Positions 1 to 64,000 of a stretch of DNA of 64,000 nucleotides are shown here, piece by piece. The translations under genes and the position numbers were made by a program. The stretch's first letter is position 1, and every line of letters starts with the position of its first letter. The notes under the pieces are model-generated. The model ran no database searches and was not told where the DNA came from. It was given only the letters and a program-made list of their open reading frames with translations. The stretch is from Methanotrichaceae archaeon (GTDB lineage Archaea; Halobacteriota; Methanosarcinia; Methanotrichales; Methanotrichaceae): positions 192,001-256,000 of the forward strand of contig CAVWIG010000017.1 of NCBI GenBank assembly GCA_963754945.1. Direction: 5' to 3'.

Positions 1-1821
1 TACGCCTCCTCCACGGCCATATGCGCCAACACCAGAGCCTACCACGGCCTGCTTGTGGCGGCCATGAACCCACCTACGGATCGGCGACTTCTCCTTTCCT
101 CGCTTGACGAAGAGCTGATAACAGATTGCAGATACCAGCTTGCAAATCACCAGTATCCCGGAACCGTTCATCCCCAGGGTTTTAGACACCTACTGGAGTT
201 CAGCCTGGATCCACTTCCACATTTTACATACAAGGCTGGCAACACCAGGGTTGAAAAGACAGTGTTCATGGTCCATGGAGAGAATACCACAGTGACCCAA
301 TACACTGCATCAGGATCCAGTGGCTCGATGAAGATCGTCCCTCTTGTAACCGACAGGAGCTTTCACGCCGCGTCTTTGCTCTCGGCCGTGCGCCAGGAAG
401 AGGTGGACGGCGGAACACGCCTGATCTCGGAATGCGACCTTTTCCTTCTGTCCGATAAAGCCAGGTACGTCAAAAAAGAGGATGTGTACTACAACATCGA
501 GTACGAGGCTGAGCGCCTTCGAGGCCTGCCATGGAGGGAGAACAGCTTTAATCCCGGTTACTTTGAAATCGAACTGGACGGGACGACCTCTTTCAGCATA
601 ATGGCCTCCACTGATAGGCGTGCCATGCCGACGATCCAGAGATTGAAGATGGTTGAGCTGAACCGTCTGGTTGGGCTTGACAGCAAGCTCGAGCCGCAAT
701 TGAGGAGACTTTCCAGTGCTGCGGATTCCTTCGTGGTGAAACGTAGGGACGGCAGGAGCATAATAGCCGGGTACCACTGGTTCGACGACTGGGGCAGAGA
801 TGCCATGATCTCGATGCGGGGTCTTCTGCTGGTGACTGGTCGCTTCGATGATGCCAGATCCGTCCTCGAGACCTTTGCCGGAACCATGAAAGATGGTGTC
901 TTGCCCAACGATCTGGGTGCGGGTTCTTACAATACGGTTGACGCTTCCCTGTGGTTCATACAGGCTGTGTTCAGCTATTTCAGCTATACCAAAGACAAGG
1001 AACTTGTCCGTCGGCTCTGGCAAAAGTTGCTGAGGGTCATAGAACGTTACTCTGGATCTAGTTCTTCTGTTCGTATGGACTCTGACTCGCTGATTATCTC
1101 CGGTCCTGCTCTCACATGGATGGATGCCAAAGTTGACGATCGGCCTGTAACCCCGCGTGCAGGCAAAGCGTGTGAGATCAATGCGCTCTGGTACAGCTCG
1201 CTAAGGATGATGGAGAGTCTCGCTCAGGTCATCGGCCTGCCCTGGGATGTCGATCTGGCTGAGAAGGTGAAGCAGGGCTACCAGAAGTTCTGGAACAGCG
1301 AGAATGGGTGTCTCTTTGACACGCTTAACCCAGAGGATGCATCGATACGCCCAAACCAGATAATAGCCGCTGCAGTTCCCGACCTTCTCCCTGATTTGAA
1401 AAGGAAGAGCGTGGTTGAGGTGGTAACCAGAGAGCTTCTGACGCCCTATGGATTGCGGACGCTGTCGCCTAGGGACCCTCGGTACTGCGGGAGGTACGAG
1501 GGAGGACCGCGCCAGAGAGACGAAGCATACCACCAGGGCACTGTCTGGCCCTGGCTGATTGGGCCCTACGTCGATGCCCTACTGTCCGTAAATGAGCATT
1601 CCACAGAGAGCAGAGGCAGAGCAAAGGAGATCCTAGAGACGCTGATTGACATAAAAGGTACGGGCGTTAACACCATCCCGGAGTTGTTTGATGGCGATGC
1701 ACCGCACCGACAAGGGGGCTGCATATCCCAGGCATGGTCTGTGGCTGAAGTGATGAGGGCCTGGTCGGAGAACGCCCTCGGAAAAGAGACTGAAAGCCAT
1801 CCGATATTATTTGAGGGCTAG
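1..1821 (+). CDS. Glycogen debranching enzyme (amylo-alpha-1,6-glucosidase, archaeal type), 5' end outside window
   Basis: Frame 1 is open from base 1 (YASSTAICANTRAYHGLLVA, N-terminal motif). Also has AGYHWFDDWGRDAMIS, LTWMDAK, YHQGTVWPWL and SQAWSVAE motifs. Confidence 0.9.
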   Translation, partial: YASSTAICANTRAYHGLLVAAMNPPTDRRLLLSSLDEELITDCRYQLANHQYPGTVHPQGFRHLLEFSLDPLPHFTYKAGNTRVEKTVFMVHGENTTVTQYTASGSSGSMKIVPLVTDRSFHAASLLSAVRQEEVDGGTRLISECDLFLLSDKARYVKKEDVYYNIEYEAERLRGLPWRENSFNPGYFEIELDGTTSFSIMASTDRRAMPTIQRLKMVELNRLVGLDSKLEPQLRRLSSAADSFVVKRRDGRSIIAGYHWFDDWGRDAMISMRGLLLVTGRFDDARSVLETFAGTMKDGVLPNDLGAGSYNTVDASLWFIQAVFSYFSYTKDKELVRRLWQKLLRVIERYSGSSSSVRMDSDSLIISGPALTWMDAKVDDRPVTPRAGKACEINALWYSSLRMMESLAQVIGLPWDVDLAEKVKQGYQKFWNSENGCLFDTLNPEDASIRPNQIIAAAVPDLLPDLKRKSVVEVVTRELLTPYGLRTLSPRDPRYCGRYEGGPRQRDEAYHQGTVWPWLIGPYVDALLSVNEHSTESRGRAKEILETLIDIKGTGVNTIPELFDGDAPHRQGGCISQAWSVAEVMRAWSENALGKETESHPILFEG

Positions 1822-2026
1822 ATCACGATTCTAGTAGAAGTGGCCGCATAATATACAAATGCCAAAGGGAATGCCAGCCCACGTGGACGCTCAGTTTGGA
1901 GCAGTGCGGACGATTCAAGGAAGCATGGAAGATGGCCGGATGTCTGGAGTTCGAGCGACTCCAGACCATCCGTTTACCTATTAAGCAGCCTCGCGATTAT
2001 ATTGCAGGACCATTTCGTAGCTCATC

Positions 2027-2950
2027 CTACTTCCCATGTTTGGAAGCTTTTACATCGGATTTGGCATTGCACAGTGGGCCTCGGATGTACACGTACCAAT
2101 AGAGGCAGGCCACGAATAGAACGGCACCTACGATATTTCCCAAGGTTACCGGGATTAGATTGGTTACAAAGAAGTTGTACCAACCGGTCGTTCCTACCAG
2201 ATTCGCTGTGGAGACCTTGGCGGTGACAAGGTTAGCCGCGATAGCCGGATCGTTGGCCACGAATATGCCAAGAGGTATGAAGAACATGTTGGCCACGCTG
2301 TGCTCGAACCCAATGGTAACGAAGGCCATTATTGGGAACCAGATGGCCAGGATTTTGCCAACGACATCATCTGCACTTATTGCCAGCCAAACCGCAAGGC
2401 AGACCAGCCAGTTGCAGCCTACTCCCCTGAGAAACGCCGTCATAGGGTCCAAGCCGCATTTGGTGTTGGCCACAGATGCCGCCCATCCAGCCCAAGGCAT
2501 CGCGTTGAAGAAACCGCACTTGTAGGCGAGGAAGAAGGCCAGAGATATTGAGCCAATAAAGTTTCCGATGTAAACCAAAGTCCAGTTTGCAGCCAGGCCT
2601 TTTAAAGTGCTTTCCTTATTAAGAACGCTTATTGGAGCAAACAGGCAGTTTCCCGTGAACAGCTCGGACCCGGCGATCACTACCAGCATGAGCCCTACCG
2701 GGAATACAGCGCCAGCGGCAAACTTAACCAGGCCGGCAGGTAGAGCAATCTTCCAGATGTTCCCATCTGCGGCGGTAATGGTGCCGTTGGATAGGCCTCC
2801 GGCCACTATCTCGCTCAACAACGCCCCAAAGGCGATGTACGCCCCTGCAAGAAAACCCAAGATAATCAGTTTCTGCCAAGTAATAGAGCATTTCGTACAT
2901 CCCGAGGAGATCGCAGCCTTCGCGATCTCGGCAGGTACTTTAAACGTCAT
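2027..2950 (-). CDS. fdhC: Formate/nitrite transporter family protein (FdhC-like)
   Basis: FNT motifs VFPVGL, GSELFTGN, GCNWLVCLAVW, GFEHSVANMFF and TLGNIVG; six hydrophobic helices. Confidence 0.88.
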   Translation of the reverse strand: MTFKVPAEIAKAAISSGCTKCSITWQKLIILGFLAGAYIAFGALLSEIVAGGLSNGTITAADGNIWKIALPAGLVKFAAGAVFPVGLMLVVIAGSELFTGNCLFAPISVLNKESTLKGLAANWTLVYIGNFIGSISLAFFLAYKCGFFNAMPWAGWAASVANTKCGLDPMTAFLRGVGCNWLVCLAVWLAISADDVVGKILAIWFPIMAFVTIGFEHSVANMFFIPLGIFVANDPAIAANLVTAKVSTANLVGTTGWYNFFVTNLIPVTLGNIVGAVLFVACLYWYVYIRGPLCNAKSDVKASKHGK

Positions 2951-3274
2951 ATCACACCCTCCTTATAATGCACAGGATTGCTGACCACTCCGGCGATGAA
3001 TCCATCTGAAATCAGCGACGAATGGCAGCATATGAAATGAGGTAGAAGGCTACCGGCAGATGATATTTATACTTATCCAATGGATAGAATTATAAGATAT
3101 ATTAGTTCTAAATGACTTTGTGGTTGATGCATTATCTTCACAGTACAGAGATTGTGCATCTCATAAGTACTATATTTATAATATTATCATTGAGTGCAGC
3201 GCCTTTTGCCACTGAGTGTTGCAATAAAATACAAGTGACTTCATCCGAAGTATCTGCATCCCTGCACATCTCTC

Positions 3275-3405
3275 CGTGTCGGTGCGCTTCTAGAAGGCCG
3301 CTTTGATCTTCACGTGCTGCTCTGGCGGGATGTCTGGGGCAGTTTCAGTAGCAGGTCCCTTCATATGCTGTGGAATTACAGATATCTCTCCTGTACAGAA
3401 CCCTT
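3275..3405 (-). pseudogene. Short remnant resembling class II ribonucleotide reductase (NrdJ)
   Basis: Minus strand reads ETAPDIPPEQHVKIKAAF*KRTDT, like the NrdJ motif TAxDIxPExHVxxQAAFQKHTDN, with an internal stop and no start. Confidence 0.5.
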
Positions 3406-3946
3406 CTTGCGACTTCTGTCATCGGTCAATGGTTGTAGATTCTCTTATTCAGATTTTACCCAAACAAGACTAGTGAGGGGCCAAAAAGCCTAGTATCATC
3501 AATTCCTGCATTCATAGCTACTTTTAAGTTCTTAGCCACCATTATCTTCTTTAGATCAATAAGCGAAGGAGATTTATCCTCGATAAATTGCGATAATCTT
3601 GGAGCCATCTTCGATGAGCGATGAAGAAAAAGAGCAGACGATCCGGGAAGAGGACGAGCAAGGAAATATTATAGCCTATCCATCCTGGACCAAGAAGAAT
3701 GCGCCTAAAGACAAGCAGGACAAGTGGGAAGTTCCGATTTATCTCTAAAATATCTTGGATCCATAATAAACAAAGCTTAACACTCGAATCCAATCGACAC
3801 ATTGTCGACGTGGAATTAAGTTCGAGCAGTGATCAGGATCTGTCGTACTGCCACGATCTATGGATAGTGCCTTGTCTTGGTTAAGATTCCCTTTAAAGCC
3901 AAATGTAGATATTTTTGGCCGGTAGTATATTGATAAAGGTTCAAGA

Positions 3947-5125
3947 ATGAATCGAAACGAAACCGATAAGCTTGTCCAAGAAATCATGCTGGACTACGCC
4001 AGTCTTACGGGACTCGCACCCGCCGATCCCCATCCCAGACGCTATCTATGGACGGATGCGTTCGCAGTATGCAACTACCTTGAACTCTTTCGCCGGACTA
4101 ATGACGAAACCTATCGGGATCTCGCGTTAGCCTTGGTCAACCAGGTGCATCACACTCTCGGTCGGCATCGCGACGATGACCCTAGAAGCGGCTGGATCAG
4201 CGGCCTGGATGAGCAAGGGGGAGAGCTGCACCCTACCAGAAGGGGCCTGCGTATCGGAAAAAAGCTGAACGAACGTAAGTCCAACGAGCCGCCCAATGAG
4301 CGTCTGGAATGGGACCAGGACGGTCAGTACTACCACTACCTTACAAAGTGGATGCACGCGCTCAACCGTGTGAGCCGGGTCACAGGAGATCCGACCTATA
4401 CTGGGTGGGCAATAGAGTTAGCGTGGGCGGCGCACGCGCGGTTCACGTATGCTCCCCCGACCGGCGGCCGGAAGAGGATGTACTGGAAGATGAACATCGA
4501 TCTCACCTATCCATCGGTTCCCTCGATGGGCCAGCACGATCCCCTCGACGGCTTTGTCACCTACAATGAGCTTCAGGCGGCTGCCCGGCAATTCAGCGAA
4601 TCGTCGCTGCCCGACCTGAATCATGAGATTGCCGACATGGCCGAAATCTGTCGTAGCATGGGCACGAACTTGGCAACAGACGATCCGCTAGGCATCGGCG
4701 GCCTTCTCTTCGATGCATCACGGATTGCACAATTGATGATACAGAGTGGTCTTAAGTACGAGAATCTGCTGGAGAACGTTGTGAATTCGGCGGTGCTCGG
4801 TCTGGAGTATTTTGTGAGGAACAATCAACTGGAGTACCCCGCAGAGTACCGCCTGGCTTTTCGTGAGCTTGGGCTGTCCATTGGTCTCTCGGCGGTTGAA
4901 AACCTGCAAAAAGGGATTGAGGAGAATCCGGGAGTGTTCAGCCGAGAGAGTCGCTTACACAGTCTTGCCGATGAACTCATGGGGTATTTGCCTCTAGGAA
5001 AAACAATCGAACAGTTCTGGATGGATGAAAGGAACAGACAAGCAAACACCTGGATCGAGCACCGTGAAATAAATATGACTATGCTCGCCACCAGTCTCGC
5101 TTCCGACGAATTTCTGATGATCTGA
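3947..5125 (+). CDS. Conserved hypothetical protein (RYLWTDAF family; possibly six-hairpin glycosidase-like)
   Basis: 392-aa ORF with conserved-looking blocks RRYLWTDAFAV, DGQYYHYLTKWMHAL, SMGQHDPLDG and RLAFRELGL. Confidence 0.7.
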   Translation: MNRNETDKLVQEIMLDYASLTGLAPADPHPRRYLWTDAFAVCNYLELFRRTNDETYRDLALALVNQVHHTLGRHRDDDPRSGWISGLDEQGGELHPTRRGLRIGKKLNERKSNEPPNERLEWDQDGQYYHYLTKWMHALNRVSRVTGDPTYTGWAIELAWAAHARFTYAPPTGGRKRMYWKMNIDLTYPSVPSMGQHDPLDGFVTYNELQAAARQFSESSLPDLNHEIADMAEICRSMGTNLATDDPLGIGGLLFDASRIAQLMIQSGLKYENLLENVVNSAVLGLEYFVRNNQLEYPAEYRLAFRELGLSIGLSAVENLQKGIEENPGVFSRESRLHSLADELMGYLPLGKTIEQFWMDERNRQANTWIEHREINMTMLATSLASDEFLMI

Positions 5126-5702
5126 TCCATCAAATGGAATCAGAGCTGATCCATAGTGGCCCTGGAAGGAGCCGAAGATGGTATTGAAGCTGCACTCTTC
5201 GACCTTGAACCGGCTTTCCAGGGCTTGAATCATCTCCCAATGCGCACGAGGATCTTTAAGGTGCATGTAGACCAAAAGGGAGGATAGGCGGAGCTGATCC
5301 TTTCAAGTCCTTGTCGCAGCTCCAGAGTTCCATGTTGCCCATCCCTCAGCTCCTCTGGGACGACTCGATACTCCTGAAAAGAATCTACTGCTTTCGGACG
5401 TGGGCCACGTCAACACCTGGCTCGTTGGGGATGCGTATTCTGGGGCCGAGCGGGACAAATCTCGCGCGTTCACCTTTACGATAGTTCAATCTGCAGCGAT
5501 GATCATCTGCCCCTGGGCCAGGGGAGCATAGTTCGACCCAGTTCTGGAGATAATTCAACCAAAGGATCAGTGCTGTGTTGGAGACAAGTCTGGTCCGGCT
5601 GTTTGGATACCCGCATGTGTTCCAGAGAGTCACTATACAGAGTGTCACGCCTCCGTAAGGCTGCGAAGGTCCCGAGTTGCGAATCACTATATCACCTAGC
5701 TA

Positions 5703-7682
5703 TCATCGTTGAGAAGCAGAATTCACACCAAGGGGCAGAGTAAAGCATATGGTGCACCCCTTGCCTAGCTCCGACTCTATCCAGATACGGCTGCCGTGGA
5801 CCTCTATGATCTTCTTCACAATGGCCAGGCCAGCTCCGCTGCCTTCGCTCTTTTTGTCAACTTTGTAAAATAACTCGAAGACCTTTTCATGCTGGCCGGG
5901 ATCGATGCCTATTCCGTTGTCTCGGATAAAAAAGATTTTATCGTTTCCCTCGATTCGTTGCCCGATTTCTATTTCTGGATTGTCTTGAGACCCTATGTAC
6001 TTTATGCTGTTTTCTATGAGATTGGACAGAACCTCGGCGATCCTCATTCGGTCTACATTAACGACAGGCAAGTTTCGAGCAACAGATATCTTGAACCCCT
6101 TGGATCTTATTTTCTCGCTAATCTGTCCGAGGGCATCCTCGACGATCTCTTCGAAGAGTTCATCTTCAGGCGGGTTAACTACTCGGCCGATCCGGCTGAG
6201 TTCCAAGGTCTCCAGGAGAAGCCGGTCCATCTTCGTAACGGCATCATTTGCTATATGAAGATCTTCCTCCACCCGTTTGAGGTCTCCCTTCTCTAAATCC
6301 TTCTTGAGGAATCCCAAGAAACCGCTCATGCTTACCAAGGGAGTTCTCAGGTCGTGAGAGACTGTGTAGATGAATCGCTCCATCTCTGTATTCTTAGCTT
6401 CAAGCTCTGCGGTTCTCTCTATAACTCTCTTCTCACACTCATCTCTTGACCTGAGCAGGTCCTCCTCCATTCGCTTGCGCTCGGTGATGTCACGAAAAGT
6501 CCATCTTCGACCGTAATACTCGCCATCTCGACCGATCACCGGCGAAGAATAGCAATCCATAACCAATCCATCTTTGGACTCGATTTCATCTCGGCTGGTC
6601 TCATCCTGACGATAATAAAGGTTCATGACTTTTTCACGGAATTTGTCTGGGTTCTTGACCAGGCCTACCACGTACTCAAGAAGTGCTTTGTCATTCTCCT
6701 GATCGATAATTGATTGAGGCACATTCCACAGAGCCAGAAGTCGCTGGTTGGTAATGATTCGTTTTCCTTGTTCGTCCACCACCAGAATTCCATCCAAAGA
6801 TGATTCGACTTGAGCTTCCAGCTGAGCTGCATGCCATCTCAGTTCCTCCTCTGCTTGCTTGCGTTCGGTGATATCACTTGTAGTGCCAAAGGCCGTGACT
6901 CGACCATCTGACTGGGAATAAGCTGAACCCCTGGAACGAACCCAAATCGTGGTGCCATCGGCCTTTTGAAAGCGGTATTCTGCAGCTATATCCCTCGAAA
7001 GCGTCCTTATCCCGTTGGAAAGCACCTCCTGTACACCCGGCAAGTCGTCTGGATGGATGTAAGAAAAGTATTTTTCAAAGCTATTGCCGATAGTGCCTTC
7101 AGGCAAACCTAGTATCCTTTCCGCAACAGGCGATATGTAGGAGTCAATGTTCTCTCCCTGGGCATTGACATCATACCGCCAGGCGATATCCGAAATCATC
7201 GAAACTACGTTCTTGTACCGGGCTTTGCTGGTTTCTGAGGCTTGCTGGGCTTCTCGCAAAGCCTCCTCTGCTCGCTTGCGTTCAGTTATGTCTCGCAGTG
7301 AGGCGATAACTCCTATGATCTTGCCGCAAGCATTCCAATGAGGTGCATAAGTTCCCACCACCCACCCTTTCTTATCTGTGAAAGGACTGTAGAATTGTAT
7401 GTCAGGCGAAGTGACCGTTTCCCCGTTCAACGCGACCTTTAGTAGTTGGTCTATACCCTGCTCATGTAAGTATGGAAATAGGTCCAACGCATTCCGGCCA
7501 AGTACATCCTCAGCTAGGGCCCCTGTCATGCGTTCCATGAACCGGTTCCAGACTACGTATCGCAGGTTCCGATCGTAAACTATTATCCCTTCACCAGCCT
7601 GGGAGACGATTTCAACATTGAATTGATTTGCATCTCGCAGCGCCTCTTCCGTCTGATTGCGCCCGATGATGTCATCTGCCAT
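5703..7682 (-). CDS. Multi-PAS sensor histidine kinase
   Basis: Three PAS/PAC repeats ending in DITERK, H-box TVSHDLRTPL, N-box NLIENSIKY, G1 DNGIGI and G2 GAGLAI. Confidence 0.92.
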   Translation of the reverse strand: MADDIIGRNQTEEALRDANQFNVEIVSQAGEGIIVYDRNLRYVVWNRFMERMTGALAEDVLGRNALDLFPYLHEQGIDQLLKVALNGETVTSPDIQFYSPFTDKKGWVVGTYAPHWNACGKIIGVIASLRDITERKRAEEALREAQQASETSKARYKNVVSMISDIAWRYDVNAQGENIDSYISPVAERILGLPEGTIGNSFEKYFSYIHPDDLPGVQEVLSNGIRTLSRDIAAEYRFQKADGTTIWVRSRGSAYSQSDGRVTAFGTTSDITERKQAEEELRWHAAQLEAQVESSLDGILVVDEQGKRIITNQRLLALWNVPQSIIDQENDKALLEYVVGLVKNPDKFREKVMNLYYRQDETSRDEIESKDGLVMDCYSSPVIGRDGEYYGRRWTFRDITERKRMEEDLLRSRDECEKRVIERTAELEAKNTEMERFIYTVSHDLRTPLVSMSGFLGFLKKDLEKGDLKRVEEDLHIANDAVTKMDRLLLETLELSRIGRVVNPPEDELFEEIVEDALGQISEKIRSKGFKISVARNLPVVNVDRMRIAEVLSNLIENSIKYIGSQDNPEIEIGQRIEGNDKIFFIRDNGIGIDPGQHEKVFELFYKVDKKSEGSGAGLAIVKKIIEVHGSRIWIESELGKGCTICFTLPLGVNSASQR

Positions 7683-9203
7683 AATTCCTCCTTATTACAG
7701 TTCAGAAAGATATATCTATAGAAATCTATCGGAAGGTTCTATCAGCACCTTTTATCTCTTGTCTTCTACAAGGTAAGCACACGTAGGCTATTGCAAGCTC
7801 CCATTGAGCAGTCCATTTCGGAATCATGGCTATTCCTGTCCATATCCTATCTGGCAGACTTGGAGGGGAAACTGCTACTCGGCCGAATATGCATGGAGTC
7901 ACACTCACGTATCCAGGTTGTCTGGCTCTTTTGCGGTCTCGAATGAGCCTTGAAACAAGCATCATGTTAGCTCTTGGCCCCCGAATCGAAGTAGATACTC
8001 TGTCGGAATTTCTGGTCATATCCTTATCTGAATGATCATGAGCTAAGAATGGTAAGCCTGATCTACGAGTCATGGAACCGGCGGTTAAGATTTCCCAGGA
8101 TTTTTATTTATTTGTCGTACTTTGCTAAAGTTCGATTTCTTCGCCACCATCTCATTTCTTCCAGCTCGCGTTCTCGTTTCCGTTTGGCTATTGTGTCATG
8201 ATTCGAGACCATATCTGTGCCTCACGATTAAGAAGAGGGATGATTAGGAACACCGCTAAGAGGCCAAGCTTATCGGTGTTCATGAGATGCCGAGATCTTC
8301 TTTTGGAGTTTTTTGCGGTATGTTATGGCCTAATCCGATGATGACCGCGCAGGATATATTCATTTTCCAAATACAACAAGACTGATCAGTAATCTATTGT
8401 AACCATTTTCAACAAGCTTATATCATCGAGCTAGAACAATACTCCAGGGAGAGGCCCAAATCCATCCTTGCTTTAACTGCACATCTCTCCCCTCCTGCGA
8501 TTCATTTCTTTGAGCTACATCAATTTATATAGATAGTTTTCCTAACAATGCCTCCTGTATTTCGTAGGTTTGCTATCATGTTCCAACTGTATCTCTGATG
8601 CAGGATTTGCAGCAGCTAAAGCAATTGATGTATAAAAAAAGAGAGCGTTGCATTTTGGTCACCACATAGAATGTCGCCGCCATTAAGCCCGCTAGAATCC
8701 GAAGAACAGCGGCGAATATAAATCAGGCGGGTCATCTTGGAGGAAAAGGGTGGTGGTCACAGGCGCGATACAGATATAGAAATCTGTCTCGTCTATTGTC
8801 TCACCTCATTAATATAACAGGAGTTGTTGCTATTTCAACTTCATCCTCATCCCAGGAGACAATATTCTATTGGCAGCAAACCCAATAATATAGTATATTT
8901 GCGCAATGTGAATATAATCCATCGATCATTGAATTGTCTCGGAGATATCCGTCGTCTCCAAATGAGGCAAGCACCATTTCAGCATCACTCACCAAGGGGA
9001 TCTCTCTGCTTGCCTCTTGTTTCATAATTATAAACCGATGATCGGGAGTCGGGCCAATCATCCGGCCTAATTGAGTAAAGGCTTTCTCAGGCGAACATCC
9101 CAATGCGCTCAGTCACCTGACGCTACAACTAAGGGACCCCGACGTCCTGTACGATCACTGTGAATAAATGTGCAGATAGTAGCAATGAGCTACCTTGCGG
9201 CTC

Positions 9204-9495
9204 TTAAACAGGCTTTAGCTCTCTGAGGACGTAGTCTCTCTCCTGGGACTCAATCTTCCATCTGGTCGTCCTGAGCAGCCCCATGCTCATGAAGAATGGA
9301 AGGGCCTGGGTAACCCTCGTGAAATTCGTTCTCGCTATGGCTGTAGTGCCAGAGGAATGGCCTATATTGGTTCGGTCCTCTCTGCGCCCTTTTCATTCCA
9401 TCCGAAGAACTTCTTCAGCTCCGCAGCAACAACTCCGAGATCGTGAACGGGATTTGCTTGCTCCCAGGCACCCTCGAAGTCGAAAGGCAATCGCA
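9204..9495 (-). pseudogene. C-terminal remnant of an aminoglycoside-phosphotransferase/choline-kinase-like protein
   Basis: Joining frames gives FDFEGAWEQANPVHDLGVVAAELKKFF...IGH-LWHYSHSENEF-RVTQALPFFMSMGLLR. It has DFE and P..DLG kinase-like motifs and several frameshifts. Confidence 0.5.
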
Positions 9496-9786
9496 CGAAA
9501 AATGAGAAGAAATTTTATCAAAGGAAATCCATCAAAACCTACGGATATCCAATATTCTGTGCCACATAGAGGACATGTATATTCTACAAAACTGTCACAA
9601 AGTTTACTCACAAATTTATTGTTTTATCAATATTTAAAATATAATTTATTATTATTCATAGATTCCTACTCGTCACATCTGTCTTGAAGAAAGTTTTTTA
9701 TAGAAGTATGTTACATTAATATTAGTTCTGACTTAATATAAGTATCTTTGATACTGATCTAAGTCGGGCATATGGGAGTTAAAAAA

Positions 9787-10209
9787 ATGGATAGAAGTCT
9801 TAGGCTTGAAGCGATCAAGAATACCGCTACGTTGAAGGCTGCTCTCGATGAACAAAACAAGTCGTTCACTCCAATTGGGGCGGGTACAAATAAAGGAAGC
9901 CTCGAAAATGGAGTACTTGCTCCCTCGACGAATCAGCAATCGATCATCGTTGATGGCAAAGCAGGAACGGTTGGCGTAATCCCCGGTATCGAGAACATAT
10001 GGTTAATCGTCAGCCCGGGAATTTTTTACGATTTCACCGTTTGGGTTCGCGGTGCGTGTCCTAAAGGAAAATGGGATAACCATATGACATTCACGGATCG
10101 ATCGGGAGATACATATCATTTGAGGATATATGATACGACCTTAAAGGACCACTATGTGAACTACCACAGTCCAGATGGAGCCATCACAAGGATAACATGG
10201 GATATTTAA
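9787..10209 (+). CDS. Hypothetical protein (beta-rich, about 140 aa) in an AT-rich island
   Basis: Isolated ORF with GGAG upstream and AT-rich flanks; alternative start at 9772. Confidence 0.65.
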   Translation: MDRSLRLEAIKNTATLKAALDEQNKSFTPIGAGTNKGSLENGVLAPSTNQQSIIVDGKAGTVGVIPGIENIWLIVSPGIFYDFTVWVRGACPKGKWDNHMTFTDRSGDTYHLRIYDTTLKDHYVNYHSPDGAITRITWDI

Positions 10210-10814
10210 ATTTTCATTAAAACGATCCGACGATAATCATTCTTATTTTTTGTAAGGCTATCTATGGGATTTGGCTGAACTATTAAAGAATTAGATTGAG
10301 GCAAAATAATCAGATATTTAGCTCTTAACCGACTCTTGGAGATTAAGAAAGAATAAGAGTGCACGGTAAACTTGAAAAGCCATCGACACATTTATAGTCG
10401 TTAACCAACTATATAATTATACCTAATTTCAATGCCAAGAATACTTCTATCCAATTTGCAGCAAAACTAAGTTTGATGAGAACTTGTAAAATTTCTCTCA
10501 ATCAGATTTTCAAATGATCCACATTACGAATAAATTTGCATGAAACGACTCTCTTAAATGCTATCTCAGATGAATTCAATCGGGTCAAATTGGGCGAATA
10601 AGGTGGTAGAAAATTTAATTAATTTCCATAATCTCAGCATGTCGCCTAGCAATTTCGCCTTGTGGGACGGAAAATCTATCCAGGAACCCCTTAGCATTGT
10701 CCTCTGTCATGGCCGGCCTTACCAATCTTTGACTGCTATTCTCGCCGACTTTATGAAATCATTCCTTCCAGTGGAGTAAAGGATAATAGAGTAGTTCAAA
10801 AGCCCCCGTCAAGC

Positions 10815-11005
10815 TTCTCCCCTAAGACCAACACAATATCCAGTGCCAATCTCGGAAGCAGTCCTTTCGGGGGTCCACTCCCACTTGTGGCATATCTAAT
10901 CACGTAGGGTATATCCAATCCTGGAGCTAACGGAAGCCTTTGCTTCATATGAGCCCTGCACAGCGGAAGCTTAGGCACATCTCCTTGAATAGTTCATCTC
11001 ATGCA
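10815..11005 (-). pseudogene. Remnant resembling the C-terminus of a family B (PolB2-type) DNA polymerase
   Basis: Joined frames read MNYSRRCA*ASAVQ-AHMKQRLPLAPGLDIPYVIR-KWE-DP-ERTASE, which resembles the C-terminus of Methanomicrobia PolB2 as recalled. Contains a stop and frameshifts. Confidence 0.5.
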
Positions 11006-11102
11006 CAGACCATGGGAGTGTTTCGGGAATGCCTAAGCACGAAGTACTTGGCAGCATATCACTATTACTACAAGTATTCTTAGTCCGACTATCCCTAGCC
11101 TA

Positions 11103-11361
11103 TAATTGCGTCTCTGCACATTTAATTAAGCTTAATAGTTTAAATACTACTAATTAATTGGAGCCTCCTGAACTACTCCCTTAAACCCTCGAAGGCTCCC
11201 CTTCACTCCCTATGAAATCCTAAGATACGCTCTCTGATATTGCTTTTGTGCTATTGCTAAAACAGTTATTTCTAACCCGTAATTGCACCCATGCATATTT
11301 AATTAAACTTGAATAGTTTAAAATAGACTTATTTATTGGAGCCTCTGAAAGATTCTACTCC
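11103..11361. repeat. Two imperfect direct repeats of about 80 bp, period about 177 bp
   Basis: TAATTGC..TGCA(C/T)ATTTAATTAA(G/A)CTT(G)AATAGTTTAAA..ATTGGAGCCTC..CTACTCC at 11103-11180 and 11280-11361. Confidence 0.75.
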
Positions 11362-11484
11362 TAGACTATGCTTTCGCGGGCTCCTCCCATACATCCACAG
11401 CGGGCTTCAGAACCCTCCAAGCGTAAACTGATCCTGTAGCTTGCCAATCGGGATAAGACCAGCCACTACAGCCTACCGGGATAG

Positions 11485-11709
11485 TCATTCAACGCTAATT
11501 TCTGTGGAGACGGGATATAGATTATCCCGCTCTTCCGGCACGACAATCCAGGCTATAATGTACGCTATAAGTCCCGCACCGAAGGATAGCACCAAGATCA
11601 AAGTAATCAGCCTGACGATGATCGGATCAATATCAAAATACTCAGCTAGACCGCCACAAATTCCAGCGATTATTCGATTCTTCCTCGAACGATAGAGCTT
11701 CTTGGCCAT
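11485..11709 (-). CDS. pspC: PspC domain protein
   Basis: KKLYRSRKNRIIAGICGGLAEYFDIDPIIVRL...YIIAWIVVP is the canonical PspC domain. ATG 11709 follows GAGG. Confidence 0.9.
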   Translation of the reverse strand: MAKKLYRSRKNRIIAGICGGLAEYFDIDPIIVRLITLILVLSFGAGLIAYIIAWIVVPEERDNLYPVSTEISVE

Positions 11710-11941
11710 TAGGACCTCACGCTTCAATTGTACAACGATTTTAATATAGCTTGTTCTTCATCATGGAAATTATCAATTTGCAGGATTTATAGCATTGCAT
11801 TTAAGAATCTCATCGAGCCACATCTTTTGGCACTTGAGGTTGTCATATCTTCGGGCACATTATTCTCAGCTTACTTCGACAGTTTCATCTATCCTTTCGC
11901 CAAGCTCATTTTGGTCATTCTCGCTTTTATTGCATAAGCGG

Positions 11942-12502
11942 CTATTGCAGTGCTTTCTGCGCGAGTTCTTTGGTCCATTTGCGGATTTCTTCCAAGTCTC
12001 GCGTGTCGATCAATCCTGGACTCGTCTCCTTGAACCCCGCTGCATCGAATTGCTTTATGAGGACACCCAGCGTTCGCCTGAAAATAAAACCCATTTTATT
12101 CTTATCCCAAACGCCGCCGAAAAGGCCCAGAGCAATCGGGTGCAAATGGTACTTCAATGCCTCATCTTCAAGATGCGACTTCTTGATTTTATTCAAGTCT
12201 TCCGTTTTGCCTTGGCGCTCGAAGAGTGATTTCATGGCTGAAGAAACGAAAATCGCAACCTTCTTTTGGGCCAGGTCTTTCTGGAAATCTTTCAGAAAAT
12301 CATCACTCTCACGGGTCCATTTGCCCATCTTGAGGCCGCCGCCAACGATAACAAGATTGAATTCCGAAATATCTTTGATTTCTTCTTTCTTGGCATCGAC
12401 TACTTTTACTTCGAAGTTTTCTTCGCGAAGGATTTTCGCGATTTCTTGTGAGGTTAGAGCTGTTGCACCATAGCGTGTGGCGTAAACGATTAGAGTTTTC
12501 AT
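11942..12502 (-). CDS. Flavodoxin domain protein (HemG-like)
   Basis: MKTLIVYATRYGAT FMN loop, VIVGG and C-terminal DTRDLEEIRKW. Start reassigned to ATG 12502. Confidence 0.85.
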   Translation of the reverse strand: MKTLIVYATRYGATALTSQEIAKILREENFEVKVVDAKKEEIKDISEFNLVIVGGGLKMGKWTRESDDFLKDFQKDLAQKKVAIFVSSAMKSLFERQGKTEDLNKIKKSHLEDEALKYHLHPIALGLFGGVWDKNKMGFIFRRTLGVLIKQFDAAGFKETSPGLIDTRDLEEIRKWTKELAQKALQ

Positions 12503-12600
12503 TTTCTCACATCCGATTGTGATTGAAACAATATAAATAGATCGAACCGTAAATAGTTTTGTGAGTAAACCGCCTCCTGGGTATACCGAACAGTACACTG

Positions 12601-13227
12601 ATGACTTCACAGCCTGCGCTGGTCCAAGAGCTGTGGGTGGAGGCAGCATCGCTGGTCTTCCTCCCGGCAGAGAACGTGTCATCTTCACAGTCATTCCAAG
12701 ATGGCCTGGTCTTCGGCGAAGACAAACAGGGCAATATCAACCACCTCTTCTATACGAATAATCCCACAACTGCCTACGAGAAGGTAGCCTGCTACGATGG
12801 TGCCAATTTCAACTACTCCCTGCTTGGAGCCTGTGTTATTCTTTTTCTATCGACGCTTATCTGGCCAATAGGCTTCATATTCAATCGCTGCCCAACAAAG
12901 ACAAAGCCTGTTAAGCTAGGCCGAGCTGCCAGGTGGCTTGCAGGAGTGGCTTGTTTGCTGGATCTGTTCTTCATAGCCGTACTGGCAGCTTTATTATCGA
13001 TCGACCCGATGTCGATTATTTACGGCATCCCCTCCTCGCTCATTGCTGTCCTAGCTATCGCAATGGCTGCATCGATCCTGGCGCTCTCATCCTCTGCACT
13101 AATAGCGCTTGCCTGGAAGGACGGCTACTGGGGCATTGCAGGACGGGTGCATCACTCTGGTTGTCCTGGCGTTGCTGTCTTTATCTGGTGGCTGAACAAC
13201 TGGAACCTGCTGGGCTTCAGGTTCTAG
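12601..13227 (+). pseudogene. C-terminal membrane part of a beta-lactamase-family serine hydrolase (N-terminus missing)
   Basis: LVFGED..G, RAARWLAG, AWKDGYWGIAGRVH and WLNNWNLLGFRF resemble the transmembrane tail of these hydrolases; no catalytic SxxK domain upstream. Confidence 0.55.
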
Positions 13228-13266
13228 TCCAACCTATTTTTCTGCCATGAGTGTTTATTGATTTTA

Positions 13267-14339
13267 TAGTCCCTAACATAACAGATTTAACTTATCATGT
13301 AAGAATTTGGGAATCCACGTTCTTGCAGAGGAAAGACTCTTCGTCAGGCCAAGAAAGCTGTCTCTCACAATTTCTATGAGTTCCAACTTATTTTCAATTT
13401 CAGATGCAGATATAATCCTCTTTATGCTTTTCCATAGATATTCTATCGGATTTAGGTCTGGAGAATAGGGTGGCAGATAGATCAATTCGATATCCAACGC
13501 TCTTGCTTTTTCTTTTACAATTTTTGCTTTATGTGTTGCGAAATTATCGAGAATCAAACAAATTCTATTTACAGGGTTGTTTCTTCTGACTTCGTATAGA
13601 AATTGGCAAAAATCTTCTTTTTTGGTATGAATTGGAAACTCAATCGTATCAATGCCATTAAGCATAAAACAACCTACGCAATTAGCGCTGAGATGCGCGG
13701 TTATCTTTTTCATCTTAAGTTCCTTAAACGACCAGAGCCGTTCGGTATTTGAGTTGACATTCTGTGATGACTCATCGACAAATCCTAAGATATCCCCCTC
13801 TTTAAGAATCAAGTTTTTTTTAAAATAGTTTCGGCATCATCTGGGCGTCTCTTATCTAGAACATAGGGCTTGGCATGATGCATATTCCACGACGTCAGCA
13901 TTCTCCAAACTTGCATTTCGGAATATTCTACATTGAATTTTTCTTTTATCAATAAGCGCACTTCTTTCAATGTCCAAGCATCTTTTTCACCCAGCAATCG
14001 CTTTAATTCTTCCCGTTCTGAATCCCCCAGTTTAGGCTTTGGACCGCCCGAAAAATTTGGCACAAGGCCAGCATATCCACCTTTGTTCCATGAATCAAGC
14101 CAGCTATAACCAGTCGGCTCTGTTATGTCTATTTTTTCGCAGGCTTCTTTAATCTTATCTCCTTTATAAAGAAACCTTATAAAATATAGTCTTTCAAGAA
14201 CGCGAACGGACTTTTCTTCTTTCTTAATTATTTTATTTAACTCGTCTAGTGTAATATGTTTTATGATCTCTTTCTCTTGCTTTCTTCCCATGAGGTTTTG
14301 TATGTTCTTGTTAGGTTAAAAAAGTTGCGTTAAAGACTA
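13267..14339 (-). mobile_element. IS630-family insertion sequence, about 1.07 kb
   Basis: Imperfect TIRs TAGTCCCTAACATAAC / TAGTCTTTAACGCAAC, each flanked by TA (13265-66, 14340-41); AT-rich; split transposase. Confidence 0.9.
13273..14291 (-). CDS. IS630 transposase, orfA (HTH) joined to orfB (DDE) by a -1 frameshift
   Basis: orfA ends TTA AAA AAA ACT TGA; the -1 frame continues NLILKEG...FVDES...ILDN...LPPYSPDLNPIE. Confidence 0.9.
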
Positions 14340-14479
14340 TAAGTCATATCTTGAATTGATGGCAATTTTCGTATCTCGAAAAAAGATTCTTGGGGAGGAG
14401 AAACCAAAGGACATTTGAATGGTAATTCGATAAATGTCCACTCGAAAGATCTATAGTCCATAAGTTCTTTGAACCGGTC

Positions 14480-14791
14480 ATGGAGTACAAACTGAAGAGG
14501 GGCTTTTCGCCCGACCTGGAGAGAATCAAGGGCGTACTGGAGAAGGAGTTCTCTTCCGAGGCCCGCCTGGATGGGGAAAAGCTCACCCTGAGCTACGGTG
14601 CCCTGAAGAGCATCGAGGTCAGGATCGAAAGCAAGAAGCTGGCGGTTGTTACGCAGTCAGAGCCTGGAGTCAGCGACTATCTGGCGATGGATACAAACAA
14701 GCGATTCAGGAACTTCCTGGAGAGTGCCACAGGGTACACGGCCAAGCAAAGATTGCAGATGGCCAAGAAGGATGTCCAGGGTAAAGACTGA
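14480..14791 (+). CDS. Conserved archaeal protein (DUF5611-like)
   Basis: MEYKLKRGF...SYGALK...FLESATGYTAKQR pattern. Confidence 0.75.
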   Translation: MEYKLKRGFSPDLERIKGVLEKEFSSEARLDGEKLTLSYGALKSIEVRIESKKLAVVTQSEPGVSDYLAMDTNKRFRNFLESATGYTAKQRLQMAKKDVQGKD

Positions 14792-14795
14792 AAAT

Positions 14796-15896
14796 TCAAT
14801 AGACCGTCAGCTTCCCCTGGACGAACTCCTCCACCAGGTCGTCGGTCCGCTCCAGCCAGTAGTCTATGACAGAGTCTATCCTGGCCTCTTTTGAGGCGGT
14901 GAGGTCCAGGTCTCCGCATACCTTCACCCCTCTGAGCAGCGGTTTGTTGAGAGGAGAGCCTATCTTGCTTACCAGGGTGACATAGGCCTCATCCACCCCT
15001 TCCAGCTCGGCGATCTCTTTTGCTATTCTCTCAGCCAGAACATTGTAGATCTTTCCCACATGGCTGACAGGATTTTTTCCTGCAATCGCCTCCATTGTCA
15101 TGGGCCGCATGGGGGTTATGAGCCCGTTTCCACGGTTTCCCCGACCGGTGGCTCCGTCATCTCCCATCTCAATAGAGGTGCCTGTAACCGTAAGAAAGAT
15201 GTCGCTGCCTGAATCAGCGGCATTGACGCTAACGTCCTCGGTCTTCGACCTTTTTACTACTACTTCCTTAACCCTGGCCTTGGCCTCCATGTAATCCTCC
15301 ATGGAGCTGATGTGCCTGGAGACCATAGCAGCAGCTACCACTATCTTGAGGTCTTCGCCCATCTGCACAGCCATTACCTTATTGTCTTCCCCAACACCCG
15401 GGACTGAGCGGATCTCCCTCTCGAGATCGAGGACCATTGTCTCCACGGAGTTCAAGGGTGCAAATCCGACTCCGATGGATGTGTCGTTGGCCCCACGGCC
15501 AATGAGGCTTCTCAGCTCCGGCGCTCCTTCCTCAGCTCTAGGCTCTACCCTGTAATCCACCAGGTTCTTCAGGGTCTTCTGAAAATGAGATGCCACAGCC
15601 TGGTTGAAAATCTCGTCCAGTGCCCTGCCAGACGGCCTGGTTGCCCTTCCGCCAATTACTACAGACGGAGGAATCAACACCCTCCCGCCACCGAACTCCG
15701 GCTCGCTTTTGCCAGCAATGATCAGGACCTTATCCACGTTGTGATGGAGGATCTGGCCATACTCCTCGATGTAATGCCTGCATAGCTCCCTTGAGATGGC
15801 CTCCGAGATGCCGTCGGCCAGGGTGTCGGGGTGCCCGATGCCTTTGCGCTCCACAACCTCAAAAGGAGGGCGAACGAACTTCTGAAGAGTTATCAT
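14796..15896 (-). CDS. mat: Archaeal S-adenosylmethionine synthetase
   Basis: [35 protein letters not shown] and [14 protein letters not shown]. Start at ATG 15896. Confidence 0.95.
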
Positions 15897-15952
15897 CTTA
15901 CCGCCTGAATAAATGACAATCAAGATTAATTATCTTTTCGAAAATTGAAGGG

Positions 15953-15989
15953 AGCACTTGAGTGTAGCACTCTGAGTACAGCACTCTAG
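15953..15989. repeat. Three tandem AGCACT(C)TGAGT-like units between divergent mat and pan
   Basis: AGCACTTGAGTGT, AGCACTCTGAGTAC and AGCACTCTAG at 15953, 15966 and 15980. Confidence 0.65.
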
Positions 15990-16170
15990 GGAGGCGAAGA
16001 TAATCTATCCCATGCAAGGATCGATCAAGGCGTCAATACATCACGGGATACATCAGTGCATCCCTGTTAGAAAATCACCAAAATGACTCAGAATATCCGG
16101 TCTCATATCCGATCTCCGAATATATTACAGGCATGGGTTTATATCCAAAAAAACCCAAGGTTTGTTTCAT

Positions 16171-17406
16171 ATGAGTGAATCAACGACAGTGTCGGACCAA
16201 GGCACAATTCAAGAGTCATTCGCAAAAAGGATCTCCGCTCTGGAGATGGAGATCAAGAACACAGCCGAGGAGCTGGAGTCCACAAAGATGGAACGGGAAG
16301 AGATAAGGGCCAAGCTCTTCGAATCCCTGATAACAAACAAGAAATACCTGCGCGAGGTGGAGAGGCTCAAGAAAGAGAACACTCTCCTACGAAGGATGCC
16401 TCTTTTCATGGCCACTGTGATGGAGGTGGCAGAGGATTACGTTCTTCTAAGGCAGCACGGAAACAACCAGGAGTTCATAACAGCAGCGCCTCCGGAGCTG
16501 ATGAGCAAGCTCGAGCCTAATACCCGCGTTGCAATTAACAACTCCCTGACCATAGTCAGGATTCTAGACAGATCCGTGGACGTCAGGGCCAAGACGATGG
16601 AGCTCATAGAGGCTCCAGACATCTCCTATGACCAGGTGGGTGGGTTGGATGAGCAGATCAATGAGATAAAGGAAACAGTGGAGCTGCCTTTAACAAGTCC
16701 CGAGATCTTTGCCGAGATCGGCATCGAGCCGCCAAGAGGTGTCCTGCTCTACGGCCTGCCTGGCACAGGCAAGACAATGCTGGCCAAGGCAGTAGCCCAC
16801 GAGTCCAAGGCCACCTTCATTCACATGTCCGGCTCAGAGCTGGTTCACAAATTCATAGGCGAGGGTGCTCAGCTAGTCCGTGACATCTTCCAGATGGCCA
16901 GAGAAAAGGCCCCGTCCATTCTGTTCATTGACGAGATAGACGCCGTAGGCAGCATCAGGACCCACGACGGGACAACAGGAAGCGCTGAGGTCAACAGGAC
17001 CATGATGCAGCTCCTGGCGGAGATGGACGGTTTTAGGACCAGGGGAGACATCAAGATAATCGCAGCCACAAACAGAATAGACATCCTGGACCCAGCACTT
17101 CTCCGGCCCGGACGGTTTGACAGGATAATCGAGATACCCATGCCTACTTTAGAGGGCAGGCATAAGATCTTGGAGATTCACGCCCGTAAGATGAAGAAGG
17201 CTCAAAATATAGATCTCCTGGAGATCGCAAAGCAAACCGAGGATGCGAGCGGAGCAGACCTGAAATCCATTGTTGTCGAGGCAGGCATGAACGCCATCAG
17301 AACAGGCGCACACGAAGTGACAGTCCAGGATTTCGAGAAGGCCATAAAGAAGGTGCTGGGTGATGAGGAGGATAGCACCTTAGAAGCCATGAGGATGTTC
17401 ACCTAA
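16171..17406 (+). CDS. pan: Proteasome-activating nucleotidase
   Basis: N-terminal coiled coil and OB region, Walker A GLPGTGKT, Walker B FIDEID, SRH ATNRIDILDPALLRPGRFDR and C-terminal HbYX-like MFT. Confidence 0.95.
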   Translation: MSESTTVSDQGTIQESFAKRISALEMEIKNTAEELESTKMEREEIRAKLFESLITNKKYLREVERLKKENTLLRRMPLFMATVMEVAEDYVLLRQHGNNQEFITAAPPELMSKLEPNTRVAINNSLTIVRILDRSVDVRAKTMELIEAPDISYDQVGGLDEQINEIKETVELPLTSPEIFAEIGIEPPRGVLLYGLPGTGKTMLAKAVAHESKATFIHMSGSELVHKFIGEGAQLVRDIFQMAREKAPSILFIDEIDAVGSIRTHDGTTGSAEVNRTMMQLLAEMDGFRTRGDIKIIAATNRIDILDPALLRPGRFDRIIEIPMPTLEGRHKILEIHARKMKKAQNIDLLEIAKQTEDASGADLKSIVVEAGMNAIRTGAHEVTVQDFEKAIKKVLGDEEDSTLEAMRMFT

Positions 17407-17618
17407 ATTTGCCCAAAATCAGGCGGATAGAGTTCCGCCTCCTCTTTCTTTATGCGCTTCTTGCTGAAGTATCTAAAACCATAAGATCCTTTAACTCATA
17501 ATATTCTTTGACCTACAAATTCGTTTCTTCCGAGATCTCGTAACTCGTTTAGCATTTTGAAAACCTCTTTCCCATCCATCGGAAACTTTTATGTAGACTC
17601 AACCTATATTCGGTATCG

Positions 17619-18545
17619 ATGGATGTCAATACGATCAAAGACTTGGCCGATCCCTTGATTCTTAGTCACAGGATTCAGGCGAGCGTTGATTCCATTGCAG
17701 GTCAGCACGTCAACATGACCTCCATCGACATTCTCCTCCAGACCATTCACGACATTAACCCGATACCAACTCTTATCAACCTGATCATAATCCTGATCAT
17801 CGCATTTCTTACCTATTATGCCGCCAAGTTCGCAGATAGGATGCTGGCAAACTACATTCCCAAGGTAGTAGGTAGGGCCGAGATCGAGCTGGATGAGACT
17901 GTTGGCGTAATGATAAGAAGAGTGGTCTCCGCCTCCATCTACGTCCTGGGATTAATGCTGATAATTCTTCAGATACCTCAGCTCCATAGCCTGGCTACAG
18001 TGATGCTGGCATCAGCAGGCTTGGCAGGCCTGGCAATCGGTTATGCAGCTAAGGATTCCCTGGCAAACTTCACCTCGGGCGTATTCATAGCAATCTTCAG
18101 GCCATTTCGGGTGGGGGATTGGGTAGACTTCCGGAGCGACTACGGTGTTATAGAGGATTTGACGTTTCGACACACAGTGATTCTGACCAAGGATTACCGC
18201 AGGATCATTGTGCCAAACAACATCATGAGCAACGAGCCGATCATAAACTGGACCATAAAAGAGCCGGTGATCACCTGGAACGTGGACTTCGATCTAGCAC
18301 GGGCATCCGATATCGATAAGGCCAAGGAAATCATACTAGAAGAGGCCAGAAAACATCCCTATGTGCTGAAGGACAGGACAATAAAAGTGCTTGTGAGCGA
18401 TTCGAGATACGCGGAGCTGAACCTGAAACTCTACATAGACATCCCTGGAAGAGCCATGGCCAGCGACATAGCTTCAGACGTCAGGGAAGCTGTCAAGAAG
18501 AGGTTCGAGGCGGAGGGCATACCGCCGGCAAAAAGGGAAGACTGA
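17619..18545 (+). CDS. mscS: Small-conductance mechanosensitive channel (MscS family)
   Basis: Three TM helices, GLAIGYAAKDSLANFTSG, RPFRVGDWV and IVPN. Confidence 0.92.
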   Translation: MDVNTIKDLADPLILSHRIQASVDSIAGQHVNMTSIDILLQTIHDINPIPTLINLIIILIIAFLTYYAAKFADRMLANYIPKVVGRAEIELDETVGVMIRRVVSASIYVLGLMLIILQIPQLHSLATVMLASAGLAGLAIGYAAKDSLANFTSGVFIAIFRPFRVGDWVDFRSDYGVIEDLTFRHTVILTKDYRRIIVPNNIMSNEPIINWTIKEPVITWNVDFDLARASDIDKAKEIILEEARKHPYVLKDRTIKVLVSDSRYAELNLKLYIDIPGRAMASDIASDVREAVKKRFEAEGIPPAKRED

Positions 18546-19115
18546 TCATACCTTTGTGAGCTTGTCTCTTATTATCCTCTGTAGTGGCTCAATCTGTCCG
18601 CGCTTTGCGCTTATGGGGGCTATCTTTTCCGACCATTGACGCCAAGGAGGAAGCATTCCGAGGCGCTCGGCTATGGCATCCAGGACCCAGTCCGTATCTT
18701 TTTTGGCTATCCTGTCTATCTTGTTCGCCGCCATAACCACGTCCAGTCCCAGATCACTTAAAAACTCATAAAGCTCGATTTCCAGGGGAACCTCTCCCCG
18801 GCCCTCCCATCGATCGGCAATGTCCAGGAAAGACCCAGTGTCTATCACTTGAACTGCCAGGAGGATCTCGCTTGCGTTCTCTTCGAAATAGTTAACTATT
18901 AGGTCTTTGGCCTTGTCCTGATCCGCCTTGCTAATATTCTGCATGAAACCATAACCCGGCATATCCACGTAGAAGACGTTGCCAACCTGGACTTTGAAAT
19001 AGTACCTAGTGATCCCGGGCCTCCTACCGACTCTGACCTTCTTTCCAGTAAGCGCCTTGAAAAGAGTAGACTTGCCGACGTTAGACCTGCCGATTAGGAC
19101 AATCTCCTTGGGCAT
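18546..19115 (-). CDS. engB: GTP-binding protein EngB
   Basis: GRSNVGKS, PGIT, DMPGYG, NKID and ISAK motifs. Confidence 0.93.
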   Translation of the reverse strand: MPKEIVLIGRSNVGKSTLFKALTGKKVRVGRRPGITRYYFKVQVGNVFYVDMPGYGFMQNISKADQDKAKDLIVNYFEENASEILLAVQVIDTGSFLDIADRWEGRGEVPLEIELYEFLSDLGLDVVMAANKIDRIAKKDTDWVLDAIAERLGMLPPWRQWSEKIAPISAKRGQIEPLQRIIRDKLTKV

Positions 19116-19185
19116 AGCCCAATAAATGTAGCCCGTATTGAAAAGGTTGTCTTTGATAGAGCTAAGATTAGAGCTAATTAAAGAG

Positions 19186-20034
19186 CTAAAAAGTGCCTCG
19201 GGATTTCATGGCTCTGTGCCAGTTCTCTCTCTCCCAGAGGTCCAAGGCACCCGTTTCCTCGTCCAGATAGCTTCTCATCCGCTCGATTAACAGATTCCAA
19301 TCCACCTGATGAGCATCGAACTCTGGACCATCCACACAGCCGAACTTGACCTCGCCGCCCACTGAGCACCGGCAAGCTCCGCACATCCCAGTCCCATCAA
19401 CCATCAATGGCATTAGGCTGACCCTTGTCTTCACATCGAGCGGCCTGGTGGTGTTGGCAATCTCCATCATCATGAAGCTGCAGCCCACGGCGAAGACTCT
19501 GTCTATTTTCTCCTCGCCCATAAGTTTTGCCAGCGGCTTGGTTCCAAAGGCGGCCTCGGCGCTTCCGTCTCCGCAGGTGGTTATGAGCCGATCGGAGACG
19601 GCTTTCAGTTTGTCCAGCCAGAAGAGCCAGTCTTTGTTCCTGGCCTCCACAATGAAGATAACCCTGTTTCCTGCTTCCTTAAGGGCTCTGGCAAGGGCAT
19701 AGCCCGGCCCGATTCCAAAGCAGCCGCCAACAACGACCACAGTACCGTAGTTCTCGATCCGGGCCGGAGTCCCAAGGGGTCCGGCTACGTTGAGAATAGA
19801 ATCTCCCTTCTCAAGAGCCGCCAGCTTTCGAGTGGAAACCCCGACGTCCTGCACGATCACTGTGATGGAATCTTCATCCCAGTCGGCCAGGCTGAGGGGA
19901 ACACGCTCTCCAGTCTCATCGACGCGAACGATCACGAATTGACCGGGCTTTACCTTTCCGGCCACATCGGGTGCGCTGATCCTAAGCCTCACAAGGCCCG
20001 GTGACAGAAGCTCCTTCTCAAGGACTTCATACAT
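19186..20034 (-). CDS. NfnA/SudB/PyrK-type FAD/NAD-binding [2Fe-2S] subunit
   Basis: PGQFVIVR..GERVPLSL, GPLG, GGCFG and DGTGMCGACRC...CVDGPEFD; overlaps the upstream gene. Confidence 0.9.
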   Translation of the reverse strand: MYEVLEKELLSPGLVRLRISAPDVAGKVKPGQFVIVRVDETGERVPLSLADWDEDSITVIVQDVGVSTRKLAALEKGDSILNVAGPLGTPARIENYGTVVVVGGCFGIGPGYALARALKEAGNRVIFIVEARNKDWLFWLDKLKAVSDRLITTCGDGSAEAAFGTKPLAKLMGEEKIDRVFAVGCSFMMMEIANTTRPLDVKTRVSLMPLMVDGTGMCGACRCSVGGEVKFGCVDGPEFDAHQVDWNLLIERMRSYLDEETGALDLWERENWHRAMKSRGTF

Positions 20035-22294
20035 CCCTTCTTACCCCCACATAGCAGACCCTGCCGTCCATGATCCTGCTCAAATCTGATTGAATATCTA
20101 TTCGGAGAACTCCTCTGGGGACTCTTATTGATACTTTCGAAACGGCTTTGATGCTTCCCCTGTTCGTATCGAGGATAATCCTGTCACCGCTGGAGATCCC
20201 CAGGGATTTGGCGTCCTCAGGATTCAACTCCGCCCATCTATCCCTGGTCAAGTACCTCAGATCGGGAATCCTGGACGTCCTTGTGCCGCTTCCAAAGGAA
20301 TACAGGCTTGGACCAGCCAAAAGGATAAACTGGGCGTTGTCTGAAGGCTTTTCTGGAGCCTTCAGGACAGAAGACTCTATGTCTGCCTCATTCTGTGCGG
20401 GTTGACCTTGCATCTCCCTGAGGACAGATTCAGGACCTTCAAAATCGAATCCAACAGCGCTCATTTTAGCTGCAAGCAGGGCTGTGATCTGCCAGTCTGA
20501 CCTCGACCCGGCCAGAGGCTCTATTGCCTTTTTAAGCCTCAACAGCTCTCCGCCGGGTCCTGAGTAGGTGCCATCGACTTCGGCAAAGCTGGCCGCTGGA
20601 AAGACCACACTCGCCAGCTTGGCAGTCTCTGTCAGGAAGATGTCCTGGACAACAAGGAACTCCAGCCCGGACAGAGACTCTACCATCTCCGGCATCGCCC
20701 TAGCCGGGTTGCTGCCCACGATATAGGCAGCCTTGATCTTTCCTAGGGAGATAGCCTGAATGGTCTCATGGTAATCTCGGCCCATGCCGAGAATGGAGAC
20801 CCCCTGAGAGTTGCAGTTTGCACCCAAAACCGCCAGCCTCCCCTTCAGGGCCTTGGCCAATCGGCTTGCAGCTACGACTATATCGGCACAGCAGTCCGGC
20901 CCGATCACCAGAGTTGCGCCCGCCAGCGAGAGAGCCACGTTACGTATCTCTTCTTCGGTCACTCCTGAGCCGTTCAAATCCAGATCCTCTCCCGAGATCG
21001 CTCTGGTGAGAGCTACAAGGATGCTGGCCTCTTGCCCGGGCACTGGCGCTAGCCACGTGGAGGACGCCCTGGCTAGGCCGGTCTTCAATGGGCTTATAAC
21101 AACCAGGTTCTTTGCCGATCTAAGGGCCAGTTCTGTCGCAGGATTGGTTTCGGCCAGGTCGCCCACGACGAGAACAGAGCCGGCTGAAATTAGATCCTCA
21201 TGCTTTATTCCTGAGGCTATTGCGTCCGGGGCCACGGCAACGCTATTCATGACCTCACGGGCAAACTTCTGGACAAGGTAGAGGGCTTCGTTTGTGCAGA
21301 CACCGGAGGTGATTGCTGCGAACTGCTCACCTGAGTATCTGGCAAGCCCCTCCGCCGCCACAGCCAATGCCTCGTCCCAGCCAGCCTCGACCAGTTTTCC
21401 GTTCTTCCGGATTAGAGGCAACTTCAGCCTGGACGGATCCTGGACGAAACCTGTCCCGAATCTTCCCCGAACGCATAGTTTATCTCCGACAGATGTCACC
21501 CGCAGCAGCTTTCCGCCAGCAACCTCTAGGCCGATCTGACAATTGGCGCTGCAGAAGGGACAGGTGGTAATTATCACGTCATCGGACGGGCCCGACCACC
21601 TCTCCGCTCGTTCAGCCAGAGCGCCTGTGGGACAGACGTCGACACACGCCCCGCAGAACCTGCACCCCACTTCTTCCAGCGGCTTCTCGAAGGCAGTTCC
21701 AATGCCCGCCTCGAACCCCCGGAAGATGAAAGAGATGGCGCCAGCTAATCGTTCCTCACAGGCGCGAACGCAACGGCCGCACAGGATACACAAGTTGGGG
21801 TCACGATCGAAGAAGGGGCTCCGTACAACTTGTTTGGATGAGCCGATGTGGGAAAGCTCAACCTTCTCCAGGCCGATAAGCTCCACAGTCTCCTGGAGGG
21901 CGCACCTTTGGTCTTTTGGGCAATACCGGCATCCCATGGTCTGGGGCACCTTTCTCATGGGTTCTCTGGCCTCATCACACCTACCGGCGCGCTCGCAGGT
22001 CAAACAATTCGATGGATGTTCGGAGAGGAGCATCTCCAGGATACTTTTCCGGAGATCCAAAAGGGCGGGAGTGCTGGTCCGGACGACCATCCCTTCATTG
22101 ACGGGCAAGGTGCAGGATGAAGGAAAACCGCGGATGCCCTCGATCTCAACAAGGCACAGCCTGCAGCCGCCATAGGGCTTCAGGCCGGGGTAATCGCACA
22201 GGCCAGGTATCCTTATCCCGGACCGCATTGCAGCTTCCTTGACGGTGGTACCAGCCGGAACATCTACCAGAACGTCGTCGATCTTCAGATGCAC
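20027..22294 (-). CDS. NuoG/FdhA-like Fe-S subunit with a degenerate molybdopterin domain
   Basis: N-terminal [2Fe-2S], HxxxCxxC cluster, two [4Fe-4S] motifs and CPFCSANC. The FdhA catalytic CARL(C/U)H segment after QKFARE is absent. Confidence 0.85.
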   Translation of the reverse strand: MHLKIDDVLVDVPAGTTVKEAAMRSGIRIPGLCDYPGLKPYGGCRLCLVEIEGIRGFPSSCTLPVNEGMVVRTSTPALLDLRKSILEMLLSEHPSNCLTCERAGRCDEAREPMRKVPQTMGCRYCPKDQRCALQETVELIGLEKVELSHIGSSKQVVRSPFFDRDPNLCILCGRCVRACEERLAGAISFIFRGFEAGIGTAFEKPLEEVGCRFCGACVDVCPTGALAERAERWSGPSDDVIITTCPFCSANCQIGLEVAGGKLLRVTSVGDKLCVRGRFGTGFVQDPSRLKLPLIRKNGKLVEAGWDEALAVAAEGLARYSGEQFAAITSGVCTNEALYLVQKFAREVMNSVAVAPDAIASGIKHEDLISAGSVLVVGDLAETNPATELALRSAKNLVVISPLKTGLARASSTWLAPVPGQEASILVALTRAISGEDLDLNGSGVTEEEIRNVALSLAGATLVIGPDCCADIVVAASRLAKALKGRLAVLGANCNSQGVSILGMGRDYHETIQAISLGKIKAAYIVGSNPARAMPEMVESLSGLEFLVVQDIFLTETAKLASVVFPAASFAEVDGTYSGPGGELLRLKKAIEPLAGSRSDWQITALLAAKMSAVGFDFEGPESVLREMQGQPAQNEADIESSVLKAPEKPSDNAQFILLAGPSLYSFGSGTRTSRIPDLRYLTRDRWAELNPEDAKSLGISSGDRIILDTNRGSIKAVSKVSIRVPRGVLRIDIQSDLSRIMDGRVCYVGVRRDV

Positions 22295-24210
22295 TGGACC
22301 ACCTTCTTCCCTGACTTTCTGGTTACCGCGCTGAACTTCTCAGGGCATACGGAGATGCAGACGCCACACCTTATGCATTTGTCCTGGTCGATGACGTGCG
22401 CCGTCTTGAACTGGCTGGAGATGGCCTCAGCCGGACAGCTTTCCGCGCATATTCCGCAGGATCTGCATTTTCCTGGGTCAATGTGGAAAGAGGTCAGATC
22501 TTTGCAGACGAGTGAAGGACAATTTCCCCTGAGAATGTGCTCCTCGAACTCACTCCTAAAGAACTTCAATGTCGTGATAACGGGGTTGGGGGCACCCGCG
22601 CCAAGGCCGCAGAGCGAGCCGCTCCTCACAGCGTTGGCCAGTCGCTCCAGCTTTGATAGATCGGATAGATCGGCTTCGCCTCTCGTTATCTTCTCGAGGA
22701 TTCCCAGCATCTGCCTTGTGCCTATTCTACAGGGCGTGCATTTTCCACATGACTCTCTGTGGGTGAAGGTCAGGAAGAATCGGGCAAGGTCAACGATACA
22801 GGTGCCCTCGTCTATTATTATCATGCTTCCTGAACCCATGATCGATCCTTCTTTAGCGAGAGACTCGTAGTCCACGGGTGTATCCAGGTGGGCAGCAGGT
22901 ATGCACCCGCCAGAAGGGCCGCCTGTCAGTACACCTTTGCAGGCACGGTCTCCAGGTATGCCTCCGCCGATATCGAAGATGATCTCGCGAAGAGTCATGC
23001 CCATGGGAACCTCGATGAGTCCCGCCCTTCTGACCGCTCCGGCAAGAGACAGTGTCTTGGTGCCCTTGCTCCTTCCTATGCCGATTGAGTTGTACCAGTC
23101 TCCTCCACGATTTATTATGGCCGACAGGTTGGCAAAGGTCTCAACGTTGTTTATGTTCGTCGGTTTGGACCAGAGCCCTGCGTTGGCCGGGAAAGGCGGC
23201 CTGGTCTTGGGCATTCCCCTATGTCCTTCGATAGAGGCCATGAGCGCGGTCTCTTCACCGCAAACAAAAGCTCCAGCTCCCTCTTTTATGGTGATGTCGA
23301 AATCCATTCCCGATCCCAGGATGTCATCTCCTAGGAGACCGTAATCCCTGGCCTGGCGGAGCGCTATCTTCAGCCTCTGGAGGGCCAGAGGATACTCAGC
23401 CCTACAGTAAATTATGCCAGCGGTAGAGCCTATGGCGTAAGCTGCAATCAACATCCCTTCCAGGACAGAATGGGGGTCGCCCTCCAGGACGGAGCGATCC
23501 ATAAATGCCCCCGGATCTCCCTCATCTGCGTTGCATATCAGGTACTTCTCTAGGCCAGGAGCCTTGCGGCAGAACTCCCACTTCATCCCAGTGGGGAATC
23601 CTGCTCCGCCGCGACCTCTGAGTCCCGATCTCTTGACCTCTTCTATGACAGCCTCAGGCTTGGTGCTCAGAGCCTTTGCAAGGGCGCTATAACCGCCCCT
23701 GGCCAGGTAATGGTCTATCCTCTCAGGATCGATGATGCCGCAGTTCCGAAGGGCAATCCTAATCTGGGGTTTGAGCATCGGATGGTCCCAGATCGAAGGG
23801 ATGGAGATGTCAGTAGGTGCACCTTGGTCCTTAACATCCAACAAATCCACGACACCCAAAGCCCGTTCTTTCCATAGGTCATCTCCCAAGATGACCCTGT
23901 CCACTAAGGATGGGACAACCTCAGGTGTCACATAGCCGTAACAGACCATCGGCTGGCCTGGTTTTTTTACATAAACCAAAGGCTCAGCGTAGCACAGCCC
24001 CAGGCATCCCACCTTCATGTACCTGGCCCGAAAATCCCTTCCTGATAGCCCCGCCTTTATGGCGTCTTGGGTCTGGCAGGCCTGAGCGGATATGCCGCAG
24101 GTGGACATGCCTGTGCACACAAGGGTATCCTCGGAGAATAGATCGTCCCAGGCCTTCTTGGCCTCTCTGCGGATCTTTTCCAGATCTTCAGAATCCGAAG
24201 CAAGCTTCAT
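22285..24210 (-). CDS. NuoF/HydB-type flavoprotein (bifurcating-type signature)
   Basis: N-terminal thioredoxin-like [2Fe-2S], GRGGAGFPTG, NADEGDPGAFMDR, GAGAFVCGEET, SCGKCTPCR and C-terminal 2x[4Fe-4S]. Confidence 0.93.
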   Translation of the reverse strand: MKLASDSEDLEKIRREAKKAWDDLFSEDTLVCTGMSTCGISAQACQTQDAIKAGLSGRDFRARYMKVGCLGLCYAEPLVYVKKPGQPMVCYGYVTPEVVPSLVDRVILGDDLWKERALGVVDLLDVKDQGAPTDISIPSIWDHPMLKPQIRIALRNCGIIDPERIDHYLARGGYSALAKALSTKPEAVIEEVKRSGLRGRGGAGFPTGMKWEFCRKAPGLEKYLICNADEGDPGAFMDRSVLEGDPHSVLEGMLIAAYAIGSTAGIIYCRAEYPLALQRLKIALRQARDYGLLGDDILGSGMDFDITIKEGAGAFVCGEETALMASIEGHRGMPKTRPPFPANAGLWSKPTNINNVETFANLSAIINRGGDWYNSIGIGRSKGTKTLSLAGAVRRAGLIEVPMGMTLREIIFDIGGGIPGDRACKGVLTGGPSGGCIPAAHLDTPVDYESLAKEGSIMGSGSMIIIDEGTCIVDLARFFLTFTHRESCGKCTPCRIGTRQMLGILEKITRGEADLSDLSKLERLANAVRSGSLCGLGAGAPNPVITTLKFFRSEFEEHILRGNCPSLVCKDLTSFHIDPGKCRSCGICAESCPAEAISSQFKTAHVIDQDKCIRCGVCISVCPEKFSAVTRKSGKKVVQCI

Positions 24211-24229
24211 AAAACCTAATCAAGATCGC

Positions 24230-24679
24230 TTAATCCAAATCGTCAATAATTGCCTCGGCCTGGAGCGGGGTTAGGTTTCCGTAAACCACGCCGTCTACAG
24301 CCATAACAGGAGACCGGGAGCAGCAGCCTAGACAGGCGACCGTCTCCAGGCTGAACCTTTCATCCTGAGTGGTGTGACCCGGCTGAACGCCCAGGCTTCT
24401 AGAGAGGCGTTCCAGCAGGTCTTTTCCCCCCTTGAGATAGCACGATGTTCCCAGGCAAACCTTTACCTGATGCTCTCCGGGCTCAAAGAGCCTGAACTCA
24501 GAATAAAAGGTGGCCACCCCATAGACCTCGCTCTCTGAGATCCCTAAAACCTCACTTATTACTTCCACAGCATCCTGGGAGATATAGCCTAGCGTAGATT
24601 GAACTCCCTGCAACAGGGGTATCAAAGCTCCTTCCTTCCCCGGAAGCTCTTCGAGCAGTGCTCTTATTTTAGCCTCCAT
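24230..24679 (-). CDS. NuoE/HydC-type [2Fe-2S] subunit
   Basis: LIPLLQ..Q...GY, VATFYS.F, CLGTSC and CLGCC motifs. ATG 24679. Confidence 0.92.
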   Translation of the reverse strand: MEAKIRALLEELPGKEGALIPLLQGVQSTLGYISQDAVEVISEVLGISESEVYGVATFYSEFRLFEPGEHQVKVCLGTSCYLKGGKDLLERLSRSLGVQPGHTTQDERFSLETVACLGCCSRSPVMAVDGVVYGNLTPLQAEAIIDDLD

Positions 24680-24899
24680 CGCATCTCCAAGGTATGAATC
24701 CAAATAGTGCAGGTAAGCCTAGCCTACTTCGAGGTACTTTAAATTATCGATCGTTACGATAAGGAATCGTCATCATCTGCGATCAGATCTAAGTTGTGGT
24801 CGTCCGCGAACGTTAGTAGGCAGGATAGTTCTTTTTATAGTCCTGGATATTGGATGCGGGAAAGGTTAATAGCATGGGAAATAGATGTTGTAGACGTTT

Positions 24900-24990
24900 G
24901 GGCTCGTGGGGTAGAGGACATCCTAGCGGGCTTCGGAGACCAGATCGGAGAAACCCGCTGACCTGGGTTCGATTCCCAGCGAGTCCGCCA
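24900..24990 (+). tRNA. tRNA-Arg(TCG) with a 16-nt intron (24937-24952) and encoded CCA
   Basis: Acceptor GGGCTCG/CGAGTCC, anticodon stem GCGGG/CCCGC, T-loop TTCGATT. BHB-like motif: CTTC/GGAG helix with GGA and AAA bulges; splicing gives loop CT-TCG-GA. Confidence 0.92.
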
Positions 24991-25090
24991 TTCTAACCAA
25001 TCTTCAATCCTAGCCAATGCAATGGAAATCCTTTAGGCAAAGGGAAACTCATTTCTTTTCGTAAAGACATTTGTCCCAATAGGTGAGGGC

Positions 25091-26032
25091 TTGGTTGATC
25101 TTTTCGGGACAAAGAAGTACACAGATCGAATCAGTGAGCTTGAGTTGCTCGTCTCAAAGTTGACGGAGGAGAAGCTTGAGCAGGCCTCCCAGCTCGAAAA
25201 GCGGGAGGAGAAGATTCGAAAGATGACTAGCGCCTATCAGGAGGCCAACTTGGCCCTGAAGGCAGCAGAGGTGAAATCTTCCTCTTCTTCGGCTATGCCC
25301 CAGAAGGCTGATGTCGAGATGAAAATTGGCCAGACGGTCCATGGACTTAGGCTCGGGCCAACGGAGGTGGATAAGCTACTGGAAAGGCTTGATGCCATCA
25401 GATCTCCAGAGGACGATCTTCTCACAGCTTACCTTGAGAGTCCGGTCGATCTACCTCCTGAAGCGGAGAAGCTTGCAGTATCGATCAAATCCGACCGGGG
25501 AATGGCTGTTCTTCACTGCCCTTTTATCTTCACCCTGGTCCTGGTGCCGCCGTTGCCTGTGACGCAAAGTCCTCTCACTTTCGGCAGCGCGTTCCAGCTC
25601 GATCAGCTCCGGGATTTTATGGAGACTCCGGTCCTTGTCGTATCAGCCCATGCAGGAGACACCTTCATAGGTTTGGCCCTGACCAAAAGCGATTTTGAGA
25701 TTCAGGAGCGGGTGGAAAGCCCGGTTAAAGAGAAGCACTCCAAGGGCGGCTGGAGCCAGAAGAGATTCGAGAGGCTTCGCGAGGAGGATATCCGCAACCA
25801 TGCCGATGCCGTGGTCCAGAAGCTCGGGGAGATGAGTGTAAGATTCAGATCCATAGCTAAGTACGCGGTGATTGGCGGAGATCATGACCTCCTGAGGATG
25901 ATATCGCCATCGCTGGATTTACCTGTCGTCGAAAGGAAGCTTGAAAGGCACGACGAAAGGAGGTCCGACAAGCTGTTGGAGGAGGTTTACAGCTTCTATT
26001 GCTATCGTAGGCTACCGGATTTGAAAGAGTGA
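25091..26032 (+). CDS. Vms1/ANKZF1-like release factor family protein (archaeal VLRF1)
   Basis: N-terminal coiled coil and KHSKGGWSQKRFER catalytic-loop motif of the VLRF1 clade. Confidence 0.82.
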   Translation: MVDLFGTKKYTDRISELELLVSKLTEEKLEQASQLEKREEKIRKMTSAYQEANLALKAAEVKSSSSSAMPQKADVEMKIGQTVHGLRLGPTEVDKLLERLDAIRSPEDDLLTAYLESPVDLPPEAEKLAVSIKSDRGMAVLHCPFIFTLVLVPPLPVTQSPLTFGSAFQLDQLRDFMETPVLVVSAHAGDTFIGLALTKSDFEIQERVESPVKEKHSKGGWSQKRFERLREEDIRNHADAVVQKLGEMSVRFRSIAKYAVIGGDHDLLRMISPSLDLPVVERKLERHDERRSDKLLEEVYSFYCYRRLPDLKE

Positions 26033-26038
26033 AAGACA

Positions 26039-26938
26039 ATGGTTGAAGCCGAAAAAGGAAAAAAAGTCGAAAAAAAGACTTCAGAGGGTTGTGAGACCCC
26101 AAAGGTTAACCTTGCCGAGCAAGCCCTTTCTTTCGACTGGCATGTGAGAAGGAGGGTGGCCTGGAATCCGGGCACCGGGGAGGAGGTTCTGCGGCGGCTG
26201 GCAAAAGATGATGTACAGTGGGTCCGGGAGGCAGTAGCTGGCAATGAAAGAACCCCGGAGGATGTCCTAGTTCGACTGGCAGGCGACAGTGATGGATTCG
26301 TCAGGGCCGCAGTGGCTCTGAACGGAAGAACACCCGCAGTCTTGGATGATCTGGCCGTGGATGAGGCGGTGGACTACGACTACACCCTCAACAAAAATCG
26401 CTATCTCATAAAAGAAGCAGTAGCCAGGAACCCGAACGTCACCCAGGAAGCTCTTCGAGTCCTCTCATCCGATGGCGACGAGCATGTCCGGGCATCGGCC
26501 GCGTCTAACCCTGGGATTACGCCAGAACTGCTTGCCAAGCTGTCCAAGGACGTGAGCTGGCTGGTCAGAGACGGGATTGCCAAAAACGAGGTAACTCCTG
26601 AGGCCATGCTTGCTTACCTCTCCGCTGACAGGATTATGGATGTGAGGATCTCTGTAGCTCTGAACGCCAAGACGCCTCAGACGGCATTGGACGCCCTAGC
26701 CTTGGACAAAAGCTGGGAAGTTAGGGAAGCAGTCGGCCGTAACCCCAACCTGGACAAGAAAGCCCTTGCAGAGCTCTCTAGCCATTGGTCGTGGAAGGTT
26801 AGGGAAGCGGTTGCTCTAAACTCCAGCACGCCTGAAGAAATCGTGGAGCATCTGGCCATAGATCCGGATCAAAGCGTCAACAAGTCTGCACGAGAGCGCC
26901 TGGCTAAACTGGCTAAAACCATACAGCAAAAGCTCTAA
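26039..26938 (+). CDS. HEAT/leucine-rich-repeat-variant (LRV) repeat protein
   Basis: About ten 24-aa repeats of VRxAVAxNxxTPxxxLxxLAxD. Confidence 0.85.
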   Translation: MVEAEKGKKVEKKTSEGCETPKVNLAEQALSFDWHVRRRVAWNPGTGEEVLRRLAKDDVQWVREAVAGNERTPEDVLVRLAGDSDGFVRAAVALNGRTPAVLDDLAVDEAVDYDYTLNKNRYLIKEAVARNPNVTQEALRVLSSDGDEHVRASAASNPGITPELLAKLSKDVSWLVRDGIAKNEVTPEAMLAYLSADRIMDVRISVALNAKTPQTALDALALDKSWEVREAVGRNPNLDKKALAELSSHWSWKVREAVALNSSTPEEIVEHLAIDPDQSVNKSARERLAKLAKTIQQKL

Positions 26939-27527
26939 TCTCTGAAACTTGCCATCCGCCTTCTCCAAATGTGCCGCCCTGGCTCCGCTTGAATATCTCT
27001 TTGGTATGGGGCTCTATGAGGGTCAACTCCGCCTTCGGGCTCAAGTCAGGGGCTTCTTTGGGCCTCCAGGGTGGCCTCAGCCTTCTGGGCCGCTCAGCAG
27101 TGGGCTTGACCGGTAGGGTTTGACATGGATCGGGAACAGAAACGCCCTGAATCTCTGACAGATCATCGTTGAGCATCTCTCTGTCCAGGTAGGACACACC
27201 CGTCGATGTCTTGATATCCATCCCAAGAAGGTCCTCGGCGGTCACTATGCCCACCAGGTCGTTTGGAACTGGCGACATGAGCCTCACAATTCCACACGCA
27301 CACCTGGGGTGGTAATCCTTGAACCTGTACCACAGCCTTCTGGCCTGGTCATGGCTGCTCTCGGCCGCAGAGCTGGGCTTAGAGTCAAAAGAGGCAAGAA
27401 TGGACTTAACGGTATCCAGCGTGATAGCCACATAATTGCAGTCGTCGGGGTAGACGGAACCCCGGGCATCAGTGGCAGTAAACACTGCATCCATCAGAGT
27501 CTGGTAAGAGAACGTATCCTCAGGCAT
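26913..27527 (-). CDS. Hypothetical protein
   Basis: 204-aa ORF with ATG after an AT-rich promoter-like region; convergent overlap with the LRV gene. Confidence 0.65.
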   Translation of the reverse strand: MPEDTFSYQTLMDAVFTATDARGSVYPDDCNYVAITLDTVKSILASFDSKPSSAAESSHDQARRLWYRFKDYHPRCACGIVRLMSPVPNDLVGIVTAEDLLGMDIKTSTGVSYLDREMLNDDLSEIQGVSVPDPCQTLPVKPTAERPRRLRPPWRPKEAPDLSPKAELTLIEPHTKEIFKRSQGGTFGEGGWQVSEIRAFAVWF

Positions 27528-27915
27528 GCCATATACTAATATTCTTATAGGATAAAAATGTTTTGAATGTTGTGCTAATAGAACTTGAATATGGGCTATA
27601 TGTCGCCTACAGGTTGAGGGGATCTATTTGACACACGAACTAAATCAGTTTGTTGTTCCTGATCAGATTATACAACTAAAAAAAAACGGCCTAACTGCTC
27701 TTCTGCAAACTATCTATCCACAAACTTTAGGCATAGATCTGCCAGATCGCCTGTCATCTTTCGATTATGGCAATGAATAGCGATTATGACGATATAGAAT
27801 TTATGCTACGAAAGCTGGGGAGTTCGAGGCTAAATTGCTATTTGTAGTATACGCTAGGGTTACATAGCTAAAGAAAAAGACGATAGCTTACTACAAGTTA
27901 TGCATACCTGGCTTG

Positions 27916-27972
27916 CATGCGAGGGCCTCGTCGTACTTGCCATGATGGTAGAGCGACTCCTTATTGAACCAA
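27916..27972 (-). pseudogene. Single TPR-repeat remnant
   Basis: Reads WFNKESLYHHGKYDEALAC, close to the TPR consensus W.NKG.AL...GKYDEA..C. Confidence 0.4.
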
Positions 27973-28135
27973 TTTTCTGCGGTGAGCCCGTCTCAGCATA
28001 CCATCATATTGAGCGTTGCAAATTGACTCTCGCAGTAGTATCTCCTGGCTGTATTTCAAACCCACTATTACCAACATATTTACTCGAATTATCTTCATAT
28101 TGTGCACTAACCGTGTGATAACCGAGGGATAGATC

Positions 28136-29124
28136 TGCTGTGTCGATTAAGCTTAAATAGTTTAAATATAAATATTATATCATGAACTATGTTGATAATA
28201 GAGACTGGCCAGAATATAATGCCCAACTTGTTCGAAGAGGCGAATTCTATCTCGATTTGAGTTGTGTGAAGAACTGGAGTTGGGAATTAAGAGAAATGAA
28301 TAGAAAGAAAACAGGCGCTCCATACAAATACCCTAACACTTTTATAACTTTTGCATCAATAATATACTCTTTTTTTCGAATGCCATATCGTCAACTTGAA
28401 GGATTCTTTGGACGACTTTCGACCTATGAACCAGGATTGGTGGCGGCAGATTATACCACCCTCCATAAGCGAATCTCTAAGCAAGATCTTGGAATAGAGA
28501 TACCAGAGAACGACGCTGTTGTTGCAGTTGATTCAACTGGGATAAAGGTAACAAATAGAGGGGATTGGATGCGCGAGAAACACGGAAAGCAGCGGCGAGG
28601 ATGGCTTAAAGTTCATGTGGCAGTCGACGTTGAATCAAAGAGATTATTGTCTATGGAAATTACAGAAGAAGACACCTCGGATAGCGAGGTTTTGCGCCCT
28701 TTGTTGAAAGACGTCAATATTGAGGAGGGGTTGATGGATGGCGCATATGACACAAACGACGCATTTGAATTTATGAAATCGAAAGGTGTAGATTGTCCAG
28801 GGATTAAGATCAGAGAGAACGCGATAGTAGGTAAAGATGCATCAGCCAGGTCAACAGCTGTTCTGGAATTCAAAAAAATGGGCTACAAGGGTTGGAAGCA
28901 AATGCATCAGTACGGTAGAAGGTGGGCAGTTGAAGGCTTCTTCTCATCGATCAAGCGTATCTTTGGTGAGACGGTTCGGGCATCTTCACCCGAAGGAATG
29001 GTCGCCGAGATTAAAAGAGCATTCATTTTGTATAATATACTTAGGAGCATATAAGTAATTAGTTAAAATAAATTATGAATTCTTGAATAACGAAATAATA
29101 CTATAATAATCATGCGACACAGCA
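28136..29124 (+). mobile_element. IS5-family insertion sequence, 989 bp
   Basis: TIR TGCTGTGTCG / CGACACAGCA and perfect 8-bp TSD GATAGATC at 28128-35 and 29125-32. Confidence 0.93.
28182..29054 (+). CDS. IS5-family DDE transposase
   Basis: DWPEYNAQLVRRG, AVDSTGIK, WLKVHVAVD, DGAYD and Y..RWAVEGFFSSIKR. Confidence 0.93.
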   Translation: MNYVDNRDWPEYNAQLVRRGEFYLDLSCVKNWSWELREMNRKKTGAPYKYPNTFITFASIIYSFFRMPYRQLEGFFGRLSTYEPGLVAADYTTLHKRISKQDLGIEIPENDAVVAVDSTGIKVTNRGDWMREKHGKQRRGWLKVHVAVDVESKRLLSMEITEEDTSDSEVLRPLLKDVNIEEGLMDGAYDTNDAFEFMKSKGVDCPGIKIRENAIVGKDASARSTAVLEFKKMGYKGWKQMHQYGRRWAVEGFFSSIKRIFGETVRASSPEGMVAEIKRAFILYNILRSI

Positions 29125-29737
29125 GATAGATCTGGAATATACAGGTAACCACCCATGCCTGTCACTCCCTTATACTGGCCATCAACCCGCACACTTGCAT
29201 TATCGACTCCCACACCGTCCTTGAGCACAGTTACATCTACAGAAGATGTTATAATCGCCGTTCCCACAACAATGAGTAAGGCAAAAAGAATTGCAACCAG
29301 TAAGCAAGTCAGAGTCTTTTCTTTCATAGATTTCATTAAGAATCTTCAAGGACAAATGTTTTGCTGCGGATATAGTCTTTGCCAAGGCCAAAGAGTCGGG
29401 CTGGGGTCTCATCTCCCCCGCACGTGAACATCAGTGAACGCTCACCATATTTAAACCACAGTAGGGGCCGAGTATCTGGATCAGTATCAAGACAAATCCC
29501 ACTACTAGGCCCTTCGAAACGGTCCACATTTCCTCCTTTGCTACATCCTGTTCCCACATCGCGGAAAGGTTTCAACCCTTTCAAGTATATCTATTGTTTA
29601 TTTTATAAATATATTTCTTGTTGTGAAAATAATAGTACAACAACTAAAACATACGGAACTTCGAGAGCGCGTACACCAGTAAAAAATCGAAAAAATGATG
29701 GCCTCATGAAACCACCATCCCCGATCCGAGGCTAGTA

Positions 29738-30148
29738 TTATGCCGTTATCCGGTGAAGCTTATCAATGGCCACCGATGCATTTTTTCCGTCAGTAAGATA
29801 TATCAGCTCCATCTCATCGTTGGAAATGATCGTCCCCAGGGAATAACCCTTATTAAACTCGGTGATGTAGAGCGTTTTATTATCCAAACCAATGGCTCCG
29901 GCAAAACCTTCACCGATCTCTGTCTCATTCTTAAGATTGATTGTCAAATTCCCAGCGAAAATTCGATCCATCTGCTCCAAGAACGTAAAATTGATGATTC
30001 CACTCGCAGTCGAGTTGGAGTACCCTTTTCCTTCATCATACCCACTCCACGAACCAGTCCATTTACCTAGCAGGTCTGGAACTTTCGCAGCACAGATCCC
30101 AGTGGACAAGACCAGGACCAACAATGCTAAACACAGAATCTTTTTCAT
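29738..30148 (-). CDS. Secreted hypothetical protein (beta-barrel-like)
   Basis: Signal peptide MKKILCLALLVLVL, then VPDLLGKWTGSW. Confidence 0.75.
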   Translation of the reverse strand: MKKILCLALLVLVLSTGICAAKVPDLLGKWTGSWSGYDEGKGYSNSTASGIINFTFLEQMDRIFAGNLTINLKNETEIGEGFAGAIGLDNKTLYITEFNKGYSLGTIISNDEMELIYLTDGKNASVAIDKLHRITA

Positions 30149-30360
30149 ACATATCCTTCAGTGAGTTTCGATTATTAATTTTCCTGAAGATAGACATCTT
30201 ATCTATGGAGCTGGGGAGAAAGCCTTTGTTTACCGATCCCATAATCCTCTCAGCTTCCGTTCTACACATGCACATCACAATAGTGGCCGTGTTGTGGTTA
30301 GCCTTTGGCCATGTGCAAAAGTATTTCCATGAGGTTTATCGTCGCACAACAGTGGTATAT

Positions 30361-30876
30361 ATGAAAAACTGGAAGGTGCTGATGGTGGCAATATTGCTGC
30401 TGACTGCGGCGGTTTTCGTTATGCAATTGGCTTATGCAAAAGAAGAATCTATGGGCATGGCAAATGCATCACTAAGCGCCTCATCCAACAAGACAGCACT
30501 CGTCTCATTTGTCGAGTCTGCTGTGGCCTATGCCCAAGAGAACGGCAAAGATAAAGCGCTCAAGGAGTTCAGCAATAAGACCGGCACGTTTGTCCGTGGA
30601 GATCTCTACATCTATGCCTATGACTTCAATGGAACTAACATTGCACATCCATTCAAACCCGATTGGATAGGCAAGAGCAAGCTAAACATGACTGATTCCA
30701 ATGGCGTACCATTCATCAAGAACCTGATCAATGTTGCCGAGGAGGGAAAAGGATTTACTTACTTCATCTTCCCGAACCCTGCTCACGGTAACAGAGATGA
30801 GTTCAAGATCGCCTACGTTATGAAAGTGGATGACAATTGGTGGCTGGGCTCTGGAATCTACCTATCATGTTCGTGA
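30361..30876 (+). CDS. Stand-alone secreted Cache-domain protein
   Basis: Signal peptide, G.DKALKEF...G.F..GDLYIYAYDFNG..IAHP, D.NG..FIK and WWLGSGIY (single Cache). No TM or output domain follows. Confidence 0.85.
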   Translation: MKNWKVLMVAILLLTAAVFVMQLAYAKEESMGMANASLSASSNKTALVSFVESAVAYAQENGKDKALKEFSNKTGTFVRGDLYIYAYDFNGTNIAHPFKPDWIGKSKLNMTDSNGVPFIKNLINVAEEGKGFTYFIFPNPAHGNRDEFKIAYVMKVDDNWWLGSGIYLSCS

Positions 30877-30999
30877 TCGATGGCTATTTCCTTTTTGATA
30901 GGCGAGGAGATGCAGCACATCTATTTTTCATCGATAGCAGTGAATCTTCGTGGGCAGGTCTTACCAGTAAATGATCTAATCCGCCTATAAACGGTAATT

Positions 31000-31447
31000 T
31001 TATTTTAAAACGCAATACCCCGCAGCTTGCTGCGGCTGGGATAAAGAGCATGTAACTCCAACTTAAGGATGCTTCAGATTTTGTAGAGCATTTTTATGCG
31101 TCGGCGGGAACATGCCCCGCTGCTTGCAGCGGGGTCCGCCGACGCAACGTTGACTCAGCGAAAAGTTGGCTTGCTGGATCAATATAAAATAAATATATTT
31201 TGAATATATCCGGATTCAAACAATTTTATATAGCGCACTAATAGTATTGTTCGATGATTTTAGCATACGAAATCAATATACGGAAAATCGCTATACGCCA
31301 ACAAGCGCCTATTTCTCATGAAAGTGTGCCAACAGATATCAATTTCATTTTTCGTGCATGAGCCTCTGTCCTGATCTTTAGGCTTATGTGGGTTTTATAT
31401 GCCATTTATCCAGCCGCAGCAAGCTACGGGTATACGTTTAAAATAAT
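31000..31447. repeat. Non-coding element with about 45-bp inverted termini and GC hairpins (IS200/IS605-end-like, non-autonomous)
   Basis: TTATTTTAAAACGCAATACCCCGCAGCTTGCTGCGGCTGGGATAAA (31000-45) recurs inverted at 31405-47. Nested hairpin TGCGTCGGCGG...CCCCGCTGC-TT-GCAGCGGGG...CCGCCGACGCA at 31097-31146. Confidence 0.7.
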
Positions 31448-31544
31448 ATTCTGAGAGGACGCCATTACTTTGATGATACAATAAAGCGAAATAAACGAGA
31501 GTTGCATCCTAAGAGGATCGTTGTCCTGCCCCTTTCTTGCACTC

Positions 31545-32183
31545 TCAATGTTGCATATCGAGCAATACCTGGTAGCTTCCGATTAGCTGGCCTTTGGCTA
31601 TTGTCAGCTTTCCGTGGCCTTTTAGTTCACCTTCGTCGCTGGTGGTATTTACTATTATTCGACCCACGGTCTCTGTAGAATTGCTATCAGCAGGTTTTTC
31701 CAGAGGCTCATTAAGATCAGCGCTTAGTGTTATGTTGCTTCGAGCGAGCGTCACTTCAACATTGGTCAGCAAGTAGGTGCTCTCGCCAAGTCTGAGATGA
31801 CCCCTATATGTTACATTACCTTCCTCTGCTAAAATCTCCTTTCCCACCTCATCAAGGGTTTTATTAGATGCTAGGAGTTTTCTAACATTCACAGGCCCGA
31901 CAGGCCTAACGCTTTCAATGCTGATCCTTAAGATGTACGATTGGTCGCCCATCAAGGCAAATCCTTGCCAGTGGTGGAAGATTATTCCTACGGGTGCACC
32001 GTCCATATTCCCAAAAGGTTGGACATGAGGAGCATTATTTTGTCCAAGCTCATTGCGAGTCATGTTGCCAATTTCTCCCATATCCGCTGGCTGAGCAAAG
32101 CAGACGGGGGTCAAACTCACCAGTCCTAATGCCGTTAATACGAGGAACAGAAATCTTACCTTTAGCCTCATTTTCAAACCCAT
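31545..32183 (-). CDS. Secreted hypothetical protein, paralog of 32355-33215
   Basis: Signal peptide; GFALMGDQ..ILRISIE, KLL..NKTL, Y.G.L.LG.S.Y.L.N and G.G.LT...G...G.Y.VL shared with the neighbour. Confidence 0.8.
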   Translation of the reverse strand: MGLKMRLKVRFLFLVLTALGLVSLTPVCFAQPADMGEIGNMTRNELGQNNAPHVQPFGNMDGAPVGIIFHHWQGFALMGDQSYILRISIESVRPVGPVNVRKLLASNKTLDEVGKEILAEEGNVTYRGHLRLGESTYLLTNVEVTLARSNITLSADLNEPLEKPADSNSTETVGRIIVNTTSDEGELKGHGKLTIAKGQLIGSYQVLLDMQH

Positions 32184-32354
32184 TTAACTATCGATTGCCT
32201 CGGATGAGGACAGTGTTGAAGTAGAACCATTGAACGGTTTACTAACCGATTTCTCAAAAAGTGATGGAAGATCTTCAGAGGTCCTCGGATCTTTCATCAG
32301 AGATTCATAGCTTCCTCGCAAACACTCCCCTACCCTGCTTGCAAGCCTTCGCTC

Positions 32355-33215
32355 TCAAGCTTTCTGAGGCGTTTTATCGTTTGGCTTTACCATATCCATG
32401 TTCATTCCAAATCTCTTGCCCATCTGGTTCATTCCACCAAAAGCGCAGCCTCTCATGCCGTTGTGCTCTCCCATGCCGCGCTTCATCTCTATGAGGACTT
32501 TGTATTGGCCGCTGTACTGACCACTGTTCATGGTAAGTGTGCCCTCTCCAACAGTGCTGTTATCCTGACGAGATGTGGTTACGGTGATATGGCCTACGAC
32601 TGCGGTGGGCTTATCCTTAGCGTTATGCTTGGGGCCGGCAACGTCGGCGTTTATTGAGGAGCTGTTGTTACCCGAAAGGGTCAGTTTGATGTTCAATAGA
32701 TTATAGTTGCTCTGGCCCATGTGCAAGCTGCCGTTGTAGGATGCTGCCGATATCTCAGCGTTCATCTTCGCTTTTATGTCAGACTTGATTTGGCCCAGGG
32801 TCTTATTATCTGATATGAGCTTCTTGATGTCCGCAAAATCGGGCTTTATTTGGCCTTCAATGTTCATCCTGATAACGTGGTTCTGGTTGCCGCTCATGGC
32901 AAAGCCGCTGCCCATCTTACGGATTTCAATGGCTTTGGTTGCATTCCAATTTTCATTCTTCCAGGATCCATTCTTCTCCGCCATCCCGAAGGCTTCCTTT
33001 CCGCGCGTTACCATCTCAGGATTTCCCCAGGGCCCCATTCCGGAATTCCACATTGGCCTCATTCCGGGCTGGAAGGCGTTACAACTGGACTTCTCTGAGG
33101 CGTTACAAGGTGTCTTTGAAGCTCCGTCATTCGTGGGCGCAGACAGGGCAGGCACAGCGATTAGGCACATGGCCACGATGCCTACCAGCGCTAAAGATTT
33201 TATTGTCAATTTCAT
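32355..33215 (-). CDS. Secreted hypothetical protein with Met/Gly-rich flanks, paralog of 31545-32183
   Basis: ATG 33215 after GGAGG; signal peptide; same core domain as the neighbour. Confidence 0.8.
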   Translation of the reverse strand: MKLTIKSLALVGIVAMCLIAVPALSAPTNDGASKTPCNASEKSSCNAFQPGMRPMWNSGMGPWGNPEMVTRGKEAFGMAEKNGSWKNENWNATKAIEIRKMGSGFAMSGNQNHVIRMNIEGQIKPDFADIKKLISDNKTLGQIKSDIKAKMNAEISAASYNGSLHMGQSNYNLLNIKLTLSGNNSSSINADVAGPKHNAKDKPTAVVGHITVTTSRQDNSTVGEGTLTMNSGQYSGQYKVLIEMKRGMGEHNGMRGCAFGGMNQMGKRFGMNMDMVKPNDKTPQKA

Positions 33216-33283
33216 GGTTTTACTAACCTCCAAGAACGACCATCTATAATGTCAAGCGATCGTTCTGCAACTTGCCTATTATC

Positions 33284-33319
33284 TTGAACGATAGATGAAT
33301 GTATGACCGAACGAACAAT
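33284..33319 (-). promoter_or_regulatory. Promoter-embedded motif shared with 33919-33954
   Basis: Minus strand ATTGTTCGTTCGGTCATACATTCATCTATCGTTCAA is 28/36 identical to the divergent copy. Confidence 0.6.
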
Positions 33320-33918
33320 AAATCAGGTAGTCGTAAAGTTCGTATAAAACGTTCAATTATAGATTAATACCAGCATTATAGTTCTATTTTGTTTTTATTG
33401 TTTATTTTCGGTTTTATTATCATTTTAAGCATCTATTTGGATCTAAAATGCCAAAATGACTATGAATTCACGCATTGACTTCTTATCCCCTAATATGCCA
33501 GGTTATTCTGGAATAGAAGTGGTTTTCGTGGGACCTGCTGAAAGAGCCTTCTTTGAAAGCTCGAATTATCATGAATCCAAGAGTTCCCCCAAATCCGCCT
33601 TCATCTTACGATTATGGACCTAATCAAATGAACCTGAGGAGATCTCTCTGGGTGCTCTTGACTGGATAGATTGATGCAGATATGTGATGTAGACATGTAA
33701 TCGGGCACATTCAATGAGGATTACGAACAGCAGTTCAAACGCTGCTCCTTGATCTTCGCTGAGTCTAACAATTCAGATACATAAGCGTTTCAAGAAATCG
33801 CGCAAGAGCCACGCTTGATAAAGGCATAGACTTGATGCAAACGGAACTAAAATTTAGGTTATAATCGAATACTGAACGTTCATGAGAGTTTGTTAACTGT
33901 TCGCTGAGAGTCAGTCAG

Positions 33919-33954
33919 ATAGTTCGTTCGGTCCAGTTTTTATATATCGTTCAA
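33919..33954 (+). promoter_or_regulatory. Promoter with TATA box TTTATATA flanked by GTTCGTTCGGTC and TCGTTCAA
   Basis: ATAGTTCGTTCGGTCCAGTTTTTATATATCGTTCAA lies about 56 nt before ATG 34010. Confidence 0.65.
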
Positions 33955-34009
33955 ATGCAAGGGGTGGTGTGGCTGGTCTACAATGAGATCATCCGCGTGG
34001 GGGTTGATT

Positions 34010-34204
34010 ATGAAATCCATTAGAGAATACCTAAAACGTAAGCCAGGACTAAAGGGTCAGATCCTCGACCGTGGAGAGCTTAAGCGAGTAGCTCGTGCCT
34101 GTGAATTGAGCCCTCAAGAGGCTAGATCTGAATTAAGAAAGCTGGGGTTTAACTTAACAAAGAACAATCATGGGCTGCCGATATGGATGAAACAAGCAGA
34201 TTGA
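34010..34204 (+). CDS. Small basic hypothetical protein (possible HTH)
   Basis: 64 aa after GGGGGTTGA; helical pattern ELKRVARACELSPQEARSELRKLGF. Confidence 0.65.
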   Translation: MKSIREYLKRKPGLKGQILDRGELKRVARACELSPQEARSELRKLGFNLTKNNHGLPIWMKQAD

Positions 34205-34240
34205 AACAAATCAGAGTTACAACGATATTGAGGTTGAATC

Positions 34241-34483
34241 ATGTCAATCACGAAGATGGACGCAAACGGTAGAGTGCTGCTTCCTATCAGCTTAAGATAC
34301 AGACTTGATTTAAATGATGGAGATAAGTTTGCCATAGATCAGCTTGGAGACGGCACCATAATCCTAAAAAAAGTAAGAAAACGGATGGGTTTCGAAAGAT
34401 GGGTGAACGAAGAAACCTTTCGAGTATCCAAAGACCTTTGTGCCAATGACGAGAAACATTCGCCATCGCTCAATAGCCGTTAG
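34241..34483 (+). CDS. AbrB/MazE/SpoVT-family DNA-binding protein
   Basis: TKMDANGRVLLPISLRYRLDLNDGDKF...IILKK; RBS GAGG. Confidence 0.85.
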   Translation: MSITKMDANGRVLLPISLRYRLDLNDGDKFAIDQLGDGTIILKKVRKRMGFERWVNEETFRVSKDLCANDEKHSPSLNSR

Positions 34484-34620
34484 CTCAACAAGCCGTCAAC
34501 TCAATCAGACAACTAACTGAACTCATTAGATTCATAAATGAGGTATGACGTCGGTAATTGTCAACCTACCGCGCACACGAGAGCTTTTACCCTGTAAAGA
34601 AAGCGACTGGCAGTGCCAAG

Positions 34621-36549
34621 TCACTCCTTCAGGCTTCCTTCTTTAATTCTCGAACCACCCGGCGGTAGGAATTGAACAATCCTGTCAACAGAGGCAATGG
34701 ATTTCAAGTACGCCCTATCATCGATCTTCTCTGAGAAGGACCTATAGATTCTCTTGGCCAGATCGTCCGCGTTGTACTCTCCCGGCTCGATCTCAAACGC
34801 CTGGCCCACTTTTGGCTTAACAGCAGAAGTCGGACCTCCAATCAGCGTCTCGTCCTCGATCCCGATGGTTGTCCCAACCGGCGTATCTCTGAAGTACCGG
34901 CGCTCGCCCCTGATAACAAACGCTCCTTTTTTTAGATACTCGCCGTGTTCAGGAGTCTTGGTGACTTGCTCGGCATTAACCATGTAGCAGTCACCTGCAG
35001 CCAGGCCTGCCTTCCAGATGCTTGAGTAGCTGACGGCGAACTGCGCAGCCTCAAGCAAGGTGGTTTCCGGGACTTCTTCGCCCTCTGTTTTAATGATTGT
35101 CAGAGGCGCACCGGGAGCGTCGGTATGGAATACCAGGTCCCGCTTCTCCATGTACTTGGCGTAGATCTCTTCATTTGTTTCCGCATCCCGACCGCCGATG
35201 ACCAGGAAGCCGTCGGAGGATGTGAACCACCTGAACCTCTCATACCACTTGGGCTTCCTCCTCCGGATTACCATCCTGGTCTTCTTGGGCACTGCTTTGC
35301 TTACTTTCAACGCCTCGGTTATCAGAAGTGCCTCTTTAGCGCCCTTCGCCTTCTTGGCCATCTCCTTGGCAGAATCGTAGTATCGTTGGGCGTTCTGAGG
35401 CACTGTGAGGCCTGCGTTCAGGTCAATCTCGACCCCGTCAAGAACAATGCCCACCTTGCCAGTGTGGTCCATTGACCTGATCATTCGAGCCTGAGGGAGC
35501 TCGGATGTCCTTATCCTCTCCCAGATCTGGGTGAATGAGAAACCCTTTTCTTTAGCGGCGGAGATTACCTTGAGCAACTGTTCTATATCTCTGTACTTCT
35601 GGTAGATCAGCTCGCCAATTACCACCAGCTCCTTTTCCTTGGATGCAAACTCTTCGATGGCCTTGCGCTGAATCTCGATTCTGCGGTCTATGGGATTCTG
35701 CTTTGGCTCCGCGACCCTGTCCACGAAGAAAGCGTCCAGGGCATCGCTAAAGGTATCGTAGCTTTTTCTCTCCAAACCTTCGTAGAGTTTTAAGGGTTTG
35801 GGCAGGGCGTCAAAGGGAAGTCCGTCTTTCAGAACAATGTGCGGCTCGATTGTATCTGGCATGAAGACATCGGCAAGAGCCTTATGAACTCGATCTATCT
35901 CCTCAGTCTCAAGTTCAGCAGCAGGCTTGTTCTTGTCCACGCCAGCCTGTAGGCAGACCTCCTCTCCGTAGGTTCCGCCCATGTTCAAGCATCTGACTAT
36001 TGTCCTGACCAGGTCCTGTTCGGAAGTGGCCAGCAGACCTGAAAGCTCTGACCGGGAGATTGTCCTCGGGTCAAGCTGGATGGTGTGGTACAGGTACTCC
36101 TCGCCTTTGGCCATCTTCCTGCCCCGGAAGACCATCTTTTTCAGCATGGTGAGAATACGTCTTGACTCGTCCAGGAGGATCATGCTCCCCTTCGGGAACA
36201 GCTCGACGATGAGGTAATTGCTTACGCCGTCGCGGTCCACGGTTATCTCCACAACCCTGTCCAGGTCAAACTGTTGAATGTCGGCGATCCTTCCACCCGA
36301 TAGGCGAATCCTGAGCATTGTAGGAAACTGGGGCGGAGTCTTGGAAGCTTTCCGCTCTTTCTTCGTCAGGTGGATGCGACGGCCTGCTTCCATTAAGAGG
36401 TCCATCCGGCCCTCTCTGGGGGACTGGACTGAGAGAGAAATCGTTTCTGCATTTAGCTGGTATGCCTTCCCCACATGGCCGTCCACCAGCCTCTCCCGGA
36501 GTTCAGCAACCATGGCTGCAACATCCACGTTGCTCATCGCCTTCTTCAT
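34621..36549 (-). CDS. rqcH: Ribosome quality-control NFACT protein (RqcH/Rqc2)
   Basis: MSNVDVAA, Q.DLDRV, ELF..G, NAQRYY..AK, WYERFRWF.SSDG.LVIGGRDA.TNE and EYL.KGAFVIRG. Start reassigned to ATG 36549. Confidence 0.92.
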   Translation of the reverse strand: MKKAMSNVDVAAMVAELRERLVDGHVGKAYQLNAETISLSVQSPREGRMDLLMEAGRRIHLTKKERKASKTPPQFPTMLRIRLSGGRIADIQQFDLDRVVEITVDRDGVSNYLIVELFPKGSMILLDESRRILTMLKKMVFRGRKMAKGEEYLYHTIQLDPRTISRSELSGLLATSEQDLVRTIVRCLNMGGTYGEEVCLQAGVDKNKPAAELETEEIDRVHKALADVFMPDTIEPHIVLKDGLPFDALPKPLKLYEGLERKSYDTFSDALDAFFVDRVAEPKQNPIDRRIEIQRKAIEEFASKEKELVVIGELIYQKYRDIEQLLKVISAAKEKGFSFTQIWERIRTSELPQARMIRSMDHTGKVGIVLDGVEIDLNAGLTVPQNAQRYYDSAKEMAKKAKGAKEALLITEALKVSKAVPKKTRMVIRRRKPKWYERFRWFTSSDGFLVIGGRDAETNEEIYAKYMEKRDLVFHTDAPGAPLTIIKTEGEEVPETTLLEAAQFAVSYSSIWKAGLAAGDCYMVNAEQVTKTPEHGEYLKKGAFVIRGERRYFRDTPVGTTIGIEDETLIGGPTSAVKPKVGQAFEIEPGEYNADDLAKRIYRSFSEKIDDRAYLKSIASVDRIVQFLPPGGSRIKEGSLKE

Positions 36550-36600
36550 AGGCGTTGTGGCGTGATCAATCGATAAATAGTTGCGGATTATATATTTCGT

Positions 36601-37041
36601 GTGGAACGATTCTTGGTCGATCAAATGCTGATGAGCCTGGGGAGGTGGCTGAGGCTTGTAGGCATGGACGTGGCCAACCCCGGAGTTGCTGACGATCCAG
36701 AGCTCATGATCAAGGCCAGGCAAGAGAACAGGGTCCTTATAACCCGAGATAAACGCCTGGCCGAAAACTGCAGAACCGCTAGGGTAGAATGCATTCTCAT
36801 ACAATCAACTAGCCTCCTTGGCCAGCTTAATGAGATGGCCAAGATAGGTGTAAAAATGGAGTTGAACCCCCTGAGATGCACTGTCTGCAACGGTCCCCTT
36901 CAAGCATTTAGAGGAGCTGACCACCATCCTCTCCATGAACGGACCTGGGAGTGCGAAGTATGCAGGAAGCTCTATTGGGAGGGATCGCACTGGAAAAGAA
37001 TTGAGGATACGCTCAAACAGATCCGTTCAGAAAAGGACTAA
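36601..37041 (+). CDS. Mut7-C RNase (PIN-like plus Zn ribbon) protein
   Basis: RFLVDQML..LGRWLRLVG.D, RVLITRD, RCTVCN and C..C.KLYWEGSH. Confidence 0.9.
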   Translation: MERFLVDQMLMSLGRWLRLVGMDVANPGVADDPELMIKARQENRVLITRDKRLAENCRTARVECILIQSTSLLGQLNEMAKIGVKMELNPLRCTVCNGPLQAFRGADHHPLHERTWECEVCRKLYWEGSHWKRIEDTLKQIRSEKD

Positions 37042-37061
37042 TTCTTAAAAGAGAGTAGGGG

Positions 37062-37469
37062 TCAAGACTTTAGCTTGAAATGATAGAACCTGGCATCTCC
37101 AAGATTGACCAGGATCTTTCTAAAGCCAGGCAGATCCGCTATCTCGTCCTCTAAAGGCCTGATAATGACGTCTGCGCCGATCTCTGCGGCCAATCTGCCC
37201 ATAGCAATCTGGACCTCGATAGGCGGCCTTATTGAGTACAGAATGCTAGCACCCTCGTAAATCTCCTTACGCGGCGAAAAGATGTCATCAGCTTCTACTG
37301 CCAACCCATCGAGATTTCGCTTCTCTTTATCAGTGGCTACTACTTTCAGGTGCCGGCTTATTATTAGGGCCACTTCAGGGACAAATCCCGCCCCTACCTC
37401 TACAGCCTTTCCTGAATAGTTTCGCAGAATAAAGTCGGCAATCTCAGACGCACCTCGAAGCCCAATCAA
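37062..37469 (-). CDS. UPF0146 family protein
   Basis: VEVGAG, DDIFSP...IY.GA..LYSIRPP.E. Confidence 0.88.
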   Translation of the reverse strand: MIGLRGASEIADFILRNYSGKAVEVGAGFVPEVALIISRHLKVVATDKEKRNLDGLAVEADDIFSPRKEIYEGASILYSIRPPIEVQIAMGRLAAEIGADVIIRPLEDEIADLPGFRKILVNLGDARFYHFKLKS

Positions 37470-37778
37470 GCTCTAACCACCTTGTACCACTTTAGGTCGT
37501 CTCCATCATAAAAGATCATTGTAGCTGCGGATGCGCGCAGCCAGCATGACCTCGATCCATACGACCAGCTGCCTCAAGCCCGATCGGTGATAAAGTTATC
37601 TTTTAAATAGTAGAAAATCTTATCTAGTATAATATAGAACTAATCATCACATTCACGGGCTTAAGCAGGTAGCAAGGAGACAGGATTCTCTGAGGAGATA
37701 TTGTAGGTCTCGGTAATCAGCTTGGTCTTGCTTGATTCCTGTCGCGTGAAGATTGAGACAAAAGATAGATGTGAAAAG

Positions 37779-37874
37779 ATGAATGAACTGATGCTCCAGA
37801 TCATTTCCTTGATACTGACCATTGTGCTGGGAGTGGCCACAGTCTACAGCATCCGTTTGTACCTCGAGATCTGA
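37779..37874 (+). CDS. Putative 31-aa single-TM small protein (not in ORF track)
   Basis: MNELMLQIISLILTIVLGVATVYSIRLYLEI*, one clean hydrophobic helix; GTGA upstream and hairpin AAGTGGATTG/CAATCCACTT (37944-78) downstream. Confidence 0.55.
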   Translation: MNELMLQIISLILTIVLGVATVYSIRLYLEI

Positions 37875-38133
37875 ATTAGGGCTGACAGCCTACTATAACC
37901 AAGCTAGGGCGAACGACGACTGGATTTGGCATGAAATACTTTGAAGTGGATTGTCTAGATCACTTTGCCAATCCACTTAACTTCAATTTGCGACAATGTG
38001 GCAACTAAATCAAGCAATTGCTGAGAACATATCAGAAACCATAGCCTATTGGCTCATAATAGTCTGTGAAAAAGATAGGTTTGATGTACCAAAGTGCATA
38101 TAGCTCTCCTGAACATCAACAACTGTAAAATTG

Positions 38134-39393
38134 TTATCCTTTCTTTATAACCCTCTCGAATTTCCAAAGCTTATCCAGCCTGGCCGTAGCATCAATTCCG
38201 ACCTTGGTAGTAATGCCGTTCACGGACCTCGGGTCTAGGGTGCTTCCGCGGACCCCTGGATGCATGACGACGTCCTCGTCGCCGCGAAAGCGTGTGGCTA
38301 TGGCATACTCAAGATCAGTCGGATCATGGATGTCTATGTCTGTGTCCACGACCAGCACATGTTTCAGTGACCTGTGGGCTTCCAGTGCTGCGTCTATGGC
38401 ACGCCTGGCGTCCGACTCCGTCTGCTTTTCAATCTGCACAACTGCATGGAAGTAGCAACACCCACCGTCGGTCAGGAGAACATCTATAACCTTAGCTACC
38501 TTAGAGACTGCCTTGAAGATCAACGGCTCGTAGGGAACTCCCATGAGCATCTTGTGCTCTCCTCCACCAGGCAGCAGTCCATGGTAGATTGGGTCTATGC
38601 GGGTCATCATTTTAGTTAGCTTAATGACCGGCTCCTGACGGACAAGGTCTCTCGTACCGGTTATATCTACAAAGGGGCCCTCGCTGGCGCGCTCGCCTGT
38701 GATGTAGCCCTCGAGGACTATCTCGGCATGAGGGACCGGCACACCGTTATCCAGATTCACAAGCTCTACAGGCTCGCCTCGAAGGGCGCTGGCATACTGG
38801 AACTCCATGTCGGTAGGGACCCTTGTACTCGCCGCAATGAGCACCAGAGGATCGACGCCTATAGCGATTGCAACCGGCACGTCGTGCCCAGTCTCATGCG
38901 CTTGCTGGCACAGCGTATGGGTGTGCCTGCCCGGGACCAGCCTTGCTGCCAGACGGTCTTTACCCAGGACCATCAGGCGGTGAACACAGGCGTTGATGTG
39001 GTCATTATAACGGGACACAACAACGGCGGACGTGATGTACGGGCCGCCGTCGCCCTTGAAATAGGTCAATATCGGCAGCCTGGACAGGTCGGGCTCAGTG
39101 ACAACCTCTTGGAAGGGAGACGAATTCACGTATCGAATCTGGCCTTTGGACTCGTATTCAATGCCGCTCAGGTACCTGATCATCTCCTCAGTCCGAATAC
39201 CCAGAGCCCTGGCGAGCAAGTCCCGAGTGCCCAGGATGTTCAGGCAGCACCTGTGACCGTCCACGTTTTGGAACATCACCGGCCCTGCGCCCAAGGATCT
39301 ATTGGCCACTTCATGGACAGGTGACACCGGCTCGTGCACCTCTTTGAGCAGCCTCGCTTCCTTTAGCTCATCCAGGAAACCCCTGAAGCTCAT
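38134..39393 (-). CDS. UbiD-family decarboxylase (likely anhydromevalonate phosphate decarboxylase)
   Basis: MSFRGFL, DL..LP......DGGPYIT, EIVLEG, EGPFVDITG and VVD.DIDI.D. Start ATG 39393. Confidence 0.88.
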   Translation of the reverse strand: MSFRGFLDELKEARLLKEVHEPVSPVHEVANRSLGAGPVMFQNVDGHRCCLNILGTRDLLARALGIRTEEMIRYLSGIEYESKGQIRYVNSSPFQEVVTEPDLSRLPILTYFKGDGGPYITSAVVVSRYNDHINACVHRLMVLGKDRLAARLVPGRHTHTLCQQAHETGHDVPVAIAIGVDPLVLIAASTRVPTDMEFQYASALRGEPVELVNLDNGVPVPHAEIVLEGYITGERASEGPFVDITGTRDLVRQEPVIKLTKMMTRIDPIYHGLLPGGGEHKMLMGVPYEPLIFKAVSKVAKVIDVLLTDGGCCYFHAVVQIEKQTESDARRAIDAALEAHRSLKHVLVVDTDIDIHDPTDLEYAIATRFRGDEDVVMHPGVRGSTLDPRSVNGITTKVGIDATARLDKLWKFERVIKKG

Positions 39394-39469
39394 AGCCCTG
39401 CCTTCCGTTCGATGTTCATTTGATTTTTCCAGTCGAACATAATGAGATCCTTTCCAGTCAACCTTCCAG

Positions 39470-40177
39470 TCAAACCAGAAGCACTGCAATTATTCCGCTG
39501 AGGAATACTCCGTCAAAAGTACCGGCTCCGCCGATGCTCGCCACAGGTGCTCCCATGTCCCTGATCTTGTTGAGGTTGAGCAGATCGGCACCGATCAGCG
39601 TTCCAAGCGTTCCTCCCACGTAGGCGATGAGAAACACGAAATCGTGAGGTGCATTGAACAGATAAACCAGAGCAAGAGCCCCCAGGGCTGCCGTCAGTGG
39701 GGGAAGCAGAGCTGGAGTGACGATGCCCAACCCTTTGACAGGACGGGCTACTCGGTTGGTCACCATGGCCACGAAGACAACACCGACAACTGCATAGATC
39801 AAGGCACCGGGAAATTGACGGAGCAGTAGGATGGATATGAGCGTTGGTATGATCGCGCCGCCTACATTAACTGCCAGAATCGTATTGCAGGCTATATCCT
39901 CCATCACAGGGATCCTGTAGGTGACGCCGAAAACCCTGACGTATCTCTCCGTCACCATGGGCGTGCTGCACTTCATATTCGTCACGGGGATGTTGATGTT
40001 GCTTCCAAGGAGAGACGCTAACAGGATTATGAGGGCGTGCTGCCAGGTGAAACCGATCTTAGTAAAAGCCGTGCCAATGACGTTTAGAAAGAGAAAACCA
40101 ACCACTAAGAACAGCAAAAACGCCAGGAGCAGCATGAACAGCATTCCGAAGGGGTTGTAGACCAACCGGTTTTCCAT
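39470..40177 (-). CDS. DUF1614 membrane protein
   Basis: GS.INIP, AVNVGGAIIP, GTLGTLIGADL.NL and SIGGAGTFDGVFL.G. Confidence 0.9.
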   Translation of the reverse strand: MENRLVYNPFGMLFMLLLAFLLFLVVGFLFLNVIGTAFTKIGFTWQHALIILLASLLGSNINIPVTNMKCSTPMVTERYVRVFGVTYRIPVMEDIACNTILAVNVGGAIIPTLISILLLRQFPGALIYAVVGVVFVAMVTNRVARPVKGLGIVTPALLPPLTAALGALALVYLFNAPHDFVFLIAYVGGTLGTLIGADLLNLNKIRDMGAPVASIGGAGTFDGVFLSGIIAVLLV

Positions 40178-40396
40178 GAGCTATAGTTGGCTTCTTTGGT
40201 TATAACTTTTTTTGAGCTTAATCAATAACTCAAAAATGGATTATTAAGTAAAAATTAAGATTTATATAAATACCTCAGCTTTCGGGAGCGATCCATCAAT
40301 TTCTCAATATTACTATTAGAAAAATATATACGTAGCTTTACGCAATTCTCATCCACCCCAGGGCAATGAATTGACCTATCTCCGAGGAGGGGAATT

Positions 40397-42379
40397 ATGA
40401 AAAGCAGAATATTCGCAGGAACGATGACTTTGGTTTTACTATTGATGGCATCCGCTATGGTCTTTTGTCCGATATCACCGGCAAAGGACATCAATGGCAA
40501 TAACTCGTCAAGTCTAGACGTCAATAACTCGTCAAATCTGGATGTCAATAAAATAACTACATCCTGGAACTTGTCCCTCTTGTATCCAAACAAGGATGCT
40601 GCCACGGCTGAACTTGCGAGGATGAGAAATGAGATTCAGGAGATGAACGGGACTTACCGCCCACTGTTCGTGAACTTAACCGGTGCGGTGCTGCTCGATT
40701 ACATCCAGAGCGAGGAGAACTTCTCCAAATCGCTAGATGTTCTTGGCGCTTATGCCACTGCAGGGAACAGTCTGGATGTCAACGATAAGTTCTTCGAGGT
40801 TCTCCTATCCGATGCTCAAAACCTGTCGACCGAACACGACAAGAATACTTCATTCGCGGAGGTGAAGCTGAAATCATTGCCCAAAGCGGAGTGGGAAAGG
40901 CTTTTTGTCGAGGAACCGGGATTGAGCAAATACCGGGCCTATTTTGAGGCGAACTACATCCGCTATGCAGATCATCGTCCCAAGAACGAGAACCAGGCAG
41001 CGCTCCTCGCCGACCTGAACAACAAGCTCATGAAACTGGATACAAAAGCTGGGAAGCTGATCACCAATAACGTCACAAAAGCCGGCAACATAACTCTGGG
41101 CAACGGGACAGAGTACGCCGTCGACTCACAGTCGTACTACGATCTTCTCTACACCGATCAGGACCGAGGCAACAGGCAGAAGGCCTACGATAAGAGATAC
41201 AATCATCTCTTCAACGAATCCGAGGAGATGGGAAAGCTCTACGTCAACAAATCGATGCTCGATGACCAGTATGCTAGAGAGCTGAACTTCTCCGATGCCT
41301 ACGAAGCCAAGATGTTCGATTACTACCTGAATGCATCTCAGATCGACGAGATGAACCAGGTGTTCAAGGAACGCAGAGGAGATTTCGACGGCTACTATGA
41401 GTTCCGCATGGCCTTGATGGGCTTAAAACAGCTACGGCCCTATGACCTGTTCTTGCAGCTCATGAAGGACCCCAATAAGAAGGACAACTATACCAATGCC
41501 CTGAGACAGATCGAGGCGTCATTTTCAAAGATGGACCCGGCATTCAAACAGATATTCATAAAGACGGCCACAAGCAACTCGGTGGATGTCTATCCCAACC
41601 CCGGTCACGGGAAGCAGTCCATCGAATTCGCAGAGGATCAGTTCGCCCTGAAGAGACCAGCGCTCATATTCCTGAACTACAAAGGACTGATCACTGACAA
41701 GCGCGCCTTAGCCCACGAGATGGGCCATGCCATAAACATGTACTTGATGGAGAATTCTGTGGACTTTCTCTACTGCGGAGGCCCAATGTACGAGGCTGAG
41801 GTTCCCTCTACTTTCGACGAGGAGCTCTTCGTGGACTACGCAGTCAAAAACTACGACAAAGATACGGCGGTGGCGGTTCTGGCCGATCAGATCAACAACT
41901 ACGCCAACTATTTCACCTTCCAGACAATGATCACCGAGTTTGAGCATAAGGCTCACCAGCTCATAAGCCAGAAGAAAGGAAATGTGAGCGGGCCGGATCT
42001 GGATACACTATGGACCAGCATTGACAAGGAATACCAGAACAGCAAGGTCAGTTACTACAATGAGAGCGAGCAAAAATGGACTTATGTGGATCACATCTAC
42101 TTCGCTATGGACAACTACTACACCTTCAACTACGCTCTTTCAAAGGCCATAACCCTGTCACTGTTCAAGAGATACCAGGAAGACCCCATGGAGTTCAATA
42201 AGAACTACATAGCTTACCTATCGGCAGGGACCACAATGACTCCGCCCGAGAAGCTGAAGAAATACTTTGGCCTGGAGATCAACCGGAAGCTCTTCGAGGA
42301 CGCCATGGACATGGTGGATTTGAGGGTAAAGCAACTGATGGATCTGGAGAAAGGAGGGCGTCACTTAGGTGCCTCTTAA
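40397..42379 (+). CDS. M3B oligoendopeptidase F family, with signal peptide
   Basis: WNLS.LY, HEMGH zinc motif, AEVPSTFDE, H.Y...YY.FNY and YL.AG; N-terminal signal peptide plus 21-bp NNSSxLDV repeats. Confidence 0.88.
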   Translation: MKSRIFAGTMTLVLLLMASAMVFCPISPAKDINGNNSSSLDVNNSSNLDVNKITTSWNLSLLYPNKDAATAELARMRNEIQEMNGTYRPLFVNLTGAVLLDYIQSEENFSKSLDVLGAYATAGNSLDVNDKFFEVLLSDAQNLSTEHDKNTSFAEVKLKSLPKAEWERLFVEEPGLSKYRAYFEANYIRYADHRPKNENQAALLADLNNKLMKLDTKAGKLITNNVTKAGNITLGNGTEYAVDSQSYYDLLYTDQDRGNRQKAYDKRYNHLFNESEEMGKLYVNKSMLDDQYARELNFSDAYEAKMFDYYLNASQIDEMNQVFKERRGDFDGYYEFRMALMGLKQLRPYDLFLQLMKDPNKKDNYTNALRQIEASFSKMDPAFKQIFIKTATSNSVDVYPNPGHGKQSIEFAEDQFALKRPALIFLNYKGLITDKRALAHEMGHAINMYLMENSVDFLYCGGPMYEAEVPSTFDEELFVDYAVKNYDKDTAVAVLADQINNYANYFTFQTMITEFEHKAHQLISQKKGNVSGPDLDTLWTSIDKEYQNSKVSYYNESEQKWTYVDHIYFAMDNYYTFNYALSKAITLSLFKRYQEDPMEFNKNYIAYLSAGTTMTPPEKLKKYFGLEINRKLFEDAMDMVDLRVKQLMDLEKGGRHLGAS

Positions 42380-42618
42380 TTCTTCAAATCAATCGAATTC
42401 TCAGAGGACTTGCGCTCTAAGGCGTTGGTCGATATGACTACTCTAAATCGACGGCCGGTCTTCACTCTTGCGGTAGTATCGTCACTATAAGAGGATTAAT
42501 GGCTAGATAGAAGATGCCTAAAGCATATATGCTTAAATTTTTGTTAAAAAAATTTCCTTTGTTCCAATAAATTTATAAGTCAGGAAAAACATGAGTGAAT
42601 AAATATCGGGTGCTTAAA

Positions 42619-42744
42619 ATGTCTAAACAAGATATTGTTGAGAAGCAACAAAACGAAGCTTATCGCGGACGCGGTAGCAAGTTAGATACAAGCGGGAAAA
42701 AACAGAGTGAACCAGGGAAAAATACTAGCAAAAAGGAAACTTAG
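42619..42744 (+). CDS. Putative 41-aa hydrophilic small protein (not in ORF track)
   Basis: MSKQDIVEKQQNEAYRGRGSKLDTSGKKQSEPGKNTSKKET*; GGGTG RBS; TTTATAA box upstream. Confidence 0.45.
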   Translation: MSKQDIVEKQQNEAYRGRGSKLDTSGKKQSEPGKNTSKKET

Positions 42745-42766
42745 GCTAGTTAGCTGAAAATTGCAC

Positions 42767-43816
42767 ATGGCAGCAAGTGACGTTCCTGATAGTTTTGGCT
42801 TTCCTACGCTCATAAGGATCTTTTTTCCAGGTTTAATCAGTACAATTATTGCGGTTTATGCTTTTTCTTCACTTATTACGGACTATTTTTTAAATATGCA
42901 GCTGCTGGACAAACTAGCAAGCGTAACTATAATTGGATTATTAATCGGCGTGGTTTTAAACTCCTTGGATTTATACATATATCAATTTTTTGAAGGAATA
43001 CGATTTTGGCCAGAGCCGATTTGGTGGTGTTTGTACAAGAGAGAATTGAAGAATTATAAAGCATTAGATTCCGATTTAGAATTAAAAGAGAAAGATCTAG
43101 AATCAAAAATGGGCGAATTGGTCGCAAAGGAAACCGATAATGAAATAAATAAAATCGAAGAGGAAATAAAAAAATTGGATATGGAAATTCTCGATATATC
43201 TAAAAAGATTAGGGAATATCCTTACGATCCTCAAGAAAAATTCCGAAGTAAACGACATCCAGTAGAATGTACAAACCTAGGAAACATACTTGCGGAATAC
43301 GAAAGTTATCCTAAAGAACAATACGGAATGGATTTTGGAGTCTTCTGGTATCATATTTGGCTAACTTTGTCAAAAGAGGTAAGAGAGGAAATTGATATAT
43401 CCGCAGCCAAAGCCGATTTCTTGTTATATCTTTCTTTTATTTTCCTTGTTACTCCATTCCTGATTATTATTAAAACACTTTTTATCAGAGATACGATTTA
43501 TCTGGCCATCAGGGATCTTATACATTTTGATCATTATTTTTTAGATATAGTATTATTTCTAATATTTATGACATCCTTGTCTATCATTATTGCATATTTG
43601 TTTTATAAGATTTCTATCCTGGCTCATAAGAGCTATGGTAGATACATGAAATCAGTATTTGATCTTTATCGAATTGATTTATCAAAGAAAGCAGAAATTC
43701 CGATTACACTCTGCCCTAACAAGGAGGAAAGAGAAATTTGGGAAGAATATGGTAAATTCCTGGCGGATTATAAAGGCCTTCGGCTTCGAGAGTTTCGGAA
43801 AATAATAAAACGATAA
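42767..43816 (+). CDS. Low-GC membrane protein with 4 TM helices and a coiled coil
   Basis: Two TM pairs around a soluble region containing T.LGNIL...ESYP...YGMD....W; clearly AT-rich. Confidence 0.75.
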   Translation: MAASDVPDSFGFPTLIRIFFPGLISTIIAVYAFSSLITDYFLNMQLLDKLASVTIIGLLIGVVLNSLDLYIYQFFEGIRFWPEPIWWCLYKRELKNYKALDSDLELKEKDLESKMGELVAKETDNEINKIEEEIKKLDMEILDISKKIREYPYDPQEKFRSKRHPVECTNLGNILAEYESYPKEQYGMDFGVFWYHIWLTLSKEVREEIDISAAKADFLLYLSFIFLVTPFLIIIKTLFIRDTIYLAIRDLIHFDHYFLDIVLFLIFMTSLSIIIAYLFYKISILAHKSYGRYMKSVFDLYRIDLSKKAEIPITLCPNKEEREIWEEYGKFLADYKGLRLREFRKIIKR

Positions 43817-43943
43817 CGTTCCTACCAGTGGTTTTCCCTTTCACTCGTTATCGCTCTTTAATTTTTGTTCGTGTATTCTTTTGCTCAACACTGATTTATT
43901 ATTGATAAATATATAAGGTAGGTGGCCCCACCTTCAGAGCTTA

Positions 43944-44219
43944 TTAACAGCAGCCTGCGCAGTTACTGCCGCAGCAACTATGGCAGCCGCCTGCAGATCC
44001 ACACCCGCCGAGGGGGCAATGGCTTCCACATGGTGTCGCTGTAGATCCGGCTGCTGAGCACGATCCTCCGCAGCTCGCCCCGCATGTCGATTGCGAACAA
44101 GCTGTGCCCGCGGGGCAGTTACAGTTTCCAGTACATTGCCCCGCTTGTCCAAGAGTCAATCCAATTCCTGCAAACAGCAGGACTATTAATATCAATGCCA
44201 TTTTTCTCAAATCGAACAC
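43944..44219 (-). CDS. Small secreted Cys-rich protein (16 Cys)
   Basis: Signal peptide followed by a roughly 65-aa Cys/Gly/Ser-rich region ending in CC; GC-rich relative to flanks. Confidence 0.75.
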   Translation of the reverse strand: MFDLRKMALILIVLLFAGIGLTLGQAGQCTGNCNCPAGTACSQSTCGASCGGSCSAAGSTATPCGSHCPLGGCGSAGGCHSCCGSNCAGCC

Positions 44220-44631
44220 CCACTTTTTTCTTCTTGAACTGGCTCACAGTTCGAGCACTACGTTGTCCTTGTGGCTTATGGTCATTTGGATTTAGGCAAA
44301 TGTCGTAGTAATTTGGAGGCAAATTAGAGGGCAAATGGGGAATAAAAACGTATATAATTTACGTCTTTGTAGTTATTTGCTTCGATATGCACAAATATCC
44401 GTGCAAGGTCGACATCAGGATGACCGAGCCACAAGAAAAAAATAGGTGCATACGCCGTTTGGAACTTCTGGGATTCGGTCTGAAATTATGCCATCGATGC
44501 CGTATTTTCGCGGGCGACTTCTTGTAGAACGACTGAACAAGTCAGGATCGCAGATAGCTCTTTATACTACGACGATTGCCTTTTATATGGCTATTCACGA
44601 TTGTGAATCGTCGAAAAAGGGAAAGAGGTGA

Positions 44632-45225
44632 GTGGGATTGATCATTACAAGACTGCTTGGAGTATTGGCGGTTATCAGCCTTCTAATGGCTCCTGTCCTT
44701 TCAGAGCAAATTGCAAAGACCTGTACATGCACGTCCATCGGTTGTCCCAGCCCAAAGGTAATGAGCTGTTGCGAGGGTAAACAGGATAGCGCCTGCTTTT
44801 CTCAAGAATGTCACTGCCCAACCCTTGTATCGCCATCCGGCAGCACGGATGTCTATGATCCTGGCTATTCTTACTTTGGGGAGAGCAGTTCACGGACATA
44901 CGGCAGACAGGGTCCGTCGACAGGCAGTTCCGGCTCAGTTGGTGAGAGCAGGTATTCGGGCCCAGCTCCAGACAATTCTAACAATGGGCCGCCGGATCTG
45001 GATGTAGTGGAATATCTTCCGCCCTCCGCAAGGCACGTATTCGATGTCCTGGCAACGAATGGCCCTCTGACACAAAAAGACCTGATCAGCAAGACCGATC
45101 TTCCTCCCAGAACTGTCAGGTACGCCCTGAACAGGCTAAAGGGTGAGGACATCCTCGAAGAACGCTTCTGTTTTCAAGATGCGCGTCAGAGCCTTTACAG
45201 CTTGGCCATGACCGGCCTGAAGTGA
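44632..45225 (+). CDS. Hydrophobic leader + Cys-rich domain + winged-helix (MarR-like) domain
   Basis: N-terminal hydrophobic helix, 8 Cys, S/G linker, then LPPSARHVFDVL...LTQKDL...LPPRTVRYAL.RL...F.FQDARQSLY.L. Confidence 0.8.
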   Translation: MGLIITRLLGVLAVISLLMAPVLSEQIAKTCTCTSIGCPSPKVMSCCEGKQDSACFSQECHCPTLVSPSGSTDVYDPGYSYFGESSSRTYGRQGPSTGSSGSVGESRYSGPAPDNSNNGPPDLDVVEYLPPSARHVFDVLATNGPLTQKDLISKTDLPPRTVRYALNRLKGEDILEERFCFQDARQSLYSLAMTGLK

Positions 45226-45729
45226 AAGATGTGGCTTCCACCGGTCGCCTTTAATTTTTTTTCCCCCATTTCAATTAGGTCTGCAAGCGAGTTCTAAACG
45301 AACCTACACTCAAGCTCAGATGCCGTTGCCGATAGGGGGCCGCAAGCTCTGGAGCGCCAAATTTATTATATTATGTATTTTCTAACGGATGTCCAGATTC
45401 TGGAGAGATGCGGGTGATTTGCAGCTATAAGGACTCAGCTCTATTCGATGATATTCTAGCCCGTTGATTTTTTCCCCCCTATGTGCTCGCTCCTGATGTT
45501 ACTTTTTTGATCTCTTTATGAAAGTGTTAAATATAGGTGCCTCATCATCGAAAAGGACTTGATGAAATTCAAAAGCAATAATAATTATATAAAAAATATT
45601 GGTGATAATAAGGCGAGAATAATTATGTCAAAGCGAAGATAATTATACTATGCAAACAGAATATAGTTAGTTCTGTGAAGGGTAGCAAAGGCAGCGCTTT
45701 GGTTTAAAACCAGTTGGCGAAGAGATCAT

Positions 45730-48700
45730 ATGAAACCAAATGATAAAAATCCAAAAAAAAATAAGGTCGTCAGAGCATCTCCCGCTTCTCCTCAAACGAA
45801 AGTTGCAACCATCGAGACGGGCCGAAAGAAATCATTCTACATTGTGGGAATGGGCGGGTCAGCCGGCTCACTGGAGGCCTTTGAGGAGTTCTTTCACAAC
45901 ATGCCCGCTGATACCGGCATGGCCTATGTTCTCGTGTCCCATCTTGACCCAACTCACAAAGGCATCATGCCGGAGCTGATCCAGCGCGCCACGAAGATGG
46001 AAGTCCAACAGGTTAAGGATGGAATGAAGGTTCAACCGGACCATGTTTACGTGATCCCGCCGAACAAGGATATGTCCATCCTGCACGGAACCCTCCAGTT
46101 ACTTGAGCCCTCCAAGCCCAGGGGAATGCGAACGCCCATCGACTTCTTTTTCAGGAACCTGGCCGTGGACCAGAAAGAGAAGGGCATAGGCATCATCTTC
46201 TCAGGAATGGGAACGGACGGCACCCTGGGACTAAAGGCCATCAAAGAGAAGATGGGCATGGTGATGGTGCAGGATGTGAACTCGGCCAAGTACACCGGCA
46301 TGCCTGAAAGCGCTATCAATACCGGTCGGGCTGATTATATTTCTCCGGCGGGCGAGCTGCCTGCAAAGCTTGTAGGATATGCTCATCACTTTGCCGGGAT
46401 AATCAGAGAAGTGACGCCTTCAGGGGAGATTCGCTCCACGGGGTCCATTCAAAAGATATTCGCCCTTCTCCGGGCTCAAACAGGAAATGACTTTTCCCTC
46501 TACAAGAAGAATACCGTTCGCCGCCGAATTGAAAGGCGGATGAATCTCCATCAAATTAGTAATATAAACAAATACGTTCGCTACCTTCAGGAGAATTCGC
46601 AGGAGATCGATCTGCTCTTCAAAGAGCTTCTGATCGGCGTGACGAGTTTTTTCAGGGAACCTGAAGCATTTGCCATCCTTAAAGACAAGGTCATTCCGGA
46701 GCTGCTTAAGAACAAGATAGGGGGAGAAACCATTCGCGTTTGGGTTGTCGGCTGCTCCACAGGAGAGGAGGCGTATTCCATCGCCATCGTTCTCGGAGAG
46801 TGCCTTGACGATCTTAAGCTGAAGGGCATCAAGGTTCAGATCTATGCGACTGACTTAGATAAAGAGGCCATTGACGTAGCTCGCCAGGGTCGGTACCCGG
46901 AAAACATCGCTGCGGATATATCAGATGAGCGTTTGCAGCGGTTCTTCACGAAAGAGGACGAACACTACAGCATCAAGAAAAATATCCGGGATGAGATCGT
47001 CTTTGCACAGCAGAACATTCTCACCGATCCGCCGTTTACAAAGCTTGACATGCTCAGTTGCCGAAATCTCTTCATTTATCTTAACTCCGAGACGCAGAAG
47101 AAGCTCCTGCCCCTCTTCCATTACACCCTGAATGCAGGAGGCTTCCTCTTCCTCGGATCTTCCGAGACAATAGGAGGCTACGCCGATCTCTTCTCTCCGC
47201 TGGACAACAAATGGAAGGTCTTCAAGCGCAGGGAGACGCTCCTCGCCCGCAAGGGAATGGTCGAATTCCCCGCAACTCGAATGCCCTTTGAAGCACGGAC
47301 TGTGGCCCCCGTCGGCACACAAAAAGAACCTGAGGTCAGCGTCACTGAGACTGCCAAGGCGTTCATCCTTCAGAACATCGCGCCGCCTGTGGTGCTCATC
47401 AATGACAATGGAGATATCCTTTACCTCACCCGGAAAACGGGAAAATACCTGGAACTGCCTGTCGGAAAAGCGAATTTGAACATATATGCCATGGCCCGCG
47501 AGGGTCTACGAATGGAGCTGGGAATCGCCATTCGTAAAGTGATTGCAGACTGGAAGAGCACAACAGTGAAGAATCTCCGGGTCCAGACGAACGGAAACTA
47601 TCAGACAGTTAACCTCACTGTCAGTCCTTTCGAGGAGCCAGAAGCGATGCGCGGCCTATTGATGGTTATGTTTGATGACGTGGAAGTGCCCGCTCTTGAG
47701 GCTCAATCATCATCCAGGAAAAAATCGAGATCTTCTTCCAGGTTGGAGGCAATCAACTCCGATCTGGAGAAGAATCTGCAGTCCACGAAGGAACATCTTC
47801 AGACCGTCATCGAAGAGATGGAGACCTCCCAGGAAGAACTGAAATCAGCGAACGAGGAGCTTCAATCGACCAACGAGGAGCTGCAGAGCACAAACGAGGA
47901 GATGATAACATCCAAAGAGGAGCTGCAATCCCTTAATGAGGAGCTGACAACCCTCAATGCTGAGCTTCAGTCCAAGAATGAAGAGCTCTCCGAGGTCAAC
48001 AACGATATGAAGAACCTCCTCGACAGCACTCAGATTCCTACCATATATCTAGACAACAATCTGTTGATCAAGCGGTTCACACCCTATGCAACCAAGATCG
48101 CCAATCTCATCCAAAGCGACGTAGGTCGTCCGATCACGGACATCGTATCCAACCTCCAGTACGAAGATCTGGTCGAGGATGTGCGTAATGTGCTGCAGAC
48201 GCTGGTGTTCAAGGAAAATTCAGTGCAGACCAAAGACGGGTCCTGGTTCAGGATAAGGATAGTTCCCTATCGAACGGCTGACAACGTCATAGATGGCGTT
48301 GTGATCACCTTCACCGACATCACCGATATCAAGAATATGACGGAACGCCTGGAGGAGCGATCTCTGTATGCAGAGAGCATCGTCCGCACTGTCAGGGAAC
48401 CGATGGTCGTGTTGAACGGCGATCTGAGGGTTGTTTCAGCCAATCCCTCATTCTATCGATCATTCAATGTGACGCCTAAGCATACCGAGGGGCAGCTCCT
48501 CTACGACCTGGGAAACGGGCAGTGGAACATTCCTGACCTTCGTCGGCTTCTTGAGGAGATCCTTCCCAAAGATGCCCAGGTTGAGGACTTTCTCGTCGAG
48601 CATGATTTTCCAGAGGTCGGGCGGCGGAGGATGCTCCTCAATGCCCGAAGGGTAGCGCAAGAGGACGGCCATACACAGCTAATTCTTCTCGCAATAGAAG

Positions 48701-48759
48701 ACATCACGAATCGCAGAGAGTTATCCGAAACTAAAGTTGGTAAGGGCCATGAAGAATAA
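45730..48759 (+). CDS. CheB/CheR fusion with coiled coil and PAS domains
   Basis: GGSAG/HLDP/SGMGTDG methylesterase motifs, VTSFFRE, GCSTGEEAYS, SCRNL.IY, NEELQS repeats and PAS. Confidence 0.93.
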   Translation: MKPNDKNPKKNKVVRASPASPQTKVATIETGRKKSFYIVGMGGSAGSLEAFEEFFHNMPADTGMAYVLVSHLDPTHKGIMPELIQRATKMEVQQVKDGMKVQPDHVYVIPPNKDMSILHGTLQLLEPSKPRGMRTPIDFFFRNLAVDQKEKGIGIIFSGMGTDGTLGLKAIKEKMGMVMVQDVNSAKYTGMPESAINTGRADYISPAGELPAKLVGYAHHFAGIIREVTPSGEIRSTGSIQKIFALLRAQTGNDFSLYKKNTVRRRIERRMNLHQISNINKYVRYLQENSQEIDLLFKELLIGVTSFFREPEAFAILKDKVIPELLKNKIGGETIRVWVVGCSTGEEAYSIAIVLGECLDDLKLKGIKVQIYATDLDKEAIDVARQGRYPENIAADISDERLQRFFTKEDEHYSIKKNIRDEIVFAQQNILTDPPFTKLDMLSCRNLFIYLNSETQKKLLPLFHYTLNAGGFLFLGSSETIGGYADLFSPLDNKWKVFKRRETLLARKGMVEFPATRMPFEARTVAPVGTQKEPEVSVTETAKAFILQNIAPPVVLINDNGDILYLTRKTGKYLELPVGKANLNIYAMAREGLRMELGIAIRKVIADWKSTTVKNLRVQTNGNYQTVNLTVSPFEEPEAMRGLLMVMFDDVEVPALEAQSSSRKKSRSSSRLEAINSDLEKNLQSTKEHLQTVIEEMETSQEELKSANEELQSTNEELQSTNEEMITSKEELQSLNEELTTLNAELQSKNEELSEVNNDMKNLLDSTQIPTIYLDNNLLIKRFTPYATKIANLIQSDVGRPITDIVSNLQYEDLVEDVRNVLQTLVFKENSVQTKDGSWFRIRIVPYRTADNVIDGVVITFTDITDIKNMTERLEERSLYAESIVRTVREPMVVLNGDLRVVSANPSFYRSFNVTPKHTEGQLLYDLGNGQWNIPDLRRLLEEILPKDAQVEDFLVEHDFPEVGRRRMLLNARRVAQEDGHTQLILLAIEDITNRRELSETKVGKGHEE

Positions 48760-50843
48760 GAAAGCTGGATCGAACCTGAGCAACGATTTGCGCCTCCAGG
48801 CGGAGGAGCGTTTGAAGGACAGCGGAAGAGATTCAGTCCGATTCTACGAAAGAAGAAATAGATCACCTTGCTCTGGTTCACGAGCTGCAGGTCCACCAGA
48901 TTGAGCTGGAGATGCAGAATGAAGAGCTGAAGCGCGCCAGGCTGGAGGCCGAGGATGCTCTGATAAAATATTCCGACCTATACGACTTTGCGCCCATCGG
49001 CCTATTCACCATCGATGTGCAGGGACTAGTCCAGGAACTAAACCTGTCAGGAGCGGCGCTCCTTGGCAAAGAGAGGAGCAAACTATTGCACATGCCTTTC
49101 TGGCGGTTTGTTGTACCTAAGTACCGACCCACCTTTGATGATTTCTGCAAAAAAGCGTTCGATACCTGTACCAAGCAAACGTGCGAATTGGAACTCATCG
49201 TGACAGAAGGTGATGCGGCCTATGTCCGCATCGAGGGCATAGTCACTGAAGATCTCCCGCAAAGCAAGGGAATGTGCCGGATCGCAGTCATCGACATAAC
49301 CGAGCGCAAGAGGGCTGAAGAGATGATGATGAAGGCCAAAGAAGCCGCGTTGGATGCTGTCCGCATAAAGTCCGAGTTCCTGGCCAACATGTCCCACGAG
49401 ATAAGAACCCCCATGAACGCAGTGATAGGCATGACGTCCCTTCTTTTGGAAGAAGATCTTACACCGGACCAGAAGGACTATGCCGAGACCATTCGAGGCT
49501 GCGGCGATGCTCTTATGACCGTCATAAACGACATCCTGGACTTCTCCAAGATGGAAAGCGATAAGGTAACCCTCGATGAACAGAAGTTCGACATAAAAGC
49601 CTGCATTGAGGAAGCCCTGGATCTTGTGGCTCATGTCGCTGCCAAGAAGATGTTGAACCTTGCTTACACGATTGACGAAGAAGTCCCGGACTCCATCATC
49701 GGAGATCCCACCAGGTTGCGGCAGATCCTTGTTAACCTGCTTTCCAACGCCGCCAAATTCACCGATAAAGGAGAGATCGAGCTGTCTGTGTCCTTGAATA
49801 AGGAAGACGGTCGTGAGATTCACTTTGCAGTAAGGGACACGGGCATAGGCATCCGCGAGGACAGAATGGAGAGGCTCTTCCAGGCTTTCAGCCAGGTGGA
49901 CGGATCGACCTCTCGCCTGTACGGCGGAACCGGTCTCGGCCTGGCCATCAGCAAAAGGCTGGTCGAGCTTATGGGCGGCAGAATCTGGGCCGAGTCAGAA
50001 CCTGGAATCGGCTCGACCTTCCACTTTACCATCCGGACAGAGGCCGTTTCGAGCGTTCCAAAGGCGCCTCAGGCACCTCAGTTAATCGGCAGGCGAGTTC
50101 TGATAGCCGATGACAATAGGACCAACCGTCTTATTCTGGGACGACAGGTATATTCTTGGGGCATGATGCCCATGGCAGCTTCGTCTGGCCAGGAAGCTCT
50201 CGGCTGGATCCGGAGAGGAGATGAGTTCGACGTCGCCATCCTGGACGTGTCGGAAATGGATGGCCAGGAGCTGGCAAATGAGATACGCAAGTACGACAAA
50301 TCTCTGCCGCTGGTGATATTCACTTCCATCGGCAAACATGTGACCTCAGACATGTTTGCAGCATCTCTTCCCAAGCCGATTCGAACCACCCAGCTCCACG
50401 AAGTCCTTGTCAACGTCTTCGCCGCCAAGCCAGTTAGGGAGCTATATTCGGCTGAGACCGTCAGCAATGAAGCTCAGATAAGCCCTCTGAGAATCCTGCT
50501 CGCCGAGGACAATACATCAAGCCAGAAGGTTGCAACGGCGATGCTCAAACGTCTGGGTTACAGAGTGGATACTGTAGCCGATGGAATAGAAGCCCTGGAA
50601 GCTCTTAAGCGTCAGCACTACGATGTTGTCCTCATGGATGTCAGGATGCCTGAGATGGATGGCCTGGAGGCCACCAGGGCCATTCGCAAGCTATGGCCGG
50701 ACAATGGACCGAAGGTAATAGCAATCACAGCCTACGCCCTCGAAGGCGACAGAGAGTCGTGCATCGAAGCGGGAATGGACGATTACATCCCCAAGCCCGT
50801 GAAGCTGGAGGATCTCAAGGCCGTCCTTGAGCGAAGCCTGTGA
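48749..50843 (+). CDS. Hybrid sensor histidine kinase (PAS-HK-REC-REC) with a +1 frameshift near its 5' end
   Basis: ATG 48749 frame gives LRLQAEERL; the +1 frame gives LVHELQVHQIELEMQNEEL, FLANMSHEIRTPMN, GGTGLGL and two receiver domains. Confidence 0.85.
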
Positions 50844-51087
50844 TATGCAGCTTCAAAATGCGAGCTATTCGACAATGCTCCCAAGCTTTCTGTTGAGGCT
50901 GCTATTGCACAGATCATCTTGAGTGAAGGAGAGTAGAACTCTAGAAGTCGCTAATATATATTATAATCTGAATAATTACTGGTGATTCTGTGACCTCGCG
51001 ATGTCGGTCGATTACAGGATTCAACAAACCATTTGCCGCTACCGGCAAATATTAGTCTACCCTTTTCTATTAAGAAGTGCATAGAGT

Positions 51088-51158
51088 GCCGGGGTGACTG
51101 ACCGGTTAAGTGCGCGGCTGCAGACCGCGAGAATTGGGTTCGACTCCCAACCCCGGCC
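51088..51158 (+). tRNA. tRNA-Cys(GCA)-like cloverleaf with atypical C73, abutting cysS
   Basis: Acceptor GCCGGGG/CCCCGGC, D stem ACT/AGT, anticodon stem CGCGG/CCGCG with loop CT-GCA-GA, T arm TTGGG-TTCGACT-CCCAA. Followed by C, T, then ATG. Confidence 0.85.
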
Positions 51159-51159
51159 T

Positions 51160-52617
51160 ATGATTATCTACAACACCATGAGCGGCAAGAAAGAGCCGTT
51201 TCAGCCAATTCACAAGAATCGCGTCAACATATTCGTCTGCGGACCAACTGTTTACGACAACTCTCACATCGGACACGCCAGGACCTACATAGCATTCGAT
51301 GTCGTCGCTCGCTACCTCAAGTACAAGGGCTTTTCCGTGTTTTATCTTCAGAACATCACCGATGTTGACGATAAGATCATACAGAGGGCTTCGGAGCTAG
51401 GCATTGAGCCGGACGCTTTGGCGCGCAAGTTTGAGCGAAGGTACTTGGAGGATATGCAGGCGTTGGGCGTGACAAATGTCAACCTCTACGCCAGGGCGAC
51501 AGAGCACATTCCCGAGATCATCAGCCAGATTGAGCGGCTCGTGGAGTTGGGTTTTGCTTACGAGACGGAGACTGGTGTTTACTTCGACGAATCTAGATTC
51601 GAGGACTTCGGGAAGCTGTCGCATCAGACTTTTGAGGAGGTTGCGCGCCACAGGATAGAGCCCGATCCGACCAAGAGGAACCCGGGAGATTTCTCTTTAT
51701 GGAAGAAACGGGAAGACGGGGCTAAGGTAACCTGGGATTCGTCTTGGGGAAGAGGACGACCAGGATGGCACATCGAGGACACGGCCATCACGGAGACCTA
51801 TTTCGGACCTCAGTACGATATCCATGGCGGAGCAATGGACCTAATATTCCCCCACCACGAGGCAGAGATCGCTCAGATGGAGGCGACGTCAGGAAAAAAG
51901 CCACTGGTTAGGGCTTGGATGCACACCGGCTTTCTCAACGTCAAGGGCGAGAAGATGTCTAAGTCCCTGGGAAATTTCATGACCATAAGGGAAATGCTGG
52001 AGAGATGCGATGCCGAAGCTTTCAGATTGTTCGTCCTCCTTGCTCACTACCGATCACCAATTGATTTTTCCGAAGAGGTGCTGGAGCAGTCTCGAAAGAG
52101 CCTTGAAAGAATTCGCCATCTGATCAAGGTCATCGAAGAACAATTAGAAACGCCCGGCGAGATCTCGGAAAGCGAAGGTGTCGACCCAATACTGATCAAG
52201 GCAAGAGCTGAGTTCTTGGATGCGATGGACGATGATTTCAATACGCCTTACGCGCTTCGAACCGTATTCGACCTGGTGAGGGATATAAACCGCAGAATAA
52301 ACGAAAAAAACGTATCGAAGGAGACTTTAAAGGATACGAAACTGCTGCTGGAGGAGTTCGGCAGGGTCTTCGGAATCAGCTTTTCTTCCGGGTCAGAAAA
52401 ATCCATAGGAAAAGAAGAAGACATGGCTCGCGACCTGATCGAGCTGCTTATCGAAATAAGGCAGAAGCTCCGCGAAAAAAAGGACTGGCAGCTCGCCGAT
52501 GAGATACGTAACAGGATGAAGGAATTGAACGTCGTGTTGGAGGATGCCGAAGGAGGTGGCAAATATACACTTCGAGGAGAGAATTGCCTTAATCGCAAAA
52601 CTTATAACCTTCAATAA
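51160..52617 (+). CDS. cysS: Cysteine--tRNA ligase
   Basis: MIIYNTMSGKKE, CGPTVY, HIGH, NITDVDDKII, GRPGWHIE, FPHHEAE and KMSKS. True start is ATG 51160; the track start 51094 lies inside the tRNA. Confidence 0.96.
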   Translation: MIIYNTMSGKKEPFQPIHKNRVNIFVCGPTVYDNSHIGHARTYIAFDVVARYLKYKGFSVFYLQNITDVDDKIIQRASELGIEPDALARKFERRYLEDMQALGVTNVNLYARATEHIPEIISQIERLVELGFAYETETGVYFDESRFEDFGKLSHQTFEEVARHRIEPDPTKRNPGDFSLWKKREDGAKVTWDSSWGRGRPGWHIEDTAITETYFGPQYDIHGGAMDLIFPHHEAEIAQMEATSGKKPLVRAWMHTGFLNVKGEKMSKSLGNFMTIREMLERCDAEAFRLFVLLAHYRSPIDFSEEVLEQSRKSLERIRHLIKVIEEQLETPGEISESEGVDPILIKARAEFLDAMDDDFNTPYALRTVFDLVRDINRRINEKNVSKETLKDTKLLLEEFGRVFGISFSSGSEKSIGKEEDMARDLIELLIEIRQKLREKKDWQLADEIRNRMKELNVVLEDAEGGGKYTLRGENCLNRKTYNLQ

Positions 52618-52642
52618 CAAGTGTTAATTCGGTGAGCTTAAA

Positions 52643-52925
52643 ATGAGGGATCTATTTTGCCAACCCCGGATATGAACAGCCGAGTTCGAAGATAGAGCGC
52701 CTGCCGCCATCAGCAAAGCTTGTTCTTAAAGTGCTGGAGTCAGGCAGCCTTTTAACGCAGAAGGACATAATAAGAAAGACGTATCTTCCGGCAAGAACCG
52801 TAAGGTACGCTTTGAGCAGACTTAAAGACGAGGACCTTCTTCAGGAACGCTTCTATTTCCAGGATGCGCGCCAGAGCCTCTATGGGCTGAATGCCCAAGC
52901 CCTGGAGGTGACGACGACCGCATAA
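52643..52925 (+). CDS. Winged-helix (MarR-like) regulator requiring a +1 frameshift at TTT-TGC
   Basis: RBS GGTGAG and ATG 52643 open a 10-aa ORF. The +1 frame, bounded by TGA 52644, encodes ...KIERLPPSAKLVLKVL...RTVRYAL...DARQSLY, paralogous to the C-terminus of 44632-45225. Confidence 0.8.
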
Positions 52926-54208
52926 ATTATTTTCTAATTATTATGTATAAAGTTATCAGGTGATGGGGATTGCAATCACGGATCGTTGAACAGTTCAATT
53001 GGATATTCCCGTGCTGATGCTGCCTGGCCAGGTTGGTTTGCCTGGTATGGGTTCTTCTTCTCCGCTGCCACCTTCCACATTTCGGGAGGCTTTAGTTTGG
53101 GCGTACTGATAAAGGAATTCGAGGGATAAACGACTGTGCTATTTTGGGAGACCTAAGAGGCAAGGAGCACCAATATGGCACGCCTCCTGGATGATAGAAT
53201 TCAAGATGCGCAACGTGTGCCTGGGCAGAAAGCTGAGAAGAGCCTTTTGTAGCGCCGTGAAAGGCTATGTGTCGTAATAAGGAGGGAGGCAAAAGTCTTG
53301 GTGTAGGAGGGAGAAAAGAGGTGTATCGACTTTTGCCTATTACTAATACGACTATTGCCGAAATATAAGGTTTTCGCTCCAGGGTAGTGAGGTGTAGTCT
53401 CATACAATAAATGACCGAAATAGAGAAAATCGAATACTCAAGCGGGGCCAACGCCGATCCACAGCGCCCTTGTAGGAGGAACCTGTCAGTGTGCAGGCCT
53501 GACTCCGCTCAGAGTTCGATCATATGCCTGGGCTAGAAGGCGGCACGGCACTGGAATTTCACACAGCGCCCATTTCATAGGGACCCCAAGGCATCGTGAG
53601 ATGTGGGTCTCGTGCTCGCCTTCCGCCTTCGGCTTGTGACGCGTCATGCCCCGGCCGTGTATTGACGCCAAGCTGTCGGCAGATTGCTACGCAAGTTACG
53701 GCGTGCAACTTTCCTCTGCTGAATATCAGCTTAACAGGCTCGTAGCCGAATGCAGTGCCACGAAGGCATGCATCTCCTGGAACAAGGACGCGATCCACCC
53801 TAGAAGCGACCGCATGCTCACCCATCGATAGGGCAAACATCCAAATCTCCTTGCCAAACAGAGCATTATCAGATACGTTAAGCCCACGGCACACCCGCCA
53901 CCCTTTGCATGGCGCGCCAAATTAACTATATAATCGTTATACATATTTGTAGTTGTCGCTCGGAAACCAGCCTTTGGGTAAGTGCATAAACTGTTATTCG
54001 GAAGGAATAGCGAGCTTAAGGCAGGCGCTGGGTCAAACACAACCACGGCGTGGTGGCCGATTCAATCGGACGCCTCTCCTAGTTGGCAGGCGTGGGCCCA
54101 CAATAGATTTGATATTGCAGAAAGATAATATTGTGGACAGCGCAAACCTATGAATGACTAGCAATTGCTCCGATTCGATATCAGCAATCTTGGAATGGTG
54201 GGCGAGAT

Positions 54209-54664
54209 ATGATCGAAAATAAGACACAGCTTTTGGCTGATTTGGCCTACATTGGCTCGAAAGTTCAAGCAAAGACCAGCGTGTACCTGATCGCTGGTGC
54301 GGCCCTTCTGTGGCATGGCTTGAAAGATGTCACTAAGGATATCGATATCTGTTGCTCATATGAAGAAGCTGACAGTATTGTATCGGAACTCAGGCTGTCT
54401 GGCAGGATGGAGTCGGTCACTGGTATCAACGAAATTCACTTCCTCCGGTTATTCCTGAAATCATTCACGCTTCAGATCTTCATCAACGAGGTGTGGATGG
54501 GCGATGAATACCAGCTTCTGGAAGCAGCCCACTGTGATTCACTCACATTTGGTGGTGTGGCCTTCTTGATTCCCGATATCAAAACTCTCATTATGATCCA
54601 GGATAGGCACATCCAAGCACTGTTCAACGATTGGAAGAAACTGAAAGGAGAGGTATCTGTCTGA
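54209..54664 (+). CDS. Nucleotidyltransferase-like protein (DUF6036/AbiEii-like)
   Basis: VYLIAGAALL.HGL...TKDIDI matches the Pol-beta-superfamily hG[GA]...DxD signature. Confidence 0.65.
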   Translation: MIENKTQLLADLAYIGSKVQAKTSVYLIAGAALLWHGLKDVTKDIDICCSYEEADSIVSELRLSGRMESVTGINEIHFLRLFLKSFTLQIFINEVWMGDEYQLLEAAHCDSLTFGGVAFLIPDIKTLIMIQDRHIQALFNDWKKLKGEVSV

Positions 54665-54719
54665 ATTGTGATGAGGATATCAGCCTTTAGAGATTACTAA
54701 TCTAAAGAGGGCAATGGCC

Positions 54720-54986
54720 TTATCTTTCTCCTTTTAAAACACCCCATCCACGTTCTGTAAGCCGGATTTGATTCATGCCATTTTTGAGAGATTGCCCTTC
54801 TTCATAAGTACCAGATTGTGTATTTATGAAACCCCATCTTTCCAAGCGTGTTAAGCGATCTCCAAATTCCGTTTCATCAAGCCCGAGGGCTCTATTGACA
54901 TTGACCGGATTGACCCATTTGGTCAGGGATCTTTCAAGGATCGATTCGAGGATCTTCCTATCTGTTCCAACTATGTAATCAATCAT
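54720..54986 (-). CDS. Small winged-helix-like protein
   Basis: DRKILE.I...L.L....FGDRL..LE..GFI...LTERG pattern; GGAG RBS. Confidence 0.65.
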   Translation of the reverse strand: MIDYIVGTDRKILESILERSLTKWVNPVNVNRALGLDETEFGDRLTRLERWGFINTQSGTYEEGQSLKNGMNQIRLTERGWGVLKGER

Positions 54987-55393
54987 CTCTACTCCAATTT
55001 ATCCTAGCACGATGGATCTTCGCTGCGTATCTATCATACTAGCTAACAAATATCTATAATGATTGTTATTAACATATAAATACCATTCATAAGCTGAATG
55101 CGACCACCTCCGGCATGTTAAATGCCGACCGAATATTCTATTTGACGAGGGCAGGAAATCCTGGAGACCTTTCAATTCCCAACCTTCGTATGCAGAGGGA
55201 ATGCTCCAGAGGGCTGGTGGAGAAGACCTTCGTAAGGTACAATCTTATAATGCACTTATAAGTCGCTACGCCTAGTTACAGGACATTACATATATATAGA
55301 TTATAATACTTATCGATTTGGGAACCAAAAGCTTTTTATTTAAAAATATCGTATTAAGAGAATCGCAGAATAAGTTTAAATGGAGAATTTAAA

Positions 55394-55540
55394 ATGCAAA
55401 ATAAAAAAGATAAGAGAACAAAGGCTGATGTAGGGAAGACAGCGGCATCTGGAATCGCAGATGCAAAGAAAGGGGTAGCGGATGTGGGGAAGAAGGGAGC
55501 ACATGGAAAAACTGATGGAAAGAAAGGGTGGAAAAAGTAG
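55394..55540 (+). CDS. Putative 48-aa Lys/Gly-rich basic small protein (not in ORF track)
   Basis: GGAG RBS; MQNKKDKRTKADVGKTAASGIADAKKGVADVGKKGAHGKTDGKKGWKK*; AT-rich TATA region upstream. Confidence 0.55.
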   Translation: MQNKKDKRTKADVGKTAASGIADAKKGVADVGKKGAHGKTDGKKGWKK

Positions 55541-55704
55541 GAAAAAAAGTAGGAACCTGCTATTCCCAAATGATTAGTTGTCCAAGCAGCCGGCCTGCAC
55601 CTAGTCGAGCGGTAGCAGTGATGATTGAATGATGCCACCTTCCTGTCTCATTTTTGAATTAACGGCTCGCCTGCCTTTCGACCCTGTCCTTTTCGCACCA
55701 TTCC

Positions 55705-56469
55705 TTAATGATCATAGTAGATTTGGGGCTGATTCCTCATCATGTACCCGAACCCTAATCCCACTAACAGGCCCGTCAGATGTGCAGCATGAGCTATGCT
55801 GTCTCCTGTTCCCATCATCATGAAGTCCATGAAGGCAAAGAGAACGACTGCATACTGAATCCTCAAGGGAATTATAAAGAATAGCAGTACTCGAATTTCA
55901 GGGGCAATTATGGCCAGACATCCCATGACACCGAAGAGGGCTCCGCTTGCGCCTAGAAGGGTTCCTGTGGACACCAGCATCTGTCCCAGAGCAGCAGCCA
56001 ACCCCGAGAACATGTATATCTCAAGGAAACGGGTCTCGCCAACGCGCCTCTCCAGTTCTACGCCAAAGAAGAAGAGGAACAACATGTTCCAGAAGAGGTG
56101 GTCGAAGTTGGCATGGACGAACATGTGAGTAATGAGCGTCCAGGGCCTCTGCATAACATATGCCGGGTTCAGAGCGAGATAGCCGTAAACGAACCCCGGA
56201 GCAATTAGACTTAAGAGGGATACAAACACGCAAATGGCCAGTATAGCCATTGAGTAGCTCACGGGAAGACCGGTCGGAATCTTGCTCTTCCAGCTTCGGT
56301 TCTCCCAAGGTGCTGGGTCGTTCCAGTCATCTTTGTGCCTGAAATCATCCCTGCCGCCTATTGAGGCAAGAATTGGCCCAAGAATCAATGATCTTGTATA
56401 CCTGAGACGGTCGTTTAGGCTTTTGCCAGTATAATTTTTGCTAATATTATTTATCTCCTCACTTGCCAT
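55705..56469 (-). CDS. Rhomboid-family intramembrane serine protease
   Basis: PWTLITHMFVH...HLFWNM, GASGA catalytic Ser and AHAAHLTG catalytic His. Confidence 0.93.
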   Translation of the reverse strand: MASEEINNISKNYTGKSLNDRLRYTRSLILGPILASIGGRDDFRHKDDWNDPAPWENRSWKSKIPTGLPVSYSMAILAICVFVSLLSLIAPGFVYGYLALNPAYVMQRPWTLITHMFVHANFDHLFWNMLFLFFFGVELERRVGETRFLEIYMFSGLAAALGQMLVSTGTLLGASGALFGVMGCLAIIAPEIRVLLFFIIPLRIQYAVVLFAFMDFMMMGTGDSIAHAAHLTGLLVGLGFGYMMRNQPQIYYDH

Positions 56470-56600
56470 GATCCCTCAAAATGTTTCTTGAAACACCATT
56501 GTTGAGTATATTATTGAGTACATTACAGCGTGCATAGAATATGCTATCAATAAAGTTCGCCAATGCATTATAATTTATCCATTTATCTCTTACTATCGAA

Positions 56601-57086
56601 CTATTCAGTCACATACTGGCCGTCGCGCAGCACTATGACGTAATCCGCTGAGTTCCTGAGGGCCACTGAAAAGCCTGGCTCGGCTCCGAAGATTATGGTC
56701 TCCTTGCCGTGCTCCATGGCTTTCATCAGAACAGGTTTTAAGTCAGCGTCTCTGGTGACCATGGCGATGGTATCTATGACTGGATTATAGATCATGTCGA
56801 TGCCCTCGACTGCCATCCTGACGTCAACGTCACTGGTGCATATGACAGGTTCGAACCCCTGGTTCTCCACTGCCTCAACGAGTTTCTCAGATGCGTACTG
56901 GTTCAGGAACACCTTGCCCATCTTGATGTCGCCGTAATCCTTAAGGATGTCCCTAATCTCCTCAAGATCCATCTGGAACTCCTTGCGAAGCATGTTTGGA
57001 CCATCCACTAGAAGACCTATCTTCTTTCTGCCTCTTTCCTTCTTGGAGCCAAGATAATTCATGATGTGTTCGAAGTGTATCGCCAT
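56601..57086 (-). CDS. TIGR00288-family NYN domain protein
   Basis: LLVDGPNMLRKEF, DVDVRMAVE, TRDADL.P and FSVALRNSAD. Confidence 0.9.
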   Translation of the reverse strand: MAIHFEHIMNYLGSKKERGRKKIGLLVDGPNMLRKEFQMDLEEIRDILKDYGDIKMGKVFLNQYASEKLVEAVENQGFEPVICTSDVDVRMAVEGIDMIYNPVIDTIAMVTRDADLKPVLMKAMEHGKETIIFGAEPGFSVALRNSADYVIVLRDGQYVTE

Positions 57087-57198
57087 CAGATCACATAATC
57101 CTTGAGATAACCCCAGACTGTATCATATAAAAATCTATCTCATATATTATTTTATCTATCTTATACTCCGTCTACTCTTGTGTGTCCGTGCTCTCTTG

Positions 57199-57969
57199 TC
57201 ACGGAATTTTGTAGATCTTCTTTATGTTCTTGGTGGTGGCAGAAGCGACCTCAGATGGCGATAGTCCTTTTATCTTGGCGATTAGCCTTACCGATTCGAG
57301 AACATTCATAGGTTCGTTCCTCCCTCGTTTTGGGGCAAGGAAAGGGCTGTCAGTCTCCACGAGAAGGTGATCTAGAGGGACGTTTCTAGCCAGCACTTGA
57401 TGCTGACCGGAGCGGCACACAACTGTTGCTAAAGAGATGTAGAAGCCTCGGTCCACTGCCTGCTTCATTGTATCCATGCTGCCGCCGTAACAGTGAAACA
57501 CGACCTTGTCCAGGTCCTTTACCATATCCAGGGCCTGCTGCTCGGCATCCCTTGAGTGGATAACCAGCGGAAGATCGACGGATTTGGCTAGGTCAATTAC
57601 CTTCTGAAAGACCTGAACCTGATGGTTCCTGGCCGCTTCATCTTTACACCTGTAATGATCCAGGCCCGCCTCCCCTATGCCAACGGCCTGACCGGCATTC
57701 TCTTTGATAAAATCAAGCTGAGATTCCAGGTCCTTGTTGCTTGTCCCTTCCAGGGAGTTGGGTGAAAGCCCAAGAGTCGCCCGCATGAAGTCGTGCTTTT
57801 TCGCCAACTCCAGGCTCTTCCTGTTTGTGGCAATGTCGACGCCGGAGTTGATCATCATCACGACGCCCGCTTCTCGGGCCCTATTCATCACCGCGTCCCT
57901 GTCTTTATCGAAATGCTTGAAATCGAGGTGACAGTGGGAATCTATTACCCCATCTCCGAACTCGTTCAA
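57199..57969 (-). CDS. tatD: TatD-family hydrolase
   Basis: IDSHCHLD, IGEAGLD, IHSRDA, FHC and ETDSPFL; TTG start overlaps the leuA stop. Confidence 0.92.
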   Translation of the reverse strand: MNEFGDGVIDSHCHLDFKHFDKDRDAVMNRAREAGVVMMINSGVDIATNRKSLELAKKHDFMRATLGLSPNSLEGTSNKDLESQLDFIKENAGQAVGIGEAGLDHYRCKDEAARNHQVQVFQKVIDLAKSVDLPLVIHSRDAEQQALDMVKDLDKVVFHCYGGSMDTMKQAVDRGFYISLATVVCRSGQHQVLARNVPLDHLLVETDSPFLAPKRGRNEPMNVLESVRLIAKIKGLSPSEVASATTKNIKKIYKIP

Positions 57970-59526
57970 TTGTGGTTTTCCTCCAAAAGCATCAATCTGT
58001 TTATGGCGCTGACAAGGGCCTCAACCGAGGCCATAACTATGTCCTCGCGTGCCGATCGGGCACTTACTTTCCTTCCGCGGTCGTCCTCGACCCCTATCAC
58101 TACCTCAGCCAGGGCGTCTGAACCTCCGGATATGGCCTCTATCCTGAAATCAGAGAGGCGTATGGACGCGTCGCCGTCCATGAGTCCCTGTACTGCCTTT
58201 AAAGCGGCATCGACAGGTCCAACGCCGATGCTGGCCAGGACCTTCTCGTGACCACGCACTACGGCCTTAACAGTGGCTGTGGGGGTTATAATGTTCCCGG
58301 TCATCACTGAGACCTCTTTGAGCACCATAGCCTGGCTGGCCTTGGCCACCTCTCCAATGACCACGTCGGCTATGGTCTGAAGGTCGGCATCGGTGATCTG
58401 CTTTCCCTTGTCTCCCAGCTCTTTTATCCTATCCAGGATCTCATGGAGCTGCTCATCCGTTGGCCTGTAGCCAGCATCCTCGAGGACCTTCTTAACAGCG
58501 TGCCGGCCTGTGTGCTTTCCAAGGACTATCCTTCTTCTGTGGCCAACCATCTCAGGAGTCATTATGCCCGGCTCAAAGGTCTTGCTGTTTTCGAGGATTC
58601 CGTGGCTATGAATTCCGCTCTCGTGAGAGAAGGCGTTTTCACCGACTATGGGGGCAGTTATTGGTATTTTCGCTCCTGTTAACCGCTCAACAAGCCTTGC
58701 AGTCTCTACCAGGTACTCCGTTTTTATGCTCGTGGTTGCACCGTAAATTGAGTGCAGGCTCATCACAGTCTCTGCCAAATTTGCATTGCCAGCCCGCTCC
58801 CCCAGACCGTTGACGGTAACCTGGATCTCTCTCGCACCGGCCTCCACTGCGGAAAGGCTGTTGGCAACAGCGAGGCCGAAGTCGTTATGGCAGTGGACAT
58901 CCACGACCATGTCAACGTACTCGCAGATCCCCTTCACAAAGGCGTAGAAGGCCGAAGGGACAGCAACTCCCACGGTGTCTGGGATGTTGATGATGTCGCA
59001 GTGGACCTCCTCGACTGCCTTGAAAATTCTGTGGAGGAACTCCGGGGATGTCCTGGTGGCGTCCATGGCAGAGAAGAGGCATGTCCTTCCCTGATCCTTC
59101 ACGTATTCCACTGTCTCAACTGCCCCGGCCACTATCTCGTCGTGGCTCTTCTTTATCGTGTGGGCTATCTGGATGTCTGACGTTGGCACGAAGACGTGGA
59201 CGAGACCAACATCAGCATCGAGACAGGCTTGTGCGTCTGCCTTGACAATTCTGGAAAGTCCGCAGACCTGGGCAGAGAGGCCAGCTCGGGCAATTTGCCG
59301 GACGCTCTCGAACTCGCCCTTGGAAGACACAGGAAAACCAGCCTCGATGATGTTCACACCGAGCTTATCGAGCTGCCTGGCAATAGCAAGTTTCTTTTCA
59401 GGGGTGAGTGAAACACCCGGGGTCTGCTCTCCATCGCGGAGAGTCGTGTCAAAAATTCTAACTCTCTCGCCGCGAAGATCTCTTACATCGTAGAAGACGA
59501 TCCCTCATAGAGGCTTCTTGCGTCAT
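57966..59526 (-). CDS. leuA: 2-isopropylmalate synthase (LeuA/CimA family) needing a +1 frameshift at CTT-CTA near the start
   Basis: [47 protein letters not shown] and C-terminal regulatory domain GVGPVDA. There is no ATG/GTG/TTG between TGA 59507-05 and GTG 59357; ATGs at 59526 and 59508 are one base out of frame. Confidence 0.85.
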
Positions 59527-59549
59527 GTTTCATTGAGTGAGCCTCCGTT

Positions 59550-59557
59550 CTATAAAA
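59550..59557 (-). promoter_or_regulatory. TATA box for leuA, predicting a near-leaderless transcript
   Basis: TTTTATAG lies about 24 nt upstream of ATG 59526. Confidence 0.5.
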
Positions 59558-59652
59558 CTCTTGCCCCGAGGCCGCAATGCTACAAGGAATATTCAGCAAA
59601 GAATTCAGTAATTAATCTGGCGAAAAAAGAATTATGCAGGCGAGATTCACCT

Positions 59653-60432
59653 TCAGGTTGGCGAAGCACCCTGGTCCTTTGATGCCTGTTCCGCCTCGGC
59701 TGCCTTCTCTTCTGATTCCTTCGTCTCCTCAGAGCCCTCTTTGGCCGGAGGGGATATTACCTCGGCGCTGACCTTAGCCTCAGTGTGCTTCTCGATGAAA
59801 TCGACCTCTTTCAAGCTGAGGTGCTGGATGATCATGTCCGCCAGGCCACGCCTGATCATCAGCCACTCTTTGTAGTAACCAAGCTCCCAGGGAACGATGA
59901 TCGTGGCCACATCGTCCTCAATCTTGGATTCCAGGTCCAATCGGGCGAAGGTCTTGATCAGGCTCTTGAGCTTCTCGGCCCGGTCTTCGATGCTCTCAAG
60001 GATCTTGTACTCGTAGACGATGGTCTTGTCTGCCAGGGGGTGGTTGAAGTCAACGATTGCCTTTCTTCCGATAATCCTGGTGACTGTCCCAACCTTGTTC
60101 TCGACACCTACTCTCATCCCGGGCACGGGTTTCTTATCCTTGAATTTGTTGATGGGTATGCTCTCCACTTTCGTGGGATCGTGGGTTCCAAAGGCCTTTT
60201 CAGGCGGGATCTCGACCAACCCTGCGTATCCTATCTCCTTGCCGATTAGGTCTTCCTCCATGCCTGCTACGAGCTGACCAGAACCTACAACGATTAAGTG
60301 GGGGCCGTACTGGCACTCTTCATCGAAGATGCCTTTGGCAGTGGCCACCTCTTTATCGGTAGCTGCTATGACTTGTCCATCAACGCTCTCAGTATAATCG
60401 ATCCTTATAAAATCGCCATTTTTTACAGCCAT
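59653..60432 (-). CDS. slyD: FKBP-type peptidyl-prolyl isomerase (long SlyD type)
   Basis: GDFIRIDYT, IPPEKAFG, VDFNHPLA and acidic tail. ATG 60432. Confidence 0.9.
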   Translation of the reverse strand: MAVKNGDFIRIDYTESVDGQVIAATDKEVATAKGIFDEECQYGPHLIVVGSGQLVAGMEEDLIGKEIGYAGLVEIPPEKAFGTHDPTKVESIPINKFKDKKPVPGMRVGVENKVGTVTRIIGRKAIVDFNHPLADKTIVYEYKILESIEDRAEKLKSLIKTFARLDLESKIEDDVATIIVPWELGYYKEWLMIRRGLADMIIQHLSLKEVDFIEKHTEAKVSAEVISPPAKEGSEETKESEEKAAEAEQASKDQGASPT

Positions 60433-60508
60433 CTTGAAATCCATCCTAGCTTTGTTGCTGTTCACCGGATCTATTTATATGCTTTCTGTCTGCCGTGAGG
60501 CAATTCGC

Positions 60509-60973
60509 CTAGATTAGGTAATCTGCAATCCTCTCAGTGATGGGCTGCTCGCAGTAGACGCACCGCAGCACAACAGGGTTCTTGGTCTTTACGAGCATCC
60601 TGGACTTTATGGGCTCCTCTGTGTTGGATATGCAGCTAGGGTTCTGGCAGCGTATAACGTCTATTATCAGGTCCGGCAGGTCTACTAGGTGCTTCTCGAT
60701 CACCAAAAAGTCGCGAATGATGTTGATAGTGGCATCTGGGGCTATCAGGGCTATCCTGTTTACCTCTTCCTCTTTCAGCTCCCTGTCTTCGACCTTGACT
60801 ATATCCTTCTTGCCCAGCTTGCTGCTCTCAACGTTCATGACCACTGAAACCGTTGCATCGGTTGTTCCGGATATTCCCAGGATCTTCAGGACGTTCAGGG
60901 CCTGGCCTCCGGCTATGTGGTCTATTACAGTGCCGTTTTTAATGGGTTTGACTCTCAGCTCGACTTCGGCCAT
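60509..60973 (-). CDS. pyrI: Aspartate carbamoyltransferase regulatory subunit
   Basis: [31 protein letters not shown] and C.YCE. Confidence 0.95.
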
Positions 60974-60978
60974 TTCGA

Positions 60979-61974
60979 TCACCCTCCTACCCTGTCTTCG
61001 GTGTCAGCTCTGCGACTCTCATTGCTCTCATTGCTCTCATCGCCTATCAGCACTCTATTTCCATCGCCTATCAACATCTTTAGGAGGGCCATCCGCACCG
61101 TGACACCGTAGAAGCTTTGTTTGAAGTACATCGCGTGTTTGGTTGAGTCCACAGATGGCGATATCTCGTCAACTCTGGGCAGTGGATGCATTATGATCAG
61201 ATTTTCCCTCACTCCGGCCAGGTACTCCGGGGTGATCCGGTAGCTTCTGGCTACTTTGTTGTACTCCACAGGATCGGGGAATCTCTCTCTCTGGATTCTG
61301 GTCATGTAGAGGACGTCGACGTTTCGTATGACCTCGCTCAGGTCGCAGGTCTCGCGAACCTTGGTATTTTTGCTGGAAAGGTCTGACTTTATCTGCTCGG
61401 GCATTCGAAGAGTTGGCGGCGAGACCAGGGTTATGTCCGCACCGTAAAGGGATAAGGCATAGGCCAGAGAGTGAACCGTCCGGCCGTACTTGAGGTCGCC
61501 CACCAGGGCAATGCTCAGGTTCTCTAGATGGCTTTCTTTCTTTATTGTGTAGAGGTCCAGGAGAGTTTGGGTTGGGTGGTGGCCCGCTCCGTCTCCTGCG
61601 TTCAGGACGGGCACAGGTGAGAACTCCGAGGCAAGGCGGGCCGAGCCCTCTTTGGGATGGCGGATGACCAAGGCGTCCGCATAGCCGCCTATAACCCGCA
61701 CCGTATCGGCCAGAGACTCACCCTTTGAGATGGAGCTGCCCTCAGCCGGGCCCAGGTTGATCACTCCGCCGCCCAGACGCTTCATAGCCGTCTCAAAGGA
61801 CATGCGCGTGCGGGTGGACGGCTCGAAGAACAGCAAAGCGAGAATCTTTCCGGAGAGCATATCGCTACGCTTGCCGCGGGCATAGGGTTCCAGATCCGAT
61901 GCGAGGTCGAGGACGGAGTCGATCTCCTCCCTGGAGAAGTCCCGCATGGAGAGGACGTGCCTCTTCTTGAACAT
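60979..61974 (-). CDS. pyrB: Aspartate carbamoyltransferase catalytic subunit
   Basis: [38 protein letters not shown] and HPLPR. ATG 61974. Confidence 0.96.
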
Positions 61975-62075
61975 GATTATTCCTCGGCAGTATGGGATAT
62001 AATGTTTCTGATAAATCCTCTGAATCCTGATTAAATTGAACGCCAGCGACTCTCTTATTTGTACCAATCTCGACA

Positions 62076-62196
62076 TCACTTTATTCGCAGCTGGTAGTAT
62101 GTGTGATGGCTGCCTCTTACCCGCTTAAGAACAAATCCATTTCTTTTCCAGTGCTTTCGCTAGTTCCTCAGGGGAAACCGAAGACAGCTTAGGCGT
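62076..62196 (-). pseudogene. hicA: HicA toxin remnant
   Basis: (ACG)PKLSSVSPEELAKALEK-GFVLKRVRGSHHTYYQ with the HicA GSH motif; start mutated, frameshifted and truncated. Confidence 0.7.
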
Positions 62197-62307
62197 GGGC
62201 TTCAACTACTACGGTGTATTCCAAGGAGCCCTCTTCGGTTGGAACTTCTTTGCCAAGATCTATGAGAGTTTGCCATGAAAACGCCCTAAATAAAAGGATC
62301 AGCGGCC

Positions 62308-63558
62308 TTAACCGCCTTCCCTGTATTCGTTTCTCCTCACCTCATATCCTGCTTTGATGATAGTTTTGATCATTTCATCGAGGCTCATCGATGTAGTTGA
62401 ATGTACACTGGAATGCTTAACACATCTTGGTTTGCTGAGCAGGTCATCTTGATAGAGCTCTTGACTGATCAGCAAATGATAAAGTATGCAGAGCACTTTT
62501 CTTGCAAGAGCAACGACACCAATTTTTGTACCTCTTCTTGCCTTGATCCTCAAGAAGAACTTCTTGAGTTTCGAGTTTCGCTTTGATCGAATAATGGCAT
62601 GTGCCACCTCAATAATCATCCCTCTTATGTGAGGTGAACCATGCTTTGTGATATGGCCGTTTATCTGCTTGCCTGCCGATTGATAAACAGATGGCACAAG
62701 TCCGCAATAAGCAGCAAGCTTATTCGGGGAACTGAAGTCTCTGAAATCTCCGACCTCTGCCAGGATAGTAGATGCAGAAACGACTCCCATTCCCGGCATG
62801 GATAAAGCGATCCTCATGTCTTCATTCCGTGAAGAGATCTGATCCGAAATCTTAGCGTCGATTTCTACAATCTGTTTGGTAATGGCATCAATCATATTCA
62901 GATGAGATCGAAGGAGAAAGATCTGTGAAGGAGATAGGTTAGCCTGGATGATTCCACGTATCTCCTCTTTAATCGCTCTTACCCTTTTCGAAGGTATGCT
63001 TTCCAATATCTTCTCCAAATCCATGCCGTTAAGAAGTCCATCGACGATATGTCTTCCTGACTTGCCAAAAACGTCAGATAGCACCGAGGAAAGCTTGATA
63101 CATGCAGCCTCTAGCTCGTGAGTAACCCGATTCTTGATCTTGGTTCTTACTTTAATCAGGCTCTCTCTCGTCCTTGTAAGAGATCTCAATTCGCGGTGAT
63201 CTCTGGGAAAGATTCGGGATGGAGAGATCAGATTCTTCAAACAAATCTCCGCAATCCACTCGGAATCCAGCGCGTCTGTCTTTCTTCCTGGAATATGCTT
63301 AATCTGATAGGCATTTGCCAGAATAAAATTTACAGACCCCTCTAAGACATTGTAAATCGGAAGCCAGTAATTGCCCGTAGATTCCACGGCCACTTTATGG
63401 CAACCATTCTCCTTTAGCCAATTCTTGAACTTCAAAAGCTCTTCTAAGCTTGTTTCAAATCGATCTTGAAGCTTCAAGCCGTCGCTGGAAAGAATAGTCG
63501 CCACAATAAACTTATTGTGTACATCAACTCCGCAAGCTATTTCTCTTTTTCCAGACAT
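62308..63558 (-). CDS. IS110 DEDD recombinase/transposase
   Basis: CGVDVHN, AVESTGNYW, RKTDALDSEW, PGMG, AYCGLVPSVYQSAG and VALARK. ATG 63558. Confidence 0.93.
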   Translation of the reverse strand: MSGKREIACGVDVHNKFIVATILSSDGLKLQDRFETSLEELLKFKNWLKENGCHKVAVESTGNYWLPIYNVLEGSVNFILANAYQIKHIPGRKTDALDSEWIAEICLKNLISPSRIFPRDHRELRSLTRTRESLIKVRTKIKNRVTHELEAACIKLSSVLSDVFGKSGRHIVDGLLNGMDLEKILESIPSKRVRAIKEEIRGIIQANLSPSQIFLLRSHLNMIDAITKQIVEIDAKISDQISSRNEDMRIALSMPGMGVVSASTILAEVGDFRDFSSPNKLAAYCGLVPSVYQSAGKQINGHITKHGSPHIRGMIIEVAHAIIRSKRNSKLKKFFLRIKARRGTKIGVVALARKVLCILYHLLISQELYQDDLLSKPRCVKHSSVHSTTSMSLDEMIKTIIKAGYEVRRNEYREGG

Positions 63559-63565
63559 TATGCCC

Positions 63566-63723
63566 TCGCAGTTGCGATATGGGCAGATGAGTAATCCCTG
63601 GTGGTGAATTGCCATTCGCGTTCAGCGACGCATTTGGGTGCTCAAGAAGTCTGGCTACTTTCTATGACGGGATCCAAGTCCCGAACTAATTAGCAGCCTT
63701 CACTACCCATATCAATACTGCAA
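63566..63723 (-). ncRNA. Putative IS110 bridge RNA
   Basis: Roughly 24-bp outer stem (63723-63700 with 63590-63566) enclosing two stem/internal-loop/hairpin modules that carry target-matching CATAGAAAG and donor-matching ATGGCAA. Confidence 0.7.
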
Positions 63724-64000
63724 TCCGCTGCAATCGTTTTCATAGTTTTGGGTGCGAATCAGGATTCATGATTGCTTTCTATGTATCCTTCAATCGCCTC
63801 TTTTGCCATCTCGATAGCTTCTTCTATCGACTTTCCAAAAGTATGGCAACCTGGAAGGAACTGACACGATGTAAACGCCTTCCTCGGGGTCCTTCTTAAG
63901 CACGATATGGTATTTCAGGGCTTTCATAGTTTGCTCAATGCCTGTCCATAATATATCGGTCCCAGGAGTTAAAGTGTCCCATATGCTTCGCGGCAGGCCT

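Follow-up and report, generated by a model that had tools for sequence, protein, structure and literature searches.

To our knowledge, archaea lack the attenuators and T-boxes of bacteria, and how they match amino-acid synthesis to supply is little understood. In bacteria, prfB (release factor 2) is autoregulated by a +1 frameshift at CUU_UGA_C, accompanied by a Shine-Dalgarno-like tract at a spacing of 3 nt. The leuL attenuators (RF00512) employ a tiny leader ORF in which cognate codons report the supply of charged tRNA, and starvation raises expression. A P-site CUU beside a slow sense codon, with aminoacyl-tRNA limiting, is found in yeast Ty1 (CUU_AGG_C) and in hungry-codon +1 shifting generally (accessible text of PMC5009743). 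Among archaeal cellular genes, a programmed frameshift is described for fucA1 of Saccharolobus solfataricus, a −1 shift without an amino-acid sensor; the accessible text of PMC8211752 gives it as the only one reported in Archaea by 2021. For Haloferax volcanii leuA2 (HVO_1510), Pfeiffer and Dyall-Smith (2021, PMC8305020, accessible text) described missing start codons and peptides upstream of the first canonical start (Met-93), and section 3.2(f) speculated on an out-of-frame ATG with ribosomal slippage, translation perhaps occurring only without leucine. The portion of that main text available to us contains no slip site, sensor codon, CimA/Ile counterpart, link to RF03001, or methanogen lineages.

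Our literature search returned no published mechanism for frameshift-based sensing at leuA, no paper on citramalate synthase with frameshifting in archaea, and none on the "leuA-Halobacteria" RNA motif, on which the main text of Weinberg 2017 is silent. The texts of Atkins 2016 and Antonov 2013 do not mention leuA, and the main text of the M. mazei Ribo-seq paper (PMC11456600) mentions neither leuA nor isopropylmalate.

This work describes the leuA locus of a Methanotrichaceae archaeon, located in a 64,000-nucleotide stretch of contig CAVWIG010000017.1 (referred to here as the window). Sequence comparisons suggest that scarcity of the amino acid probably induces the enzyme through a +1 ribosomal frameshift at a hungry cognate codon. 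As in prfB, a short ORF0 lies over a long, start-less ORF in the +1 frame, a P-site CUU would slip to UUN, whatever occupies the A site would be the sensed quantity, and the output would restore the scarce factor; a purine-rich tract close upstream may be a Shine-Dalgarno-like element. The leuA module would work like prfB but is no member of that group: its A site holds a Leu sense codon (139/139 modules) where prfB has a stop, and charged tRNA, rather than the gene's own product, would be sensed. It also differs in being archaeal, in lying 5-13 codons from the predicted mRNA 5′ end, in having a purine tract at a distance typical of translation initiation signals (GAGG + 6 nt), and in occurring in two archaeal paralogues with different sensor codons. 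Whereas Ty1 fixes the Gag/Pol ratio through a rare tRNA, and hungry-codon shifting in Escherichia coli is an experimental or error phenomenon, the leuA module would be a conserved cellular switch of biosynthetic genes that employs their cognate codons. It shares with leuL a small leader ORF containing codons for the amino acid concerned (in the window, two Leu codons). Unlike leuL, it has no alternative hairpins, terminator, or Rfam match, its leader overlaps the gene and contains only one or two cognate codons, and its output would be a change of reading frame rather than antitermination.

Architecture of the leuA locus

An earlier reading of this DNA, made from the letters alone and referred to here as the sequence-only reading, had placed leuA on the minus strand behind a short leader ORF; all of its coordinates were verified (Table 1). 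The leuA frame spans 59504-57969 and is open from GGG 59504, directly behind a TGA. No ATG, GTG, or TTG precedes the DTTLRDGEQ motif in this frame, as had been claimed: the first canonical start, GTG 59357, lies past the catalytic motif. Downstream of the frame junction, codon periodicity follows the enzyme frame, with variabilities of 1.15, 0.84, and 1.42 bits at codon positions 1, 2, and 3.

Table 1. Coordinates of leuA module features in the window
Feature	Position	Strand	Remarks
TATA-like box TTTTATAG	59550..59557	(-)	24 nt 5′ of leader ATG; within GGCAARRGTTTTATAG, conserved in Methanotrichaceae
Leader ORF	59458..59526	(-)	22 codons plus stop TAG 59460-59458; −1 frame relative to leuA
TGA, upstream limit of enzyme frame	59505..59507	(-)	directly before GGG in 10/29 relatives' loci
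Conserved purine-rich tract GAGGGATC	59499..59506	(-)	consensus GRGGRAUY; possible Shine-Dalgarno-like element; column counts n = 137
Proposed P-site slip codon CTT	59494..59496	(-)	would re-pair on TTC 59495-59493
Proposed A-site sensor codon CTA (Leu)	59491..59493	(-)	Leu codon in 139/139 modules
leuA coding sequence after +1 shift	57969..59492	(-)	TAC 59492-59490 to last sense codon; stop TGA 57968-57966

The leuA product was retrieved by NF002085 (2-isopropylmalate synthase) at 713.9 bits (cutoff of 517), with residues 13-507 aligned, the catalytic DTTLRDGEQ present, and the C-terminal regulatory part included. This NCBIfam model does not discriminate between LeuA and CimA, and the paralogue passes it too. 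The window gene shares 49-52% identity with haloarchaeal type A versus 38-39% with type B. Type A adjoins a gene for a TPP enzyme (ilvB-like), as HVO_1510 does, and the window gene groups with this type, i.e., the HVO_1510/leuA2 set. On the basis of these comparisons, the window gene is assigned as an orthologue of the LeuA set, not the CimA set, and activity on 2-oxoisovalerate is predicted. The designations of HVO_1510 as LeuA-like and HVO_0644 as CimA are taken from the accessible texts of PMC8305020 and PMC4300041, and the latter describes isoleucine auxotrophy upon disruption of HVO_0644. The group assignment has outside support because of the ilvB-like neighbor, the HVO_0644 auxotrophy, and JGI naming, in which the Methanothrix paralogue is labeled citramalate synthase.

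Leader ORF and initiation signals

The sequence-only reading had proposed that an ATG opens a leader of 22 codons that overlaps leuA and that a CTT-CTA pair provides its sole Leu codons; both statements hold, and the leader stop sits inside the leuA frame. The TATA box claimed ahead of the leader ATG is likewise present, and relatives share both the box and its spacing; it is a putative promoter element. Across module-bearing loci, leaders carry their own initiation signals: some have a TATA box 22-24 nt before the ATG, others an ATG with a Shine-Dalgarno sequence. The TATA-to-ATG distance was 22-24 nt in 49/132 loci as measured with a crude script, which found no TATA-like hexamer from the list used in 19/132. 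In the window, the leader mRNA is probably leaderless, with its 5′ end predicted at ATG 59526. Contigs from RNA libraries break off at 59514 and 59504, beyond which the letters resemble adapter, and RNA cover is absent over 59522-59617; these ends were rejected as transcription starts because they are loose ends of contigs only. Ribosome queueing was also considered as a general rule and rejected: a spacing of exactly 10 codons from leader ATG to slip codon occurs in 49/103 loci, but in other lineages this interval ranges from 4 to 13 codons.

Distribution of the module

Comparison of archaeal leuA 5′ ends, which had been suggested as a check, retrieved the same layout in 139 of 165 distinct orthologous 5′ regions, counts that are not independent events, as the compared loci are mutually related and were chosen by similarity. 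Of the 139 module-bearing regions, 138 have an ATG-initiated leader in the −1 frame. The module-bearing regions belong to at least a dozen families, including Methanotrichaceae, Methanosarcinaceae, Methanoperedens, ANME-2, and Halobacteria. A canonical start in the enzyme frame is absent in 77/138 module-bearing regions; in 50/138, a canonical in-frame start lies between the slip site and DTT, and the shift may therefore not be obligatory everywhere. The opposite arrangement, named beforehand as evidence against the proposal (ordinary in-frame starts without a Leu pair), is not what most lineages show and was found only in 26/165 regions, from other families. Scanning this genome for a Shine-Dalgarno-like tract and NUU with a long +1 frame gave no modules beyond leuA and the CimA-type gene. 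Further matches (on C24, C13, and others) were dismissed as coincidences, having an ATG right after the site or a position inside genes.

Proposed slip and sensor codons, and the purine tract

The sequence-only reading had a +1 move from CTT to TTC continue through TAC GAT GTA into the LeuA frame, and the sequence reads so. The codon at the slip position is NUU in all 139 modules (CTT 72, TTT 57, GTT 9, and ATT 1). In terms of P-site re-pairing as in prfB, the window has CUU_C and 129/139 modules have CUU or UUU, with the weaker re-pairing GUU or AUU in the other 10; poor re-pairing after the slip for AUU-A and GUU-C counts against the favored model. This genome encodes tRNA-Leu(GAG).

The sensor codon encodes Leu in every module (CTA 67, TTA 57, CTT 12, CTC 2, and CTG 1), while the overlapping leuA-frame residue varies (Y 124, F 11, S 2, C 1, and L 1). 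The first base of that leuA-frame codon is always T, as a Leu codon demands, and His, a frequent substitute for Tyr, never occurs. Since substitutions at the sensor codon are synonymous in the leader frame but alter the leuA-frame residue, selection acts on the leader-frame leucine codon, which the proposed stall on CUA requires. In this genome, 9.4% of Leu codons are CTA.

The purine tract extends upstream past the enzyme-frame stop. Its columns (n = 137) read G120/A17 at −10, G134 at −8, G132 at −7, G106/A31 at −6, A131/G6 at −5, T137 at −4, and C127/T10 at −3. It is partly complementary to the 16S rRNA 3′ end of this genome (...GGATCACCTCCT), conserved beyond coding needs, and spaced as for initiation; the A at −6 in 31/137 breaks GAUC pairing. 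Variation within the module coincides exactly with enzyme-frame third positions (G-I-x-F-Y). This pattern would equally suit entry into that frame ahead of GGG/AUC and in this respect counts against the favored model.

No conserved RNA structure was found in 29 diverse modules (consensus fold of −0.65 kcal/mol). A hairpin visible in the window (AUCGU-CUUCU-ACGAU) was rejected, as it is absent from relatives. An Rfam scan of window positions 57000-61000 at E values up to 10 gave only mir-142 and SECIS_4, both at chance level.

Paralogues and RF03001

The CimA-type paralogue (citramalate synthase, isoleucine pathway) shares the module but has Ile as its sensor codon, in 47/47 modules of the NUU type. 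Changes between ATC and ATT at this sensor are synonymous in the leader frame and give S or F in the enzyme frame. An Ile codon at the same place would fit sensing of the pathway's own amino acid. Counting against the favored model, CimA in two families has an ordinary ATG at M-V-A-L-F, which is homologous to G-I-A-L-F. A third paralogue (AksA-like) has an ordinary ATG and no module, as is likewise the case in lineages with ordinary starts.

The suggestion that the leuA-Halobacteria motif might reflect the same mechanism stood in part. The junction of a leader ORF with an enzyme ORF in the +1 frame is there, but the gene that follows the motif is the CimA-type paralogue, and the conserved codon specifies Ile (GAA-AUY) rather than Leu. 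In 52/52 RF03001 instances, the GAA-AUY conserved on the 3′ side lies inside an ATG-initiated leader ORF, with Ile as the sensor; the synthase ORF is in the +1 frame in all 36 determinable cases, and the leader stop follows 4-9 codons later. RF03001 differs from window leuA in its P codon (GAA), its Ile sensor, a hairpin of 7 bp, and a GAGGAUAGAGGAAG tract. On the RF03001 covariance model (gathering score of 47.9 bits), CimA-type loci of haloarchaea reach 55-76 bits; the same model gave no match in window positions 57000-61000 even at E values up to 10.

Proposed mechanism

In the mechanism that we favor, translation would be initiated at the leader ATG of a probably leaderless mRNA and would proceed through eleven codons, leaving peptidyl-tRNA on CUU in the P site and CUA in the A site. 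When charged tRNA-Leu is plentiful, CUA would be decoded, the leader would terminate at its TAG, and that ribosome would yield no LeuA. When charged tRNA-Leu is scarce, the A site would stand empty, and the P-site tRNA would slip one base to UUC, so that UAC would be read next and translation would run on into LeuA; the N terminus of the enzyme would consist of the first eleven leader residues. The CimA-type paralogue would use the same device with an Ile codon. The sequence-only reading had anticipated the core of this scheme, a stall on CUA under leucine limitation that de-represses LeuA, and the comparative data lend support to each step. The switch of codon periodicity after the junction, the lack of the module in the AksA-like paralogue and in lineages with ordinary starts, and the peptides described for HVO_1510 ahead of its first canonical start also speak for this scheme. 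The sequences establish the anatomy of the module, its conservation, and which amino acid the sensor codon encodes; that a slip occurs, where it occurs, that it responds to tRNA charging, and that the purine tract contributes are inferred.

More broadly, we lean toward the view that such loci form a class of "frameshift attenuators" in Halobacteriota (Methanosarcinia, Halobacteria, and allied lineages), in which a short leader with a slippery P-site codon and a single cognate A-site codon would allow a starvation-driven +1 shift into a start-less biosynthetic gene, with Leu for LeuA, Ile for CimA, and the orphan RF03001 as one such switch. The leuA locus, which is conserved from Methanothrix to Haloferax, provides a testable mechanism tied to specific nucleotides, and the Ile codon of the paralogue serves as an internal control. 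If correct, the mechanism would explain a long-standing oddity, leuA genes annotated as truncated, pseudogenic, or mis-started, provide an orphan Rfam motif with a function, and show hungry-codon frameshifting, known mainly as a translational error, harnessed as a sensor. Such genes of methanogens and haloarchaea are wrongly annotated by gene callers and in metabolic reconstructions.

Alternative explanations

A constitutive +1 frameshift would either set a fixed, low output of LeuA or fix an ancient frame disruption, and the Leu and Ile codons would not be sensors. The sensor codon is not always rare, as AUC, the CimA sensor, is the commonest Ile codon in this genome; this counts against the favored model and, together with the extra in-frame start kept at some loci (50/138), suits a constitutive shift. 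Such a shift is nevertheless unlikely, given that the sensor matches the pathway (Leu in 139/139 versus Ile in 47/47 and 52/52) and turns over only synonymously, a restriction that a purely structural slip site does not need. We consider it quite unlikely that LeuA begins in its own frame at a noncanonical codon (AUC 59501-59499 in the window, CUG or AUU elsewhere), with the leader as an independent upstream ORF that competes or tunes. G-I-x-F-Y does appear conserved in the enzyme frame while third positions vary, and an in-frame CTG is among the options named for Haloferax (accessible text of PMC8305020). However, GUC replaces AUY in family f8 and Halobacteria, no Shine-Dalgarno sequence is suitably spaced, and the predicted mRNA 5′ end coincides with the leader ATG. 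Of the supposedly synonymous sites, −6 admits only purines and −3 only pyrimidines, even though 53% of Gly codons in this genome are GGC or GGT and 31% of Ile codons are ATA, and the constancy of the overlapping codon (Leu in LeuA, Ile in CimA) would be left unaccounted for. The same enzyme-frame-like conservation of G-I-x-F-Y would suit an earlier slip at NGG_G (AGG 59504-02 to GGG), after which I-V-F-Y would be translated and the Leu codon would matter only to nonshifting ribosomes. Most Methanosarcinia loci do show NGG_G, yet it is absent in f8 (GGU GGU) and variable in Halobacteria, where NUU plus Leu persists. The A-site codon would be GAU, which is unrelated to leucine, and this slip, which we regard as very improbable, likewise fails to account for selection on leader-frame Leu/Ile identity.

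The genome is a metagenome-assembled one (54 contigs, 87.7% complete), which leaves room for an assembly or sequencing indel, a pseudogene, or correction at the RNA level by transcriptional slippage or editing. That the locus owes its frame break to any of these is hardly credible, as the same break occurs in 139 distinct regions, closed genomes included. Assembled contigs from two DNA and two RNA-library runs cover at least 59458-59504 without an indel, and their sole indel lies at 59623. CTTCTA contains no homopolymer, and the ORF beyond it runs uninterrupted for 512 codons, with the score of a full-length synthase.

The leuA locus and its leader

The sequence-only reading had proposed that LeuA is reached from a short leader ORF by a leucine-responsive +1 ribosomal frameshift. 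All of its coordinates are correct on the minus strand (see the table below). As it had stated, no ATG, GTG, or TTG precedes the catalytic motif DTTLRDGEQ in the leuA frame, which is open from GGG 59504; the earliest canonical start in that frame is GTG 59357, and a start there would remove the motif. The product is a full-length synthase, scoring 713.9 bits (cutoff, 517) against NCBIfam model NF002085 (2-isopropylmalate synthase) with residues 13-507 aligned. The leader indeed has no Leu codons other than the CTT-CTA pair, and a +1 step at CTT leads into the enzyme frame as TTC TAC GAT GTA. The putative promoter block ahead of the leader is strongly conserved in Methanotrichaceae (relatives L005-L026). 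At the other end of the gene, the following ORF, a putative TatD-like hydrolase, starts at a TTG that overlaps the leuA stop, which suggests translational coupling.

Features of the leuA locus in the window and of the paralogue locus (L002) in the same genome
Feature	Coordinates	Strand	Remarks
leuA enzyme frame	GGG 59504 to stop 57968-57966	minus	512 codons; open frame with DTTLRDGEQ
TGA stop of enzyme frame	59507-59505	minus	directly before GGG 59504
Leader ORF	ATG 59526 to TAG 59460-59458	minus	22 codons; -1 frame
TATA-like TTTTATAG	59557-59550	minus	24 nt before leader ATG
Putative promoter block GGCAARRGTTTTATAG	59550-59568		BRE/TATA-like
Leader Leu codons	CTT 59496-94, CTA 59493-91	minus	
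TTGA overlap	57966-57969		leuA stop TGA/TTG start of next ORF
ORF after leuA	57199-57969		256 aa; putative TatD-like hydrolase
Paralogue leader	L002:2972-3001	minus	MNAWDRFIR, 9 codons; behind Shine-Dalgarno GGTGAT
Paralogue slip codon TTT	L002:2983-2981	minus	enzyme frame +1
Paralogue sensor ATC (Ile)	L002:2980-2978	minus	enzyme frame +1

Spread of the module among leuA orthologues

Comparison of archaeal leuA 5′ ends, the check that had been suggested, drew on 40 relatives, 80 named genome records, and a 300-genome phylum sample with fetched regions. Of 179 loci, L058 (motif absent) and L076 (truncated) were left out, and the remaining 177 gave 165 distinct 140-nt upstream regions. A regular expression combined with a leader-start rule selected 140 regions, from which L126 and L134 (ordinary ATG starts) were removed and to which L136 was added on inspection. 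The resulting module consists of a leader ATG, 1 to 13 codons, the purine tract GRGGRAUY, 2 nt, an NUU slip codon, and a Leu codon (the sensor), with the enzyme frame at +1. It is present in 139 of the 165 regions and absent from 26, counts that measure breadth and not independent events, the loci being mutual relatives chosen by similarity. Carriers include Methanotrichaceae, Methanosarcina and other Methanosarcinaceae, Methanoperedens, ANME-2 (Methanocomedens), and several further families, and the haloarchaeal orthologue carries the module as G(G/A)UCGA-GUU-CUU-C. Ordinary starts without a conserved Leu pair, which had been named as evidence against the proposal, are thus confined to the 26 module-less regions (families f7, f14, f11, f21, f33, and f17, and locus L106); in 26/26 an in-frame start lies 4 to 9 codons ahead of DTT, often with a clear Shine-Dalgarno sequence.

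Several lineages show features of their own. Methanosarcina loci L027, L108-L112, L130, L131, L169, and L170 retain the module, with an additional in-frame ATG 9 codons before DTT; this ATG probably accounts for their normal-looking public annotations and for the leader having been overlooked. In Halobacteria (L178-L182, leuA2/HVO_1510 type), an invariant 9-mer, CCAGGGCAC, follows the module, and a canonical in-frame start is missing in 4/5; L179 has one 43 codons upstream, beside a TATA box. The distance from the leader ATG to the slip codon is exactly 10 codons (30 nt, close to the footprint of a ribosome) in 49 of 103 equal-spacing loci and 4 to 13 codons in other lineages; the 10-codon spacing may matter for ribosome queueing, though not as a general rule.

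Reading frame at the junction

In the leader frame, NUU is followed by a Leu codon in 139/139 modules (CTA, 67; TTA, 57; CTT, 12; CTC, 2; CTG, 1), while the overlapping enzyme-frame residue varies (Y, 124; F, 11; S, 2; C, 1; L, 1). Sensor changes to CUU or CUC in family f9 (enzyme-frame F, S, or L), to CUG in one Methanothrix lineage (C), and to CUU in Halobacteria (F) leave the leader-frame residue unchanged but alter the enzyme-frame one. The enzyme-frame codon begins with T in 137/137, corresponding to the middle U required by a Leu codon, and the common Tyr replacements His, Asn, and Asp were never found at this position among the modules. Wherever the third sensor base is other than A or G, the first is always C, and a Phe codon never arises. 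This pattern indicates that selection at the junction acts on the leader-frame leucine codon, and hence that ribosomes reach the junction in the leader frame. Among the 103 equal-spacing loci, variability past the junction tracks the enzyme frame (1.15/0.84/1.42 bits at positions 1/2/3), whereas leader codons upstream are aperiodic (1.32/1.31/1.24 bits). Because periodicity appears only downstream, the frame change is placed at or immediately after NUU. Both the invariance of Leu and its synonymous turnover support the earlier suggestion that this codon is the stall site.

Alternative explanations

The window derives from a 54-contig MAG of 87.7% completeness, the nearest named records being Methanothrix/Methanotrichaceae MAGs, and the frame break could in principle be an assembly error or be corrected in the consensus RNA. 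Both readings are disfavored because contigs from two DNA runs (59449-59556, with zero differences, and 59307-59642) and two RNA-library runs (59401-59514 and 59250-59504) span the site without an indel; the sole indel listed among these sequencing-run contigs is at 59623, and CTTCTA is not a homopolymer.

A closer rival is that the ribosome enters the enzyme frame earlier than NUU. The purine tract before NUU is almost invariant (n = 137): G occupies -10 (120/137), -8, -7, and -2, a purine -6, A -5, U -4 (137/137), and a pyrimidine -3. Enzyme-frame coding alone is insufficient to explain it, because the tract extends beyond the enzyme-frame stop, -6 is purine only though GGC and GGT make up 53% of Gly codons in the window genome, and -3 is never A though 31% of Ile codons are ATA. 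A leader-peptide constraint is excluded because leader-frame third positions are frozen. The tract looks like a Shine-Dalgarno sequence (16S rRNA of this genome has the 3′ end ...GGATCACCTCCT), and family f8 even carries AGGUGGUC; genuine starts in relatives have GAUC, 2 nt, and ATG. In 31 loci the base at -6 is A, which weakens such pairing. Unlike the short Shine-Dalgarno spacing of prfB, the spacing here is of the initiation type. No conserved RNA structure was found at the module. Earlier entry is kept as a less likely alternative because the variable bases inside the module are enzyme-frame third positions and because two CimA-type (citramalate synthase) lineages begin with an ordinary ATG on homologous residues.

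Proposed mechanism and prior knowledge

The reading with most support is a +1 shift in which the P site holds NUU and the A site a vacant, "hungry" cognate codon; this would follow the same logic as prfB and Ty1 (PMC5009743). For the CUU of the window, the pairing of tRNA-Leu(GAG) with UUC after the slip would be no worse than that with CUU before it. CUU and UUU, with good expected re-pairing, account for 129/139 slip codons; GUU and AUU would re-pair more poorly. The genome encodes tRNA-Leu GAG, UAG, CAG, and CAA, and CUA constitutes 9.4% of its Leu codons. The slip is inferred, as are its efficiency and its reliance on charged tRNA. Comparative evidence supports the leucine-responsive shift as proposed: that LeuA is made through a +1 shift out of the leader is likely, and it is, overall, reasonably probable that the shift additionally reports leucine supply.

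We found no description in the literature of frameshifting of leuA or citramalate synthase in archaea, nor is leuA mentioned in two frameshift surveys; a 2021 review gives only one programmed frameshift (-1, fucA1) as reported in Archaea (PMC8211752). The closest earlier statement concerns HVO_1510 (leuA2 of Haloferax) and its orthologues: Pfeiffer and Dyall-Smith (2021, section 3.2(f); PMC8305020) note "major problems" in start codon assignment, members without a possible start, and peptides lying upstream of Met-93 of HVO_1510, and raise the possibility of an out-of-frame ATG with ribosomal slippage, perhaps translated only when leucine is lacking. Regulatory +1 shifting itself is already known; the leuA module would be a form with a sense-codon, charged-tRNA sensor.

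Isoleucine-pathway paralogue as an internal control

A module scan of the window's own genome gave one further genuine case, a 503-codon CimA-type paralogue (contig C41, locus L002). A second ATG, 4 nt after its leader ATG, is in the enzyme frame, so that its enzyme may be reached directly as well as by frameshifting. Among relatives and Halobacteria, 40 of 45 distinct paralogue regions carry an NUU-type module, always with an Ile sensor (40/40; ATT, 26; ATC, 14); an enzyme-frame start is absent in 11 of these. Seven further modules from five more families likewise have an Ile sensor, while families f19 and f10 have ordinary ATG starts in place of the module. ATC/ATT swaps do not alter the leader-frame residue but exchange S and F in the enzyme frame. 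A third, AksA-like paralogue (L003) has an ordinary ATG, and the module is absent.

By BLASTP, the window gene is 49 to 52% identical to haloarchaeal "type A" and the paralogue 50 to 52% to "type B," versus 36 to 43% across groups in the haloarchaeal comparisons; the window gene and its own paralogue share 48%. Type A adjoins an ilvB-like TPP enzyme, as does HVO_1510. HVO_1510 is nearer the characterized M. jannaschii LeuA and HVO_0644 nearer CimA (PMC8305020), and a transposon in HVO_0644 causes isoleucine auxotrophy (PMC4300041). The Methanothrix paralogue is named citramalate synthase in JGI and some NCBI records and isopropylmalate synthase in other NCBI records. On the basis of this grouping, the ilvB-like neighbor, the Haloferax data, and the record names, the Leu sensor belongs to the leucine enzyme and the Ile sensor to the isoleucine enzyme.

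Rfam motif RF03001

The sequence-only reading had also suggested that RF03001 (leuA-Halobacteria) might reflect the same mechanism, which holds in kind (a leader with a +1 junction) and not in detail (a CimA-type gene with an Ile sensor). An Rfam scan of window positions 57000-61000 gave no RF03001 match. Among 151 sampled Halobacteria genomes, the motif occurs in 128 (126 above cutoff); it is likewise present in the Haloferax volcanii control, and lies at the 5′ end of the type B (CimA-like) gene in all instances placed. It is inside a leader ORF in Halobacteria loci L184, L186, L187, and L227-L276. Analysis of 35 distinct high-scoring and 17 low-scoring instances, the latter located by cmscan coordinates, gave an ATG-initiated leader ORF around the motif (52/52), GAA plus an Ile codon at the conserved 3′ end of the motif (52/52; ATT, 45; ATC, 7), and a leader stop 4 to 9 codons beyond (52/52). 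The codon after Ile is variable (Leu, 36; Arg, Ala, Pro, Gly, or His, 16), and the synthase frame is +1 in 36/36 determinable cases. These features argue that RF03001 marks an Ile-type switch of the paralogue, in which P-site GAA would slide onto AAA, plus a hairpin; the "leuA" of its name probably refers to the isoleucine-pathway paralogue. In the CimA-type genes of Methanosarcinaceae (L202-L222), candidate leaders apparently start from GTG, ATG, or even CTG just before AGG GAU, which is followed by two Ile codons (AUU AUU).
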